The notes under the pieces were generated by a model. That model was not told where the DNA came from and searched no databases. It saw nothing but the letters and a program-made list of their open reading frames with translations. This document shows positions 1 through 64,000 of a stretch of 64,000 nucleotides of DNA, in pieces. The stretch comes from a virus. The stretch's first letter is position 1, and every line of letters starts with the position of its first letter. The stretch lies in IMG/VR virus record IMGVR_UViG_3300005573_000055, positions 1 through 64,000 of that record, one strand, 5' to 3'. The position numbers and the translations under genes are program-made.

Positions 1-1520
1 ACATATCAAGTGCATCAACCGCTGATACAGCATACAAACTTGCAACAGCTCGTCAGTTTAGTATTACTGGCGATGCAACAGCGTCTGCTGTAAACTTTGA
101 CGGCACACAAAATGTAACCTTAAATGTTACTCTTGCATCATCTGGAGTAACAGCTGGAACATATCCAAAAGTCACAGTTGATAGCAAAGGAAGAGTAATT
201 GCTGGAGGCTCGCTTTCGGCAAGCGATATACCAAATCTTGATTGGTCTAAAATCACAACAGGCAAACCAACCACACTTGCTGGATATGGAATAACAGATG
301 CTGTTTCTTCTTCAGAAGTTGTTACAACAGCTACTGCAAATAAGATACTTAAGTTAGATAACAATGCAAAATTGCCTGCATCAATCACAGGCAATGCAGA
401 AACTGCAACTAAACTTGCAACAGCAAGAAGCATTGCTCTTATTGGAGATATCTCGGGTAGTAATACATTTGATGGTTCAAACAATATAACAATAACAGCC
501 ACACTTACTTCAGTTGCAACAGCTGGTACATACACAAAAGTTACAATTGACGCCAAAGGCAGGGTTACATCTGGAACTTCTCTTTCTGCTTCAGATATCC
601 CAAATCTCGATTGGTCTAAGATTACTACAGGCAAGCCTACTACACTTGCCGGATATGGAATAACAGATGCTGTCATTAACGGCGGATCTGTACCTAAAAT
701 AACATCAGGCAACGAATCTTTGCTGCCGTCAAGCTCTCAAGCTGGACAGTTATACATAGCCATAGACACCTATAAGATCTATCGCGACACAGGAACATCG
801 TGGAACATAATATCTTCCCGCCAGTGGGAAGATATACTCAACAAACCGTCAACTTACACCCCATCAGCGCACACACATACAATTTCTGATATCACCAATC
901 TTTCCTCCTTTGCTGGCTCAACATCAATTACAACACTTGGCACAATCACCACAGGCGTATGGCAAGCAACTGCTATTTCGCCATCGAAAATTGCGACAGA
1001 TGCATCCAACAGATTTGTAACGGATACACAGATATCGAACTGGAATACTGCTTACACACACAGTCAAACAACACACGTTTTACCAGATGGCACAAACGCA
1101 ACAGGCATGTGGAATATCTCAATTACAGGTACGGCAGGTGCAGTAGACTGGCTAAACATCACAAACAAACCTTCGACATTTACACCTTCAACGCATACAC
1201 ATACTATATCAAGTATTACTGATATCTCTGTAAGTGATGGATATATTCCACATAGAACATCAAGTGGATTAGCTGATAGTCCAATATTTACTAATGGGAC
1301 TAACGTCGGCATTGGGACTACATCTCTCTCTTCCGCCGGACTTGTTGTAGCTAAGGATGTTTCAGGTGCAGCAATAGATGTAGTATCTAAAAGAATCATC
1401 AACGTTGGGACTCCAAGTGCAGACAGTGATGCTGTCAATAAAGCCTATGTAGACACAGCTATAAGTGCGGCTGCTGGATCAAGCGATAGTTTACTTAGCT
1501 ATTTGTTTATTGGTATGTAA
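1..1520 (+). CDS. Tail fibre protein (5' truncated; frame open from position 3)
   Basis: The frame is open upstream of the tracked start at 372. It has two copies of the tail-fibre repeat (AGTYxKVTxDxKGRV...SDIPNLDWSKITTGKPTTLAGYGITDA), W..I.NKPST.TPS.HTH motifs and a C-terminal DAVNKAYVD motif. Confidence 0.9.
   Translation, partial: ISSASTADTAYKLATARQFSITGDATASAVNFDGTQNVTLNVTLASSGVTAGTYPKVTVDSKGRVIAGGSLSASDIPNLDWSKITTGKPTTLAGYGITDAVSSSEVVTTATANKILKLDNNAKLPASITGNAETATKLATARSIALIGDISGSNTFDGSNNITITATLTSVATAGTYTKVTIDAKGRVTSGTSLSASDIPNLDWSKITTGKPTTLAGYGITDAVINGGSVPKITSGNESLLPSSSQAGQLYIAIDTYKIYRDTGTSWNIISSRQWEDILNKPSTYTPSAHTHTISDITNLSSFAGSTSITTLGTITTGVWQATAISPSKIATDASNRFVTDTQISNWNTAYTHSQTTHVLPDGTNATGMWNISITGTAGAVDWLNITNKPSTFTPSTHTHTISSITDISVSDGYIPHRTSSGLADSPIFTNGTNVGIGTTSLSSAGLVVAKDVSGAAIDVVSKRIINVGTPSADSDAVNKAYVDTAISAAAGSSDSLLSYLFIGM
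40..672 (+). repeat. Intragenic tandem duplication (~370 bp period) in tail fibre
   Basis: About 226-305 and 593-672 are near-identical in DNA and both encode DIPNLDWSKITTGKPTTLAGYGITDAV. Confidence 0.85.
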
Positions 1521-1553
1521 TTAGTATTATACAATTTTTAAGGATCTAAGACA

Positions 1554-1895
1554 ATGGAAAACAAAATACTCTTCTTTGGTACATCTAACACAACTCAAAA
1601 GCAATGCTATACTGTGCCAAGTGGCACAAAAGCTATCTTAAGCTTAATTCACATTGTCAACACCACAGGAAATCCGCTTACTATTTCTGTACACATAGTA
1701 CCATCTGGCAGCTCGCCGTCAGCCGACAATGCTATCTTTTATAGAGAAATGTTAAAACCATATGGTTATTTTCAAAATATAGCTCCGTTTAATCTTGAAG
1801 CGCAGTATTCAGTTTATGTAACCATACATGACATATCGCCGACAAGCAATATACTAACAATATTTCTTTCCGGTGCAGAAATAACAACATCATAG
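1554..1895 (+). CDS. Small beta-rich virion/tail-associated protein
   Basis: The YTVPSGTKAIL..IHIVNTT...SGAEI pattern is common in small phage proteins next to fibre genes. Confidence 0.6.
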   Translation: MENKILFFGTSNTTQKQCYTVPSGTKAILSLIHIVNTTGNPLTISVHIVPSGSSPSADNAIFYREMLKPYGYFQNIAPFNLEAQYSVYVTIHDISPTSNILTIFLSGAEITTS

Positions 1896-1905
1896 GAGTT
1901 TTAAG

Positions 1906-4900
1906 ATGGCTATAGATTTATCTCAAAATAAAGAACTAAGTTCTCTTATATCTAAAGACAAGATAAGTGCTAAGTTCTTGGAAAACATTAACCGCGGAGA
2001 TATCGTTGTTGTAGATTACGACGAAAACAATAACCAAGCTCTTGCAAGAAAGCTTATCACTAATCTAAGTGATGTTCCGCTTACATACCAGATGCTTGGA
2101 GAAGCTGCAGGCGGCGTAGGATGGATTGTTCAGCTTGATGAAACAACGGGTGTTTTTGGTTATACTTCAAATAGTGCTTTTATAATGATCCCATTTAAAG
2201 TTAATGATGACAAAAGCATGTCATTTGGTAGCGCTGCAAGATATTCTGATAAAACATATATAGGCCTTGTGCATGGCGTAAAAATATCAGACAGTACTGG
2301 CATATTTGCCGTGTATGCTACTAGCAGTCCTTGTGTAACACTTTATGGATTTTATCTTGATAAAAACACATTATCAATAAGTTCATCGACAACCACCGTC
2401 TCAACCGGTTATTACTCTTCTAGTTATCGATTAAGACTGATTCCACTTGCATATAATAAATGTGCTGTTATCTATGGAAATGATAGTAATTATGCGTATT
2501 GGTCTTACTTTTCATATACTGTTAGCAGCAGTTCTATCTCTTTAAGCAGTCCGTCAACCGAAGCTTCGCTGCCTGACAATTATATGTGGCAAGGTACGGG
2601 CTGTTCATTGCCCGATGGCTCTGGTTTAGTATTACATGCTTCCTCAAATTTTTGGTATATCTATAGATTGATACCTACTACTACAGCAGTAAATATAATT
2701 AGTATTAAATCTGGATATTCTGAATATCCATCTGCAAGTACTGCACGGTTTTACGATGCTGTATCTTTTGAAAATGGTGTTGCTTTTATATATGGAACCA
2801 ATCTTTATTTTATGCGATGTATTCCTGCTTTAAACTTTTTTGATTATTACAATACACAATTAATCAGCACTAATTTTTCATATTTTGCATATTTATATAA
2901 CTATATTTCCAATAATATTCAAACTCTTATAGCTTTATCGAGTGGCGGACGTTCGATAAAACTATTTCGCCGAGAAAGTGATACAAACTTTATATCGCAG
3001 TCATACACCATCGTATATAATAGCTGCGGATTGGTAATTTCTAATGGTAATTTTTACGTTTTAGAATCGGTTTACCCTAATGCCACAGTATTTTGCAATA
3101 CAGGTATCGCTCTTTTATATAACGGTTCAGCTTCTTCTAAACAAAGTAATCTTAAATTGCCGCTTTACTCTGACACAATAAGTCGATATGCAGACAACGC
3201 ACATGCCGCTCTGCTTAATTCAAATACTGTTGTAGAAGCTTTTGTAGGTTCCGTTATTGGCTATATAAGACTTGGAACGATAAACACAGATAATACAATT
3301 ATATGGACATCCCCCATTCAATTTGCTTCTTCTGTTGCTAATCTAAATGGAATTGGCACATCAATAAAAGTTGTTATTACTGGTACAAACACAGGCGTAA
3401 TCATTTATGGATATTCAAGTACCTTATATGCGATAGCATTTAGCATTGATAATAACACATTTACTTTTGGAACAGCGGTATCTCTAAGCTCATCTTTTAG
3501 TTCGTCTTACAGCATTGATGCAGTGCTTATCGATACAGACAAAATAGCAGTTACAAGTGTCAACTCATCTAATTATCCGATAGCCGTTATTTTAACAAAA
3601 AACAATCTTACATTATCATTTGGAACTTCTGTTGTCATATACAGCGGTTCGCCTGGAAATGGCCAGTCTGCAATAATTTCAAAGCTTGGTACAAATAAAT
3701 TTCTTGTAAGTTATGTATATAGTTCTACTGTTGGATGTAAAGTGGCTACGGTATCTGGTACAACAATATCGCTTGGCAGTGAAACGTCTGTTGGTTCAGG
3801 AGGCTATGTTCAAGCTATTTCTGTTAGTACAGATTCAGCTGTTATATATAGGCCTTCTTATCTTAGTATAATTTCTGTAAGTGGCACAACAGCTACTGTG
3901 TCAAACAACATAAATTATTCATGGCTTTTATCATCATGGATACCATTTGATTTTAAGCTTACAGGCAACTATGCAATTTTAGCTCTTAAAGAAAATGCAT
4001 CTGAATATTGCTTGATGCATGTGATATTTGATATATCAAATAACTATGCTGTATATGGCGAAAGCTGTCTATCAAGAATAAATTTTAATACAAGTTACGC
4101 TTTAGGATATGTACTCCCTATAGATTCAACGAAGTTTTTGCTCGGGCATGCATATTCCAGTTTCTATGCTCATGGATTATATTCAATTGATAACAATGAG
4201 TATGATTCATTATTAACATTGACAGACATATCTCAATCTGTTTTCCGTCCTATAAACCAAACACAGATACTTAGAGTATGTTATACTTCTTCGCTTTATG
4301 TACAGATCATAGAAAAAACACCGCTTGGATTTGTTGGATACAGTCAAACTACAATAAGCGGTAACTCTATTTCAAGTTATATTCTTGAACAGCTTGATAC
4401 TAATAAATTTGTTGTTGGATATTATTGTCCAGGTAATGGTTATGTATATGCCAATGTTCTTACAGTCTCCGGTACGTCAGTTTCTGTTGGCTCATCAAGT
4501 TATTTCTATACGAGTACATATATTGATGGAAAACAACTAAGTATAGCTGTACTTGATATATCTAAATTCGTTTGTGCATATGGATATAATTCACCAACAT
4601 ATGTATGTGTTGGCACCGTCTCTGGAACAAGTGTCAGTTTTGGATCTGTCTATAACTATAATGGGTATGGTCAAATTATCGCAATAGATAATACAAGATG
4701 CGCACTATTTGCTTATGATGGAGCATATGTTCTTTCTATTTCAGGTACTTCTGTATCAGCTACATCACAATATACTTATCCAACTTCATTTTATGGCACT
4801 TCCTATACAGTGCGAGCAATAAAAAATGGATCAGACTACATAGTGTTTGGACAGATATATCAAAATTCGCAGTACTACTTATACTCATACACTTTTACGC

Positions 4901-6498
4901 TTAATGGTAATAGTTTTACTCTTAAAAACTCTACTCAGTATAATTCTATTAATTCAAGCAGTGCTTACCGTTTATATAACGTTATAAATTCTGGTTCACA
5001 TTATTTATTATATACAGCCAACGGTGCCACTGGACATAATACGTATATATTCAACAACGACAACAGTGTAACATACCTTAGATCTTTGCTTAGTGCAAGA
5101 GTGCCATTTTTACTTAATAGTAACAGCTATGTATCTTATGGAAACTCGTTAGGGCTAATTGTTAAGATTGATCCACAGCAAAATGATGTTAGCTATTATT
5201 ACCTTAAACAAACTCCGATGATATATTTGAATTCTCCTAATTCTGCAACACAGATACGTATTGTAAAAGTAAAAGACGATTTCTATGCTGTTGGATATTT
5301 AGCAAATACTGACTTATACTGCTCCTTTATTAAAAAAGATTCGTCTGGCAATTATACAATAACCACAACATACATAACAACATCTGTTAACTCATTTGAT
5401 CTCGTTGCCGCTAATCATAGTGCTATCGCAATTGCATATCGTAGTTCTTCGAATATGTATATTTGTTCTCTTACAACAGGCGGAAGCCTGGGGTCAGCTC
5501 TGTCGTGGACCTGTGATAGTGCTGCAACGCCATCTATTTTTAGAGTTGGATATAATCGTGTTGCTTTGTTTTTCCGATATGATGCCACATATACATCTGG
5601 ATGTTTGCTTAATGTTGATGGATCGTATATGTCTACTATTGCAAGCTCTTCATCACTCCTGTCTACGACGCTTGCTGCATTTGCTCAAGGTCAAAGTGAT
5701 ACTATTTATGCTCTTTACTATTCCAGTGGTTTTAAGATTGTACCAATAACATGTGGTAATAACTTTAACACATCTACAGCTGTTTCTGTTACACTGCCGT
5801 CCACCATTACTAATATCACTGCTTTTGGGCGTTCTTGTTATGTGCCTTCTAAAAACATGGTGGTATTTAGCATTATTTATAACAATATACTGTACCTCAT
5901 ACTTTATGATCCTCTTACCGCAACAGTTAAAGATACAAGGCTTGTAGCTCAGGTAAACTATACAGATTCTCCTGCAAGTAAAGGTTTTGATTTGATGATC
6001 TCCCCGGACGAAAAGATATTTGTAATATATTCAACAAGTACATCTTACTCAATAAGAACATTGCAGGTATTTAATATTACATCATCAAATCAATTTCAGC
6101 TTGAAACAACATATCAGCTCGGCCGAGGTTATTATGTTTCAGCTGTTTATGAAAAAACAGCCTCCGGCAATGAATTTATTGTTACAACAAATTCACAAGC
6201 AATCAGCCAGTATGATATAAATATTGATATGCTCTATCCTTTGCCATACTGGAAAAATCTTGGTATAGCAGAAGAATCCGGTAATGCTGATGAGATTCAT
6301 CAGATTTCTACTTATGGCGATATTACATCTGCATTCAGCAACCTTCTTCCACGACAGCCTTACTATATAAACACCAAGAATGGCAAATTGACAATTAACA
6401 AGGATACCGTGCTATTTGGATATGCTCTTTCTACAAATATGATGCTTATCAAGCCAAAGCTGTCTGAAAGCCAGGACTTTTTATCCTTTAAATATTAA
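1906..6498 (+). CDS. Large Ser/Tyr-rich repeat (beta-propeller-like) virion protein, putative receptor-binding or decoration protein
   Basis: 1530 aa with repeated V.TVSGT.(I/V)S.GS blades. N-terminal ENINRGDIVVV and C-terminal LGIA...YYI...GYALS motifs flank the repeats. AGGAG RBS. Confidence 0.65.
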   Translation: MAIDLSQNKELSSLISKDKISAKFLENINRGDIVVVDYDENNNQALARKLITNLSDVPLTYQMLGEAAGGVGWIVQLDETTGVFGYTSNSAFIMIPFKVNDDKSMSFGSAARYSDKTYIGLVHGVKISDSTGIFAVYATSSPCVTLYGFYLDKNTLSISSSTTTVSTGYYSSSYRLRLIPLAYNKCAVIYGNDSNYAYWSYFSYTVSSSSISLSSPSTEASLPDNYMWQGTGCSLPDGSGLVLHASSNFWYIYRLIPTTTAVNIISIKSGYSEYPSASTARFYDAVSFENGVAFIYGTNLYFMRCIPALNFFDYYNTQLISTNFSYFAYLYNYISNNIQTLIALSSGGRSIKLFRRESDTNFISQSYTIVYNSCGLVISNGNFYVLESVYPNATVFCNTGIALLYNGSASSKQSNLKLPLYSDTISRYADNAHAALLNSNTVVEAFVGSVIGYIRLGTINTDNTIIWTSPIQFASSVANLNGIGTSIKVVITGTNTGVIIYGYSSTLYAIAFSIDNNTFTFGTAVSLSSSFSSSYSIDAVLIDTDKIAVTSVNSSNYPIAVILTKNNLTLSFGTSVVIYSGSPGNGQSAIISKLGTNKFLVSYVYSSTVGCKVATVSGTTISLGSETSVGSGGYVQAISVSTDSAVIYRPSYLSIISVSGTTATVSNNINYSWLLSSWIPFDFKLTGNYAILALKENASEYCLMHVIFDISNNYAVYGESCLSRINFNTSYALGYVLPIDSTKFLLGHAYSSFYAHGLYSIDNNEYDSLLTLTDISQSVFRPINQTQILRVCYTSSLYVQIIEKTPLGFVGYSQTTISGNSISSYILEQLDTNKFVVGYYCPGNGYVYANVLTVSGTSVSVGSSSYFYTSTYIDGKQLSIAVLDISKFVCAYGYNSPTYVCVGTVSGTSVSFGSVYNYNGYGQIIAIDNTRCALFAYDGAYVLSISGTSVSATSQYTYPTSFYGTSYTVRAIKNGSDYIVFGQIYQNSQYYLYSYTFTLNGNSFTLKNSTQYNSINSSSAYRLYNVINSGSHYLLYTANGATGHNTYIFNNDNSVTYLRSLLSARVPFLLNSNSYVSYGNSLGLIVKIDPQQNDVSYYYLKQTPMIYLNSPNSATQIRIVKVKDDFYAVGYLANTDLYCSFIKKDSSGNYTITTTYITTSVNSFDLVAANHSAIAIAYRSSSNMYICSLTTGGSLGSALSWTCDSAATPSIFRVGYNRVALFFRYDATYTSGCLLNVDGSYMSTIASSSSLLSTTLAAFAQGQSDTIYALYYSSGFKIVPITCGNNFNTSTAVSVTLPSTITNITAFGRSCYVPSKNMVVFSIIYNNILYLILYDPLTATVKDTRLVAQVNYTDSPASKGFDLMISPDEKIFVIYSTSTSYSIRTLQVFNITSSNQFQLETTYQLGRGYYVSAVYEKTASGNEFIVTTNSQAISQYDINIDMLYPLPYWKNLGIAEESGNADEIHQISTYGDITSAFSNLLPRQPYYINTKNGKLTINKDTVLFGYALSTNMMLIKPKLSESQDFLSFKY

Positions 6499-6526
6499 TA
6501 ATAATGTTAATAACAATTGTAGGTGA

Positions 6527-7336
6527 ATGAATATGTATATTTTACTTAATGAAAACAACCTTATTGTATATGCAACATTTAACAGATTAACATATGTAAA
6601 TGGTACTGTATCTGAAGTCAGCCAATCTGATAACTCGGAGATTGTACGTTTTCCTCTCTACAATGAAAGCAATTCATCGATTGTAGAGCTTGAGGAAACA
6701 ATCCCGCCGGGTCTTATTGTCAACAAGTATCGGTATGAAAATGGCAATTTCATTTATATACCAAATGAAGATCCATTTGGAGGCAGCTTTTTTGAGAATG
6801 TAATTATTGGGCTAAATGATTTTCCTCTTGAGTTTGCTGAGGTTTATATTGATGAAAGAGTAAATAAAACTATAGAATCGCTTAAAACATTTCATCAGAC
6901 GCATCCATCGTTTGATAATTCTCTTATACGAGGATTATTCTTTCTTGACGTGCCAGATGAACAATTAGACGAAGATGAACTTGCACTAAAACGCTTAGCT
7001 GAGAATTATAAAAATAAGTTGCGCGCACGTTATAAAATTGCTTTGCAGGTAGGTGATATATATGACTTAATAGCTGATCTATCTAAACAGATAAATATCC
7101 TAACAGGGCTGGTGGTCAGAATGTATTCACATCTTGAACTTGATATTAACTACCCAGAAGCAATCAAAGAGAATTACGATAATTTTATTAATTATTATAG
7201 AACAGCTGTCGACAGCGGCCAGTATAAAGACCGCGCAGATCTTGAAAATCCTACCGAACTGGTAGCAAAGCTTATGGAAAGAAATAACTTTATTGCTGAT
7301 ATAGTAAAGACTGAATATCTTGATAAAAGACTGTAA
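6527..7336 (+). CDS. Hypothetical protein, possibly tail fibre assembly
   Basis: 269 aa ORF with RBS, directly after the fibre-like genes. Confidence 0.5.
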   Translation: MNMYILLNENNLIVYATFNRLTYVNGTVSEVSQSDNSEIVRFPLYNESNSSIVELEETIPPGLIVNKYRYENGNFIYIPNEDPFGGSFFENVIIGLNDFPLEFAEVYIDERVNKTIESLKTFHQTHPSFDNSLIRGLFFLDVPDEQLDEDELALKRLAENYKNKLRARYKIALQVGDIYDLIADLSKQINILTGLVVRMYSHLELDINYPEAIKENYDNFINYYRTAVDSGQYKDRADLENPTELVAKLMERNNFIADIVKTEYLDKRL

Positions 7337-7363
7337 ATAGCTAAATAACAGAGGAGGTCCCCC

Positions 7364-7555
7364 ATGGCACGCAAGCGTAAAAGTCGTATCTATATACGCC
7401 CTTCAAGACGAGGAAGTTTTACAGCAAAAGCAAAAAGAAAAGGAATGGGTGTTCAAGCTTTTGCTAGATATGTGCTTTCTCATAAAAAGAAATTCTCTAA
7501 AGCTACTATTAAACAAGCTGTTTTTGCGCGCAATGCAAGAAAATTCAAGCATTGA
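7364..7555 (+). CDS. Small highly basic protein, putative DNA-binding or virion core protein
   Basis: Strong GAGGAGG RBS. K/R-rich. The IYIRPSRRGSFTA.AKR.GM.VQ.FAR.VL...AVFARNARKFKH motif resembles a small domain I recall from crAss-like phage proteins. Confidence 0.75.
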   Translation: MARKRKSRIYIRPSRRGSFTAKAKRKGMGVQAFARYVLSHKKKFSKATIKQAVFARNARKFKH

Positions 7556-7603
7556 TATTGTCCATTAATATCAGCTAAATATCAAATTAAGGAGATCTCA
7601 AGC

Positions 7604-8230
7604 ATGATACGACTTGGCGATATTATTCTTGTAAATTCCTTGCATGGCAGTATATTCTCTAAGCTAATTAAGTTCTTTACCAAACATCTGGCTAAAAAGC
7701 ATGGTGTAGATGAGTATACGCATGCTATGTATTGCGCCGGTGATGCGGGCTTAGATACTCCGAGTGTTATCAGTGCTGAGTATACAATTGCTATGATGCC
7801 CTACAACTTGTGGGCTGATAATCCACAAGATTATAGACTTGATAGATTTATAATTAACGACAATCTTACAGAAGAAGAAGTTCGCAAAATTATAATCCCA
7901 ATCTACCGCTTAAGTGTGGGCCATCCATACGGCTGGAAGGAACTATTTTGGTTTATATACCGCTGGATTGCTGAAAAACTTTCCATCAGGATCAATCTTA
8001 AGCATAATTGGTATGTTCTGGGTGATATATGTTCTGAAAATACTTATAGATACTTGCTTGCAAGACTTAAATATGCATATGAAAAGTGTGAAAATGCATT
8101 TAAGAAGCAGCTTATCATTAATGCTATTAAAGACTTAGAGGTATTCAGTGAAAATACTGTCCATCCTGTTGATTTAGCTATTATCATGAAAAGATATCCA
8201 AATTTGTTCACAAAATACACAGTGCAATGA
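7604..8230 (+). CDS. Permuted papain-like (YiiX/YaeF, NlpC/P60) amidase/peptidase
   Basis: GDIIL at the N-terminus, YTHA (His), PYGW and ICSE (Cys) in permuted order. Confidence 0.75.
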   Translation: MIRLGDIILVNSLHGSIFSKLIKFFTKHLAKKHGVDEYTHAMYCAGDAGLDTPSVISAEYTIAMMPYNLWADNPQDYRLDRFIINDNLTEEEVRKIIIPIYRLSVGHPYGWKELFWFIYRWIAEKLSIRINLKHNWYVLGDICSENTYRYLLARLKYAYEKCENAFKKQLIINAIKDLEVFSENTVHPVDLAIIMKRYPNLFTKYTVQ

Positions 8231-8415
8231 AAAAGCTTCCAAAGTTTGAAACTATATATGAATTATATGCAGTCCTTCGTGAGAATATCGAAGACAAGGA
8301 ATTGTGCATTAGGCTTCTAAGGAAGCTTATTATTGATATACGTATTGATACATATAAACGAATAGAAAAATTACAATCAAGGGGCAATCATGATACCAAA
8401 GAAGACATCCAGTGA
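8227..8415 (+). CDS. Hypothetical protein
   Basis: 62 aa ORF overlapping both neighbours, with ATGA coupling to the upstream gene. Confidence 0.5.
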   Translation: MKKLPKFETIYELYAVLRENIEDKELCIRLLRKLIIDIRIDTYKRIEKLQSRGNHDTKEDIQ

Positions 8416-9487
8416 TCTGGTAAAAGAGATGTTTGATCATATTAAGGCCACTACTGGCATAAACAGTTCTTCGCCGGGGAGTGTGCTTCGTGGCTTGCTT
8501 GAAATCTTAGGTAAAAACTTTGAGAGTTTATATTCGCTGCTTGATACTACCGCTTTAATGAGCAGCATTTTTGATGCCAGTGGAGACTATCTTGACAGTC
8601 TTGGCTACATGGTGGGCTTAAAACGCCTGCCTTCGACTAAAGCTTATGTAACATTAAGATTTACAGCACCCGTAGGAACTGTAATCCAAGCTGGAGTGCC
8701 TGTTTCTGATGGCCAGTTGGTATTTTTTACATTAGATAGTATAGTATTTGATGCTGGCAATGCCAGTAAAGATGTACTCGCTATAGCTGAATATGGCGGC
8801 GCAAAGTATAATGTTCCTGCTAACACATTAACGAAATGCAATATTCAAGGTGTTTCAGTAACTAATCCATATCCAGCTTATGGCGGGGCTGACCAGGAAG
8901 ATGACGCTTCCTTTCGTTTTAGAATAGCAAATTCCCCTTTTCTTCGCTCTACAGGCAATGAAAAAGCTTTGGTATCGGCTGTAATGTCAATCCCAGCTGT
9001 TGCAGATGCTGTATATATAGATAAACACTTTGGCAATGGTACTGCTGCAATAATGATAAGACCAGTCAGTTTGAGTTCTGACAATACACGAATACTCGAA
9101 ATTGCGCAATCGCTCGTAGATGCACTCAAGCCAGCTGGCAGTATGGTCAAGGTGATTCTGCCGTCAATGTCAAAAGTTTATCTGGATATCAAACTTAGCT
9201 TTATCGATACAGAAGATAGTAATATTAAAGAAAGTATAAAGACAGCTATTAAAACGTATATCGATAATCTTGATATTGGCGAAGGAGTATTGTTTGACAG
9301 CATTCTGCGTGTAATCTACAATACATCCTCCCAGGTGGACGCACAAAATACACATATAGCTGGAGCGCATATAGAAAGAGTTATTAGCGATGGTATAATA
9401 CAGATGACTTCTGTTGATATGCTTGATGGTGGTCTTACACCATTTGAATTTGAGAAATTTACGTTTGGAGATGTTTTATGGCTGTAA
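8390..9487 (+). CDS. Baseplate J-like (wedge) protein
   Basis: PGSVLRGLLE, ASGDYLDSLG..VGL.R and GGADQEDDASFRFRI motifs typical of Baseplate_J, indicating a contractile tail. Confidence 0.9.
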   Translation: MIPKKTSSDLVKEMFDHIKATTGINSSSPGSVLRGLLEILGKNFESLYSLLDTTALMSSIFDASGDYLDSLGYMVGLKRLPSTKAYVTLRFTAPVGTVIQAGVPVSDGQLVFFTLDSIVFDAGNASKDVLAIAEYGGAKYNVPANTLTKCNIQGVSVTNPYPAYGGADQEDDASFRFRIANSPFLRSTGNEKALVSAVMSIPAVADAVYIDKHFGNGTAAIMIRPVSLSSDNTRILEIAQSLVDALKPAGSMVKVILPSMSKVYLDIKLSFIDTEDSNIKESIKTAIKTYIDNLDIGEGVLFDSILRVIYNTSSQVDAQNTHIAGAHIERVISDGIIQMTSVDMLDGGLTPFEFEKFTFGDVLWL

Positions 9488-11739
9488 AATACAATTACAA
9501 TACACAAAAACTTGCCAATCTCCTTTACAGCGGTTCCAGAGGACGAGATTATAGATATTCTACATATCAACAGCTTTTTAATGTTATCACCGAACAGACA
9601 GACAGCTTTAAGAAATCAGTTTTTGATTATCTATCAAGCTTAAATGTATTTACATACGATCACAACGAGCTGGATGTTGTCTATCAAGCTGGAAGTATCC
9701 CAAGTAATACAACTTACACTGAATCGGAATATTCAGATATATACGATTGGCACCACAAAACCTTACCGTCAAAGTTAATCAAGATTGACAGTATCAATAT
9801 ACAAACTGATTCTTTATCAACAGAGTTAGAATTTACAAGCAATAAGTGTGAGCTTAATTTGTATGTCAACGAAGCTGATGTGTTTATTGATTTAAATGAA
9901 AGCTTTGCTGTTTATAATAAACCTCTGGAGATATCAATATATGGATTTGTAAAACCTGGTATTTTTATCAAGGAGATAGTCAGTTTTAACTATCCATCTA
10001 TAAAGAAAAGCAAATACAGGTGGATATTTATTGCTTATATAGAAACTTCTGATTCACAGAAGAGTGTTTATCTAAAGTATTCTCCGGGCCATAAAGGCAG
10101 TTTTACGGAAGATCCGCATATTGTTATATATAGGCCCGAAGAAACTGATATTCCCTACTCTGTATTTTGCGGCTCTGATGCCTCTAAAGTTACATATTAT
10201 ATTCCTACATCGGCCGACATAGAAATATGGCACTCTGGCCTTGGGGAGATGGAAGTCATTGAAGAGTTTATGCTTCTTGATGGTACAGGCTCTGAAATCA
10301 GTCCTGCTGGTGTATATTTCTCTGATGATAGATATATATATGCTATTGATAATTCCTATGTTTATTGCTACGACAAATGTCCTGATATACCTTTACTGGC
10401 AGCCACAGCTGAGGCAGAAAGAAGTTATGATCCAATGGTAAAACTCTTCGTTGATGTAAATGAGAGCATCAACATAGCAGGCAACTACAATCATATACGA
10501 TTAGACAAATCCATTGTGGCCTACAGGTTTCTTTATACAACAGACGGACAATCGTATAAAGTTTATGATCCTACAGATGGACAATGGAAAGCATTTAACG
10601 GGCAATGGTTTGATTACAATCCCAAAAACACTATTGGTTTTCTTTCAAAACAAATTACACTCGACAAAGAATTACTTTCCAGCGCCGATTTGCTCTTTAA
10701 GATTGATGTTCGTTTAAGCGATGGTTCTATTGAAAGTGATACATATCTCCTTGCAAGAAATGCAAGAGTTCCTCTTTGGCAGCTCGAACATAACATAGAA
10801 AATCCTTTGGATATATTCATCAATTCAAAGAGAATGTTAACCATTGTCTCTCAAGAAAATGGTTCTATTATCTATAATGTATTTAAGCTAGTCAAAGGAA
10901 CATATTTCAAAATGGATGATGGCCAATATATATTTGACCACATTCCAGATGGTATTACTGTATTCCCTGTAAATGTTCATACAAAGATTGATGATATTGC
11001 TACACTTGCGGGGCTAAATACAAAGCTTAATGATCTAGATTCGATAACTGGTTTTATACGTCAAGAAGGTGAAACAACATACGAGTTTATTGATTACTTG
11101 CTTTATGCTCTATTTAATCCACCGTCTGGGAATCTATCTGGTATGCAAAATGCCCTTGCATTGTCTACACGAAACCTTCCTAAAATTGCAGCAATATTAA
11201 CACCAAAGTTTGTAAATAATGCAACAAAAGCCCAGCGTATACTTACCCATTATGGTAAATATACAGGTTTAGACAATACAGGCACTTTCATTATTAATCC
11301 GCAAGATGAAGCTTATGAAACATTTGACGATATATGCAATGCTATTGCTGACTACTTTGAGGTTCCATATAAGAACCTCAATGTTTCATCCAAGCTCGTT
11401 AGCTTTATTAAACACATAGATACATTAAACTATGAATTAAAGTCATTTCATGTAGACCATGAAACAACAAAAGTATTCTTGCCGCTCATGCCTGATGAAG
11501 TTATTTATGATGTCCGCATAGATGGCCTATCTTATCAGTTATCTGACGACAGAAAAGCTGTGATTTTTGATAGCCCACAGAAAGATATAGTTATCTGGTA
11601 TAATGTCATTAAATCATATGTTTTATTGCAATATATACCTTTTGAAATCATTGAATACAGAAATGTGCTAAGCACGCCTAATGGTGCTGATGTACTAAAT
11701 TTACTTGACTTAGTATATCCAACACGATGGTCAAAGTAA
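9478..11739 (+). CDS. Putative baseplate/tail structural protein
   Basis: 753 aa, overlaps the baseplate J gene; assigned from context only. Confidence 0.5.
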   Translation: MAVKYNYNTQKLANLLYSGSRGRDYRYSTYQQLFNVITEQTDSFKKSVFDYLSSLNVFTYDHNELDVVYQAGSIPSNTTYTESEYSDIYDWHHKTLPSKLIKIDSINIQTDSLSTELEFTSNKCELNLYVNEADVFIDLNESFAVYNKPLEISIYGFVKPGIFIKEIVSFNYPSIKKSKYRWIFIAYIETSDSQKSVYLKYSPGHKGSFTEDPHIVIYRPEETDIPYSVFCGSDASKVTYYIPTSADIEIWHSGLGEMEVIEEFMLLDGTGSEISPAGVYFSDDRYIYAIDNSYVYCYDKCPDIPLLAATAEAERSYDPMVKLFVDVNESINIAGNYNHIRLDKSIVAYRFLYTTDGQSYKVYDPTDGQWKAFNGQWFDYNPKNTIGFLSKQITLDKELLSSADLLFKIDVRLSDGSIESDTYLLARNARVPLWQLEHNIENPLDIFINSKRMLTIVSQENGSIIYNVFKLVKGTYFKMDDGQYIFDHIPDGITVFPVNVHTKIDDIATLAGLNTKLNDLDSITGFIRQEGETTYEFIDYLLYALFNPPSGNLSGMQNALALSTRNLPKIAAILTPKFVNNATKAQRILTHYGKYTGLDNTGTFIINPQDEAYETFDDICNAIADYFEVPYKNLNVSSKLVSFIKHIDTLNYELKSFHVDHETTKVFLPLMPDEVIYDVRIDGLSYQLSDDRKAVIFDSPQKDIVIWYNVIKSYVLLQYIPFEIIEYRNVLSTPNGADVLNLLDLVYPTRWSK

Positions 11740-11782
11740 CCAACAAACAATCAATAAACAACCAAAATAAAGGAGGTTCATT

Positions 11783-12190
11783 ATGGCTCTTTTAGTTCCT
11801 GATGCAGGTGAAGTTAAATTATTAGAAATGGCTCTCAAAGATGCAACTCCACCAGCTCAAACATTGAGACTTTTCGTTAACGACAAAACACCAGCTGAAA
11901 GTGATACTTTAGCCTCTTACACAGAAATGTCTACAAATGGATATGCAGCAAAGTCGCTTGCTCGTGCTAACTGGACTGCCACTACTTCTGGCGGGGTTAC
12001 AACTATATCATATCCAACTCAGACATTTACTTTCACAGCTGGACCTGCTACCACAGTTTATGGATATTACATAACAATAAACGATGGTGGTACAGAAAAA
12101 CTCTTGTGGGCAGAACGATTTCCATATCCGCCTACAATATCAAATGCAGGTGATGAAATAAGAATTACACCTAAAATCTCGGCTGAATAA
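11783..12190 (+). CDS. Conserved small virion structural protein
   Basis: AAGGAGG RBS. The LRLF.ND.TP...YTE...GYA...W...F.FT...VYGYY...LLWAERF pattern is widespread in phage structural modules. Confidence 0.65.
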   Translation: MALLVPDAGEVKLLEMALKDATPPAQTLRLFVNDKTPAESDTLASYTEMSTNGYAAKSLARANWTATTSGGVTTISYPTQTFTFTAGPATTVYGYYITINDGGTEKLLWAERFPYPPTISNAGDEIRITPKISAE

Positions 12191-12205
12191 TCAGTTATAT
12201 AGAAA

Positions 12206-14041
12206 ATGCTTGGGAATATTCTACTTGGCGAAGCGCTACCTGGAAATATCTACGGTAGCGCTAAGCGTATATATGAAATAGATGCATCTGGACTCATAAC
12301 ATTTGCTGCTGGAGCTAGCTATAATGACTCTTTCTACAGAGATGGCAGCGGTGTGTTTATTCTTTCGTCAAGTGGAATAGTATCTCTAAGATACGACTAT
12401 GCACCTTTAGGCATTCTTTCTTTATCTGGAGATGGTTCTTATTTAACTACTAACATAATTATTCCAGCTGGCGGCATTACATTTTCTCGTGAGTCTGGCC
12501 TTAATATTATCTTTAATGGCGGAAGCGTTCCTGTATATACGCTTTCTGGAACAGCTGATAACAGTAAATTATATAGTTTTATACCTTCTGGCTCTATATC
12601 TTACAGCGGTTCATCTGATAAGAGTCTGAGAATTTCCCCTGCAGTCTCAGGAAATATTAATTTCAGCTCTGCATCTTCAGTTTCTTCTAAGTTTGATATT
12701 ATAAGCAGCGGCGGACTTATCTTTGGTGGCAATGCTCAGATTGTAATTGATGTATTTGGCGGCTATATTTATCTTAGTGGCAGTTCTTCGATATCAAAAG
12801 CTTATCAAATGCCAAGCGGAGGAAAGTTATCATCACTTGGCGGAAGTGCATTTATGGACCTTTATAGCTACATGCCGCAGCTGCAAAACTTAAACTTTGG
12901 CGGCTCCGCACAAACTATTTTCTCCCCTTCCTTTGCAAATACATACAGCATTATTTTCAGCAGCTCAGCTTCTACTCTGCAAAAGCTAAACTTTGAAGGA
13001 CAAGGTTCAGCTAATTTAAGTGGGAATGCAGATAAAAGCGTTATTCGGCTCTTCTCTGGAGATGGTACATTTGGCACATTTGGCGGAAGTGGTTTTGGTA
13101 ATATATATGCATTTGTTGCAAATGGTACTCTTACAGTAGTGCCGCAGGCTGTAAAGACTTATTCTATAAATTACTCTTCTATAGGCAGCTTTTCATTAAG
13201 CGATGCAGGCATAAATCAATATACATATAGTTATACCAGCTCTGGAAGTTTAAGCCTCCAAGAGTCAGGCATTGTAAATAAAGTTTTCAAGTATACACCA
13301 TTAGGCGCTTTAACTTTATCTGCTACAGCTATTCAGCCAATAACGAAACTTACATTGAATGTTGATGGTGCTATTAGTTTCTCAAATGCTGCGAGCTACT
13401 CGGTTAAACTTAATATTCTGAGTGATGCTGCAGTGCTTTCCTTTGGCGGAGAGGCCCAAAAGGCTGTTTATACGGAATATTACGCTAATGGAGATATATT
13501 CTTAGATGGTGGAAATTCCTATAAATTTATAGCAATAACTCCTGCAAGCGGCACAATGGCGCTCGATAATAAAACAGCTTACAGTTTTGGATTTATCAAT
13601 GAGAATACATCAACTATCAATCTTGTTGGACAATCTGTATATGCTATATCAAAAGTTTTAAGTGGCAATGGTGGTATCGTTACCAGCGGAGAAGCTGATA
13701 AGAAAGTTATAAAAATTCACGATGCTGATGGCAGTCTTTCATTTAGTGTATCTGGCTCTTATGTAAATTCATTTATGTATATGGGAAACGGACAATTTAC
13801 ATATACAACACCAAATGTGCCGTTTATTATGAAAATAAATTATATACCTGATATAGGTATAACATTTACACCCGATGCCAAATTAAGCTTTAGACTTATA
13901 TATATACCAGATATTGAAATTTCACTTAACATGGCTATAACTGCATTTGATTTTAAAACATTTGATATTTATGCTAACATCAAAGATTTGCTTAGTAATA
14001 TGCAGACAGATAATTTCCTTGAAATTCAAAATAAAGATTAA
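12206..14041 (+). CDS. Gly/Ser-rich repeat structural protein
   Basis: 611 aa of ~20-aa SG.(I/L).(F/L)SG.A repeats. This gene type typically pairs with the preceding gene. Confidence 0.55.
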   Translation: MLGNILLGEALPGNIYGSAKRIYEIDASGLITFAAGASYNDSFYRDGSGVFILSSSGIVSLRYDYAPLGILSLSGDGSYLTTNIIIPAGGITFSRESGLNIIFNGGSVPVYTLSGTADNSKLYSFIPSGSISYSGSSDKSLRISPAVSGNINFSSASSVSSKFDIISSGGLIFGGNAQIVIDVFGGYIYLSGSSSISKAYQMPSGGKLSSLGGSAFMDLYSYMPQLQNLNFGGSAQTIFSPSFANTYSIIFSSSASTLQKLNFEGQGSANLSGNADKSVIRLFSGDGTFGTFGGSGFGNIYAFVANGTLTVVPQAVKTYSINYSSIGSFSLSDAGINQYTYSYTSSGSLSLQESGIVNKVFKYTPLGALTLSATAIQPITKLTLNVDGAISFSNAASYSVKLNILSDAAVLSFGGEAQKAVYTEYYANGDIFLDGGNSYKFIAITPASGTMALDNKTAYSFGFINENTSTINLVGQSVYAISKVLSGNGGIVTSGEADKKVIKIHDADGSLSFSVSGSYVNSFMYMGNGQFTYTTPNVPFIMKINYIPDIGITFTPDAKLSFRLIYIPDIEISLNMAITAFDFKTFDIYANIKDLLSNMQTDNFLEIQNKD

Positions 14042-14050
14042 GGAGTTGAC

Positions 14051-14728
14051 ATGAATATCTTAATACTACCAAAAAGATGGAAATGGGATAAACACGCTTT
14101 TATTGGAAATGATTATGCTTTTAAATATATAGCTGTTGATATCAATGACATCCAAAATCTTCCGAGACAGTCAGGACTGATTGGGAGGGATATTAACATA
14201 GCTTTGACTACTGATAAATCTAAGATAATAATAGAACCCTCAGCCTTGAGTTTTATCAATACAGAGGGTTATTTATATCCAGAATGTGCACTGCATAAAA
14301 TAATTGAGATAAACGAGCCAGGCTCTTATACATATCAACTCCCGGAAGATCCTGATATGTCATTCCCGATACTTGTTGGATATTACCAGCGAACAGGTGC
14401 TGGTGTTATTTTTAATAAAATACCATTTACATACAATGCCGATACAAGAGTAATATCTTTTAGTCTTAGCAGCAATTTTCCTGCTCCACAGACGAAGGTA
14501 TATGAAGGAAGCACTGTATATCTTGATTATTTCCCTGTTAAAGTATCTGGTTCTTATACAAGTGTTGATGAACTGTCTGGTATTGTCGTACGTTCATCAA
14601 GTACCGGCGCCATATCCTACCAAATAGGATGCCTTGTAAGTTTTGTCCCGCTTAAAGTTATCAAAAAACCTGTAGTTTTACATATCGAAGATGAGTTATC
14701 TGACAATCAATTTATATGTCTTCGATGA
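14051..14728 (+). CDS. Hypothetical structural protein
   Basis: 225 aa ORF with AGGAG RBS. Confidence 0.55.
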   Translation: MNILILPKRWKWDKHAFIGNDYAFKYIAVDINDIQNLPRQSGLIGRDINIALTTDKSKIIIEPSALSFINTEGYLYPECALHKIIEINEPGSYTYQLPEDPDMSFPILVGYYQRTGAGVIFNKIPFTYNADTRVISFSLSSNFPAPQTKVYEGSTVYLDYFPVKVSGSYTSVDELSGIVVRSSSTGAISYQIGCLVSFVPLKVIKKPVVLHIEDELSDNQFICLR

Positions 14729-14737
14729 TAATGTATT

Positions 14738-14808
14738 ATGCTAAATCGATTTTTGATAGATTTTCATTGATTTAGCATTTGCACACCGATTTATTTGTTA
14801 CATAAAAT
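14738..14808 (+). promoter_or_regulatory. Intergenic hairpin followed by a possible sigma70-like promoter
   Basis: Inverted repeat atgctaaatc...gatttagcat, then TTGCAC (14779), an 18 nt spacer and TAAAAT (14803). Confidence 0.3.
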
Positions 14809-14846
14809 TTCTACTACTCATTGATTTACATTTTATCGGGGATTAT

Positions 14847-15452
14847 ATGCCAACACCGCTTAATTTAATCAATATTGAACAGTTGATACGCAACAAGCTT
14901 CAGGCTTTTATCCGCAAAACATACAATGTTCAAAACGTCTTGCAAGATATAAATAATCTTGTCGGTCAAGACAATCACAGCGATCTAATAGATTCGCTTA
15001 AGAAATTATACACATATGTTGGCTATGCAAATACATTTAGTTTTATGCGCTTTCTTGACAGAAGATATGAAAACATCTTTTCAAGTAAGCAATATCATAT
15101 TAAGTTTTATAAATCTCCAAGCTTTGCTAAAGCTCTGAGAGTTATACCATCAAGCTACTGTCAAAGCGGTGATTTAGCTGTAGGCTATTATTCCAATGAC
15201 AGAATACACAACATTAACAGTAAAGCTGGTTCGATTGCACTTTCTTATATAGAAGAAGGGCTTATATCTCTGCCTATGGCCTACGCGCTGCATGGATTTT
15301 ACAACTTTGCCGGGCTGCCTGTGCCGAATATCAACACAATACACGTCAATGTTGATCAAGATATAGACACTACTACACTCAAACAAGATATTTCTGCTTA
15401 TCTGCCTGCTGGAACAAATGTTATTGTATCTGATAACACTGAAATAATCTAA
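14847..15452 (+). CDS. Hypothetical structural protein
   Basis: 201 aa ORF in the structural operon. Confidence 0.5.
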   Translation: MPTPLNLINIEQLIRNKLQAFIRKTYNVQNVLQDINNLVGQDNHSDLIDSLKKLYTYVGYANTFSFMRFLDRRYENIFSSKQYHIKFYKSPSFAKALRVIPSSYCQSGDLAVGYYSNDRIHNINSKAGSIALSYIEEGLISLPMAYALHGFYNFAGLPVPNINTIHVNVDQDIDTTTLKQDISAYLPAGTNVIVSDNTEII

Positions 15453-15453
15453 T

Positions 15454-16410
15454 ATGAAAATAGGCAACTTAAACATCGACAAGACGGGCCTGCATTTAAT
15501 AAAAGGTCATTATCACATAGATAAAGACCATCAGCGATACAAAGCTACCCCCTACCCTACGATGCAGGTTACTGAAATCCATGATACACTTTACAAGGCA
15601 GACAAGTCTATTTCGGCATCGGTCAAAATACAATTTGAAAACCTTGACGTTCTTCAAGATTTAAGATACATACTTATATTTTATGAAGTAACTAAATACC
15701 AGGTTAACCTTCCATCCGTTGTAACAGTGATTTATCTACAGTCTAAAGACATACTCTGTGAATTGCCGATATTTGTCAATACAAATGATTTATACACAAT
15801 AAAGCAGGTGCCTTTATATCTCGATAAGTCTATAAGATACTCATTTTATGCTCTCTATCTTGATAGCAGTCATAATCCTATCATGAATGGCGATGTTCCT
15901 TATTTCTCGGCCGACATTAATAAAATAATTACCGGGCTGGCCTATAACGAAACCCTCTTTGGTGTTAAAGATTTAGTAATTATCTCTCCAAAGATAGATG
16001 CGTTGGACTTAAACGATATTGGCTTTAGCAATCCTGTAGAGATTGATACAACAACAATTGAATTAAGTTGGCTTAATATGGAACGACTTTCTGATTCTGA
16101 CTTTCTTAAAGAATACGACTCCAGTGATGTATTTAGGTTTACTGATACATTCAACCAAATGTGGGAATTAAAGCCTGTTAACTTTCAGCATGTTGATTAT
16201 TATGCTATATATGTATTTGAAAACAATACAGGCTTTAGACCTACATATCAATATCCATTTGGTATAATACCAAAACAATCGCTGCATCCCCAGCCAAATG
16301 AAGCAAATGGCAGATGGATACTTTATGGCACTACCAAAGAAAATAGTGCTACGATAGAACTTAATCCTGGTGTATTTGCTGGAATATTTGTGGGAGTAAA
16401 GCTGTTATAA
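15454..16410 (+). CDS. Hypothetical structural protein (C-terminal domain shared with the next gene)
   Basis: 318 aa; C-terminal F..V..Y.I.....P...YP...W...FVGVK.L motif. Confidence 0.55.
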   Translation: MKIGNLNIDKTGLHLIKGHYHIDKDHQRYKATPYPTMQVTEIHDTLYKADKSISASVKIQFENLDVLQDLRYILIFYEVTKYQVNLPSVVTVIYLQSKDILCELPIFVNTNDLYTIKQVPLYLDKSIRYSFYALYLDSSHNPIMNGDVPYFSADINKIITGLAYNETLFGVKDLVIISPKIDALDLNDIGFSNPVEIDTTTIELSWLNMERLSDSDFLKEYDSSDVFRFTDTFNQMWELKPVNFQHVDYYAIYVFENNTGFRPTYQYPFGIIPKQSLHPQPNEANGRWILYGTTKENSATIELNPGVFAGIFVGVKLL

Positions 16411-16411
16411 T

Positions 16412-17704
16412 ATGGCATATATATTTAAAGACGGATTTATAGGACTTCTTAAAACACCTTCTGCTTACAGCAGACGGCCTGTTGTAAGCGATATTACTGT
16501 TCAGGTTTTAGAATATGTGCGCAATACAGTTTTTACAGGCACTTCGACAGCTAAGTTTGATATCACCAATCTTGATATAGATGCTCATTCTTTATCTTAC
16601 ATATCTGCTGTAAATGTAGAAATTGCCGACTATAGGACGGCAAGTGAGTTTTTAGTTTCAAATCAAGATATGCCTACATCATGGCTTGCTCTTAAAACTG
16701 TAAACTTGTCGGAAGAGCTTAAAAATTACGATTTATCACTAAGCTTTCTTATAGACGGCGTTCCAGCCAAACCAGAAGGTATGTATCACAAATTCAGAAT
16801 ACAGCTTTTATCCAGAGATGGACTTCCAGCTGTATTCAGGGTACTGCCAAGCAACGCTTTCATTAAAGGTAAGTTTTATGGCAGAACTTTTATGGCCGAT
16901 GAAGACCAGGGGTGGGCTGAGGATCGTCTTCAAGGTTTTAGTTTCAATGTGTATGATGGCTCTCGTTATCTTGTAAGCAGTAAGCCTTTTGTTTGTATTA
17001 CAAATGGCACTAAAGACCTAATGTTTGCCGATATCGGTATAGATTTACCAGATTTAGATGAAGCTTATCTTTGTGGTGTATCATCAACTTATTATTATGT
17101 CTTAGGCGAAGATGGATTTGGATATAAATTTAATGGCATAGACGATATTGGAGAAATAGTTGGTGTTAAAGAACTTTATGTCGAATATATATATAATACT
17201 TGGGTCAAAGGAAGACTTCCAAAGGCACTAAAGTTAAACAAAAACTCGGTAAGACTTAAGTTTTCCAATATGTTTATGCAGAATGGTTTGGTTGATGGCA
17301 CACTGGCCAATGGAGAAAAAGTTACACTCGATAGTGATAAATTCAAAAATGTTCAATCATATGTTATTTTTATTTATATAAGTGATAAAAATAAGGAGCC
17401 TGATACTTTCTACCCGGCAAATGACAATAAGTGGTTCATGAAAGATGAAATTATAGCTCCAAGAATTTCATGTAAAGATATGCCTTATATTACATATACA
17501 GTATCCGACCTGCCTTATGGCAAGTATGTAGCTTTCTTTGTTGGTGTAAAAGGTCTTGTATCGAAAACTCTCATTCCTGCTGCACCTCCTGAAAATCTTG
17601 TAAAGTTTAATCATGTATATAGTGACGACGAGCTTTTACCTGATATATCGCTAAGCGGTAATGCTCAAGCAACATTTAATGGAACTCCAATTATAGCAGA
17701 ATAG
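16412..17704 (+). CDS. Hypothetical structural protein (shares a domain with the preceding gene)
   Basis: 430 aa; FKNVQSYVIFIY...PDTFYP...W...FFVGVKGL. Confidence 0.55.
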   Translation: MAYIFKDGFIGLLKTPSAYSRRPVVSDITVQVLEYVRNTVFTGTSTAKFDITNLDIDAHSLSYISAVNVEIADYRTASEFLVSNQDMPTSWLALKTVNLSEELKNYDLSLSFLIDGVPAKPEGMYHKFRIQLLSRDGLPAVFRVLPSNAFIKGKFYGRTFMADEDQGWAEDRLQGFSFNVYDGSRYLVSSKPFVCITNGTKDLMFADIGIDLPDLDEAYLCGVSSTYYYVLGEDGFGYKFNGIDDIGEIVGVKELYVEYIYNTWVKGRLPKALKLNKNSVRLKFSNMFMQNGLVDGTLANGEKVTLDSDKFKNVQSYVIFIYISDKNKEPDTFYPANDNKWFMKDEIIAPRISCKDMPYITYTVSDLPYGKYVAFFVGVKGLVSKTLIPAAPPENLVKFNHVYSDDELLPDISLSGNAQATFNGTPIIAE

Positions 17705-17705
17705 C

Positions 17706-17990
17706 ATGGCAGATACTATAACAGCATACTGTGGACTTTTCTATATAAAAGACATCCTCGAGCAAGAAAGTATTGTTCGTACTTATGCTGGCTATGGAGA
17801 TCCAAATCTTAAAGATCCGTCTTATTTTTATCCAAAGCCAAGACCTAATGATATCTATCTTCAGTTAGATACAGATCCTGTTGTACAATGGGTATATACA
17901 AAATATCGCGTTTGGGTTCCTATAGGTTTAAGATATGATCCATTTCCGCCAGACGATACATTAATCTTTGACATAAAGAAATCACAATAG
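17706..17990 (+). CDS. Hypothetical protein
   Basis: 94 aa, tightly packed in the operon. Confidence 0.5.
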   Translation: MADTITAYCGLFYIKDILEQESIVRTYAGYGDPNLKDPSYFYPKPRPNDIYLQLDTDPVVQWVYTKYRVWVPIGLRYDPFPPDDTLIFDIKKSQ

Positions 17991-17999
17991 CAGAGGCTT

Positions 18000-20900
18000 A
18001 TGGCAAGGAATATCCAAAATATTGAACATGAACAGACTTACATCATAAGAATCTATCACACCACAGATGATTTTGAAGGACGTATCGGCAGTGGTGTTAA
18101 TAATCTTCACATTTACGCTCAAGCGGTTAAATCCTTAGATGAACAGCCTGATTTTAATAAAGCCTCTCTCATTGACATAATCACAAATGTAGACCTTCGC
18201 CCGTCATATGCCTTAGTTTCCTCTGAATTGCGTGAGTCTTATAGAGCTGACGAACTTCTTTTAAGAGACAAGCAAGCACGTCCTTTAGGCCATCCTGATT
18301 TTGAGAGACCGCTTCATGGCCCAAATAACTTATATCCATATGAATTTAAGAATTACATTAATGGATGTTACTACTATATATGGGTTTTAGCTGAAGATAA
18401 AGCTGGCAACTTAGAACTTCTAAATGAAGAAGGACCTAACAGCCTCAATGAACCTCTTATCACCACAGAGAGACTTGTTGATAATGTTGCACCAAATTTT
18501 GACACAACTGAATTCCTTGGTGATGCCAGCCTTGTGGATGGATGGTATAGAGTTAACCTTAAAAGTGAAATATCAACACTAACAGCATTTCTTACATGGT
18601 TTCAAGAGCGATATATTCTTGCCTTTAAGGTTGAAAACAATCAACATTATAGATATATAACTGATTATACATATGACCAAAGCGGTCCATACTTTAAGTT
18701 TAAGCTCAACTACCAATCTGACTTACCAAGCACAATCACATCTTGTTATTTAACCAAAGAAGCTACATGTACGGCTGGCATTGGCAGAATGGATTTAAGT
18801 TTTCCTGGATCTGATGATGCTTCTTTATATGGCTATCTTATAGAACGTCTATGGGATGTATCTACAGATGAAAGTCCTGCCATTGATGGCAATGTTGCAT
18901 ATCAAAAAATCTGTGGGCTTTCAGTTGATGTATCTTATACAGACCGCGGGCTTAAAATACCAAGACTTGATTTGCTTGACGATGATAAACGACATTTTAT
19001 CTATAAGATTACACCCGTAAGTTTATATACCACTGATGGCGAAAAACTGGCAGATGATTATTCAAATGCAATATTGGGTATATCGACTTTTGTTTGGGAT
19101 ATACCAAATATAAATGTTTACTATCCTGCCGTAGGCAAACAGCCAAAACAGCTAATACTTGCAAAATCAAACGGTGATGCTTCTTTATGGTTTAATAATT
19201 CATTTAACGACGGCAAAATAGAACTTTACTGGTGCATGAAAGGCTCTGATGATGGCAGCCAGCCTGAATCATCAGTCGATGAGAATGGCGATCTTGCAGG
19301 CTATGAAATACAAAGAGCAAGAATAACTCAAGATGGGAATAGTGATCCTATACAAGAAACCTGGGTTACAATTGTAAGTTCAGAAAAAGAAGCTTTCCCC
19401 TCTACACCAATTTTTGACCGTTCATTTGCCGATGTTAATCTCGAATCATACAGGCCTTATCCAGATGACCCAGATTTTTATGTTACATATAAATATAGAA
19501 TACGTGCTTATGATTATGGCGGTAATGTTGGTCAATGGTCTTATTTTAACGGCGACAATGCTATAGCAGCTAATGACACAACACCGCCTAATAAAGATAA
19601 TTTTGAACTTAAAGTCACTGGCAAAATTGGCGCATGGGCAATTGAGTTCTTTGATAACACACCAGATCCTCAAACCGTTGAAATAGAATTGCGCAGATAT
19701 TTAGTTGATGAAGATAATAATCAGATTGCAGACAGTTATAAAGAATTTGCACGTATTCCCGTTAAAAATGGAGTTGCATATTACTTTGACACTGGCGGCT
19801 CTGATTCTACGGTATTATATGCAAGATATTCTGTCCGCGGCCGTGATAAGAACAATAACTGGTCTGATTGGACTGCTTACACGTCTAGAGTTGGCAGTAA
19901 AACACCCGACATGGCAATGGATTCATATCCGCCAAAAGCACCTACAAATGTTGTTGCTGAATACAAACAGGACCCTGTAGATCCAGATCATGGTATTTAT
20001 AGAAGATATATTAATATCACATGGACGCTGCCGACTGAAGAAGAACTATTGCCATCCTCCGATATAATTGCTGTTGATGCAGCCAATAAACTTATAACCG
20101 TTGATATACAAAGTGTTCAAAGTTCAGCATTTATTGGCAAAAAGCTGCGTATCCTTACAGGACAGCGTAAAGATGCGGAATTTATAATTGAAGATAACAT
20201 TGGCGCTTCAATACAACTTAAGTCAGATGCAGATTTATCCAATATACAAGCTGGAGATAAAGCTGAAGTTGTTGATGAGCTCAGTGACTTAGACGGCTGT
20301 ATTGTATTTAAGAGACCGTCTGATGCTCAAGCTCCTGAACAAGCATGGATACTGCTTCGAGACACTAATTCAAAGAATATCAACAGCTATCAAGAATTCA
20401 ACTATCAAACCGGTAAATGGATATATGGTGTATCTGCATATGATACATCTGGCAATGAATCTAAGATTGCAGAAAGTGCTGAAATAGAAATATTAGATCT
20501 TGTTCCTCCACTTGAAGTTAAAGTAACTACCGCAATTGCTGGTGCGGGAAGTTTAACATTCTTCTGGCCGCAGAAAGACTTAGACGTACTCCTATATCGT
20601 ATATATATCAAAGATGCCAACGGCAAATCAGTTCTCAACAGTCAAGGTCGATATGCTACGCCTGACCAAAGAACAGACACAATGTATTATGCCGCAACTT
20701 CGACTAATGTGTTCACACTTTTTGACGTCACTGATACATATGACAATATCAAAAATTATCAGGTCGGCATCCAAGCTGTTGATATTGCCAATAATGTATC
20801 AATACTGACATATGAACCAATTACAAATAAGATTGAAGGCACCTTTAAACCAGCTGGTAATGTTGAGCCAAAAAGCATTAATGTAACTCCGCTTAATCCT

Positions 20901-23900
20901 CTTGTGTACAGAACTGAAATATCCTTAGAATATCGATATCAAGATATAAATATCAAGACATACCGCGATGGACATGTAGAGATTAGTGTCAATAACTTGT
21001 ATGCGCCAAATTATCCTTTACCAGTATCTATACAGCTTGCTTATCAGTATAAACAAAATCAGTCTGAGCAATACACTGGCGATCCTATTATATACAACAC
21101 CTTTGATGTTACATATATTCCTCCTAATACTGCATATTCTAAATTTACACTGACAGGACTTAAGCGGGGATATTACAAACTTTATTTCTATATAATTACT
21201 GTAGATGGTAATATATCAAACGATCCAGCTATCATCGAAAATGTCTTATTCTTTGATCTTATCGGTCCATCGCTGCATGACAATTCTGAATTAAGAACAG
21301 ATGCAAACTATAAAGTTGAACCAGGCAAGGTAACATTTACCTGGCCTGATGTTTTAGATAATGACAATTTTACTTATGAGATATGGCGTACTCCTGATGA
21401 ATATTTTAACAGTTCAACCCGCTGGAATACAGTAAACTTCTTCTCTGGCACAGATACACTTGGTAGAAAGCTTGTAAGTTCAAGATGGGAACGACTAATA
21501 ACTATTTATTCTAATAAAGCTGAAGGTGCTAATGATAGTCTCTCCTATACAGATAATGATTGGTATTACGATGGCACTATATCTAATGAGAAGACTATAT
21601 TTGATAATCAATATAACGGCAAGGCAGTCTATGCTCTTGTAGGCGTTGACCAATTTGGCAATAGAGGAACTCCCTACTTCTTTGGCTCTGCACAGTCTGG
21701 GATAGCAGATGACAATGCTGTCATCAGAATGATAGATAACAGCAACTATACGTTTAATCTCATAATTGTCAAAGTTGATCCAGAAATTATATATTACGAC
21801 CCACAAAATCCTACTGCTATTCCTTCGGTAGTAGTTCGTGCAAGAGTTACAACATACAGCGAAATTCCTTCTGGTTCATATATAAAATGGTCCGGAGCTA
21901 TTGTAACTAATCAAGGCGCTGGAGTATACAGTGATATTACTCAACAAAATGTTAATAGTAGAACACAGTTAGAAATTCCCGATGTAACAATAACTCTTCC
22001 GAGCGGTTTTACCAACCAAGAAACTATCGGCTATGCTATTAAAGCTGAGCTATTTTGTAACAATAAACTTCATGCTTTTAACTCTGTTCTTGTTAAAAAA
22101 ATTATCAAAGTTACTTCTCCATTCCGTGTCGAACTGACTAATGATTTCCATGCATTCGTGCTTAATACAAAAGGAGAAATAGCTTCATATAGTGGTGCAG
22201 CAACAAAAGCACTTGCGTTTTGGGGCGCCAAAGACATAACAAATCTTTGTTCCTTTGCATGGACACCTTCAGCTGGTGTAGCTGGTGCTGTCAGCACTAC
22301 TACAAAAGAGAATGATACATATACAGTTACAAGTTTTACGTTTGACAAAGAAACAGGACCTTTTACGGGTTATGTAGAAGTCAAAGCAACATATCAGCCA
22401 TCGGCAAATAATCCCGATGATAAATATGAAGCTACAGCACGGTTTAAGCTTGCTTTACTGATGGCTGGCGAGAATATTACTGGCTACGAGGTAGATGTCA
22501 TACCATCTATCATTACAAGAAAAATAGATGGACAGTATCAATATAACCTACTTGCAATTACAGCTTATAAATTCAACGGCAATACAAAAACCACATATTC
22601 CGGCGGAACAATCAAGATATATGTTGACGGCGTAGAACATTCAACATATTCTCAGCAAAGCAGCGTGCAATTTAATTTGCCAGCTGTAATAAATACGGGT
22701 GTTAAGATCGAGCTCTATGATAATAATAATCAGCTCGTAGATGAAGAAACTATTCCTGTTGTAGAACCTTTCGGGCAGGCTGTATATTTAACGGCTTCAT
22801 CTTATACAGTTGTCAAGAAAGTTGACGGGTCATACGATCCATCGAGTATTACCATTACAGCAAAGACACATGACAATGGAACCGCAAGTAGTTGGACTCT
22901 AAACCCACAAAAAACATATACACAAAACGGCAACACTATTACAATTGACAGTTCTGTCTTTGGTGACATAGATTCACTGCAGGTAAGTGCTGATTATCAT
23001 GGTCATTCAGACTCGCTTACTATAATTAAGCTTGTAGAGTCAAAGCCTAATCTGACTGTTAATCTTACCAATGACAGCTTCGTAGCACATGCCGCTCCTG
23101 GCAGTTCCCCAAATCTTACAGGTGCTACAGGATATTTAACCGTATATCTCGGCACACAGCAAATCTTTCCGTCAAATAATTATAATGTCAATATAAATTG
23201 TGAATATTATAACTGTGTTGGATCATTTGACACAGATGACGGATCTTATGCAGTAACCCAGATTACTGGTGATCTTGATGTGGGAGGATATATTAAGTTT
23301 ACTGTAAGTTATGAAGGTGTTACTGTCATTAAGTATTTTAGAGTTGCTGTGGCCATAGATGGAACGCCTGGCAGTCCTGCTATATCTGCTTATCTTGAAT
23401 TAAGCACAAATGTCATAAGAAAGTCTAAAACAGGTGCATTAGACCCATCATCGATTACAGCTTGGTATAGATACTATCAAGGCACTACGCCTGTATCGAA
23501 AACAGGAACTTTTCAATTTGTTGTCAGTACCTCAAGCGGCACACAAACAACATCTTCTGCAAACGTAACCTCTGCTACACTTTCAAGTATCCCTGCCAAT
23601 GCAACTTCGATTACTGTATATCTTACAGATGGAGGTTTTACTGATTCAGAGGTAGTTCCTGTTTTGGAAGATGGCGAAGATGCCTTAAGTGCTGTTCTTT
23701 CCAACGAAGCACACGAAATTCCATGTGACGAAAATGGAAATCCTCTCTCTGATGCATTTAATTATGCTTCCGGACAAATGTTTGTATACAAAGGCACATT
23801 GAATATTACTGGTAGCTGTTCTTTCTCGTCAAGTTCAAGCGGCTGTCAAGGCAGTGTAGACAGTAATGGTCATTATAGTGTTACAAGTATGTCAGCAGAT

Positions 23901-25517
23901 TCAGCTACACTTACTATTACAGCTACATACAATGGTAAATCTATAAGTAAAGTATTTACGCTTACAAAAGTTAAACAAGGAAAGAAGGGTTATGGTTATA
24001 GATTTTGCGGCAAATATAAATCTAATGCTTCTTACAGTGGCGGCTTAAGCGGTACAAGAGATATTGTTGAGTATAATGGTAACTACTATGTTGTAGCAGA
24101 AAACATTGCCTCCACTACAGCAATACCCGGTACATCTGACTGGGAAAGCTTTTCTGCAAGCTTTGACTATGTAGCTACAAGACTTGCTTTAGCTGAGGAT
24201 GCTATAATAACAAAGACGCTGACATTAGGCAGTAACACAGAAACAGGTATTATTCAAACACATAACTTTGACACTTTATCGGCTGGAATTAGGATAGTTG
24301 GCAGCGCAAACCCAAGTATTGAAATTAAGGGTGGTAGACTTACTACGAAATCAAGCAATATCTATAATTGTAATATAGTTATTGATGGATATAGAATAGA
24401 TTTTATTAGCGGCACTACCACATTCGGAACTCTTCAAAGTCTTGTTGATCAAGGTTTATGGCTAAATTCATATCCTGGCCCTATATGGATACAATCTGCT
24501 GATCGTGTTGCACTTATTGCCCCATATGTTCTACTTGATTCGAGTGTATATTTAGGTGGCAATATAGATGAAAGTAAAAAAGTGCTTTCAAAGTCAGATA
24601 TAGAAGCAGCTTTTGTTGCAAAAACTCCACCAAACTATAATCAAAATTCATCTGGTTATTATTACAGAAATGCTGATGGTTCTATATCGCTAACAAGTGG
24701 TATAGGTTCAGTTACTTGGGGCAGTATCACTGGTACACTATCAAATCAGACAGATTTGCAAACAGCGTTAAATGCTAAAGCTGATTATAGCTGGGTTGAT
24801 AGCACATATTACAGCAAATCACAGTTACAAAATTCAGGACAAGCATCTGTTCATTGGAATAATATTACAAATAAACCTTCTACTTATCCGCCCGACTGGC
24901 ATTCGCATTCGGCGGGAGATTTACCAAGCTCAATAGTTTATACCACTGGTTCTTATGCAAATCCATCATGGATCACAAGTTTAGCATATAGCAAGCTTAC
25001 TGGAGTTCCAACTGCGAGCTCAACTACATCAGGTATATTAAGTTCAACAGATTGGAACACATTTAATAACAAAGCAAATGCAACGCATACACATACAGTT
25101 GCAAATATTACGGATATAGGCACATATTATTATACAAAGACAGATTTGCAAACATCGGAACGGGCTTTAGTTCACTGGGACAATATCATAAACAGACCTA
25201 CAACCTTAAATGGTTATGATATAACTGATGCTGTGCCGACATCAAGGGCGGTTTATACTGCCGCACCACTGACAGGCGGGGGAGATTTAAGCGCTAATAG
25301 AACTATCGGATTGAGCTATACCTCTCCATTAACATTAACTCAGGGTAATCAATTAACAATCATAAGCTTGCCGCAAAGTTTAATAACAGGAGTTTGGGGA
25401 AGTGCTGGTGCTGCTGCAGCTTATGTATCAAACTCAAGCGGCGGACCAACCACAAAACAACTTTATTACATACCAGTAACAATTGGTGGTACTACTTATA
25501 ATTTATTATTAGCATAA
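18000..25517 (+). CDS. Giant tail protein with fibronectin-III-like repeats and C-terminal tail-fibre motifs
   Basis: 2505 aa. Repeated Y.Y.(I/V).A.D..GN.S and D..PP..P FN3 signatures, Ig-like L.N..H repeats, and C-terminal W.NI.NKP.T / HxH fibre motifs. Confidence 0.8.
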   Translation: MARNIQNIEHEQTYIIRIYHTTDDFEGRIGSGVNNLHIYAQAVKSLDEQPDFNKASLIDIITNVDLRPSYALVSSELRESYRADELLLRDKQARPLGHPDFERPLHGPNNLYPYEFKNYINGCYYYIWVLAEDKAGNLELLNEEGPNSLNEPLITTERLVDNVAPNFDTTEFLGDASLVDGWYRVNLKSEISTLTAFLTWFQERYILAFKVENNQHYRYITDYTYDQSGPYFKFKLNYQSDLPSTITSCYLTKEATCTAGIGRMDLSFPGSDDASLYGYLIERLWDVSTDESPAIDGNVAYQKICGLSVDVSYTDRGLKIPRLDLLDDDKRHFIYKITPVSLYTTDGEKLADDYSNAILGISTFVWDIPNINVYYPAVGKQPKQLILAKSNGDASLWFNNSFNDGKIELYWCMKGSDDGSQPESSVDENGDLAGYEIQRARITQDGNSDPIQETWVTIVSSEKEAFPSTPIFDRSFADVNLESYRPYPDDPDFYVTYKYRIRAYDYGGNVGQWSYFNGDNAIAANDTTPPNKDNFELKVTGKIGAWAIEFFDNTPDPQTVEIELRRYLVDEDNNQIADSYKEFARIPVKNGVAYYFDTGGSDSTVLYARYSVRGRDKNNNWSDWTAYTSRVGSKTPDMAMDSYPPKAPTNVVAEYKQDPVDPDHGIYRRYINITWTLPTEEELLPSSDIIAVDAANKLITVDIQSVQSSAFIGKKLRILTGQRKDAEFIIEDNIGASIQLKSDADLSNIQAGDKAEVVDELSDLDGCIVFKRPSDAQAPEQAWILLRDTNSKNINSYQEFNYQTGKWIYGVSAYDTSGNESKIAESAEIEILDLVPPLEVKVTTAIAGAGSLTFFWPQKDLDVLLYRIYIKDANGKSVLNSQGRYATPDQRTDTMYYAATSTNVFTLFDVTDTYDNIKNYQVGIQAVDIANNVSILTYEPITNKIEGTFKPAGNVEPKSINVTPLNPLVYRTEISLEYRYQDINIKTYRDGHVEISVNNLYAPNYPLPVSIQLAYQYKQNQSEQYTGDPIIYNTFDVTYIPPNTAYSKFTLTGLKRGYYKLYFYIITVDGNISNDPAIIENVLFFDLIGPSLHDNSELRTDANYKVEPGKVTFTWPDVLDNDNFTYEIWRTPDEYFNSSTRWNTVNFFSGTDTLGRKLVSSRWERLITIYSNKAEGANDSLSYTDNDWYYDGTISNEKTIFDNQYNGKAVYALVGVDQFGNRGTPYFFGSAQSGIADDNAVIRMIDNSNYTFNLIIVKVDPEIIYYDPQNPTAIPSVVVRARVTTYSEIPSGSYIKWSGAIVTNQGAGVYSDITQQNVNSRTQLEIPDVTITLPSGFTNQETIGYAIKAELFCNNKLHAFNSVLVKKIIKVTSPFRVELTNDFHAFVLNTKGEIASYSGAATKALAFWGAKDITNLCSFAWTPSAGVAGAVSTTTKENDTYTVTSFTFDKETGPFTGYVEVKATYQPSANNPDDKYEATARFKLALLMAGENITGYEVDVIPSIITRKIDGQYQYNLLAITAYKFNGNTKTTYSGGTIKIYVDGVEHSTYSQQSSVQFNLPAVINTGVKIELYDNNNQLVDEETIPVVEPFGQAVYLTASSYTVVKKVDGSYDPSSITITAKTHDNGTASSWTLNPQKTYTQNGNTITIDSSVFGDIDSLQVSADYHGHSDSLTIIKLVESKPNLTVNLTNDSFVAHAAPGSSPNLTGATGYLTVYLGTQQIFPSNNYNVNINCEYYNCVGSFDTDDGSYAVTQITGDLDVGGYIKFTVSYEGVTVIKYFRVAVAIDGTPGSPAISAYLELSTNVIRKSKTGALDPSSITAWYRYYQGTTPVSKTGTFQFVVSTSSGTQTTSSANVTSATLSSIPANATSITVYLTDGGFTDSEVVPVLEDGEDALSAVLSNEAHEIPCDENGNPLSDAFNYASGQMFVYKGTLNITGSCSFSSSSSGCQGSVDSNGHYSVTSMSADSATLTITATYNGKSISKVFTLTKVKQGKKGYGYRFCGKYKSNASYSGGLSGTRDIVEYNGNYYVVAENIASTTAIPGTSDWESFSASFDYVATRLALAEDAIITKTLTLGSNTETGIIQTHNFDTLSAGIRIVGSANPSIEIKGGRLTTKSSNIYNCNIVIDGYRIDFISGTTTFGTLQSLVDQGLWLNSYPGPIWIQSADRVALIAPYVLLDSSVYLGGNIDESKKVLSKSDIEAAFVAKTPPNYNQNSSGYYYRNADGSISLTSGIGSVTWGSITGTLSNQTDLQTALNAKADYSWVDSTYYSKSQLQNSGQASVHWNNITNKPSTYPPDWHSHSAGDLPSSIVYTTGSYANPSWITSLAYSKLTGVPTASSTTSGILSSTDWNTFNNKANATHTHTVANITDIGTYYYTKTDLQTSERALVHWDNIINRPTTLNGYDITDAVPTSRAVYTAAPLTGGGDLSANRTIGLSYTSPLTLTQGNQLTIISLPQSLITGVWGSAGAAAAYVSNSSGGPTTKQLYYIPVTIGGTTYNLLLA

Positions 25518-25553
25518 ATAAAGCCATAATAACAAAAAAACAAGGAGGTAATT

Positions 25554-25847
25554 ATGCTTTCAGTCAACATTCAACCAATCACTTTTCAAACACGACAATT
25601 CGGAAATATTGTTGTTGAAGAAAAAACTGCCAACAGAATGTGCATAGCATCTGTTGAACCTTTGGTTAAAGACCAATCTGCAAAAGTGCGTGTTATGTTT
25701 TACAACGTAGATGAAACTGGACCTTTTGTGTCAACTTATGTTGGTGACACAACCGTTGATTTAAATGCTGAAGAATATAATGGTTGGGTTACTGATAACG
25801 ACCTTATAGAAACAGTACTCAACAAGCTTAATCTTGCAAAAGCGTAA
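25554..25847 (+). CDS. Hypothetical protein, possible fibre chaperone
   Basis: 97 aa with AGGAGG RBS, immediately after the fibre gene. Confidence 0.55.
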   Translation: MLSVNIQPITFQTRQFGNIVVEEKTANRMCIASVEPLVKDQSAKVRVMFYNVDETGPFVSTYVGDTTVDLNAEEYNGWVTDNDLIETVLNKLNLAKA

Positions 25848-25873
25848 ATAATTAATCTACCAGGAGGTAAAAT

Positions 25874-26392
25874 ATGATCAAAGTTAAATATTCGGATATT
25901 CTTACATATGATCCTGACAGCAAAGGCTTTCGACTTAACAATTCCCTTTCTTCATTGATGGAAGCACCATTTAAGAGCGGACTTCTTAAATATACCTGCC
26001 AGGTAAAACTTCGAAATGCAATAACAAATGCTGTAAGTGAATATGATAAACAGCGTCAAATGATTCTTGAGTCGCATTCAAAGAAGAAAACTGTAAAATT
26101 TAAGAATGGAAGAGTAGAGAACATATATTTTCAGATAGTTGATGCTGGTGACAATGTCAGCGATGATGAGTTAATTGAGGTTATAGATAACCAACCTGTT
26201 GAAGGCAGAAAAACTATATTGCCTATATATGATATAGAAGACAGCTCTGCTGTTGTCAGTGAACTTAATGAACTTATTAACTCCTATGTTGAACTTCCAG
26301 TTGAGAAAATTAAGCTTTCTAAACTTGAAAATGAAGACTGCTCTAAAATTGACTTTTCCTTGCTCGAAAACTTTATTGAAGAAGATCTATAG
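25874..26392 (+). CDS. Hypothetical protein
   Basis: 172 aa with AGGAGG RBS. Confidence 0.55.
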   Translation: MIKVKYSDILTYDPDSKGFRLNNSLSSLMEAPFKSGLLKYTCQVKLRNAITNAVSEYDKQRQMILESHSKKKTVKFKNGRVENIYFQIVDAGDNVSDDELIEVIDNQPVEGRKTILPIYDIEDSSAVVSELNELINSYVELPVEKIKLSKLENEDCSKIDFSLLENFIEEDL

Positions 26393-26401
26393 GAATAAGC
26401 T

Positions 26402-28078
26402 ATGGAACTTAGCAATTTCATCAAGCAGAAAGACGTTTCAAGCTCTCTTGTGTTTAATCATAACCTGGACCTTATGGTCCAGGACTTTCAATATCTATTT
26501 AGAGAGATATATGCTTTAGGCTCCCAGATAGAAGATGCAGTCAAGATAACAGATACAATCGTTAATAACACCTCTCAAGCCATTGGCGGCCTGTCTTATA
26601 TCTATAACATCCTTACACCACACAGCATAGATGCACAGCTTAAGAGTCTTCCTGTTGATATTAACGGTATAACCAGCACAAAGCTTGATTCTCAGAGCTG
26701 TTATGCTAAAATTGATAGCAGTTTTGCCTCTGGTAATAGTTATACTATCTTACGCGATAGTAATTCTTATAAGGATAGCTTGTATATCGTTATGTCGAGT
26801 GATAATGGTTATATTGATATACCTGTCTATGTTACATTTACGCCATATACTCTCATACCATCTACAAAGTTATATAATGTTGCTACTTTATATTTAAATC
26901 TAAACACCAAAAATCCTGTAGATCTTGTTAAAATTAGATACACAGATGAAGCATATCAGTCTATAGATTTTGATATTAGTAAAAAGTCTTTGTCTGGCAG
27001 GTGCAAAATAGATTTACCATCGCCCATAAAAGTACGAAGGATGATTCTATACTTTAGAGTCTATCCCTATACATCAACAAATATGGTTATAAGTTCTGCA
27101 ATGCCGATTTCACAATTGCCGCGTACTTACGAAAGTGATGGTGTCTATAAGATATTTAATTTTGGCATCCTTAAAGCCGCAGAAGTTGCACTTCTTGGCC
27201 GGGCAGATGTAAATATTGTTAAAACTAATATCAGTTGCGACCTTCAAAATCCCCGAAAACTGCGTTTGCACTATATAGGAAATATGTATCATACGGCTGT
27301 TAATGCTGTTATATCTGGCGTATATAAAACTAATAATGAAACAAAATCCCTTTCGGTGAGTATTCCTGTAATAGATAGCAATGGATATGTTGAGGAACTG
27401 CATAGTATGCAGCCTGGTGAAACCATCTACCTAAAGTTTATACCTATGCAAGACACAGTGCAGTGCTATAGTATCTCAGATAGTGATATTGTGGCATTAA
27501 ACAATATTACAATTAACAAAAACGCACTTTCCATCTCAGGTATAACTAGTTCTATGCAAATACTTGCAAGATACCAGCCTGCAAAGTCTTCTATTATACC
27601 TGATGGCGAAATTACTCAAGTTGCAAAAACATTCAAATATTCATTTAGCGACGGGAAAATTATCACATATAAGTTTGATGGTATTAACGAAAAGCGGGCT
27701 ATTAAGTTTGTCTTGCAGCAGCTTCTTACAGATGTGTCAGTATCAATTGAAAGCGATGAACCTTTCTTTGCTTATAACTTTGATGGTTTGCCTTATCCAA
27801 ATGCTGTTCTATCAGGGTTAAATCTTATACTTGAGTTCCCTGAAGATATCTATCCTACATTGAGATATCAGAAATTTGTAATTTCAGGTAGGCCTGCTAT
27901 ACTCTATGCTGACGAAAGCGTTCCATTCTTTCTTGATGAAGACTTAATGGTAAACTTCAATCCTGCTTTCTTTAAAGACAAAAGCGGTGTTTTGATAAAT
28001 AACCTGACATTGAGTCTTGTTCCTTATACCAAGTATCATTTTCACAATATAGAAAAAGCTTATCTTGAATATGCATAG
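26402..28078 (+). CDS. Virion structural protein (paralogous N-terminal helix family)
   Basis: 558 aa; N-terminal SS..FN..L.....D...LF motif shared with the next two genes. Confidence 0.55.
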   Translation: MELSNFIKQKDVSSSLVFNHNLDLMVQDFQYLFREIYALGSQIEDAVKITDTIVNNTSQAIGGLSYIYNILTPHSIDAQLKSLPVDINGITSTKLDSQSCYAKIDSSFASGNSYTILRDSNSYKDSLYIVMSSDNGYIDIPVYVTFTPYTLIPSTKLYNVATLYLNLNTKNPVDLVKIRYTDEAYQSIDFDISKKSLSGRCKIDLPSPIKVRRMILYFRVYPYTSTNMVISSAMPISQLPRTYESDGVYKIFNFGILKAAEVALLGRADVNIVKTNISCDLQNPRKLRLHYIGNMYHTAVNAVISGVYKTNNETKSLSVSIPVIDSNGYVEELHSMQPGETIYLKFIPMQDTVQCYSISDSDIVALNNITINKNALSISGITSSMQILARYQPAKSSIIPDGEITQVAKTFKYSFSDGKIITYKFDGINEKRAIKFVLQQLLTDVSVSIESDEPFFAYNFDGLPYPNAVLSGLNLILEFPEDIYPTLRYQKFVISGRPAILYADESVPFFLDEDLMVNFNPAFFKDKSGVLINNLTLSLVPYTKYHFHNIEKAYLEYA

Positions 28079-28086
28079 GAGATATC

Positions 28087-30273
28087 ATGTCGAAGTTTAT
28101 TGACAAATATACACTGCCAACTGTATATCATTTTGTGCATAAGTCTTTCTTTGATGATATTTTTAAACTTACATTGAAAGACTTACAGTATATAAGCAGC
28201 CGTATTGAAGAACTGAAAGCAAGAAAAAGTGAGTATATCAACAATTTCCAGATGCTTCTTCCTGCGCTTGAAGGTAGTATATCTGACATTAAAAAATACA
28301 CTAATCTTGTAGAGTTGAATTATTTTAGCATCCTCCCGTCGTTTAAAGCTATAACAGAAAACTTTACCTCTATTACAGACATATCAGAAATAAGCAATTT
28401 GTATATTGATAGATCATCTGGGCTACTTACATTTATGCCCGTAGAAAATAGAAAGCTTGATCTTTCTGATATCTATACTGCTATACTCAGTTCATCAAAT
28501 GGAACTGTTTATAAAGGACGCCTGGAAGATTTATTTGATAATGATAAGCATACTATATTTGAGTATCGTCAATCCCCTTCTGTAGATAGGTTAAAACTTA
28601 ATATACGCATTGGCCTTAATCAGCCCACGACTGTTAATTACATTAAGTTTTATCCAGCTGGCAATGTTCCATTTAAGATTGTCGACATACAATACAGCAA
28701 TGATGGCCAAACATTTGTCTCTGCAACTGCTTCCTTTGTAGGTTTAGTTAAAACAAACAGGGAATGCTTTTTCTATGCGCCAAATGCAACACATATTGAT
28801 ATATACCTCGAACAGGATACTCTGGATTCGACTTTAAATGAATATGCTATTGCTCTATCTGACATTGAAGTCTATAGCAGAAAATATATGCCCGCCGGCA
28901 GAATTAAGATTGTTAAATCCGTATCCGACAGCATATCATCATTTGCAATTAATCTTGATATTACAGACAAACAGCTGTTTGATTTCTTTAATACAGTAAT
29001 CAAGTATTCTACGGATGACAGCTCATATAGCGACATTAAACCGTTTATCAATAAAGTATCTGCTGGTGATGTTGTTTCTCTTAAGAATCCATCAAATACC
29101 ATCTATGTTGATATATCCATATCACAAAAAGATAAAATGTTCGTTCAAGATGGAAACATGCAAGTTGAATATTTCAAGTTTGCCGAGTCTCCTGCTGTAT
29201 TTAATCTTAGCGGTGCTTCGGATCCTGTTTATGTGGCTTGCAGTCCAGCTGTCTTTATAGGAAATACAAGTAAGAAAATTCTTGTGGGTTCTGTTACAGC
29301 AGACACCTTCTTTGGTATAAAATTGCCATATAATCTCAGAGATGGTTCAAATATACCACTAAAGGTTTATATACAAAGCGGCGACAACTTTATTCCTATT
29401 CCATATAACAGCAATAAAGAAATACCGCTTACTGGTTATTCAATTAAAGAAAACACTTTATATATACGATATGCAAAAACACCCCCATCACAAAATGTGA
29501 TGCCGTTGCTTAACTTCACAAGTGAGAATATATCAACATCTCCCAAAGAAAAGTTTAATGTTTACATAAGCTTTGACAAAGAAATACACATTTCTGCTGA
29601 TGCGAAACTTCCGCTTTATCTTATGCCTATAGATAAAAGGAAGATGTCTGTGATTAAAACTTTGTATGATGTAGAGAATAACGATATAATACGCTTTAAT
29701 GTGGAAGATCTGCTCAAAGCTAAGCTTCAGCAATATAGGCTTACCTATGTTCCAGAAAAGCCTGAAGAAATTACGTTTCTTTATGGGGATATGTTTGTGG
29801 AATATGTGGAATTTATTGACGGCAAAAAGGAATTTACAAACTTTGCAGAATATCAATACTCTGTAGATACAGATAACAGAATATTATACTTAAATAAAGC
29901 ATTTGATACAGATATAACAATCCAGTATACTGGCACAGAAAAATCTACACTCGACGCATCGGACTTTGATGTTATCTATGATTACGAAAATGCTAAAGCT
30001 TATCTTCTGATAAATAAAAACGACCCATCTGATGTCTATCAGTATGAAATATCCTATGTAGCTGAAGTACCTTTAAATAAAGATTTCTATTTATACAACA
30101 AAGATCAAGGTATTCTTACTATCATTGATATAGATGACATCAAAGCTAAAACTGATCTGCCTATAGACGGGATTAAAGTAGCATACCATCCAACTGGAAC
30201 TAAAGATATTAGCTACTTATCGGAATATATTACGCCTGTAATAGATAATCTATCTATAATTTATAAGTCATAG
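28087..30273 (+). CDS. Virion structural protein with discoidin/CBM-like beta-sandwich
   Basis: 728 aa; DLFDND..T.F.Y, VNYIKFYP and YSNDGQTF resemble F5/8-type-C patterns. Confidence 0.55.
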   Translation: MSKFIDKYTLPTVYHFVHKSFFDDIFKLTLKDLQYISSRIEELKARKSEYINNFQMLLPALEGSISDIKKYTNLVELNYFSILPSFKAITENFTSITDISEISNLYIDRSSGLLTFMPVENRKLDLSDIYTAILSSSNGTVYKGRLEDLFDNDKHTIFEYRQSPSVDRLKLNIRIGLNQPTTVNYIKFYPAGNVPFKIVDIQYSNDGQTFVSATASFVGLVKTNRECFFYAPNATHIDIYLEQDTLDSTLNEYAIALSDIEVYSRKYMPAGRIKIVKSVSDSISSFAINLDITDKQLFDFFNTVIKYSTDDSSYSDIKPFINKVSAGDVVSLKNPSNTIYVDISISQKDKMFVQDGNMQVEYFKFAESPAVFNLSGASDPVYVACSPAVFIGNTSKKILVGSVTADTFFGIKLPYNLRDGSNIPLKVYIQSGDNFIPIPYNSNKEIPLTGYSIKENTLYIRYAKTPPSQNVMPLLNFTSENISTSPKEKFNVYISFDKEIHISADAKLPLYLMPIDKRKMSVIKTLYDVENNDIIRFNVEDLLKAKLQQYRLTYVPEKPEEITFLYGDMFVEYVEFIDGKKEFTNFAEYQYSVDTDNRILYLNKAFDTDITIQYTGTEKSTLDASDFDVIYDYENAKAYLLINKNDPSDVYQYEISYVAEVPLNKDFYLYNKDQGILTIIDIDDIKAKTDLPIDGIKVAYHPTGTKDISYLSEYITPVIDNLSIIYKS

Positions 30274-30281
30274 GTGAACGT

Positions 30282-31973
30282 ATGTCTGCATTTAAAGATC
30301 TTAGAATAGCGACACTCAGGGCTATAATTGCCCAGGAGCTTATAAATCAAGGCCGCAATCCTTCTATTGATGAAGTATGTTTGATTGCTGATAATCTTTA
30401 CTCAAAGTATGACTTAAGTCAGCCTCTTATAAGTTATGCTGATAAGGTGCAGCAAGGAAGTCTGCTCTCTGCGCAATATATTAAAGATTTATACAAATAT
30501 CTGCAAATTGATTTAACATTTCTGTATACATACATTGACTACTTAGATAATCTTCTTAGATACAAAGAAGCAGAAGATAAAGCTTCTCTTCAAGACTTCA
30601 AAGAAACATTTATCAAACTTAAAAACTCGCTTAATGCCTACATGAGCTTAAAGACTGACAATTTTGAAGTAATACTTGAAGATTTCAAAGATAAAAGCAG
30701 GCTTACAAGTCTAACCAATGTTGAAATTGCCGATGGCCATGCGACTCCTTCAATGTTACTTGGCGGCAGGTTCTTAGAGCCTAATGATGTGACAATAATG
30801 CCGATTACTCCTGGATTTGTAAAATACACAACAATCAACAAAGCAATATCTGTCAGCACTCCTTCCTCCTTTGATGGACTGTATGCTGTTCAATATACAA
30901 TTAACAATATCGAACAACAAATTTGCGGAGTGGCTCTTAAGTTTGATGATAACGACACATATATCATCAAGATAGATATTAAGACAAAGGGCGGTGTTTC
31001 AACTGTTATATCATCAAAGACTGTTATCGGAAAAGCCATATTGACTTTTCCTGGACTTGAAGCTCAAAGTTTATATATCACCATAAGCAAAAGTTTTTAC
31101 AGCAAAGATGGCAATTATCACCGGTTTGACTATCACTTATCGGATCTTAAGATTATCACCAACAAGCTTACAAATTCAATACTGGAGACCGTCTATACAT
31201 CGACACTTGAAAACATTTCTGGATTTGTTATACATGGTGCATGTTATCTGCAAGATGATGCTATGGTCAACATGTATTATAGCGTCAAGAATTTAGATGA
31301 AAGCTTTATGCCGTATAAATTATTTAATACTTTAAGCAAAGAGATGTGCAATGGTGAATTTTCTACTATGATTTCGCAGCTTTCGGATAATATTGAGCGT
31401 GATTTCATACAAACTGGACTTGATTTCAGCTTTGAGCACAGTTACATTTGTGGCAATAAAAGATTCCTTATTGAGGAATTTAACTATCCTGATACAACAT
31501 TAGTTTTACTTAGAGAGACTGGTCATTTAGGAAATGACACTGGATATTTCTATATTCCACAAAGTGCGACCTACTCTATTGCTATTGATAATGATATTTT
31601 TATAGATGATATTAAGGTTTACGATAAAGATCACATTCAGCTGGATGCTGGCCTGCACAAGATTCAATTCGACAATGCCGATTTAGACATAGTAAAAAGC
31701 TTCTTTGATAGCAATAATATCAAGTATGGCACCACTTTAGCTTATTATGATAAAGACTTTGACTATAATGATGGGTTTGATAGATTTTCCATAGTTAAAG
31801 TTGATAACAACAAATATAGGATAGTGGTTTACTATAGCGACCCTGAAGAGATGATTTATATCTTAAAGTCGAGCATTTTAGATAAGTTTTCAAACACAAT
31901 CAAACTGCGTTTTGAATTTATACCTAACAATGGTTCAATTATTCTCGACCCATACACATTGACTATTTTTTAG
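30282..31973 (+). CDS. Virion structural protein
   Basis: 563 aa; shares the N-terminal helix motif. Confidence 0.55.
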   Translation: MSAFKDLRIATLRAIIAQELINQGRNPSIDEVCLIADNLYSKYDLSQPLISYADKVQQGSLLSAQYIKDLYKYLQIDLTFLYTYIDYLDNLLRYKEAEDKASLQDFKETFIKLKNSLNAYMSLKTDNFEVILEDFKDKSRLTSLTNVEIADGHATPSMLLGGRFLEPNDVTIMPITPGFVKYTTINKAISVSTPSSFDGLYAVQYTINNIEQQICGVALKFDDNDTYIIKIDIKTKGGVSTVISSKTVIGKAILTFPGLEAQSLYITISKSFYSKDGNYHRFDYHLSDLKIITNKLTNSILETVYTSTLENISGFVIHGACYLQDDAMVNMYYSVKNLDESFMPYKLFNTLSKEMCNGEFSTMISQLSDNIERDFIQTGLDFSFEHSYICGNKRFLIEEFNYPDTTLVLLRETGHLGNDTGYFYIPQSATYSIAIDNDIFIDDIKVYDKDHIQLDAGLHKIQFDNADLDIVKSFFDSNNIKYGTTLAYYDKDFDYNDGFDRFSIVKVDNNKYRIVVYYSDPEEMIYILKSSILDKFSNTIKLRFEFIPNNGSIILDPYTLTIF

Positions 31974-32001
31974 CTAAAATACATCACATGGAGATCCCCA
32001 C

Positions 32002-32607
32002 ATGGCTTTACAGACAGTAAAAAATGTTATACCGCTACTTAGATTTACAAGTGGTCAACCTGTTGACTTAGATCTTGTAAACTCATTCTTTGATGGTGTG
32101 CGTTCTTCCATCTCTACCATTTCCAATAATCACAATGAATTGTTATCTTTGGTAATGAATGGCACTACACTGCCTGAGTCTGGCAACGCTCTTGATGGGA
32201 AAGTTATATATGTTGACAGTGAAGCCAGTGCAAGCAAAGACAGCGGAATATTTTACTACACACCGCCGAGCGGCGGGACTTCTCGTCCGCTTACTATATA
32301 TGAAACATTTTTGCTTATATTGCAGCTGCTTGGTAACATTAACAATGCTTTTAGCAAAATAACAATTATAGCCTCTAAAGCACAGCCCCAGATGCTTGCA
32401 CCTAACGGCTCAGCTACATATGCTGCTGTTGGCGGAGTACCATTCATTCCCCTTCTCTACTACAAAAGCGGCAATTATATCTATAATGCCAATAATGTCC
32501 TCAACATAAATTACGATGATACAACTAAACAAATTATTATTACCAATAATAGTTCAAATACATATAACATATTTGGATATATCATCCATCTACAACTGCC
32601 ATTCTAA
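32002..32607 (+). CDS. Hypothetical structural protein
   Basis: 201 aa with GGAG RBS. Confidence 0.5.
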   Translation: MALQTVKNVIPLLRFTSGQPVDLDLVNSFFDGVRSSISTISNNHNELLSLVMNGTTLPESGNALDGKVIYVDSEASASKDSGIFYYTPPSGGTSRPLTIYETFLLILQLLGNINNAFSKITIIASKAQPQMLAPNGSATYAAVGGVPFIPLLYYKSGNYIYNANNVLNINYDDTTKQIIITNNSSNTYNIFGYIIHLQLPF

Positions 32608-32622
32608 AGCGGAGATGAAGCA

Positions 32623-35600
32623 ATGAATCCTATCACCTATCTTAAAGACGATGCTAATCCTTATGCTAAATATGATGCAGTAACTTTTCTGCCATCAAAG
32701 CCGCGCAGCACAAAAGACTTTACCGATTTACAGCAAATACTACGTTTTAAGTTGAATGCTCTTATTAGAGACCTTTTTGGAAACTGCCGTATTATGTCTT
32801 CCATAAAAGAGACTACCGAGAATGGACAGACATATATTCAACTTAGCGGGCTTTGGTATATAGATGGCTATAGAGTTTTATTTAATGATCTGCGTTCAGA
32901 CATTAATGTCAATAGAGCATCAGAATATAAAGTCTATCTTGGATTGGAGCTTAAAGAAATTACAGCCGCAGAAGATCCGTCTATAGCTCTTCAAGATGCT
33001 GATAATAACATACTTATAGAAACATCCCGCCGTGCAAAACTTACATATACATTAAGACTATGCAATCCTGATCAATCTTTAACATTTGACCCTCCAATAC
33101 CAAATTATGTTTTAGGAACTATTTACTATGATAGCCAAACCCAAAGCTGGAAATTAAGAGACAGCGACATATTTAAGTTTGTAGAGCTTAAGTATTCAGA
33201 TGCAATAGATATAGCAAGAAAAGCTGTTCACAAGGAGAATGATGAAAAGACTGTTGTTTTAGAAAGAATTACATCAGTGCGTGATGAGGATTTTGAAGAT
33301 CAAAATGCGAGAATTGTTGTTCAGAAAATATCTGATACCCATCTTTCCTTTGGTTTTGAGACGATGGTAAATGGAGAGCCTCGCTATGTTGCGGCATTTG
33401 AAGTTCTAAAAGAAGGTGGCGATTGGCATCCAATTATTTGGCTTAGACCTGGTATTCTTGAGTATCCTATCTCCTATCTCACCGAAGATGGTATAACCTT
33501 CCAAGACAATAAAGGCTACGTTACAGATATAACTCAGTATCACATCTCTATATCCAACAAAGCAAACAAGTTTATTCTTGATCCAACAGAGCTTTACTAT
33601 GGTTTTAAGAGCAATGATGGTGACAAAGTAGCTCTATGGGTTAAAAATGCTATGAAAGACTGGGATCTCAAAAGAGCTACAATGTTTGGCACCGAAGGTA
33701 ATGACCCTGGTATTGCTGATTCGGGATACACAAATCCATATAAGATTTATACTACAAATAGTGCTTCTAAACAAGCTGTAGTAAAGTTTGATCTTGGAAG
33801 CGATGAACAAATTAGACCTAAAGATGGTGTTGTTAAAGTCCAGCATAAGCTGGTATATAACAGTTTGCAGACATGCGATGCAATTATAACCGCCAAAGTC
33901 GAGACGAGCGACAACGACAGTAGTTATTCTACTATCTTTGTAGAAAAGTGGCTTCTCAAAGATGGTATTGCTACTTATACAGTCCCATTTGAATTTTCTA
34001 TCAGCGATTCTCAAGGCTATGTGCCGCGCTACATAAAGCTTACATATTCAATTTACCCTACCAGAATACTTAATAATAACGAAAGAGTTGAAGCTACTGT
34101 AAGCTTTAGGGACAGTAATGCATGTACTTGGGAGACCTTTAGTGTAGCTTATCCTACTACAGAGATGCAATATATGGTAATGAATAAACATATATTATGG
34201 GTGGATAATGATGGCAATGTAAGAATCAAAAAAGTAAGCAATACACTCCCAAATGTGCTTGGTGATGCTATTGATAAAATGATATCCAGCGAAGGAACTG
34301 CAGGTGATGTTAATGCTCCAGGTGGTAAGATTATCGGCGCTCTTGATCTATCCCGAGCGACAGTTGAAGTAAGTCAAGAGATAACCAGAGCTGCTTTTAC
34401 ACAAGATACACTCAAATTGCCCGTTGTCAAGGGAACAGAAGTCGATAAAGTTGGCCTTATAAGTAGTGCTACTATACAAAATATTATTAGTCAGATAAAT
34501 AGCTTAAAGCCTGAATTAGGTGCGATTAAAGATGTAACTCCTACAAATGTATATTATGTAGCCAAGAACTGGAATATTCAAGCAGCAAATCCATACTTTA
34601 CCTCGCTTTCCTCAGCTGTAAATCAGATTATTACTGATGGCACATCTAGTGCTTTAATTATTGTTTATCCTGGAGTATATGATGATGATATCAATTTCGG
34701 TTCAATTTCAAGGTCAATTAGTGTTGGTATTTATGCCTTAGAGCCAAGAAACACATTCTTAAATGGAAGCTTGATACTTGCAGCTCAAGGTTCTAATATA
34801 ATTGACCTATATACAAATATATCATTTATTCTTCAGTCGGGGAAAAATATTCATGTCAATGGCTGCAAACTCTTTATAGATCGTAGCTCTCTTATAACAT
34901 CATCTGCTGATACTACTGTCATTAAAGTTGAAGGAACAAATTCTATTATAGAACTTCATGGCCAAATATGGGTTGATCGAAGCGGGCTTACTTCAGATGA
35001 TGTCAATCCTGTGATAAATGTCTACAGCGGTGGAAGTTTATATACGTATGGCAAAATAGAAGTTGTAAATAATGTTGCTCCGATATTTAATATCGATACT
35101 GCAACAATTAATGTATATGGGCCTGTCATCAGAAGTGGAACAAAAAACTGTAATCAAGTTATTCATTCCAAAGGAAGTCAAACAATTAGCTCAGCTATCA
35201 ACCTATATGGCCCAATGAGACTGATTCATGCAGGTATTATCAATGCTGAATCAAAAAGCCAAATATTTATCAAAAACAATATAGATGGCTGCTTCCCTGC
35301 TGGCCCATCAACAAGTCCGTTAATTATCATTGATGGCAGCACAGAAGTATTTATGTATTCATCTGATATATATTATTGGTACGATGGTCTTAATATTACA
35401 AATCCTGATATCCCATCAATTCTTGTTTCCATAAAAGAGCAATCGGTTGGTGAATCAAACAGACTAATAATGATTAATTCATCTATAATTGTAGATCAAA
35501 TGAGTAACAATGGTACTATAATTTTCGTAAGTAATGATTATCAGCTTGAAATGTATAATTCTTCATTATATTTAAGAAATGTTACTTCGGCGGTCAGCGA

Positions 35601-35727
35601 TAAATCTTCTATCAAAAGTTCAGGCAGTATTCAAAATCCGTTTAAAATACGCACATACGGATCATATACAAACCTCGGGACTGTATATGTTACCACCGAT
35701 ATTACTGTCTACAACTACCTATCTTAA
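32623..35727 (+). CDS. Tail/baseplate protein with DUF4815-like N-terminus and C-terminal beta-helix (tailspike-like)
   Basis: N-terminal Y.AVTFLPSKP.....FTDLQQIL. The YFTSLSSAV...IIVYPGVY cap precedes Ile/Asn-rich beta-helix-like repeats. Confidence 0.6.
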   Translation: MNPITYLKDDANPYAKYDAVTFLPSKPRSTKDFTDLQQILRFKLNALIRDLFGNCRIMSSIKETTENGQTYIQLSGLWYIDGYRVLFNDLRSDINVNRASEYKVYLGLELKEITAAEDPSIALQDADNNILIETSRRAKLTYTLRLCNPDQSLTFDPPIPNYVLGTIYYDSQTQSWKLRDSDIFKFVELKYSDAIDIARKAVHKENDEKTVVLERITSVRDEDFEDQNARIVVQKISDTHLSFGFETMVNGEPRYVAAFEVLKEGGDWHPIIWLRPGILEYPISYLTEDGITFQDNKGYVTDITQYHISISNKANKFILDPTELYYGFKSNDGDKVALWVKNAMKDWDLKRATMFGTEGNDPGIADSGYTNPYKIYTTNSASKQAVVKFDLGSDEQIRPKDGVVKVQHKLVYNSLQTCDAIITAKVETSDNDSSYSTIFVEKWLLKDGIATYTVPFEFSISDSQGYVPRYIKLTYSIYPTRILNNNERVEATVSFRDSNACTWETFSVAYPTTEMQYMVMNKHILWVDNDGNVRIKKVSNTLPNVLGDAIDKMISSEGTAGDVNAPGGKIIGALDLSRATVEVSQEITRAAFTQDTLKLPVVKGTEVDKVGLISSATIQNIISQINSLKPELGAIKDVTPTNVYYVAKNWNIQAANPYFTSLSSAVNQIITDGTSSALIIVYPGVYDDDINFGSISRSISVGIYALEPRNTFLNGSLILAAQGSNIIDLYTNISFILQSGKNIHVNGCKLFIDRSSLITSSADTTVIKVEGTNSIIELHGQIWVDRSGLTSDDVNPVINVYSGGSLYTYGKIEVVNNVAPIFNIDTATINVYGPVIRSGTKNCNQVIHSKGSQTISSAINLYGPMRLIHAGIINAESKSQIFIKNNIDGCFPAGPSTSPLIIIDGSTEVFMYSSDIYYWYDGLNITNPDIPSILVSIKEQSVGESNRLIMINSSIIVDQMSNNGTIIFVSNDYQLEMYNSSLYLRNVTSAVSDKSSIKSSGSIQNPFKIRTYGSYTNLGTVYVTTDITVYNYLS

Positions 35728-35749
35728 CACATAACAATTTGGAAGGTAT

Positions 35750-36187
35750 ATGATTAATCGTGGAGATATAGTCATTCTTGGCATTGATGATAATAGGTAT
35801 ACAATATACCTTATGTATGACCACCATTTGGGCGTAACTGCAACTATATGGGGTATTAAAGCTGAAGACATAGCAAACAAGATTAAACAAAATGGATTTA
35901 GGTATTGTGTGGTCATTCGTCCGCAGAAGAGTTTGACATGGCAGAAGAAGTGCGAGTTTTCTTCATATATACTTGAGCTTCTCTCCGGAAAAAAGAAGCT
36001 TACGTTTAAGGAAAGGTGCAATTTTCTGCAGTTTGTAGTTGATCTTTATAACAAGATCTTTCACGTAGAGATAGTAAAGTTTCCTATCCCTATAACGCTA
36101 AACAATGTCTTGCTTTCCAAAGATATAGATATCCTTACAATCGAAAACCAACTTGAAATCGAAAACCAAATAATGGAGGAATATTAA
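35750..36187 (+). CDS. Hypothetical protein, possibly a degenerate permuted papain-like fold
   Basis: Starts INRGDIVIL like 7604-8230, with VIRP and a late Cys; weak. Confidence 0.4.
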   Translation: MINRGDIVILGIDDNRYTIYLMYDHHLGVTATIWGIKAEDIANKIKQNGFRYCVVIRPQKSLTWQKKCEFSSYILELLSGKKKLTFKERCNFLQFVVDLYNKIFHVEIVKFPIPITLNNVLLSKDIDILTIENQLEIENQIMEEY

Positions 36188-36189
36188 AG

Positions 36190-36627
36190 ATGGCCAAAAC
36201 TAAAAATCAGTCAATGTGTAAAGTACACACAAAGGAGCTGGAAGAATTAACAAATCTGTATGTCGGTCTTGATACAAAGATTGATAATTTAATTAGAACA
36301 AGCAATACACTTAACCAACAAACCACTGATTTGATATGTGCATTCAATGAATACAAAAACGAAAAGCTTGCTCTAAAGAATGGTCAGACTTTAGAGCTTA
36401 CACGTGATGAAGCTATTGCTCATATATGGAATAATCTAAAAGAACTCTCAAGCAGCCTCGAAGGAGTAAAAAACATTAATTCGTCTTTTCAGCTTATGAC
36501 TGCGTTTTTAAAGTCAAATAAGTCTTTACTGCTCGTCTTAACCATTATTATCAGTCTTGTTGTAATTAACGTAATTACACTTGCTGACAATCCAATTGTT
36601 AAAAGTCTAATTAACTATATATTCTAA
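36190..36627 (+). CDS. Coiled-coil protein with C-terminal TM helix (holin/antiholin-like)
   Basis: LLLVLTIIISLVVINVITL TM segment, upstream of the lysis genes. Confidence 0.5.
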   Translation: MAKTKNQSMCKVHTKELEELTNLYVGLDTKIDNLIRTSNTLNQQTTDLICAFNEYKNEKLALKNGQTLELTRDEAIAHIWNNLKELSSSLEGVKNINSSFQLMTAFLKSNKSLLLVLTIIISLVVINVITLADNPIVKSLINYIF

Positions 36628-36637
36628 GGAGGTACTT

Positions 36638-36925
36638 ATGGACATAAAAGAAGCTATATCAAAGAAGTATGTCAAGATATTGCTTATATACTTTGTTTTG
36701 GCTGTTGCCGCTATAATTGTAACATTTACATTCTTTGAAGAGCTAAGCTCAATTGCAGCTGTGTTCGTCTTTACGACAATTGGACTTGGCATTATTTTCT
36801 TGTTTGATACTGTTGTTCTTAAATCGCTTGATACTATAGAGGAAATTAAAAAAGGAAATCTTGCCTATGCGATATTCTTTCTTGGTATTTGTGTTATTAT
36901 TGCTGCTGCCATTATATCAGCTTAA
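36638..36925 (+). CDS. Putative holin (three TM helices, DUF350-like)
   Basis: 95 aa, three hydrophobic segments, EEIKKGNLAYAI motif, AAGGAGG RBS, next to the endolysin. Confidence 0.65.
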   Translation: MDIKEAISKKYVKILLIYFVLAVAAIIVTFTFFEELSSIAAVFVFTTIGLGIIFLFDTVVLKSLDTIEEIKKGNLAYAIFFLGICVIIAAAIISA

Positions 36926-37469
36926 CGGACAAGCGCATGTTGATACTGCACTTAGTTATGTTGGTGTTAGGGAAAAAACTGGCAGAAACGATGGGTATTT
37001 TGTTGAAAGGTTTTTATCTTCGGTAGGGCGAAAGAAGGGCGACTCGTGGTGTGCTGCTTTTGTTTCATATTGCTTGACTGTGACTCATACTAAAGAGCCA
37101 GCTATAAGAAGTGGTCTAGCATATGATTTTACAAAAGCCAAATATGTTATTGCAGCAAGTGATGTTCTAAAATATAATCTTAAACTTCCACGTGGTACGC
37201 TTGTTATTTGGCGCAAAGGCACAACTTTGTTTGGCCATATAGGTATAGCAATTACTCAGTGGAAAGGTTCTTCTGGAAAGACTGTAGAAGGAAATACCTC
37301 TCCTGATAGTTCTGGATCACAAAGCAATGGCAATGGTGTGTATATTAAAAATAGAAAGATTAGTCCACTTAGTTACTTTTCAATAAAATACTTTACACTG
37401 GTGGCGCCAAAAGGCAATAAGAATGAAATACCAACTGATTTAAGATTAAGGCCAGGGCTTTTCAAATGA
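36861..37469 (+). CDS. Endolysin, CHAP/NlpC-P60 cysteine peptidase with N-terminal signal peptide
   Basis: GVRE..G.N.G..V, WCAAFV (Cys), GHIGI (His), TVEGNT. N-terminus MRYSFLVFVLLLLLP is hydrophobic. Confidence 0.85.
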   Translation: MPMRYSFLVFVLLLLLPLYQLNGQAHVDTALSYVGVREKTGRNDGYFVERFLSSVGRKKGDSWCAAFVSYCLTVTHTKEPAIRSGLAYDFTKAKYVIAASDVLKYNLKLPRGTLVIWRKGTTLFGHIGIAITQWKGSSGKTVEGNTSPDSSGSQSNGNGVYIKNRKISPLSYFSIKYFTLVAPKGNKNEIPTDLRLRPGLFK

Positions 37470-38203
37470 ATAAATACTTTAACATATTGCTTATTATAGC
37501 TTTCATCATAGTGCTCGTGTGTGTGTATTTAAAAAATAAAGCACTCCAAGATGAAATATCCTATTGGCAGAATCAAGCTATTAAGAAAGATAGCCTTATT
37601 CAAATTGATTCTGTCAACTACGAGATAATATCTAAAGAGCGGAACCGTCTTATATCTGAGAACAACAAACTTCTGCTCCTTGCAAAGCAAAACAAGGAAG
37701 AGATTGTATATCTCTTAAACCTTAAAGCCAAGTATGAACTCGCTTTATCTAATATTCATACTAAGCCTGCAGATACAGTTGTTATTTTTGATAAGCCTGA
37801 TAGCCTGGCTCGTATCTTTTCAGTTGAAGTTGATAGTACTCTTAAGATAAGCGGTGCATTCCAGACACATGAGCCATACTATATTAGCTTTAGTGAAATA
37901 TTATTTAGAGCAGCTTTGAATATAATATTGTCTCAAGATAAGTATGGATATTGGCATACGCGTATATCAACAAATTCACCTTATCTTAAACTTGAAGAAG
38001 CAAGAGTGCAGGTTTTAAGCAGGGATGATAATTGGAGATTTTTCTATGGTGGTGGTTTTTCTTTATTTGAAAGGTCGCTTGGCATAGGTGGTTTATTTGG
38101 AGTGCGTAAGAGGGATTATGGTGGGAGTTTGTCATTTACATATCAGCAGCATGATGGCAGACTACTGCCTCTTTGGTTTGTAACACTATATAAATTCATG
38201 TAG
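37466..38203 (+). CDS. Putative spanin-like protein
   Basis: N-terminal TM, coiled coil, C-terminal Gly/aromatic amphipathic beta strands; follows the endolysin with ATGA overlap. Confidence 0.55.
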   Translation: MNKYFNILLIIAFIIVLVCVYLKNKALQDEISYWQNQAIKKDSLIQIDSVNYEIISKERNRLISENNKLLLLAKQNKEEIVYLLNLKAKYELALSNIHTKPADTVVIFDKPDSLARIFSVEVDSTLKISGAFQTHEPYYISFSEILFRAALNIILSQDKYGYWHTRISTNSPYLKLEEARVQVLSRDDNWRFFYGGGFSLFERSLGIGGLFGVRKRDYGGSLSFTYQQHDGRLLPLWFVTLYKFM

Positions 38204-38212
38204 GAGTTTGCT

Positions 38213-38428
38213 ATGACTTTAGAAGATAGAATTGCTTATCTAGAAAAACAAGTATCTCAGATCTACGAAATCATAAGAAACCTCCAGGAAGGTCTGTCAA
38301 CAAAGAAAATGGTCAATGATTTGGATCTATTAAGGCAAGGACAGATAGCTGATTTAGATCAGCGTCTTAGTGTTGTTGAACAGACTCTAAACGCTATACA
38401 GACACGTCTTGACTCTTTAGGCGTTTGA
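38213..38428 (+). CDS. Small coiled-coil protein
   Basis: 71 aa heptad pattern, AGGAG RBS; last + strand gene, overlapping the end of repA. Confidence 0.6.
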   Translation: MTLEDRIAYLEKQVSQIYEIIRNLQEGLSTKKMVNDLDLLRQGQIADLDQRLSVVEQTLNAIQTRLDSLGV

Positions 38429-39266
38429 TGAAATACATATTTACGTAGCCGTCATTTACATCAAAATGATATCCTTCCAGATATGCTTTCTTTTTTAGTT
38501 CTTCCGAGGCTAGTAAAACTTCTCTTAATAGCTTTTTATTACTGAGATATTGAGAGTATCCCATCATATTAATAGCCAATTCGGGCAGTGATATCTTTAT
38601 CATTTGTTTCTTATAGAGTTTCTTATCTAAGATACGATACAGCTTTTTAGCTGGTGCATATTCGATACTTCTATAAAATGGCCAGTCTAAAGGCTTAATA
38701 TTGCCCGAAGATATGGAAATCCACAGTGTATCACTCCAATGTACCTCAAGTATCTCCTTCTTTGAAAAAGCATCCTTCCTTTCAGTTACAAGCAAATCTA
38801 TCAAATGAAATTTCCTGCTTTCGTAGACATTCAAAGCCTTATTGAAAAAGCAGTCAGTCTCTATAAGTATTTTAGAGAGTCTGGTAAGGCATTCGTGTAT
38901 CTTTGCATAATAGTACCCTGATTTAGGCCATGAAAGTCTATCTAGAAGATCTGACATATTTTCTACAAGAACCACCTTAGAGACAAATCGTCTTTCATAG
39001 CTCAGTGAAAGCAAGGCAAGCAGTACATCTTCATCTTCGGGCAATATGCCTGGTAGAATCTTGCCAGAATGTTCTATACTATAAATTGTGACGTGTCCAT
39101 AGGCAAGTCTGCCTGTAAGTTTGTTCCAGTAGCTGATATTATAAGTTCTTTTGCTTGGAATTTCATTCCCCTTCTGACCATAAAACACCAAAGGCAACTC
39201 TATGAGATTAATCTCATCAAAGCTAAAGTGATGATTAATCTTTTGAGTTATCCACATTATAAACAT
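38394..39266 (-). CDS. repA: Plasmid-type replication initiator protein A (RPA family)
   Basis: DEINLIELPL, LPEDEDVLLALL, LL..L.W..SG.YY..I..CL.RL and Y.....PAKKLYR.LDK motifs match replication initiator A proteins. True start may be 39257. Confidence 0.8.
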   Translation of the reverse strand: MFIMWITQKINHHFSFDEINLIELPLVFYGQKGNEIPSKRTYNISYWNKLTGRLAYGHVTIYSIEHSGKILPGILPEDEDVLLALLSLSYERRFVSKVVLVENMSDLLDRLSWPKSGYYYAKIHECLTRLSKILIETDCFFNKALNVYESRKFHLIDLLVTERKDAFSKKEILEVHWSDTLWISISSGNIKPLDWPFYRSIEYAPAKKLYRILDKKLYKKQMIKISLPELAINMMGYSQYLSNKKLLREVLLASEELKKKAYLEGYHFDVNDGYVNMYFIKRLKSQDVSV

Positions 39267-39506
39267 CCTTATTTAAACTATTAACTCTATTTAAACACCT
39301 ATACCGCAGCAAAATCTTTGATTTTACCTTAAAATCAAAGGAATTCTCACTTTGAGGCACAACTTTTTACGAAAAATCAGCCTTTAATGCCGAAACATAG
39401 GTGATTTTTGACTTAACAAATGTAAGATAATTCCGACAGATAGTCAATATCTGTCCGACAAATTAACATTGCAATGTGGATAACTCAAATTAAGTTTGTC
39501 AGACAA
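39242..39506. promoter_or_regulatory. Putative replication origin with two DnaA boxes in a 17 bp inverted repeat
   Basis: TTATCCACA at 39248-39256 and TGTGGATAA at 39475-39483 lie within the perfect IR tttgagttatccacatt/aatgtggataactcaaa. There is an 11 bp IR at 39316-39340, two TCCGACA repeats and an AT-rich interior. Confidence 0.7.
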
Positions 39507-39725
39507 TTATTTCTTATAATGTTTCTTCTTCTTTGGTTTGTCTGACTTATGATGAATAAGCATTTTCTGAGCTTGCTCCCGTCTGTACTTTTCCTCCGCA
39601 ATCATAACCTCTATCATGTCGTCCATTGCAGGCGATATTTTTTTCACTCTGCCCTCTACACCTAAAAACTTGTCTATCCATCTTCTGATGGTAAATTTAA
39701 TTGCAGGCAGTAAAGTTTTTAACAT
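39507..39725 (-). CDS. Hypothetical protein with basic tail
   Basis: 72 aa; GAGG RBS at the end of the upstream gene. Confidence 0.55.
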   Translation of the reverse strand: MLKTLLPAIKFTIRRWIDKFLGVEGRVKKISPAMDDMIEVMIAEEKYRREQAQKMLIHHKSDKPKKKKHYKK

Positions 39726-39726
39726 A

Positions 39727-40521
39727 TTAGTACACCTCTGTTGTTGATGTTTTTAAAGATAACAGTGATTTAATTTCACCAGCTATTGCTAAAGCTTGAG
39801 CAGAAAGACTTTCTAAATCTCCCCGTTCGGCTTTGATCAAAAAGTCATAAGGCACATCATCAAGTGCTACTTCACTCGGATGATTGGGATCCCGCTTTGG
39901 GTCGATATATTGCTTGCCATCAACGGTAGCTATAACTTTGATATATATCCCGCCATTGTTTTTAATGAAATCATACTCATTCTTAAAGCGTGTATCAGGC
40001 ATAAGTATAACCTTGAGTAAATCCTTCCTCTTTGCTAAAAGATTATCAATAGACCGTTTCGCTGCTTTAATCCAATAGTCAGAATCGTACTTTCGTCTGT
40101 AATTTGTGCCCCAATATTGCAGTAGCAGTGGGTCTTTGTAATCCATACCATAATAGCACCCACTCTCATCAAGGCGTGTTTTCATCAGCTCGTGTAACAC
40201 TTTGTCATTAGAGACAGTCCTATAACATGTTACAGTCTTACTGGGATGCGACCACTGAGACAATGTTGCTTGATGAGGTGCCATTTCATATATCTCTTCC
40301 TTGTCAAACAAAATGTAAGTCATATCTTCAGGGTCTTCGCTGGTTTTTCTAATTAATGGATATTCTCGCTTTTTATTGCTTACTTCTTCATATAAAGCAT
40401 CTGCCCAATGCAGGATTTTACAGATACCACTAAGTTCATTTTGGATTATCTTTGCTGAATAATCCTTGCCATTGCGGGCCTTGTTGCCAAGGCCTACAAG
40501 TAGAACTCCTTTAAGTTTCAT
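39727..40521 (-). CDS. Deoxynucleoside monophosphate kinase
   Basis: GLGNKARNGKD P-loop, LLQYWGT..RR, DTRFKNE, HPSE..LD. Start moved to 40521 behind a GAGGAGG RBS. Confidence 0.88.
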   Translation of the reverse strand: MKLKGVLLVGLGNKARNGKDYSAKIIQNELSGICKILHWADALYEEVSNKKREYPLIRKTSEDPEDMTYILFDKEEIYEMAPHQATLSQWSHPSKTVTCYRTVSNDKVLHELMKTRLDESGCYYGMDYKDPLLLQYWGTNYRRKYDSDYWIKAAKRSIDNLLAKRKDLLKVILMPDTRFKNEYDFIKNNGGIYIKVIATVDGKQYIDPKRDPNHPSEVALDDVPYDFLIKAERGDLESLSAQALAIAGEIKSLLSLKTSTTEVY

Positions 40522-41551
40522 CGTCTTCTCCCTCCTCTTCTTCAAGATCTGTGGCTGGAGTGTGGCTTATGCTTTCATTATAACAAAGACTCCTGTAAAC
40601 GCAATAGCTACACTGCCAGTCTCCTTGACGGTCTCCTTTTATATGTTTCTTATAAGCTGTATTAGAAAGCATACCTATTTGATTTAATAGTTTAGCTTCT
40701 TCATCAGAATATGTAAGCTTAAAATCCCTCGGCGGCGGCTGAAGTTCTTTTCTTGTAACTAAACCTTTACGCAGAAGTTGTACGGATTCATTTACATATT
40801 CAGCAAGGAGGCGGTATCGTTCAAATATGTCTTCTACATAGAAGCCGCGCTCTATTTCGTTATTTATGGCCACAAAGTGCTTGCCTGTTGCACTGTCTTC
40901 AACTAACGTGATGTCAAATTCAGTGCGGTTCATGTTGTCTCTAAGTATATAGAGAAGCTTGCCGCCAAGAAGGTTCTGGTCGTCTCTGTGTATATAGAGG
41001 TATATTACAAGCTGCAGCACATGCTCCATCTTTGGGCGTCCTTTAATAAGTCTTTTATTAGAAGCACGGCCCTCAAAATGGTCAAACAGATCACGAGCTT
41101 TGCCAGTCTCATACCCGAACTTAAGACGTCCACCATATGAAGATTTGCATTCTACAAATATGTATTTCTGCTTGTCTGTTGGCAACTGAACGACTATGTC
41201 TATTTCCCCAGATACAGAAAGGCTTTTCTCCCAAAACTTAACTGAGTTGTTTTCATATATACCAGCAAGCTTGACAAGTTCAACAATTAGGTTTTCAAGA
41301 TATTTGCCTGCTTCAAGTATATATTTTGCCTTTATAGAACGAGGATTAGATTCCGGGAATTTAAGCAGTCTATACCATGATTTACGCAAGCATCCGCCTA
41401 CAACATATTTGTATCCGCTTGGTGTTGTATATATAACAGAAGCCTCTGACGGATAGAGGCTGGTTCTTCGCTCTCCTGTAAAACGCTCTCTGGCTAAGGC
41501 ATCGTCTAGAAGATCCCATAGCCTAAAGGATGAAAGTGCATTATAATCCAT
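40511..41551 (-). CDS. Cas4-like PD-(D/E)xK exonuclease with 4-Cys Fe-S motif
   Basis: GGCLRKSWY, SGEIDIV, VECKS, QL..Y and C-terminal CSYC.YRSLC. Confidence 0.8.
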   Translation of the reverse strand: MDYNALSSFRLWDLLDDALARERFTGERRTSLYPSEASVIYTTPSGYKYVVGGCLRKSWYRLLKFPESNPRSIKAKYILEAGKYLENLIVELVKLAGIYENNSVKFWEKSLSVSGEIDIVVQLPTDKQKYIFVECKSSYGGRLKFGYETGKARDLFDHFEGRASNKRLIKGRPKMEHVLQLVIYLYIHRDDQNLLGGKLLYILRDNMNRTEFDITLVEDSATGKHFVAINNEIERGFYVEDIFERYRLLAEYVNESVQLLRKGLVTRKELQPPPRDFKLTYSDEEAKLLNQIGMLSNTAYKKHIKGDRQGDWQCSYCVYRSLCYNESISHTPATDLEEEEGEDDET

Positions 41552-41601
41552 AGATTACCCCATAAAAGTTAATGCTGTTTATAGCTTCGTTGGAAAGTTG
41601 C

Positions 41602-42705
41602 TTATAAAGCTGTTGAAAGGTCAAATCCTATAGAATTAAGCCCTGAGTTATCTTTTAAGATACCCTGACGATATTCTTTGATTGTGGTTACTAAATCCTC
41701 TGTTGATATTGGCTCTGGATAATATATAGGATTCTTTAAGATTTGTTTCTTTTCTTCAATTGAAGCTTCATCAAATTTAATATCCTGGAGTATTTTTATG
41801 TGCTCCGAAATCTTCTTTGAGACTATAGTATTTACAATTTCTGGAAGGTCTGCTCCGCATATAGACTTGCGTTCCAGAGCTTTACTTACCATATTCCAAT
41901 TAATATCTCCAAGCTGAAGCTTCGTAAGATTTCTCTTTTTGATGTAAAGCTTAAGTCCATCAACCTTTGCTTCTGTAGTCAGATCTTTAAAGTAGATTAT
42001 CTTATCGAAACGGCCAGCTCTAATAGCTGCTGTGTCTATGCCTTCAAGATAATTTGTAGCCCCAATGACTGTAATGTTTTCAATGTTATTGTATCCTCCA
42101 GACATCCACTCGAGAAATACATTCACTCTTTTTGCAGAGGTCTCATGGATTTGATTTTCACGATTGGGAATCATAGCATCAATCTCATCGATAAATATTA
42201 TCACGTGACGCTTCTTTGATTCCGCTTCTGCAGCTTTGAAAAACATTCGCAGTGATTCAATTGGAGCATCGACCCATTTGTTAGCTATGTCTATATAGCT
42301 TAGACTCATAAGTGTTACTCTGTCGATAAGCCTTCTGCCTAAAGCTCTTACTGCAGCTGTTTTGCCTGTTCCTGGAGGGCCTACAAGTAAAATGCCTTTA
42401 GGCACTTTGGTATTCCATAACATGTAAATGCTTCTGTATAATATCGACTCAGCAAATCTTTTAAGTTCAGATATTGCTTCGTCCTGACCGACGATCTCAT
42501 CTAAATCAAGATCGCCAAGCTCCATTTGTGCGTCTTTGGCAGTGAACTCTTCTTGTTGTTTTTGATTTTCCCCTCGCAGATATTCATCGAGGAAATACTT
42601 TCTTTCCTTAGGAAGTTTTTTTACCTGCATGTTAAATCCAGAATTTGTCATTTGATTATCGTTTTTATTTGTATATTGCCCTGCCAAGGAGTGGGGTGAT
42701 GTCAT
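41602..42705 (-). CDS. AAA+ ATPase (Cdc48/FtsH/proteasome-ATPase clade)
   Basis: Walker A GPPGTGKT, Walker B IFIDEID, GATN, SRH RAGRFD and GADL. Confidence 0.9.
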   Translation of the reverse strand: MTSPHSLAGQYTNKNDNQMTNSGFNMQVKKLPKERKYFLDEYLRGENQKQQEEFTAKDAQMELGDLDLDEIVGQDEAISELKRFAESILYRSIYMLWNTKVPKGILLVGPPGTGKTAAVRALGRRLIDRVTLMSLSYIDIANKWVDAPIESLRMFFKAAEAESKKRHVIIFIDEIDAMIPNRENQIHETSAKRVNVFLEWMSGGYNNIENITVIGATNYLEGIDTAAIRAGRFDKIIYFKDLTTEAKVDGLKLYIKKRNLTKLQLGDINWNMVSKALERKSICGADLPEIVNTIVSKKISEHIKILQDIKFDEASIEEKKQILKNPIYYPEPISTEDLVTTIKEYRQGILKDNSGLNSIGFDLSTAL

Positions 42706-43417
42706 CTCTGCTAAAACCGCGTATTTTTAAATGATTTTTATAATCTTTATAGTTAATTTGTTCCCACTTTGGTCTTACAAAATCGTAGAACTCGCTTAGT
42801 TCTACGGGAAGTTCAGATGGCTCTTCCTCAAGTGGGATTTCATGTGTGTTAATTAGATTTTCTTTTCTAAATGCTGCTGTAAGTTCATTACGAACTCTTG
42901 CAGTAGTATACCTAATGATAAATCCTGCTGCTGTGGCGGTTATTTTGGGTAGACTATGCAGATATCTTATGACTCTGTATAAAGCAAAATATATCTGTCC
43001 GTCAAGTCCCACTGTTTTGTCATATCTGTTTAGAAATTCAAGATAGTCAAAAACCTCATCTTCTGCAATACTGTAACGACCATTATAGAATAAAATCTTT
43101 ACCTGATATGGTGTAAAGAACTCATAGTAGTTCCTAAACATCAGCAGCTGATAGATAAAATCAATCAGCTCTGGATGCCTTTCCCACAGCAATGCTGTCA
43201 GCATTTCAGGATTGAGCTTATTGATATACTGTCTTATAAACTTATCGACTTTTCCATATATTATGTTTATTCTTACGCGGCTTATCGTGTGACATCTATC
43301 AGTTGACTTGCTCTTCGATCGCTTCACGGCCGCCTGATATGTATGCCCATAGTAAATCTTTACAAGCGTAAAATACTTTTGCAAAGAGAGCATTCTGATC
43401 GCTGATGGCTTCATCAT
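42665..43417 (-). CDS. Hypothetical protein (weak sigma region 2-like segment); start uncertain
   Basis: 250 aa ORF; GQIYFALYRVI...FIIRYTTARVRNEL loosely recalls sigma region 2. Confidence 0.35.
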   Translation of the reverse strand: MMKPSAIRMLSLQKYFTLVKIYYGHTYQAAVKRSKSKSTDRCHTISRVRINIIYGKVDKFIRQYINKLNPEMLTALLWERHPELIDFIYQLLMFRNYYEFFTPYQVKILFYNGRYSIAEDEVFDYLEFLNRYDKTVGLDGQIYFALYRVIRYLHSLPKITATAAGFIIRYTTARVRNELTAAFRKENLINTHEIPLEEEPSELPVELSEFYDFVRPKWEQINYKDYKNHLKIRGFSRDDITPLLGRAIYK

Positions 43418-43646
43418 CTGGTACCGGTGTGCTAAAGCCTACATCAGGATATTGCTCTTTTGGTATGTTTTTGACTATGTCTTTAAATAATATTTGCGGT
43501 GAGGCGAATATCTTAAAGCGCTGATCTTTCTCGTCGTAAAAATATCCTAACTCCTTGAATATACCAAACTTTTCAAGATACTGTCTTACAAAATCCATAA
43601 AGAGTTTTTGATTGTCGGTTAGTTGTGGTATTGTTTGTTCAGACAT
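43299..43646 (-). CDS. Hypothetical protein
   Basis: 115 aa with AGGAG RBS. Confidence 0.6.
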   Translation of the reverse strand: MSEQTIPQLTDNQKLFMDFVRQYLEKFGIFKELGYFYDEKDQRFKIFASPQILFKDIVKNIPKEQYPDVGFSTPVPDDEAISDQNALFAKVFYACKDLLWAYISGGREAIEEQVN

Positions 43647-43657
43647 GTTATATTCTC

Positions 43658-44584
43658 CTATTTATTGTAGGTGTAAGTGGATTTGCGTTCCTCAACGCTT
43701 TTGTATATACCACGTAAAACTCTTTCATCAAATTTAAGCAATAATTTTCTATAATGCCTATCTAATTTACCTGCAAGACGATATTTTCTGTTGTCAATGT
43801 ATCTTAACCTGATAAGCAGTTCAAGCAATGTGTTATATACAAGCGCTTCATATCTAATAAATGTTTTAATATCCAGATGAAGAAGTTTTTTATGGCCTTT
43901 GAAAAACAGTCTTACAATCCATCCTATAACTGGCAATGCTGCAAGTCTGCTTAAGAATGTGCTGTTTTGTGTGAATATAGCCTTTTTTGGATTAAGCTTG
44001 AATGTTAAACATAAGACAACCAGCAGTCTTATGAGGCTTGTCGATACTTTGTCACTTATAGGGAACAGACTATTGGCATCATGCTGAATGCAAATTCCTA
44101 TTGAGCGTATATTTGATCCGTATGAATGCCATGTGATCCTGTCAAGCGGCACAATTTGCTGAATAGTGCCTTCAGAATCTATCAGAAAGTGCCATGTAAC
44201 ACCTGGCAGTGTCTTACCTGTAACGTCGTTATTTGATGATGTATCAAATTTAATAAGCTTACTTAGGCCCCAAGAGCCATCGCCTGTAATACCGATGGTA
44301 ATTCTGTCAATTGCATCTAAAGGTCTTTGTCTCCAGTTCTTCCAATACTCACCGTCGCTGAAGGCAGTATTGTCAAAAATTATCCATCTGCACATATAAG
44401 TCGTATTAAGCACCGCCTGACTGTACTTTTCCATTTGCTCTTCTGACGGCGTTGCAATGAAATGACCTTTGCGTCTGATGCCATAATTGTCACGTTTTCT
44501 AAAACCGCCGCGTATACGACCGCCTAAACTAAGCTTATTAAGCAGTTTTAGATAGATTGTATATAATGTTATCCATATGTTCAT
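43658..44584 (-). CDS. Amidase_2/PGRP-fold protein, probably catalytically inactive
   Basis: WHFLIDSEGTIQQIVPLDRITWHS.G.N.RSIGIC is typical, but the first Zn-His motif reads ITIGIT. Confidence 0.7.
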   Translation of the reverse strand: MNIWITLYTIYLKLLNKLSLGGRIRGGFRKRDNYGIRRKGHFIATPSEEQMEKYSQAVLNTTYMCRWIIFDNTAFSDGEYWKNWRQRPLDAIDRITIGITGDGSWGLSKLIKFDTSSNNDVTGKTLPGVTWHFLIDSEGTIQQIVPLDRITWHSYGSNIRSIGICIQHDANSLFPISDKVSTSLIRLLVVLCLTFKLNPKKAIFTQNSTFLSRLAALPVIGWIVRLFFKGHKKLLHLDIKTFIRYEALVYNTLLELLIRLRYIDNRKYRLAGKLDRHYRKLLLKFDERVLRGIYKSVEERKSTYTYNK

Positions 44585-45083
44585 CTATCAAACTCCTTAT
44601 GTTATTGAGTGTAATGTCATCTTTGTAACTTATTCTGATAAGGTAATAACCTTTTGACTTAAGCATTGATTCTTTTTGCTTGTCGTTGTCCTCTAAGTGT
44701 TCAAATTTCTTGATGCCGGAGACTCCTTCGCCGTGAATCCAGCGATTTACTCCAAAGTGAAATTCTCCGTCATATTCTATAGCAAGCTTTAAGTCTTCTA
44801 TTAAAATGTCTATGTAAAATCCTTCCATGTAAACATTGTCTTGTATGTCATAATTTGGAAAGATTTGCTTTAGTATGTAGAGAAGCTCAAGTTCCTTTTG
44901 TGAGCGTGTTGTATTCTTGTAAGGCTCTAATATTTCAGTTACTATCTGTAAATCAAAACCTGTCAGTTCTGCTATTTCTTCGAATGAACATCCTTCAAGG
45001 TATAGTTTAACTATATCATTCTTAGATCTTAAGGCAATGATATAATCCCTTCTTTTCTTGCGATTAGAATTAACATTTTCCAT
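44538..45083 (-). CDS. HTH plus Vsr/DUF559-like endonuclease
   Basis: LYLEG.SFEEIAELTG HTH; IDI....LAIEYDGEFH...D..K......GYYLIRI. Confidence 0.75.
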   Translation of the reverse strand: MENVNSNRKKRRDYIIALRSKNDIVKLYLEGCSFEEIAELTGFDLQIVTEILEPYKNTTRSQKELELLYILKQIFPNYDIQDNVYMEGFYIDILIEDLKLAIEYDGEFHFGVNRWIHGEGVSGIKKFEHLEDNDKQKESMLKSKGYYLIRISYKDDITLNNIRSLIDEHMDNIIYNLSKTA

Positions 45084-45316
45084 AGATTGTCATCCTCTAT
45101 GACTTTAAGATGTGCTATGTCAACAAGATTGTCTGTGAGCTTGTTGCTTACGGCTTCTTCTATGTATATTTTTTGAGAACTTAGCACCTTGTAGATAATA
45201 AAGATTCTCTCTTTGATCTTGATTGTACCTAAATGCTGAAACTTTACACCGTTGTCTTCATAGATGCGTTCTTCTGATGTAAAGTTGTATACTTGTATCT
45301 CTGGTGTGATTATCAT
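45029..45316 (-). CDS. Hypothetical protein
   Basis: 95 aa, ATGA-coupled to the upstream gene. Confidence 0.55.
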   Translation of the reverse strand: MIITPEIQVYNFTSEERIYEDNGVKFQHLGTIKIKERIFIIYKVLSSQKIYIEEAVSNKLTDNLVDIAHLKVIEDDNLWKMLILIARKEGIISLP

Positions 45317-46053
45317 AGTTTACTCCATGCTGTGCAGATTTCTCTTGCCCTGCATGTGTAGCAGGAGTTCTCGTTTGGCAAGTCAAAATCGCTTTCTATT
45401 AAGTCAGCCATTTGCAAAAGCCTGTGCTTAGAAAGCTTTAGCATTTCTTCTGTTACTGGAATAAAACTTAAATTCGTATATACTGGTTTTATTCTAAACT
45501 CTAAACTGATAAATCCATTACACTTGTATGGCAGCATTATGTCCTTAAAAGTACTTGTGGCAATGTATCTACTGCCATGCTTTAGCTGTATAGTATCATC
45601 CGAGTTTACAATAAATGCTGGAAACAGTTCTCCTTCTTTGTAAAAAACAATATCTATTACATCGTGATATACGGCTTTAGTGAAAACTTTTTCTATAGGA
45701 TAATCGTAGGCTGCAAGTTTAAAACCTTTTTCTTTCAGCATTGCTTCAAGTATAGCATGTATTTCGTTAATGACCATCGTGAAATTGTTAACATATCTTA
45801 ATGACAAACCTGAGTAGTCTCCTTTGAATTCGTCGAGCAGACTGTTAAATATATTTTGTGTGCTTGACAGGGCTATGAACTTTTGGCGTTTGAAAGACAC
45901 AGCAATAGTTCTCATGATAGTCATTTTGACTATGTGGTCTTTTTCTTTTATGCCAAGATGACGATAGTTCTTAAAGTAGTAAGGACATCGGAAGAACTCC
46001 TGGATGTCCTTACCTGAAAAGCTGTAGTTTTTAACTTCTAAGTCATTAACCAT
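45313..46053 (-). CDS. Degenerate PD-(D/E)xK / Cas4-AddB-like protein
   Basis: N-terminal FFRCPYYF and C-terminal CYTC.AREIC are kept, but there is no recognisable (D/E)xK after IDIV. Confidence 0.55.
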   Translation of the reverse strand: MVNDLEVKNYSFSGKDIQEFFRCPYYFKNYRHLGIKEKDHIVKMTIMRTIAVSFKRQKFIALSSTQNIFNSLLDEFKGDYSGLSLRYVNNFTMVINEIHAILEAMLKEKGFKLAAYDYPIEKVFTKAVYHDVIDIVFYKEGELFPAFIVNSDDTIQLKHGSRYIATSTFKDIMLPYKCNGFISLEFRIKPVYTNLSFIPVTEEMLKLSKHRLLQMADLIESDFDLPNENSCYTCRAREICTAWSKL

Positions 46054-48658
46054 AGACTACATCTAATACCTGTTTGTAAAATGATGGCTTGGGTATCTTA
46101 TCTAAAATGCTTTCTGGTTCTACTCCTTCAAGATTGAAATATCTGCTTAAGATTTCTCGGGTAGGACCTTCGGATGCAGCTACATCTTTAGCAGTTAGTT
46201 CCATAAATAATGCTTTTTCTGGGTAGAAGTAATAAAATATGTCGTTTTTGAACTTGCTGATTTTGTTCTTAGTGACAGCAAGTTTGACTATAGGAAGTTT
46301 GTTTTCCTCGGTGCGTTCGTTAATCGGCACTTGTGGATCCCAGTAATATAATGCAGTTGTATCTGGATTGGTATGCATTTCATTTAGCAAGTGGCCTATC
46401 CAGTTTGCATCATACTCCAAGGATTTGCTATACTTAATCATTTCATTTAGCTTTTGACGGCTGTTGCTTCTTTGAGTGCCTAACTCTCCTTTTCTGTATT
46501 CTATTGTAGCAAAGGTCGTTACATTTAAGTCAACCGATATGTCTTGCTTTAGCGTTCTGGCAAGTTTTGTCAGTTTAACGATTTCATCTGATGATTCGAA
46601 ATCAGTAAGTTTATACATATTATCAAGGAAGTAGAGAACACGGCGGCCCGGGTATTGCTCTTGAATGTTGGTAATAACATTATATGCCGTCTGAATTGTG
46701 CTTCCTACAGTCGAGTCTTTGATAATTAGCCTTCCACGCTGAACCCAGTCTTTTACTTTCTGAATGGCCATATTTCTTACATACATAAATGCCTCATCTG
46801 ATTTCATGCCATACATATCTGGAGCAGCTACTCTGTTGATATTGATATACGGATGCTCAAATGCTGCAAGTGCTGAGACAAATCTTGGGAATATCTCATC
46901 AAATGAGTCGTCTATTGTATGAAAGAATATGCATACATCGTTATATCTTTCAGGTGAGCCAATTTGATCCCAATGCGGGAAGTCTTCGTGAGCATTTAAG
47001 ATACTTATTGCAAGATTTATCATGAATGAAGATTTACCAGCATTAGGTTCTCCACCTAAGATAAACAACTTTTTGTTCATTGGACCTAGGTGCTTCTTTT
47101 CGAATATTGGCATCCCGCCAAAGTATAAGAAGTTCTCTTGCGAATAGGTATCTGATCTTAAAACAAAGTCGTCTATGACATTTAGCGTATGACTGAATCC
47201 ATAGAGGTCGTTGTTATATCTTGCCATTATCTCACGAATGGCATTTTGGCTTTCCTGAAAGATCAGAAGTGCATTATCTGGATCTTTTTCTAAAGCAGCG
47301 ATTGCAGAACGAACTATGTTGGCACGTTCTGTTTTGATAGCTTTTTCTCTGTGGTTAATAAGCTTACTTAATTCGCTGCGCAAAGCATTAATATTTACAC
47401 CACAGACCTCTGACAGCTCATTTAGCTTTTGTTCTTTTTGGATTTCGCTTGATTCATTAGCGACAAGCTTGACCATCATCTCAGCAATTTCATAGTCATT
47501 GAATTGACCAGACTGCTTGAGATAGTCCAGCTTCCATGTAAATGTTGTTACATGGCGAAGTCTTAAGAAAGCCTCCGGTCCGTATTTGACTATGTAGGAA
47601 TTAGGATCTTCTCCTTCGGGCAACCATACAACGCGGCTTCTAAAGTTATTGATTCCTTCGAGAATAGAGGTTATTGCCTTAATGGTAGCAGCTTCACCTG
47701 CTTTATCGCCATCTAAGACAAAGACTATATCGTTTTCTCCAAGACGCTGCAAAGCCATTATGTGTTCTTCAGAGAATGTAGAACCGCATATAGCTATAGC
47801 TCTATAGCCTGCTTTGTCTAAAGCAATAGCATCTGTCTGGCCTTCTGTGATGTATAATGACTTAATCTTTGACTGTTTGCGTAAAGCACGGTTGATATTA
47901 TATAATGTTCCGCGCATTCTAAAGACGGCATTGGATTGTGTATTTACATACTTGGAACCTATGCCATTTTCTTTGTCAAAAGCACAATTTCTTGCGGCAA
48001 AGCCGTTTACATTGCCGTTTTCGTCTATGATAGCAAAGATGAGATTGTTTTCGTTGAAGATTGTACTTGTAATACCAGCCTTAGCAATTATTTCATCGTC
48101 AAATCCTGTTGCCTTAAGCTGACTTACAAGATTTCTGTAATCGCTGCAGTATCCAACACTAAAGTCGATAAACAATTCCTCTTTTAAGCCGTGGCTGTCT
48201 ATGTATTCCTTTACAGCTTGATTTACTGTATGGAAATTCTTTCTCAGCTCGCCTATAATTATGTCTTTGACCACTGCATTGACAGATCTTATATTGAGCT
48301 TTTCTAGCTCTTCAGCTGTGAGAGGCCTTATATCAACTTCAAAGCCATACATTTCTGCAAGCGGCTGAAGGTTCTTTAAGATAAAATCATAGCCAGACAG
48401 TGGTGCGCCTGTCAGAATGTGATTGGCAACGAATATATCACCTGTTCTGCCACAGCCCATGCATGCATACATAAGTTCGTCGTTAAACGAACGATATATA
48501 TGCATCGATGGATTGGAATCTTCATGGTCGGGATAGATGCATTGGAACATCTTCTCCCCTTTACGTCTGATGCCGTGGCGTTTAAGAAAGTCTGGTAAAT
48601 AGTTTTTAAGCAGCTTTTTTGCTTCAGCAACTGAGAGCTTTATCTTTTGCTTTTCCAT
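46046..48658 (-). CDS. DNA primase-helicase fusion (CHC2 Zn finger, TOPRIM, DnaB-like helicase)
   Basis: C..PDH.D.NPS...CMGC...GD, KYVN, ITEG.TDA, LDGDKAG, DP, Walker A GEPNAGKSS, LEYDA and KNK. Confidence 0.92.
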   Translation of the reverse strand: MEKQKIKLSVAEAKKLLKNYLPDFLKRHGIRRKGEKMFQCIYPDHEDSNPSMHIYRSFNDELMYACMGCGRTGDIFVANHILTGAPLSGYDFILKNLQPLAEMYGFEVDIRPLTAEELEKLNIRSVNAVVKDIIIGELRKNFHTVNQAVKEYIDSHGLKEELFIDFSVGYCSDYRNLVSQLKATGFDDEIIAKAGITSTIFNENNLIFAIIDENGNVNGFAARNCAFDKENGIGSKYVNTQSNAVFRMRGTLYNINRALRKQSKIKSLYITEGQTDAIALDKAGYRAIAICGSTFSEEHIMALQRLGENDIVFVLDGDKAGEAATIKAITSILEGINNFRSRVVWLPEGEDPNSYIVKYGPEAFLRLRHVTTFTWKLDYLKQSGQFNDYEIAEMMVKLVANESSEIQKEQKLNELSEVCGVNINALRSELSKLINHREKAIKTERANIVRSAIAALEKDPDNALLIFQESQNAIREIMARYNNDLYGFSHTLNVIDDFVLRSDTYSQENFLYFGGMPIFEKKHLGPMNKKLFILGGEPNAGKSSFMINLAISILNAHEDFPHWDQIGSPERYNDVCIFFHTIDDSFDEIFPRFVSALAAFEHPYININRVAAPDMYGMKSDEAFMYVRNMAIQKVKDWVQRGRLIIKDSTVGSTIQTAYNVITNIQEQYPGRRVLYFLDNMYKLTDFESSDEIVKLTKLARTLKQDISVDLNVTTFATIEYRKGELGTQRSNSRQKLNEMIKYSKSLEYDANWIGHLLNEMHTNPDTTALYYWDPQVPINERTEENKLPIVKLAVTKNKISKFKNDIFYYFYPEKALFMELTAKDVAASEGPTREILSRYFNLEGVEPESILDKIPKPSFYKQVLDVVYG

Positions 48659-48667
48659 AGTGGCCTG

Positions 48668-48925
48668 TTAGTTTACTTGTTCCATGTTTCTATCTAAGAT
48701 TTCCTTTACTTTAGCTTCTATGTCTTCGATTGTAATTCCAAGTTTATCCATTAAGATTAAATATATGGCTTCTGTATTTAGAAGAGCTGTTTGTGTGCCA
48801 TGATTTATTCTTTGAACTTCTTCCCGAAGAGTAATGAAGTCTTTTGCAATAGCGCGCATTAACTCTTCAAAGCCTTCTGAACTGCCTTGTTTGTTTAAGT
48901 CGTCTAAAGTGATAATCTTAGCCAT
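48668..48925 (-). CDS. Hypothetical protein
   Basis: 85 aa with AAGGAG RBS. Confidence 0.6.
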   Translation of the reverse strand: MAKIITLDDLNKQGSSEGFEELMRAIAKDFITLREEVQRINHGTQTALLNTEAIYLILMDKLGITIEDIEAKVKEILDRNMEQVN

Positions 48926-48961
48926 TCTTTCTCCTTGTGATTGGTGGTTGTGTGTGGTCTT

Positions 48962-50017
48962 TTAAAGTTGAACGAACTTAATTAACTCAACAGGGTTACT
49001 TTTATGAACTACTATAATGGTTTGTTCAGAATAACCTTCTGGTATAAGCAGGCTTCTTGCAAATTGGTCTTGAGCAAGGAAAGAACCATTTCTAATTACT
49101 CGTGCCTTGCCCGCAGTGACAACCATTGTGTCATGAAAGTGCCCTGTAAGTATAACATCTACTTTATCGGAAAGTGCCAGTCCCAAGATGGAAACCTTTG
49201 ATGTTGGTGTATAGAGATTCCTTTTCATCTCATGAATAGCACCAAAGTTCCATCCTTTGACATTAAAGACTATGTCAGGTTTTTCTGTGGCATATTGGAT
49301 ATCAACATTTTTGATATCATTGTAATTCTGCTTGGCAAATTCGATCATTTTCTCAAGCAGAATGTAAACCTGTGTATCATAATTGTCTTTAATGGGATGG
49401 AACAGTTTTTCCTGGGTGCGGCTTTGGCCGTGATTGCCTGGCACTCCATAGATGCGTATTTTGCAATGTGGAAACAGCCTTTGCAGTTTAATGATATTAC
49501 GCAGAAAGCAATCCACAGAGGCCATGATTTGGGAGACAATACTTTCTTCAATCATGGCCTTCTGGAAACTAAATATGCTGCCGTCTCCTTCGAGTAAGTC
49601 TCCGCCAAAAACTACAACAACTTCATCGAAAGCTTGTTCTCCTAAGAACTTAATTGTAAGAATCGCATTGTCGAATAAACTATCGACTAAAGTTCGTGCT
49701 TTTTCTATATCAAAGATGATTGTGCCGTTCTTCTCAAATACTTTGCCGAAATGCACATCAAATATGTTTATTATTAAAGCACGCTTATCTATATCGGTTT
49801 CGGAGTAGTTTTTTGGCGGTCTGCCTCGTCTTTTCTTTGCTTGTATTTGCAACTCTTCGCTAAGGCTTTCTATGGACTCCAGTATAGCACTCTTGATGTG
49901 GTGTTTTAAGAGTGCTCTTTCTTTATAGCCAAGGTTTTTGGCTTTCTCGTCCAGTAAATTTATAAGCCTTATGTCGTTGCCATTTACAGAGAATTTCTGC
50001 CTTAGAGCTTTTCTCAT
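48962..50017 (-). CDS. Calcineurin-like metallophosphoesterase with AT-hook
   Basis: DVHFG, GDLLEG, GNHG, IH and GHFH motifs; KRRGRPPK AT-hook. Confidence 0.85.
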   Translation of the reverse strand: MRKALRQKFSVNGNDIRLINLLDEKAKNLGYKERALLKHHIKSAILESIESLSEELQIQAKKRRGRPPKNYSETDIDKRALIINIFDVHFGKVFEKNGTIIFDIEKARTLVDSLFDNAILTIKFLGEQAFDEVVVVFGGDLLEGDGSIFSFQKAMIEESIVSQIMASVDCFLRNIIKLQRLFPHCKIRIYGVPGNHGQSRTQEKLFHPIKDNYDTQVYILLEKMIEFAKQNYNDIKNVDIQYATEKPDIVFNVKGWNFGAIHEMKRNLYTPTSKVSILGLALSDKVDVILTGHFHDTMVVTAGKARVIRNGSFLAQDQFARSLLIPEGYSEQTIIVVHKSNPVELIKFVQL

Positions 50018-50049
50018 TCTTCTGCCTCGACTTGTGTGTGTGTAAATTT

Positions 50050-52401
50050 CTATCGCACACGAGCTACTATGTAGCCTTCATCTGTGCGGATTTTAAGTAT
50101 GAGCGGATCATAACTGTCTGTCTCCATGACTTTGTGTAATACTTTATCGAAATCTCTTCTTAGTTGATCTATAGAGATTATCATCTCTCTTGGAAATTGT
50201 GTCTTTCTTGTACCTGATGACAATACTTTCAAATCTTCAACTGCATAGCTATCCTTGAACCGTCTGTACTTGATGCCTATAAGCTTATTGTAATAGTGAA
50301 GCTTGAATTTGTCTGCTTTTAGTTTTTCATACACATTGTTAAATACAAATAATGTGATAGGATCTTGCTGATAAATGCTCCTAAAAAGCAGTGTTAGACC
50401 ACGACCATTCTTGAATTTCTTGTGTGATACTATGAATCCTACAGTACAGAGATATCTTTTATCTTTGTCAGATAGAAATTCTTCTATCTCTTTGCGATAT
50501 ACATCCCCCAACGTTGATGTAAACCACATGTTGGTTACTTCGTATTCAAAATCTAGACGTTTCTCAATAGGATAATCAAACTCAAGCGGTACATCGAGTA
50601 TTTCATCGTGCTTTGGTATTCTAAAAAGGTAGTCTTTTTCTCTAAGTAGATGTACAGCTTCGCTTAGATATTCTATAAACGAAAGATCATTTTCTACATG
50701 TAATAGCTGTGCGCGTGTTAAGAACCGCTCTAAACACCCAGCCTTTGCCAATGCTGTTAGGCTATTTGTCTTGATGCCAGTTCTTATAATTAAATCACTT
50801 AAAGACTTAAAAGGTCCACCTTTTTGTCTTTGCTCGAGCAGAACTTGAGCATCTGAACCTAGACCTTTAATGCCGCTTAGTCCAAACCTAATTCTATTGT
50901 GGCCTACAACTGTAAATTCAGTTTCCGATTCGTTAACATCGGGCGGATAAACTTCTATACCAAAATTGCGTGCTTCATATATGAACTCTGTCATCTTTTG
51001 GAGGTCATTGCTTTCAAATATCAAGTTAGCTGCATAGAACTCATCTGTGTAATGTGCTTTAAGATACGCAGTCTTTGCTGTGATAATTGAGTAAGATACA
51101 GCATGACTTAAATTGAAAGCATAAGCACTGAATGATTCCATTTCATTCCACAGCTGATCTATTTCCTCCTCCGTCATGCCAATCTGCATAGCTTTATCTC
51201 TAAAGCGTTCCTTTTCCTTTACCATCTTTGCTTTCTGCTTTTTGGCAACGATCTTACGAAACTCATCTGCCTCCTGGTCACTATAGCCTGCTATAAGCTG
51301 AACTGTTTTTTGGATTTGCTCTTGGTAGATAAAATATCCGTATGTACTTTGTAAAACGCTTTTCAAGACTGGGAATCGTTCAGCTTGCGGAATTATATCA
51401 GGCTTTTGATTATTGCGGATTTTGAGTATACTGAACAGAAAATCCATCGGGCCTGGTCTAAAGCCTGCTGAGATGAGTACTATGTCAGAAAACTGCTTTG
51501 GCTTAAATTGCTTGATAAACTTTGTTATGCTATCACCTTCAAACTGAAATATTCCAAGCAGATTGCCTGATGATATTAGTTCATATGACTCAGAGTCGTT
51601 GATTGGTATATCTTCTAGTGAAAGCTTGATACCATGGTTTTTCTCTATAAGTTTTAATGTTTTCTCTATAACAGACAATGTCTTAAGGGCCAGCATATCG
51701 ACTTTGAGAAATCCCAAAGCTTCCACTTCATTCATATCACATTCGGTAATGATTTCACCTTCGCTTTCCCAGATGGGAATTGTCTCATAAAGCGGCTCGT
51801 TTGATATAATTATACCTGCAGCATGTGTAGAGCGCGATGATATCAAGCCCTCCATTTTGCGAGCAAGATCGATAACTCTCTTAGCATTACTGTCTTTCTC
51901 ATAGATGGTCTTGAAATCTTCATTCAAAGAAAGAAGACTGTCTATGGTCCAATTTGTTCCCTGCACAGGATCAGGAACCATATTTGCGAGCTTGTCAATA
52001 AAGTCAAATTCATATCCTAAAGCCTTGCCAACATATCTGATTGCTGACTTAGCATACATCCTATTGAATGTCCCTATCCTTGCAACATGAGAAGGACCAT
52101 ATTTATTCTTGATGTAAGAAACAACCTCATCACGTTTATCTTTGTCGAAATCTATGTCTATATCTGGAGATGTGCCACCTATATATTTTGGCAGACCAGT
52201 TGGCTTCTCATCCGTAATTCCTATAAGATAAGCTATAGTAGAATTTTGGTCGTTGGTAACCTTGATGCCTTTCTTTTTTAATGCAAGAAAGTAACCTTCC
52301 ATGTTGTATATTTCAACAGCACCTATTTCTTTCCTAAAAGCTGCATAGTCTATCTCACTGAGTCTGCTGCTGCTTAGACAAAGTTCTCTTAGTGTTCCCA
52401 T
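50050..52401 (-). CDS. dnaE: DNA polymerase III alpha, C-terminal part (catalytic palm, thumb, fingers, HhH)
   Basis: SPDIDIDF, STHAAGI, GFLKVDMLALKTL, GIFQFE, YQEQ, YAFNLSHAVSY, PPDVNES and IRFGLSGIKGLG. Confidence 0.93.
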   Translation of the reverse strand: MGTLRELCLSSSRLSEIDYAAFRKEIGAVEIYNMEGYFLALKKKGIKVTNDQNSTIAYLIGITDEKPTGLPKYIGGTSPDIDIDFDKDKRDEVVSYIKNKYGPSHVARIGTFNRMYAKSAIRYVGKALGYEFDFIDKLANMVPDPVQGTNWTIDSLLSLNEDFKTIYEKDSNAKRVIDLARKMEGLISSRSTHAAGIIISNEPLYETIPIWESEGEIITECDMNEVEALGFLKVDMLALKTLSVIEKTLKLIEKNHGIKLSLEDIPINDSESYELISSGNLLGIFQFEGDSITKFIKQFKPKQFSDIVLISAGFRPGPMDFLFSILKIRNNQKPDIIPQAERFPVLKSVLQSTYGYFIYQEQIQKTVQLIAGYSDQEADEFRKIVAKKQKAKMVKEKERFRDKAMQIGMTEEEIDQLWNEMESFSAYAFNLSHAVSYSIITAKTAYLKAHYTDEFYAANLIFESNDLQKMTEFIYEARNFGIEVYPPDVNESETEFTVVGHNRIRFGLSGIKGLGSDAQVLLEQRQKGGPFKSLSDLIIRTGIKTNSLTALAKAGCLERFLTRAQLLHVENDLSFIEYLSEAVHLLREKDYLFRIPKHDEILDVPLEFDYPIEKRLDFEYEVTNMWFTSTLGDVYRKEIEEFLSDKDKRYLCTVGFIVSHKKFKNGRGLTLLFRSIYQQDPITLFVFNNVYEKLKADKFKLHYYNKLIGIKYRRFKDSYAVEDLKVLSSGTRKTQFPREMIISIDQLRRDFDKVLHKVMETDSYDPLILKIRTDEGYIVARVR

Positions 52402-52582
52402 AGTAATGTTCCGTAGTTTGACTGCGTCTGTTGGCTAATTCAGATATGGGCAAGTTTGAAAGTGATATATGTGATACTGACATGAGTGCAAATATCCATG
52501 TAAAGATGGAGTTGTCTTTATAGCCCGTAAATATATATTTTAACTCTGGGTTGTTGCCTGTAAGCCTGATTGCATTTGACAT
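52355..52582 (-). CDS. Small ORF bridging the two dnaE parts
   Basis: 75 aa, GAGG 7 nt before ATG, overlaps both dnaE ORFs in another frame. Confidence 0.35.
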   Translation of the reverse strand: MSNAIRLTGNNPELKYIFTGYKDNSIFTWIFALMSVSHISLSNLPISELANRRSQTTEHYYGNTKRTLSKQQQTQ

Positions 52583-53880
52583 TGTTCAGCCTCATATATT
52601 TCATATGGATATTCTTTGAAGCTAATAACTGGTTTGGCAGCTCTGCCTTTATTTAGAAATCTTGCAAATGACAAATCGTAATCCAGTGGGTTGACATCTG
52701 TAATACCTAAGGCATATGAGATAAGACATCCAGCTGCGCTTCCACGTCCTGGCCCTACGAGGATTCCATTGCTTTTGGCCCACAAGACATAATCTTGCAC
52801 TATCAAAAAGTATCCAGCATATCCAGTCTGCTCAATTGTCTTAAGCTCCATCTCGATGCGATCATATATCTTCTTGTCTATGCTCTTGCCAAACCTTCTT
52901 CGCAAACCTTCAAAGACCAGCTTACGTAAAACAACATCCTCCTTGTCGGAAGGATAAAGCTGCGGAAGCCTATTTTTGCCCATCTCTATATTGACATTAC
53001 AACGTTCGGCTATTTCAAGAGTGTTATCTATGGCTTCCTTAAAACCCGAAAATCTTTCGAGCATATCTTTATAGCTGTATAAATGATATCCATTGCCTGG
53101 ATATTTAATGTTTTGCATTTTTGGATCACTAAGTGTAATATTATCTCTTATAGCAAGCATGATATCGTGGGCCAGCACATCTTCTTTTTCGATGAAATGA
53201 GTATCTGATGTAGCTACCAGCTTAATACCATACTTCTTTGCCAAAGAAGGAAGACTATCAAGAAGTATTGAGTCTTCTATCGTATTGTGATTTTGAATTT
53301 CAATGTAAAAACGATCACCAAAGATTTTCTTATGCCACGAGATAATCTCTTCTGGATCTTCCAAGACATTTTCCTGATGATTGCATTCTATATTGCTAAA
53401 ATCCCCATCCTGGTTGAAACTTTTCTCAATGCCATGCTTCTTTAAAATAGCCGAAGCCAAAGCACCACCTGCACAGCCAGAAAGACATATTAAGCCTTCG
53501 TTATACATTCTGAGAAGTTCACGATCTATTCTGGGCTTGTAATAAAAATGGTCTTTGTTGTAGCTTAAACTTACAAGCTTAATCAAATTACGCCAGCCTT
53601 GGTTATTCATAGCAAGCAGTGTAATATGTGTATATTTGTCTACACCTGGCTGTTTGTCAAACCTCGAACGAGTTGCCATATAGGCCTCTACGCCAGCAAT
53701 AGGTTTAATACCATACTCCTTGGCATATTTAAATAATGATATAACACCGCCAAGTGTTCCATGATCTGTAAGAGCTATTGCTGGAAGACCATAGGCTTTT
53801 GTTTTATCCATAAGCTCATCTATCTTGCAAATACCGTCTCTTATAGAAAATATCGAGTGCAGATGAAGCGGGGCATACAT
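52540..53880 (-). CDS. dnaE: DNA polymerase III alpha, N-terminal part (PHP domain and start of palm)
   Basis: HLHSIFSIRDG, ALTDHG, GIKPIAGVEAY, FYYKPRID, ATSDTH, GPGRGSAAG and FARFLN. Confidence 0.93.
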   Translation of the reverse strand: MYAPLHLHSIFSIRDGICKIDELMDKTKAYGLPAIALTDHGTLGGVISLFKYAKEYGIKPIAGVEAYMATRSRFDKQPGVDKYTHITLLAMNNQGWRNLIKLVSLSYNKDHFYYKPRIDRELLRMYNEGLICLSGCAGGALASAILKKHGIEKSFNQDGDFSNIECNHQENVLEDPEEIISWHKKIFGDRFYIEIQNHNTIEDSILLDSLPSLAKKYGIKLVATSDTHFIEKEDVLAHDIMLAIRDNITLSDPKMQNIKYPGNGYHLYSYKDMLERFSGFKEAIDNTLEIAERCNVNIEMGKNRLPQLYPSDKEDVVLRKLVFEGLRRRFGKSIDKKIYDRIEMELKTIEQTGYAGYFLIVQDYVLWAKSNGILVGPGRGSAAGCLISYALGITDVNPLDYDLSFARFLNKGRAAKPVISFKEYPYEIYEAEQCQMQSGLQATTQS

Positions 53881-53907
53881 TGCAGGTTCTCCTTATGTTG
53901 AAGATGT

Positions 53908-54342
53908 TCAAGAATACTCTAATGCATATCGACCATTTTTAATTGAAACTGATGCAGCATTATGATCGATAATGATCAGTATATACTTTATCTCATTGAC
54001 ATTAACAACCAATCCATAGTCCATAGCAGTATCGCCAAGCTCGCCTTTGACATATATTTTACCTATAAGGCGGTTAATGCTGCCTAAGCGTTTTCTTAAT
54101 TTCCTAAAGAAAGTAAACCTTCCGATAGTAAGCTTTTTGTATAATGACCATTTATGAAATGGCACAACACGGATAGTATTGACATTGCCTTTGCCCAAAT
54201 TCATAACATCGTCTTTTGAGATAAAGCATAACGAAAGTTCATTTGCTTTATTGGCTATAATGCAAAGAAGCAGTTGCTCGAGTGAACTTTCAGAGTCTTT
54301 GTTCTCTATGTCTTCAGAGTCGAGTAATTCATCAAATGTCAT
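53908..54342 (-). CDS. Hypothetical protein
   Basis: 144 aa with AAGGAG RBS. Confidence 0.55.
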   Translation of the reverse strand: MTFDELLDSEDIENKDSESSLEQLLLCIIANKANELSLCFISKDDVMNLGKGNVNTIRVVPFHKWSLYKKLTIGRFTFFRKLRKRLGSINRLIGKIYVKGELGDTAMDYGLVVNVNEIKYILIIIDHNAASVSIKNGRYALEYS

Positions 54343-54974
54343 TTTAGTTCTCCTTGAATGCTTGTGTGTAACATGTTGCTGTAGAGGATCTTTAGTTTTT
54401 TAAGTACTTTGAGAGTGCCTGTTTTTGAACTTTGAAGTTCAATACCTGCATAAGTTATATCGTCTTCTACTGTATAGAAAGAATTACCATGCAGCAAATC
54501 TTCGTCAAAATCTGAACGGTCCAGTTCTGTGTGATATTTATAAAGCAGAATGGAATGCAGAACCCTAAAACTTGTTGCAAGAACGACTTTTGGCTTGATG
54601 ATATCTATATATCCATCAAAGATCCACATTATTTGTGGAATGATATGTTCAGCAAAGAAGTCCGATGAAGTTACATGAAATGGGCACAACGCACAGCAGA
54701 AACTGTCTTCTCTTATATCAATACCGAGCTTATTTTTGAAGTAATATCTGTTGTTCTCAAAGAGATATCCTACATGTTCTTTATTGCGTTTTGCCCAAAA
54801 AATCTCTTCACTTGAAGGCGAGAACTTTACTATCATCAGCTTTGAGTTTGGATTACCATTATACAAAATAAAATGCTTATCTGTCAGTTTAATTGGCCCA
54901 TCGTTGTCTATATCACTATATATATCTTTAATTGCAGGTATTAGAGACTCTAAAGCTTCGAATTTGTTATGCAT
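54339..54974 (-). CDS. Uracil-DNA glycosylase family 4-like protein (divergent)
   Basis: GNPNSKLMIV...PS.EE and IDIIKPKVVLA motifs. Canonical GEAPG is replaced by KFSPS. Start set at 54974 behind GAGGAG. Confidence 0.55.
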   Translation of the reverse strand: MHNKFEALESLIPAIKDIYSDIDNDGPIKLTDKHFILYNGNPNSKLMIVKFSPSSEEIFWAKRNKEHVGYLFENNRYYFKNKLGIDIREDSFCCALCPFHVTSSDFFAEHIIPQIMWIFDGYIDIIKPKVVLATSFRVLHSILLYKYHTELDRSDFDEDLLHGNSFYTVEDDITYAGIELQSSKTGTLKVLKKLKILYSNMLHTSIQGELK

Positions 54975-54987
54975 GGTATGTCTCCTC

Positions 54988-55025
54988 AAATTAAAAGGAT
55001 AGCCACCATCAAAGATGACTATCCT
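54988..55025 (-). terminator. Intrinsic terminator after recA
   Basis: Minus strand aggatagtcatc-tttgat-ggtggctatcct (12 bp with two G-U pairs) followed by tttaattt. Confidence 0.75.
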
Positions 55026-55066
55026 ACCTCAGAGTGTGTGTGTGTGTGATTTGCACTGGTCTTTTG

Positions 55067-56140
55067 CTATTCTGCCTGTGATAGTGCTTGTGTGGTTAGT
55101 TCTTCAGTGCAAAATACTTTTTCTACTTCAGATTCTATAGCTTGTAAGAGTTCTGGCTTCTCTTTCAGAGTCAATCGGCAGTTCTCCAAGCCTTGACCTA
55201 TTTTCTCATCGCCAAAAGAAAGCCAACTACCGGATTTCTTAACTATATCTGCCTGTATAGCCAAGTTGAGAATATCCATCTCTCTTGAAAAACCTTCTCC
55301 CGGGTAGAGAAATAGATTAGCAAAGAGATAAGGCTTAGCAGTTTTATTCTTTGTTGCTGTAACACGTACTTCTTCGCCGATATACTGATCACCACGTTGG
55401 ATCTTACCGCCTTTTGTCTTAGAAAGCTCTAAAGCTACATGAGCATAAAACTTCATAGCATTGCCGCCTGTAAAAGTCTTAGAACCAACCATTGAAGCCA
55501 GATTAGCTCTCAGCTGGTTGATGTAGATAATGGATATTCTGTTTTTTCTTGCAAGAGCAGTTACCTTACTGAAATGCCCCGACAATAGCCTTGCAACGCT
55601 TGCTATGCCGGGACTTTCTTCAGCATATTTATCCTGCTGATCTACTGTCGATAAAGCGGCTACCGAGTCTAAAACTATCAGGTTAACAGAGTTGTTTTCT
55701 ACCAGCGCCTGAATGATATTTAACGCCTCTTCGGCGGATTCTGGTACACTGACAGTGAAACTCTTATCTTTACAATCTACCTTAATACCATAAGCTTTTT
55801 CTACATATGCGCTATCAAAAGAACCTTCTCGATCAATCCAGTGGACAGCACCTCCTGCTTTAAGCACGTGAGATGCTATTACATAAGCTAAAGCTGATTT
55901 TCCAAGAGATTCATATCCATATAGATTTACTATACAGCCAAGTGGAAAACCTGCTTTTTCGCCGTAGTGATATCCAGATAGCACAAAGTTCAAGGAAGGA
56001 AGACTTAGCTTTAGGCGTTCTGTCTTTAAAAGACCATCTTGAGGATCGATAAAGATATTCTTTCTTTTGTAATAAGCAGCAAGAGAAGCCTCAGCTAAAT
56101 CTATCTTCTTTGGATCAAAAGTTAATTTCTTCTCTTCCAT
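55067..56140 (-). CDS. recA: RecA recombinase
   Basis: Walker A GYESLGKS, IVLDSVAAL, INQLR, GGNAMKFYA, KNK and KSGSW..GQG.EN. Start is ATG 56140 with AGGAG RBS. Confidence 0.95.
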   Translation of the reverse strand: MEEKKLTFDPKKIDLAEASLAAYYKRKNIFIDPQDGLLKTERLKLSLPSLNFVLSGYHYGEKAGFPLGCIVNLYGYESLGKSALAYVIASHVLKAGGAVHWIDREGSFDSAYVEKAYGIKVDCKDKSFTVSVPESAEEALNIIQALVENNSVNLIVLDSVAALSTVDQQDKYAEESPGIASVARLLSGHFSKVTALARKNRISIIYINQLRANLASMVGSKTFTGGNAMKFYAHVALELSKTKGGKIQRGDQYIGEEVRVTATKNKTAKPYLFANLFLYPGEGFSREMDILNLAIQADIVKKSGSWLSFGDEKIGQGLENCRLTLKEKPELLQAIESEVEKVFCTEELTTQALSQAE

Positions 56141-56231
56141 GTATATACTCCTAAAATGTGCGCTCGTGTGTGTGTTAAAAAATCCCCCTTGTTTTTTTAT
56201 ATATAAATAACTATCAATATGTTTTAACAAT

Positions 56232-56273
56232 TAAAAAAAAATAAAATGTGGTGTAAGATTGCTCCTACACCAC
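56232..56273 (-). terminator. Intrinsic terminator closing the nrdJ-recA intergenic transcript
   Basis: Minus strand gtggtgtagga-GCAA-tcttacaccac followed by a T-rich tract (attttatttttttt). Confidence 0.8.
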
Positions 56274-57160
56274 TCTGAGGATGACCACCACACACACCTC
56301 ACAAGGCAGACTTTTCAAGAAATAGCTAGTAGTTATGCAGCCTTTGGTGTTATGATGGTTCTGTACTCATACTTTGACAAACTCTAGTGAGACCTACACT
56401 AGAGGTGCTCGGACCTCATGTCGCCCCTTGAAGGCCCATCGTTACACCAGGTCCATCGAGAGCTAAACAATGTTTAGCTCTCAGGTCTCAAAGACTAGAC
56501 TTTCGTCTAGCTATAAACTTTAATAAACTGATTTTTTTTCTATAAATAGTAATATTTCGTAATAAGCTAACTCTAGATTGATCCTATGAAATGGATTTTA
56601 TCCAGAGCTAGCTTTACGAAATATTACTTGTCTTTAAAACTTTGGCATATAGGTGGTATTAACAATTGTCTTTATACAATACAATGTACCATTACAATGT
56701 ATTAAACACTTGTGAACAATAAGTGCCAGAAGAGAAATTCTGTTTAAGAACAAACCACCTGTTTCAAAACATAGCCTTCCGACTATGTTTAACTCACAGA
56801 TTGATTAAAACTTTAGGCTCGGAGAGCCTTAAGCCTTCAAGCATGTTGTGCTACAAAGTAATACAACTCGAAGATAAAGCTTGTCTTTCGACAAGTAAAG
56901 CTAAAACTAAAACTTTGGTTCGGTCAACCGAACCAAAGCCCATTCGCCGATCCGGCTGAGTTGGGCTTCTCACGCGTAACAATAACAACGTTTTGTTACG
57001 CGATATACATAGACCTTATCTTTCGATAAGCCAAAACTTCATATTAGCAAAGAGAAGAACTTTGCCTTAAACCTTATCCACACAAAAACCTTTTCTTCTA
57101 CTTATCGAAGTCGTCACTAAAGTCAGCATATCAATATAGTCCTTCGATAAGCACCAAAGA
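56232..57160 (-). ncRNA. Putative large (~900 nt) structured non-coding RNA, family unassigned
   Basis: No credible ORF and more than 12 hairpins. Five minus-strand GNRA tetraloops, G-U wobbles mostly favouring the minus strand, a possible pseudoknot and a terminal terminator. Confidence 0.65.
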
Positions 57161-57400
57161 TATGATTTAGCTAAAAGCATATCTAGATAGATAATCTATA
57201 TAGCTAATAGCTATCATCAAAGATTATCTAATCTAGATATGCTTAGCTATATTGATATCCATATCATATAGATATGTATAGCAAGTATATCATCTAGTAT
57301 AGATATGCTATATCCCATGTGGATCTATCTAGCTATATGATATCTATATAGATAGTCTATCTATGATATGCTTATCTATATAGATATATATATCTAGGAA
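57160..57400. repeat. AT-rich low-complexity palindromic region (TAGATA/TATCTA units)
   Basis: Long imperfect hairpin 57168-57249, nested TATCTATATAGATA palindromes, a perfect DnaA box at 57074-57082 and an 8/9 box at 57406-57414. Confidence 0.7.
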
Positions 57401-57405
57401 ATCTC

Positions 57406-64000: not shown

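Follow-up and report, generated by a model that had tools for sequence, protein, structure and literature searches.

A terminator-bounded array of hairpin modules between nrdJ and recA of an uncultured phage, a candidate non-coding RNA locus

The nrdJ-recA gap in a divergent phage genome

The phage record studied here is a linear, uncultured IMG/VR sequence of 155,523 bp with a GC content of 37.5% and an estimated completeness of 88%, and the window that we analyzed comprises its bases 1-64000. Genes are encoded on the plus strand over 1-38 kb and on the minus strand over 38-64 kb. The gap between nrdJ and recA sits in a minus-strand replication block, the members of which are a primase-helicase, a split DnaE (52540-53880 plus 50050-52401), two small conserved genes, recA and nrdJ. 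The lineage is very divergent: among the eight large phage proteins tested only the primase-helicase matched a PHROG, the structural proteins gave no PHROG hits, and the closest RecA among 5.8 billion proteins is 50% identical. No cultured phage with a close RecA was found, and an Ignavibacteriae MAG bin includes a related 200-kb contig, a weak hint at the host. ARAGORN detected no tRNA or tmRNA gene either in the window or in the whole 155-kb genome. The features of the locus are given below in the direction of nrdJ and recA, with bit scores that refer to R1, a covariance model built from the five modules.

57406-60234, minus strand: nrdJ, class II ribonucleotide reductase of 942 aa (Pfam Ribonuc_red_lgC 3e-128, Ribonuc_red_2_N and TSCPD), upstream flank
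57161-57405, no strand assigned: nested palindrome array, AT-rich (26-29% GC), folding alike on both strands, with no GNRA loops
57101-57150, minus strand: first hairpin of the core, with 10-bp arms CUUAUCGAAG and CUUCGAUAAG and a 30-nt loop, within a CTTATC/GATAAG cluster
57074-57082, plus strand: perfect match to the DnaA-box consensus, TTATCCACA, the only one in the gap (the genome has four)
56922-57046, minus strand: module 1, with AAGUUUU, the C(GAAA)G hairpin 57030-57015 and hairpins 57002-56973, 56969-56935 and 56938-56913 (R1, 42 bits)
56910-56941, minus strand: terminator-like hairpin of 14 pairs followed by UUUUAGUUUUAG, at the boundary of modules 1 and 2
56820-56921, minus strand: module 2, with CCAAAGUUUUA, the C(GAAA)G hairpin 56895-56880 and two more hairpins (R1, 55 bits)
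56649-56819, minus strand: module 3, with CUAAAGUUUUA, the C(GGAA)G hairpin 56790-56767 and a three-hairpin domain (R1, 45 bits)
56527-56648, minus strand: module 4, with CCAAAGUUUUA and an 80-100-nt hairpin, 56628-56548, on a 15-bp perfect base (R1, 49 bits)
56274-56526, minus strand: module 5 and a GC-richer 3' domain, with AAAGUUU and the C(GAAA)G hairpin 56511-56494 (R1, 48 bits)
56232-56273, minus strand: strong intrinsic terminator with an 11-pair stem, GCAA loop and U-rich tail, the putative 3' end of the RNA
56141-56231, minus strand: recA upstream region, AT-rich, with the (CA)n motif ACACACACACG at 56174-56164 and the RBS AGGAG
55067-56140, minus strand: recA, 357 aa (Pfam RecA 2e-44, RecA_C 9e-19), aligning full-length with its relatives, downstream flank

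Since recA begins with the ATG at 56140 rather than the TTG at 56230, the gene-free gap spans 56141-57405 (1265 nt). No other ORF-free stretch in the 155,523-bp record is as long, the second-largest internal gap measuring 459 nt, in full agreement with an earlier note on this DNA that had called it by far the largest non-coding gap of a tightly packed genome. The longest reading frame in the gap has 78 codons (89-129 if one stop codon is reassigned), no long frame opens in it upon reassignment of TAG, TGA or TAA, and its small ORFs match no Pfam or PHROG family. The gap core, 929 nt at 56232-57160, is non-coding. A decayed gene was considered and rejected, as tblastn with 262 small ORFs of relatives returned chance-level matches to the gap only, the best at E 0.002 and 20.8 bits and the rest at E of at least 0.06.

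Searches with Rfam 15 at gathering scores yielded no match in the 64-kb window. At E values up to 10, the gap gave only spurious miRNA-type matches, which lie in AT palindromes and score 14-25 bits against thresholds of 45-113, and the loci of relatives showed no Rfam matches either. Rfam and ARAGORN were both empty where the earlier note had found no resemblance by eye to tmRNA, RNase P, group I/II introns or omega-RNA. A group I or II intron was rejected on two grounds: no Intron_gpI or gpII match appeared at E up to 10, and nrdJ and recA are both complete in comparison with relatives, which excludes an intron. Indeed, the length of nrdJ falls within the 908-971 aa of its relatives, so no exon is missing.

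Local folding and tandem modules of the core

We compared the minimum free energy (MFE) of the core with that of shuffled sequences (20 shuffles per strand), a check that the earlier note had proposed. The minus strand folds at -317.3 kcal/mol, versus -225.8 +/- 7.4 for the shuffles (z -12.4), and the plus strand at -271.3 kcal/mol, versus -184.5 +/- 8.4 (z -10.4), whereas a same-length nrdJ coding control reached a z of -2.3. In a genome-wide scan with 200-nt windows, the gap was one of just two 1-kb zones whose mean GC-corrected score fell below -2.2. The second of these zones, at 103-110 kb, is coding and of higher GC, and its apparent structure is probably an artefact of the GC regression.

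All stems listed in the earlier note are present in the gap. The C(GAAA)G hairpins lie at 57015-57030, 56880-56895 and 56494-56511, and they are the only three in the genome, on both strands, with a stem of at least 6 bp. The others are the C(GGAA)G hairpin with a U.G pair (56767-56790), the perfect 15-bp base (56548-56562/56614-56628), the stems at 56458-56482, 56913-56938, 56973-57002 and 57101-57150, and the GCAA-capped terminator, with its stem at 56273-56248 and a tail that begins AUUUUAUUUU and continues as a U-rich run to 56232.

The core is arranged in modules that start at 57046, 56921, 56819, 56648 and 56526, each opening with AAGUUU(U)(A). In alignment A2, a small hairpin of the C(GAAA)G or C(GGAA)G type comes after this tract in four of the five. 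The three-hairpin domain of module 3 is closed by GGUGGU/ACCACC (56760-56650), and the module 5 region holds a multibranch domain (56490-56383) and a GU-rich segment (56310-56290), with a GC fraction of 0.455 at 56300-56499. The model R1 matches only the five modules in 210 kb of phage and relatives' sequence, and the three copies of CYAAAGUUUUA in the genome are all located in the core. A stem followed by AAAGUUUUA is found at three module ends, one of which scores as a terminator. Among the paralogous GNRA hairpins, double-sided changes keep the pairing in 4 of 6 pairs, which was equalled by 1 of 500 shuffles. This comparison is circular in part, since its members had been selected for being hairpins. 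A further candidate role, pairing of the GU-rich 3' segment as an sRNA with CA-rich leaders of replication genes, was rejected as no better than controls: the leaders of 48668-48925 (-36.4 kcal/mol) and 48962-50017 (-33.3 kcal/mol) rank second and third of 173 start regions, but coding controls reach -36.5 and shuffled segments -36.6, so the pairing is not distinguishable from chance.

The earlier note had placed the core beside GOLLD and ROOL as a discrete large RNA; the energetics do not support a single ornate fold. Limiting the pair span to at most 130 nt keeps -294 of the -317 kcal/mol, so that ~93% of the energy resides in local hairpins, and the long-range helices are gone from the centroid structure. 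What is left is a string of ~20 local hairpins in five tandem modules. A single ~900-nt 'ornate' non-coding RNA with a defined global tertiary fold, functionally analogous to GOLLD or ROOL, would fit the size and the phage context, and its GNRA tetraloops could dock into receptors. The core is also a terminator-bounded unit, and an analogous unit in the relative L027, described below, has terminators at both ends. However, the folding energy is nearly all local, the core is a paralogous module array and not a unique multi-domain fold, no Rfam family matches even at E up to 10, and conservation with relatives is lacking, making such an RNA improbable. From the interpretation in the earlier note, a non-coding, structured element with no Rfam match and with minus-strand RNA signatures is retained, and a single ornate fold is not supported.

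Strand of the core and the adjoining palindrome block

The minus strand is the sense strand of nrdJ and recA. GNRA sequences account for 5 of 8 tetraloops of the core on this strand versus 0 of 7 on the plus strand, compared with 1/10 versus 0/10 in coding controls. In addition, three terminator-like sites were found, all on the minus strand, with 0.7 expected. These data bear out the view of the earlier note that the minus strand is the likely one. G.U pairs, which the note had also used as strand evidence, favor the minus strand by 37 to 12, but coding controls show similar asymmetries and the argument is therefore weak. The stability excess is nearly equal on both strands (~-90 kcal/mol), and thus MFE alone does not fix the strand. 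Mini-hairpins of the C(GAAA)G type are said, after Hirao et al., to be unusually stable in DNA too. Taken together with the GNRA bias and the minus-only terminators, this leaves the minus-strand assignment of the core fairly secure, and the choice between RNA and single-stranded DNA less so. Exceptional local structure, modularity, a sense-strand GNRA bias and a terminator are thus features of the core.

No convincing promoter was found at the gap, where the best sigma-70-like site (57323-57296) scores 9/12 and promoter-like sites are not enriched. A Bacteroidota-type promoter, TAnnTTTG, was also considered and rejected; its one minus-strand copy, at 57162-57155, has no proper -33 element and, with a chance expectation of ~0.75, is not significant.

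Between the core and nrdJ lies the AT-rich palindrome array (57161-57405), the two strands of which fold at -81.6 and -84.4. It contains an 82-nt palindrome (57168-57249) and two copies of the 14-bp palindrome TATCTATATAGATA (57341-57354 and 57373-57386), and its palindromes are absent elsewhere in the genome. The sequence CTTATC/GATAAG occurs six times in 57000-57405, an 18-fold enrichment over the ~0.34 copies expected from its genome density of 0.84 per kb. The array is probably a DNA-level protein-binding block, separate from the candidate RNA core.

These features raise the alternative that the whole gap is a replication or regulatory element acting as DNA, in which initiator or regulator proteins would attach to the palindrome/iteron array, the CTTATC sites and the DnaA box, and the downstream hairpins would extrude as single-stranded DNA to signal priming or primosome assembly (ssi-like) or to form a region of unwinding. 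The placement in the replication module (nrdJ, recA, split dnaE and primase-helicase), the unique and strand-symmetric palindromes, the CTTATC enrichment, the perfect DnaA box at 57074 and the equal folding excess on both strands are all consistent with this alternative, and most stems are perfect Watson-Crick palindromes, as would fit a single-stranded DNA or cruciform function. As an origin, however, the gap has the AT-rich array but only one perfect DnaA box, and a better DnaA-type candidate is offered by two other perfect boxes in inverted orientation at 39248 and 39483, beside the strand switch. The cumulative GC skew, whose extremes are near 38 kb and 110 kb, declines steadily across 54-60 kb and shows no inflection at 57 kb. 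Moreover, the GNRA-loop bias and the terminators are strand-specific, the small hairpins vary in sequence and keep their pairing, unlike sites that are read as double-stranded sequence, and the structured unit of L027 comes without a palindrome array. On this evidence, a DNA-level function for the gap as a whole, although the main rival of the RNA reading, seems unlikely.

Elements of relatives, interpretation and comparison with known systems

The relatives have a common synteny of nrdJ ... recA, two small genes, dnaE-N, inserted genes and dnaE-C. No diverged homologue of the gap was found: blastn against 50,697 phage records gave no match, an exact-pattern scan of IMG/VR with two distinctive 20-27-mers of the gap gave none, and blastn and nhmmer against the loci of relatives gave nothing. 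Metagenome and genome scans for closer relatives returned only distant loci without big gaps. The sole other contig with the same RecA, from JGI 3300027863, is 100% identical over 5074 nt and, being identical, contributes no covariation.

Gene-free elements that are internally repetitive and just as structured are nevertheless present upstream of recA in two distant relatives. L027, with a RecA 41% identical, has a 745-nt ORF-free unit between nrdJ and recA, bounded by two sense-strand terminators, with z-scores of -16.6 (sense) and -11.2 (antisense). L016, with a RecA 44% identical, carries ~580 nt upstream of recA made up of two units of ~258 nt, each set off by a CCCGAAAGGG hairpin and by a cassette with a 10/12 sigma-70-like promoter, with z-scores of -15.8 (sense) and -7.0 (antisense). 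The cassette is unique in the 3.2-Mb bin of L016. One L016 unit holds a 57-codon ORF that one gene caller accepts, and the motif CACGACACACGUA, related to ACACACACACG, precedes the recA region in this relative. GNRA tetraloops of the two elements occur on the sense strand only (sense 3/3 and 1/5, antisense 0/3 and 0/6). Copies are identical within the L016 lineage and likewise within the L027 lineage. The elements of the phage, L027 and L016 have no detectable sequence in common, leaving homology of the three lineage elements unproven. Other relatives have small ORFs or ordinary gaps at this place, with z-scores from -1.9 to -4.3. The nrdJ-recA interval is thus highly variable, being occupied by small ORFs, HSP20 or mutually dissimilar structured elements. 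This pattern speaks for recurrent analogous elements at a hypervariable site and not for a conserved family.

Such variability would also suit neutral or selfish DNA, that is, a hypervariable moron-insertion site in which palindromic sequence has built up by local duplication and reaches RNA only in a long nrdJ 3' UTR, where the hairpins stabilise or insulate the mRNA. Other intergenic gaps of the phage are structured too, although less so (z -6.7 and -4.2). However, 1.2 kb of junk would be unusual in a tightly packed genome, GNRA loops are strongly over-represented, and comparably structured elements stand at the same place in three lineages. The modules are found nowhere else in the genome and are therefore not a spreading repeat. 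Neutral or selfish DNA is accordingly a quite unlikely explanation of the gap.

The genome also encodes an orphan retron-type reverse transcriptase (RT) at 63243-64085, which matches retron RT models (4e-42) and RVT_1 (2e-18), overlaps the upstream ThiF gene and lies inside a ubiquitin-like E1/E2/JAB operon. It is on the same strand as the core and 5.8 kb upstream of the gap, with seven genes between. The core might be the partner or template RNA of this RT, as a detached and unusually large multi-hairpin msr/msd-like RNA: the RT has no structured non-coding RNA of its own alongside (the only nearby gap is coding, z -1.0, and Rfam gave nothing across 60-76 kb), and the gap holds long msd-like hairpins such as 56548-56628. 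Yet the gap is not adjacent to the RT, neither global nor local folds show an a1/a2-type terminal inverted repeat around msr and msd, no Rfam retron msr matches, and L016 has an analogous element with no RT homologue found in its 3.2-Mb bin with this query. We consider a link to the RT very unlikely. It is just as much of a long shot that the phage has a retron-like system with a detached giant multi-module RNA as template or scaffold, and represents a 150-200-kb DnaE-phage clade with lineage-specific, fast-evolving multi-hairpin RNA genes upstream of recA.

Taken together, these results suggest that the core is most likely a structured non-coding RNA of no known family. With a probability of roughly 0.55, we favor its interpretation as a minus-strand, terminator-bounded non-coding RNA locus in which the tandem modules are probably repeated protein-binding units; its transcription, 5' end and function are what we infer here. 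The core, from 56232 to ~57150, would be transcribed in the direction of nrdJ and recA and would end at the terminator 56273-56248. The predicted RNA is a beads-on-a-string hairpin array of five diverged tandem modules, each laid out as a single-stranded AAGUUU(U)(A) tract, a C(GNRA)G hairpin (in 4/5) and longer hairpins. The three junctions with a stem and AAAGUUUUA may be weak terminators or processing sites, in which case nested or processed RNAs of 100-300 nt are possible besides a ~0.9-kb transcript. As to its action, the RNA may most plausibly be a multivalent protein-binding RNA with the tract-plus-GNRA hairpin as recognition element, which in the replication phase would titrate an RNA-binding factor of the phage or the host or serve as its scaffold.

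If transcribed, the locus would represent a novel type of non-coding RNA locus in phages, a ~0.9-kb tandem array of hairpin modules that carry GNRA caps and match no Rfam family, and could lead to new units of recognition between RNA and protein or to phage RNAs with regulatory or anti-host roles. Should it act as DNA, it might be an unusual origin rich in hairpins. The elements upstream of recA in two distant relatives suggest a recurring need for structured RNA or single-stranded DNA in the replication module.

GOLLD and ROOL are large ornate RNAs with Rfam families of their own, often borne by phages or prophages, and they form homo-oligomeric assemblies (PMC12286853). The core is similar to them in its length of ~0.9 kb, its location in a phage genome, its non-coding nature and its high degree of structure, which includes many stems with GNRA caps. 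In contrast, it matches neither covariance model, has no tRNA neighbourhood, and consists of tandem local hairpin modules with no conserved homologues known, not of a conserved multi-domain fold. The msr-msd RNA of retrons lies immediately beside its RT, usually upstream, and comprises a1/a2 terminal inverted repeats around msr hairpins and a single msd stem, plus a priming G. The core shares with this arrangement a retron-type RT encoded on its own strand of the genome, as well as long stable hairpins, but it is 5.8 kb away from the RT and exceeds known retron RNAs four- to sixfold in length. The complementary-strand origins of phages G4 and phiX174 use priming hairpins in single-stranded DNA, including mini-hairpins of the d(C-GAAA-G) type. 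Strand-specific, very stable GAAA-capped hairpins, a neighbourhood of replication genes and an adjoining AT-rich repeat block make the core resemble them, whereas it is far larger, belongs to a double-stranded DNA phage, has terminators in the same orientation and shows no skew inflection. Finally, the nut/boxB sites of lambda-type phages have 5-7-bp stems with GNRA or GNRA-like loops, are preceded by a conserved single-stranded tract and are repeated within one phage transcript. Although the core packs its five copies into 0.9 kb with no intervening genes, and neither a boxA-like element nor an N-like protein was identified for it, its modules are akin to nut/boxB in being short GNRA hairpins that follow a conserved single-stranded tract and are repeated.

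Split DnaE and a candidate origin

The replication genes and the strand switch carry two features of the window:
50050-53880, minus strand: split DnaE, as two genes (PHP/N-terminal and C-terminal)
39248 (plus) and 39483 (minus), in the gap at 39267-39506: two sites matching the DnaA-box consensus perfectly, in inverted orientation

The DnaE halves are encoded by genes of 446 aa (PHP/N-terminal) and 783 aa (C-terminal) separated by a spacer of 138 nt. DnaE is split in the same way in all relatives seen (L013, L016, L019 and L027), where 1-5 unrelated inserted genes set the halves apart; the split is therefore characteristic of the family rather than an artefact of assembly. The inverted DnaA-box pair lies ~1 kb from the switch between plus- and minus-strand genes, and the cumulative GC skew has a weak local maximum there, at about 38 kb. 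As a candidate origin, this site is more conventional than the gene-free nrdJ-recA gap (56141-57405).

Repeated motifs and a possible micro-protein

Short repeats, an ORF and a compositional outlier were found as follows:
Window 56164-56174, 55028-55048, 50033-50042 and 48949-48956, minus strand: ACACACACG-like CA-repeat motifs
L016:5321-5494: 57-codon Cys/His-containing ORF inside the structured element of this distant relative
Genome 100000-110500 (L026): ~10-kb GC-rich stretch, GC 0.46-0.51, much above the rest

The CA-repeat motifs are located directly upstream of the ribosome-binding sites of replication genes, and a related motif, CACGACACACGYA, is present in 4 copies upstream of recA in L016 (L016:5122-5824); such motifs may serve as promoter or leader elements across the family. 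Within the L016 element, a promoter-like cassette is followed immediately by the start of the 57-codon ORF, which is called as a gene in the copy of the element in record L018; at least one 'module' of the element might thus encode a micro-protein. The GC-rich stretch contains SAVED, radical-SAM and AAA+ genes and recurring intergenic cassettes of the form 'GC hairpin - (CA)n CGCC - AATCGAACTA', and two of its intergenic gaps are themselves structured (109987-110445, z -6.7 against shuffled sequence; 101239-101593, z -4.2).

Reverse transcriptase and remoteness of the lineage

One further gene runs past the window's end:
Genome 63243-64085 (window 63243-64000 and beyond; L025:3244-4086), minus strand: retron-type reverse transcriptase, 280 aa (PADLOC RT_III-A, 4e-42)

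This gene overlaps a ThiF/E1-JAB-E2 operon upstream and is followed by Zn-ribbon and Whirly-like genes; no structured ncRNA was found adjoining it. The whole 155 kb genome contains no tRNA genes, and none of seven large plus-strand proteins from the presumed structural block (window 1-38000), including one of 2505 aa, matched PHROG. The phage belongs to a lineage very remote from described phages.

Follow-up and report, generated by a model that had tools for sequence, protein, structure and literature searches.

The locus lies on an IMG/VR virus contig of 155.5 kb (estimated 88% complete, ~37% GC), and the window analysed here is the first 64 kb of it. From 38.4 kb to the end of the window at 64 kb, the minus strand carries all credible genes. 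Read along this strand, a gene for a retron-type reverse transcriptase (RT) is followed by several small genes, the ribonucleotide reductase gene nrdJ, a non-coding spacer of 1264 nt and recA, which encodes a RecA/UvsX protein (the listed frame 55067..56230 is recA extended upstream to a TTG). Beyond recA lie two unknown genes, a DNA polymerase in two ORFs, an exonuclease, an ORF of 85 amino acids and a primase-helicase (Table 1); searches of Pfam, PHROG and Atlas gave no lead on the product of the 85-aa ORF. The DNA polymerase (PHROG 405; 50050–53880, minus strand) is split such that 52540–53880 corresponds to profile positions 44–442 and 50050–52401 to positions 443–1081, with a 75-aa ORF (52355–52582) spanning the junction between the two; a natural split could explain this arrangement, as could a frameshift or an intervening element.

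The nrdJ–recA spacer opens with an AT-rich palindromic array (~57150–57400), continues with ~900 nt of GAAA-loop hairpins on the minus strand and ends in an intrinsic terminator. The array, which adjoins the structured RNA, has TATCTATATAGATA-type units as the building blocks of its nested palindromes and may be an origin or operator region. Within the structured RNA, a near-perfect AU-rich hairpin of ~90 nt (56540–56631, minus strand) differs from the short GC/GNRA hairpins surrounding it. The terminator is formed by a GC-containing stem-loop (56273→56248; 5 GC pairs in the stem, 4-nt loop) and a U-run (56246→56233); the plus strand has a hairpin with no T-run after it, so the terminator is minus-only. 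From the nrdJ stop (57406) to the terminator, the minus strand has no ORF of at least 40 aa. The minus strand is plausibly the RNA strand, given the minus-only terminator, the minus-strand genes, GNRA loops and G-U pairs that read correctly on this strand only, and the better minus-strand fold of the ~900-nt region (minimum free energy (MFE) of −308.8 kcal/mol compared with −265 kcal/mol for the plus strand; that is, 44 kcal/mol more stable). Rfam gave no match anywhere in the 155-kb genome at the gathering threshold, including to GOLLD, ROOL and other large phage non-coding RNAs; at E ≤ 10, the region 55900–57600 returned nothing but microRNA-precursor hairpins in the AT-rich array (57150–57400), which are spurious. 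The only promoter-like site for a short RNA is weak (56380–56352, 9 of 12 matches). The transcription, processing and any regulatory effect of the GU-rich RNA described below are inferred.

Table 1 Features of the replication module and the nrdJ–recA spacer (window coordinates)
Feature	Position	Strand	Description
nrdJ (ribonucleotide reductase)	57406–60234	−	
Internal CA-rich arm (target mimic)	56340–56359	−	Pairs with 56284–56307; folding
AU-rich unpaired loop/linker	56311–56339	−	Upstream of the GU segment; folding
GU/pyrimidine-rich 'anti-leader' segment	56271–56310	−	Read directly; duplex predictions
Intrinsic terminator	56232–56273	−	11-bp stem, GCAA loop, long U-run; stem present in every fold
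recA leader	56141–56183	−	(CA)5 + AGGAG; 7th of 174 leaders with the short seed
recA (RecA/UvsX)	55067–56140	−	ATG at 56140
recA 3′ site	55027–55048	−	15-nt CA tract + UCUGAGG, just before the recA terminator
Exonuclease leader	50018–50049	−	(CA)5 + GAGGCAGA; second-best predicted target, −33.6 kcal/mol
Exonuclease	48962–50017	−	
85-aa ORF leader	48926–48961	−	CA tract + AAGGAG; best predicted target, −36.4 kcal/mol
85-aa ORF	48668–48925	−	

Next to the terminator, the minus strand is rich in G, U and pyrimidines. This segment is composed of an anti-Shine-Dalgarno (anti-SD)-like stretch, UCUGCCUU (56310→56303), a GU core, GGUGUGUGUGGUGG (56298→56285), and CCUCAGAGUG (56280→56271), three of whose ten bases fall inside the terminator stem. 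An earlier note on this DNA had quoted the GU-rich RNA (minus strand 56306→56271), the adjoining terminator and the leader (48959→48931) that immediately precedes the 85-aa ORF and its ATG at 48925, and direct reading showed their sequences and coordinates to be correct. The complementarity that it had described between the segment and this leader (GACCAC, the CA tract and UCACAAGG, which overlaps the SD) was reproduced by RNAduplex: the GU core and GGUC pair with the CA tract and GACC, and UCU:AGA and CCUUGUGA:UCACAAGG cover the SD AAGGAG, at −36 to −38 kcal/mol. Present as well was the exact 10-nt complement of CCUCAGAGUG reported after recA, namely CACUCUGAGG (55036→55027), which adjoins the 15-nt CA tract. 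The leaders of the 85-aa ORF, the exonuclease and recA have a common geometry, with the CA tract 5′ of the SD, and the SD is covered in all three. For recA, this can be achieved by UUCUUGAAAA (56321→56312), which lies in the AU-rich loop; the 60 nt upstream of the terminator pair with the recA leader at −34.4 kcal/mol with UUCUUGAAAA over the SD.

We compared this complementarity with chance expectation. Tracts of at least four CA units occur 19 times in the genome, compared with 4.6 expected under a first-order Markov model (maximum of 8 in 30 simulations), and are concentrated in the replication module (at 48.9, 50.0, 55.0 and 56.2 kb) and within a GC-rich island (100–108 kb). About 13 of the 19 lie in effectively non-coding DNA, all of them mRNA-sense except for the copy at the GU-rich segment. 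As GU repeats pair indiscriminately with CA repeats, the 14-nt GU core was held fixed and the flanks alone were shuffled. The 85-aa leader stood out with a 39-nt seed (P < 0.001, 0 of 1,000 shuffles) and with a 47-nt seed (P = 0.016), the exonuclease leader was marginal (P = 0.02–0.03) and the site after recA was weak (P = 0.09–0.17); the recA leader was above chance with the 60-nt segment (P = 0.016, against shuffled leaders), but not with the short seed. Summed over the four replication-module sites, the flank signal was modestly significant (P = 0.004). The CA tracts at 37.5, 100 and 107 kb showed no flank complementarity to the segment in core-fixed shuffles, and complementarity beyond the repeat itself was found in only 2–3 of the ~13 sites. 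Among 174 predicted translation-initiation regions (mean duplex energy −19.0 kcal/mol, s.d. 4.8), the two top-ranking leaders were those of the adjacent 85-aa ORF (z approximately −3.6) and exonuclease (z approximately −3.0). When the whole genome was scanned without restriction, the leaders were surpassed in duplex energy by several windows that are coding or GC-rich. The signal of complementarity between the segment and the leaders is real but moderate.

Folding contradicted the description of the segment as a single-stranded seed in the earlier note. The segment is instead placed in a 19-bp helix (17 Watson–Crick and 2 G-U pairs) with the internal CA-rich arm, formed by ACCAUCAUA:UGUGGUGGU, ACACC:GGUGU and AAGGC:GCCUU and closing a 32-nt AU-rich loop. 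Whichever 5′ end was tested, both the MFE and the centroid structure contained this helix, which forms on the minus strand only; the segment is predicted to be paired with a probability of ~1 in every transcript that is longer than ~130 nt or includes 56340–56359, so the accessibility typical of a GcvB-like seed is not predicted there (unpaired probability ~0). Freeing the segment costs 17.7 kcal/mol (MFE) or 19.3 kcal/mol (ensemble). These properties favour a purely structural explanation, in which the segment would be simply the 3′ strand of the last helix (56284–56307:56340–56359) of the ~900-nt RNA, and its likeness to the leaders a by-product of CA/GU repeats. We consider this rather unlikely: the stability of the helix does not exceed that of composition-matched shuffles (z of only −0.8), the unstructured 32-nt loop that it closes is unlike the tight GNRA tetraloop hairpins in the remaining RNA, and the exact flank words common to three different leaders are left unexplained.

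The predicted masking also depends on the length of the RNA. The GU run is predicted to be largely open only in RNAs of ≤95 nt, with a 5′ end at or below 56330, where a small GAGG/CCUC hairpin carries it in its loop; an RNA cut within the AU-rich loop is likewise predicted to have a free seed. An intermolecular duplex of −36 kcal/mol outweighs the opening cost of 18–19 kcal/mol, and the target leaders are less structured than their shuffles (z of +1.0 to +1.6), so that net pairing is predicted to be favourable even from the masked state. Raising the temperature to 65 °C leaves the duplexes with −18 to −19 kcal/mol. An alternative stem that would free the seed (56436–56449:56345–56358) was rejected as uncompetitive, the seed-free MFE being 17.7 kcal/mol worse in a nearest-neighbour calculation that does not score pseudoknots.

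The segment could also be an inert or DNA-level element, involving no RNA–RNA regulation: a slippage-prone (CA)n leader motif may have been duplicated in inverted orientation, or (TG/CA)n may act on the DNA as a protein site, as Z-DNA, in recombination or as an origin near the AT-rich array, which is 0.9 kb away. The plus strand at 56266–56312 does read as two tandem leader units of a CA tract followed by GAGG or AAGG, plain DNA matches are at the genome-wide chance level (BLAST E of 0.56–7), the CA-repeat system is specific to this phage and the CA tracts of the 100–108-kb island belong to a different element with a AATCGAACTA box. An inverted copy nevertheless accounts poorly for two or three leader flanks standing side by side in one 40-nt stretch, for the placement of this stretch exactly between the structured RNA and the terminator and for the summed flank signal, and the strictly mRNA-sense orientation of the other intergenic CA tracts favours an RNA-level role of the motif. 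Taken jointly, we regard the inert and DNA-level options as unlikely, yet, like the structural helix, as a serious competitor of the explanation that we favour below.

More doubtful still is an element that acts in cis only, through pairing with the recA leader on read-through or alternative pairings at the terminator, and has no trans targets; under this reading, recA translation would come exclusively from its own promoter. The MFE structure of a read-through RNA (56365→56120) indeed pairs 56284–56321 with 56148–56183, including the recA SD, in preference to the internal helix, and the pairing with recA exceeds that with shuffled leaders, as given above for the 60-nt segment. Such a long-range helix would, however, have to span a strong terminator and an AU-rich spacer, the flanks of the core seed are no more complementary to recA than expected by chance, and the strongest complementarity is to genes 6–7 kb away. 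The alternative raised in the earlier note, a fifth copy of the CA-leader motif on a divergent plus-strand transcript, is highly improbable: a CA tract and GAGG are present as in genuine leaders, but the GAGG abuts the ATG with zero spacing, the open frame has 14 codons, and 38.4–64 kb holds no plus-strand gene, plus-strand terminator or promoter call.

We tentatively propose that the GU-rich segment is an anti-leader of the GcvB/DapZ kind that acts either in trans or, on recA, in cis; we place this possibility somewhat short of an even chance. A minus-strand transcript would run through the nrdJ–recA spacer and stop at the terminator (56273–56233), with the anti-leader in a 3′-proximal position. 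Its GU core would pair with the CA tracts upstream of the ribosome-binding sites (RBSs) of neighbouring replication and recombination genes, and pyrimidine-rich bits just 5′ of the core would match the SD of each gene (CCUU, UCUGCCUU and UUCUUGAAAA). With both CA tract and SD paired, the structure-free CA-rich leader would be lost and the RBS blocked. The trans targets would be the 85-aa ORF and the exonuclease, and recA would be reached in trans or, upon read-through of the terminator, in cis. In the full-length RNA, the anti-leader would be masked by the CA-rich mimic at 56340–56359; unmasking could proceed through strand displacement, which is thermodynamically allowed, or through cleavage of the AU-rich loop, which would release a terminator-bearing RNA of ~90 nt. 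It is improbable, but conceivable, that the ~900-nt RNA as a whole is a self-masked riboregulator, in which a signal, cleavage or temperature frees the anti-leader and thereby shuts off translation of the polymerase-associated, exonuclease and RecA genes; if true, this would constitute a phage-encoded timing switch on CA-repeat translation enhancers.

The suggestion in the earlier note that several replication genes are regulated in trans thus holds up in part. In its favour, the two best of 174 leaders belong to adjacent replication genes and have their SD covered; against it stand the predicted masking of the seed and the CA tracts at 37.5, 100 and 107 kb that lack flank complementarity. The promiscuous pairing of GU-rich RNA in general also counts against an anti-leader. 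The anti-leader is a computational lead from a single genome, with moderate statistical weight. If real, it would mean that a lytic-type phage controls its own replication and recombination genes post-transcriptionally, through a GcvB-like GU-rich regulator that acts on dinucleotide-repeat translation enhancers and has a decoy built in; a mechanism well studied in enterobacteria would thereby reach an uncultivated phage lineage, and the large structured RNA between nrdJ and recA would gain a concrete function.

DapZ, which has a GcvB-like GU-rich seed, and CpxQ are 3′UTR-derived sRNAs that use the terminator of their parent mRNA. The present candidate resembles them in that its seed lies directly 5′ of the intrinsic terminator of a coding transcript (nrdJ), and the AU-rich stretch upstream could be a processing site. 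In contrast to DapZ and CpxQ, the terminator is separated from the end of nrdJ by 1.1 kb containing a very large structured region, and both processing and a separate promoter are putative. CisR is reported to be a phage-related example of a 3′UTR-derived sRNA (PMC13250501). GcvB silences CA/ACA-rich leaders, which act as translation enhancers, by means of a GU-rich seed (PMC3879156). As with the G/U-rich R1 seed of GcvB, a GU-rich RNA is here complementary to CA-rich sequence upstream of or overlapping the SD in several mRNAs, and the predicted effect—loss of an unstructured enhancer together with occlusion of the RBS—is the same. Unlike GcvB, the RNA is encoded by a phage and would be directed against replication genes of that same phage, its seed is at the 3′ end and predicted to be masked, and its targets carry pure dinucleotide repeats; there is no homology in sequence or structure, as the GcvB covariance model (RF00022, with the R1/R2 regions and hairpins) gave no match. 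If real, the anti-leader RNA would plausibly be unrelated to known families while using a mode of action that is already known.

Among RNAs of phages and prophages, AgvB is an anti-sRNA of enterohaemorrhagic Escherichia coli prophages and a CA-rich mimic of GcvB targets (PMC4104026), and lambda PreS is a phage-encoded base-pairing RNA (bioRxiv 10.1101/2024.10.31.621285). The present RNA would be, like these, a candidate phage-borne small regulator that acts by base pairing, and its internal arm at 56340–56359 falls within the same CA/GU logic as the AgvB mimic. AgvB and PreS differ in acting on host RNAs or sRNAs, whereas the two predicted partners here both come from the phage itself. The DRT3a reverse transcriptase copies an ACACAC template in the DRT3 non-coding RNA (PMC13174585), and the phage genome similarly combines ACACAC-type RNA tracts with a gene for a reverse transcriptase. 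The phage RT is nevertheless of the retron type by PADLOC (best matches to retron RT types III-A, XI and II-A) rather than UG3/UG8, and is encoded 7 kb away. A DRT3-type link between RT and RNA was rejected on the RT type and because a 154-kb relative (G001) keeps an RT without any CA tract, and the chance that the CA/GU tracts serve as templates for the phage RT is very small.

Relatives were sought through RecA, by a single-protein scan, a search of 5.8 billion proteins and alignment-based scans of viral and metagenome contigs. The best match in the search of 5.8 billion proteins had 50% identity, and across these approaches the nearest relatives had 42–50%; three loci of RecA relatives (L004, L005 and L013) were not syntenic upstream of recA. 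Three related genomes (G001, G002 and G003) contained no CACACACA at all and no comparable system of CA/GU tracts. Neither blastn nor nhmmer detected a homologue of the 900-nt RNA in any of the loci fetched from relatives, blastn of the spacer against the phage GenBank collection gave no match, and relatives based on NrdJ were unrelated high-GC phages only. The homologue of the retron-type RT in G001 is at C1:103128–103889 (minus strand; 39% identity, E = 4 × 10−48), and the same genome has a hairpin-rich non-coding tract directly after an nrd gene (L004, 2270–2700) that shows no similarity to the RNA in the window. In L005, from a relative with 42% RecA identity whose genome is without CA-repeat leaders, a GGUGGUG-rich stretch (4290–4360) precedes an intrinsic terminator after a 157-aa gene.

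Some further repeats were observed in the phage genome. Directly after the CA tract, the recA leader has the 9-mer CACACGAGC (56162–56170), as does the site at 37.5 kb (37513–37521), and its complement, GCUCGUGUG, is in the minus-strand RNA just upstream of the CA tract of the exonuclease leader (50056–50064); the genome has no occurrences beyond these three, and the two words are a possible second GU:CA pairing partner. In the GC-rich island, which is outside the window, the CA tracts at 100152, 100525 and 107780 (minus strand) are part of the repeated element mentioned above, which comprises a GC hairpin, one to three (CA)n tracts and then the box AATCGAACTA. The box has exactly three copies in the genome, always in this setting, and the element looks like a promoter or regulatory cassette. 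A tRNA/tmRNA scan found none; minihelices resembling a tRNA acceptor/T-arm (GTTCAAGTC loop), which were not called by ARAGORN, are present on the minus strand at 100752–100842, ~101150–101260 and 109083–109128, where they adjoin non-coding tracts that are GC-rich (0.47–0.55) for a genome of 37% GC.
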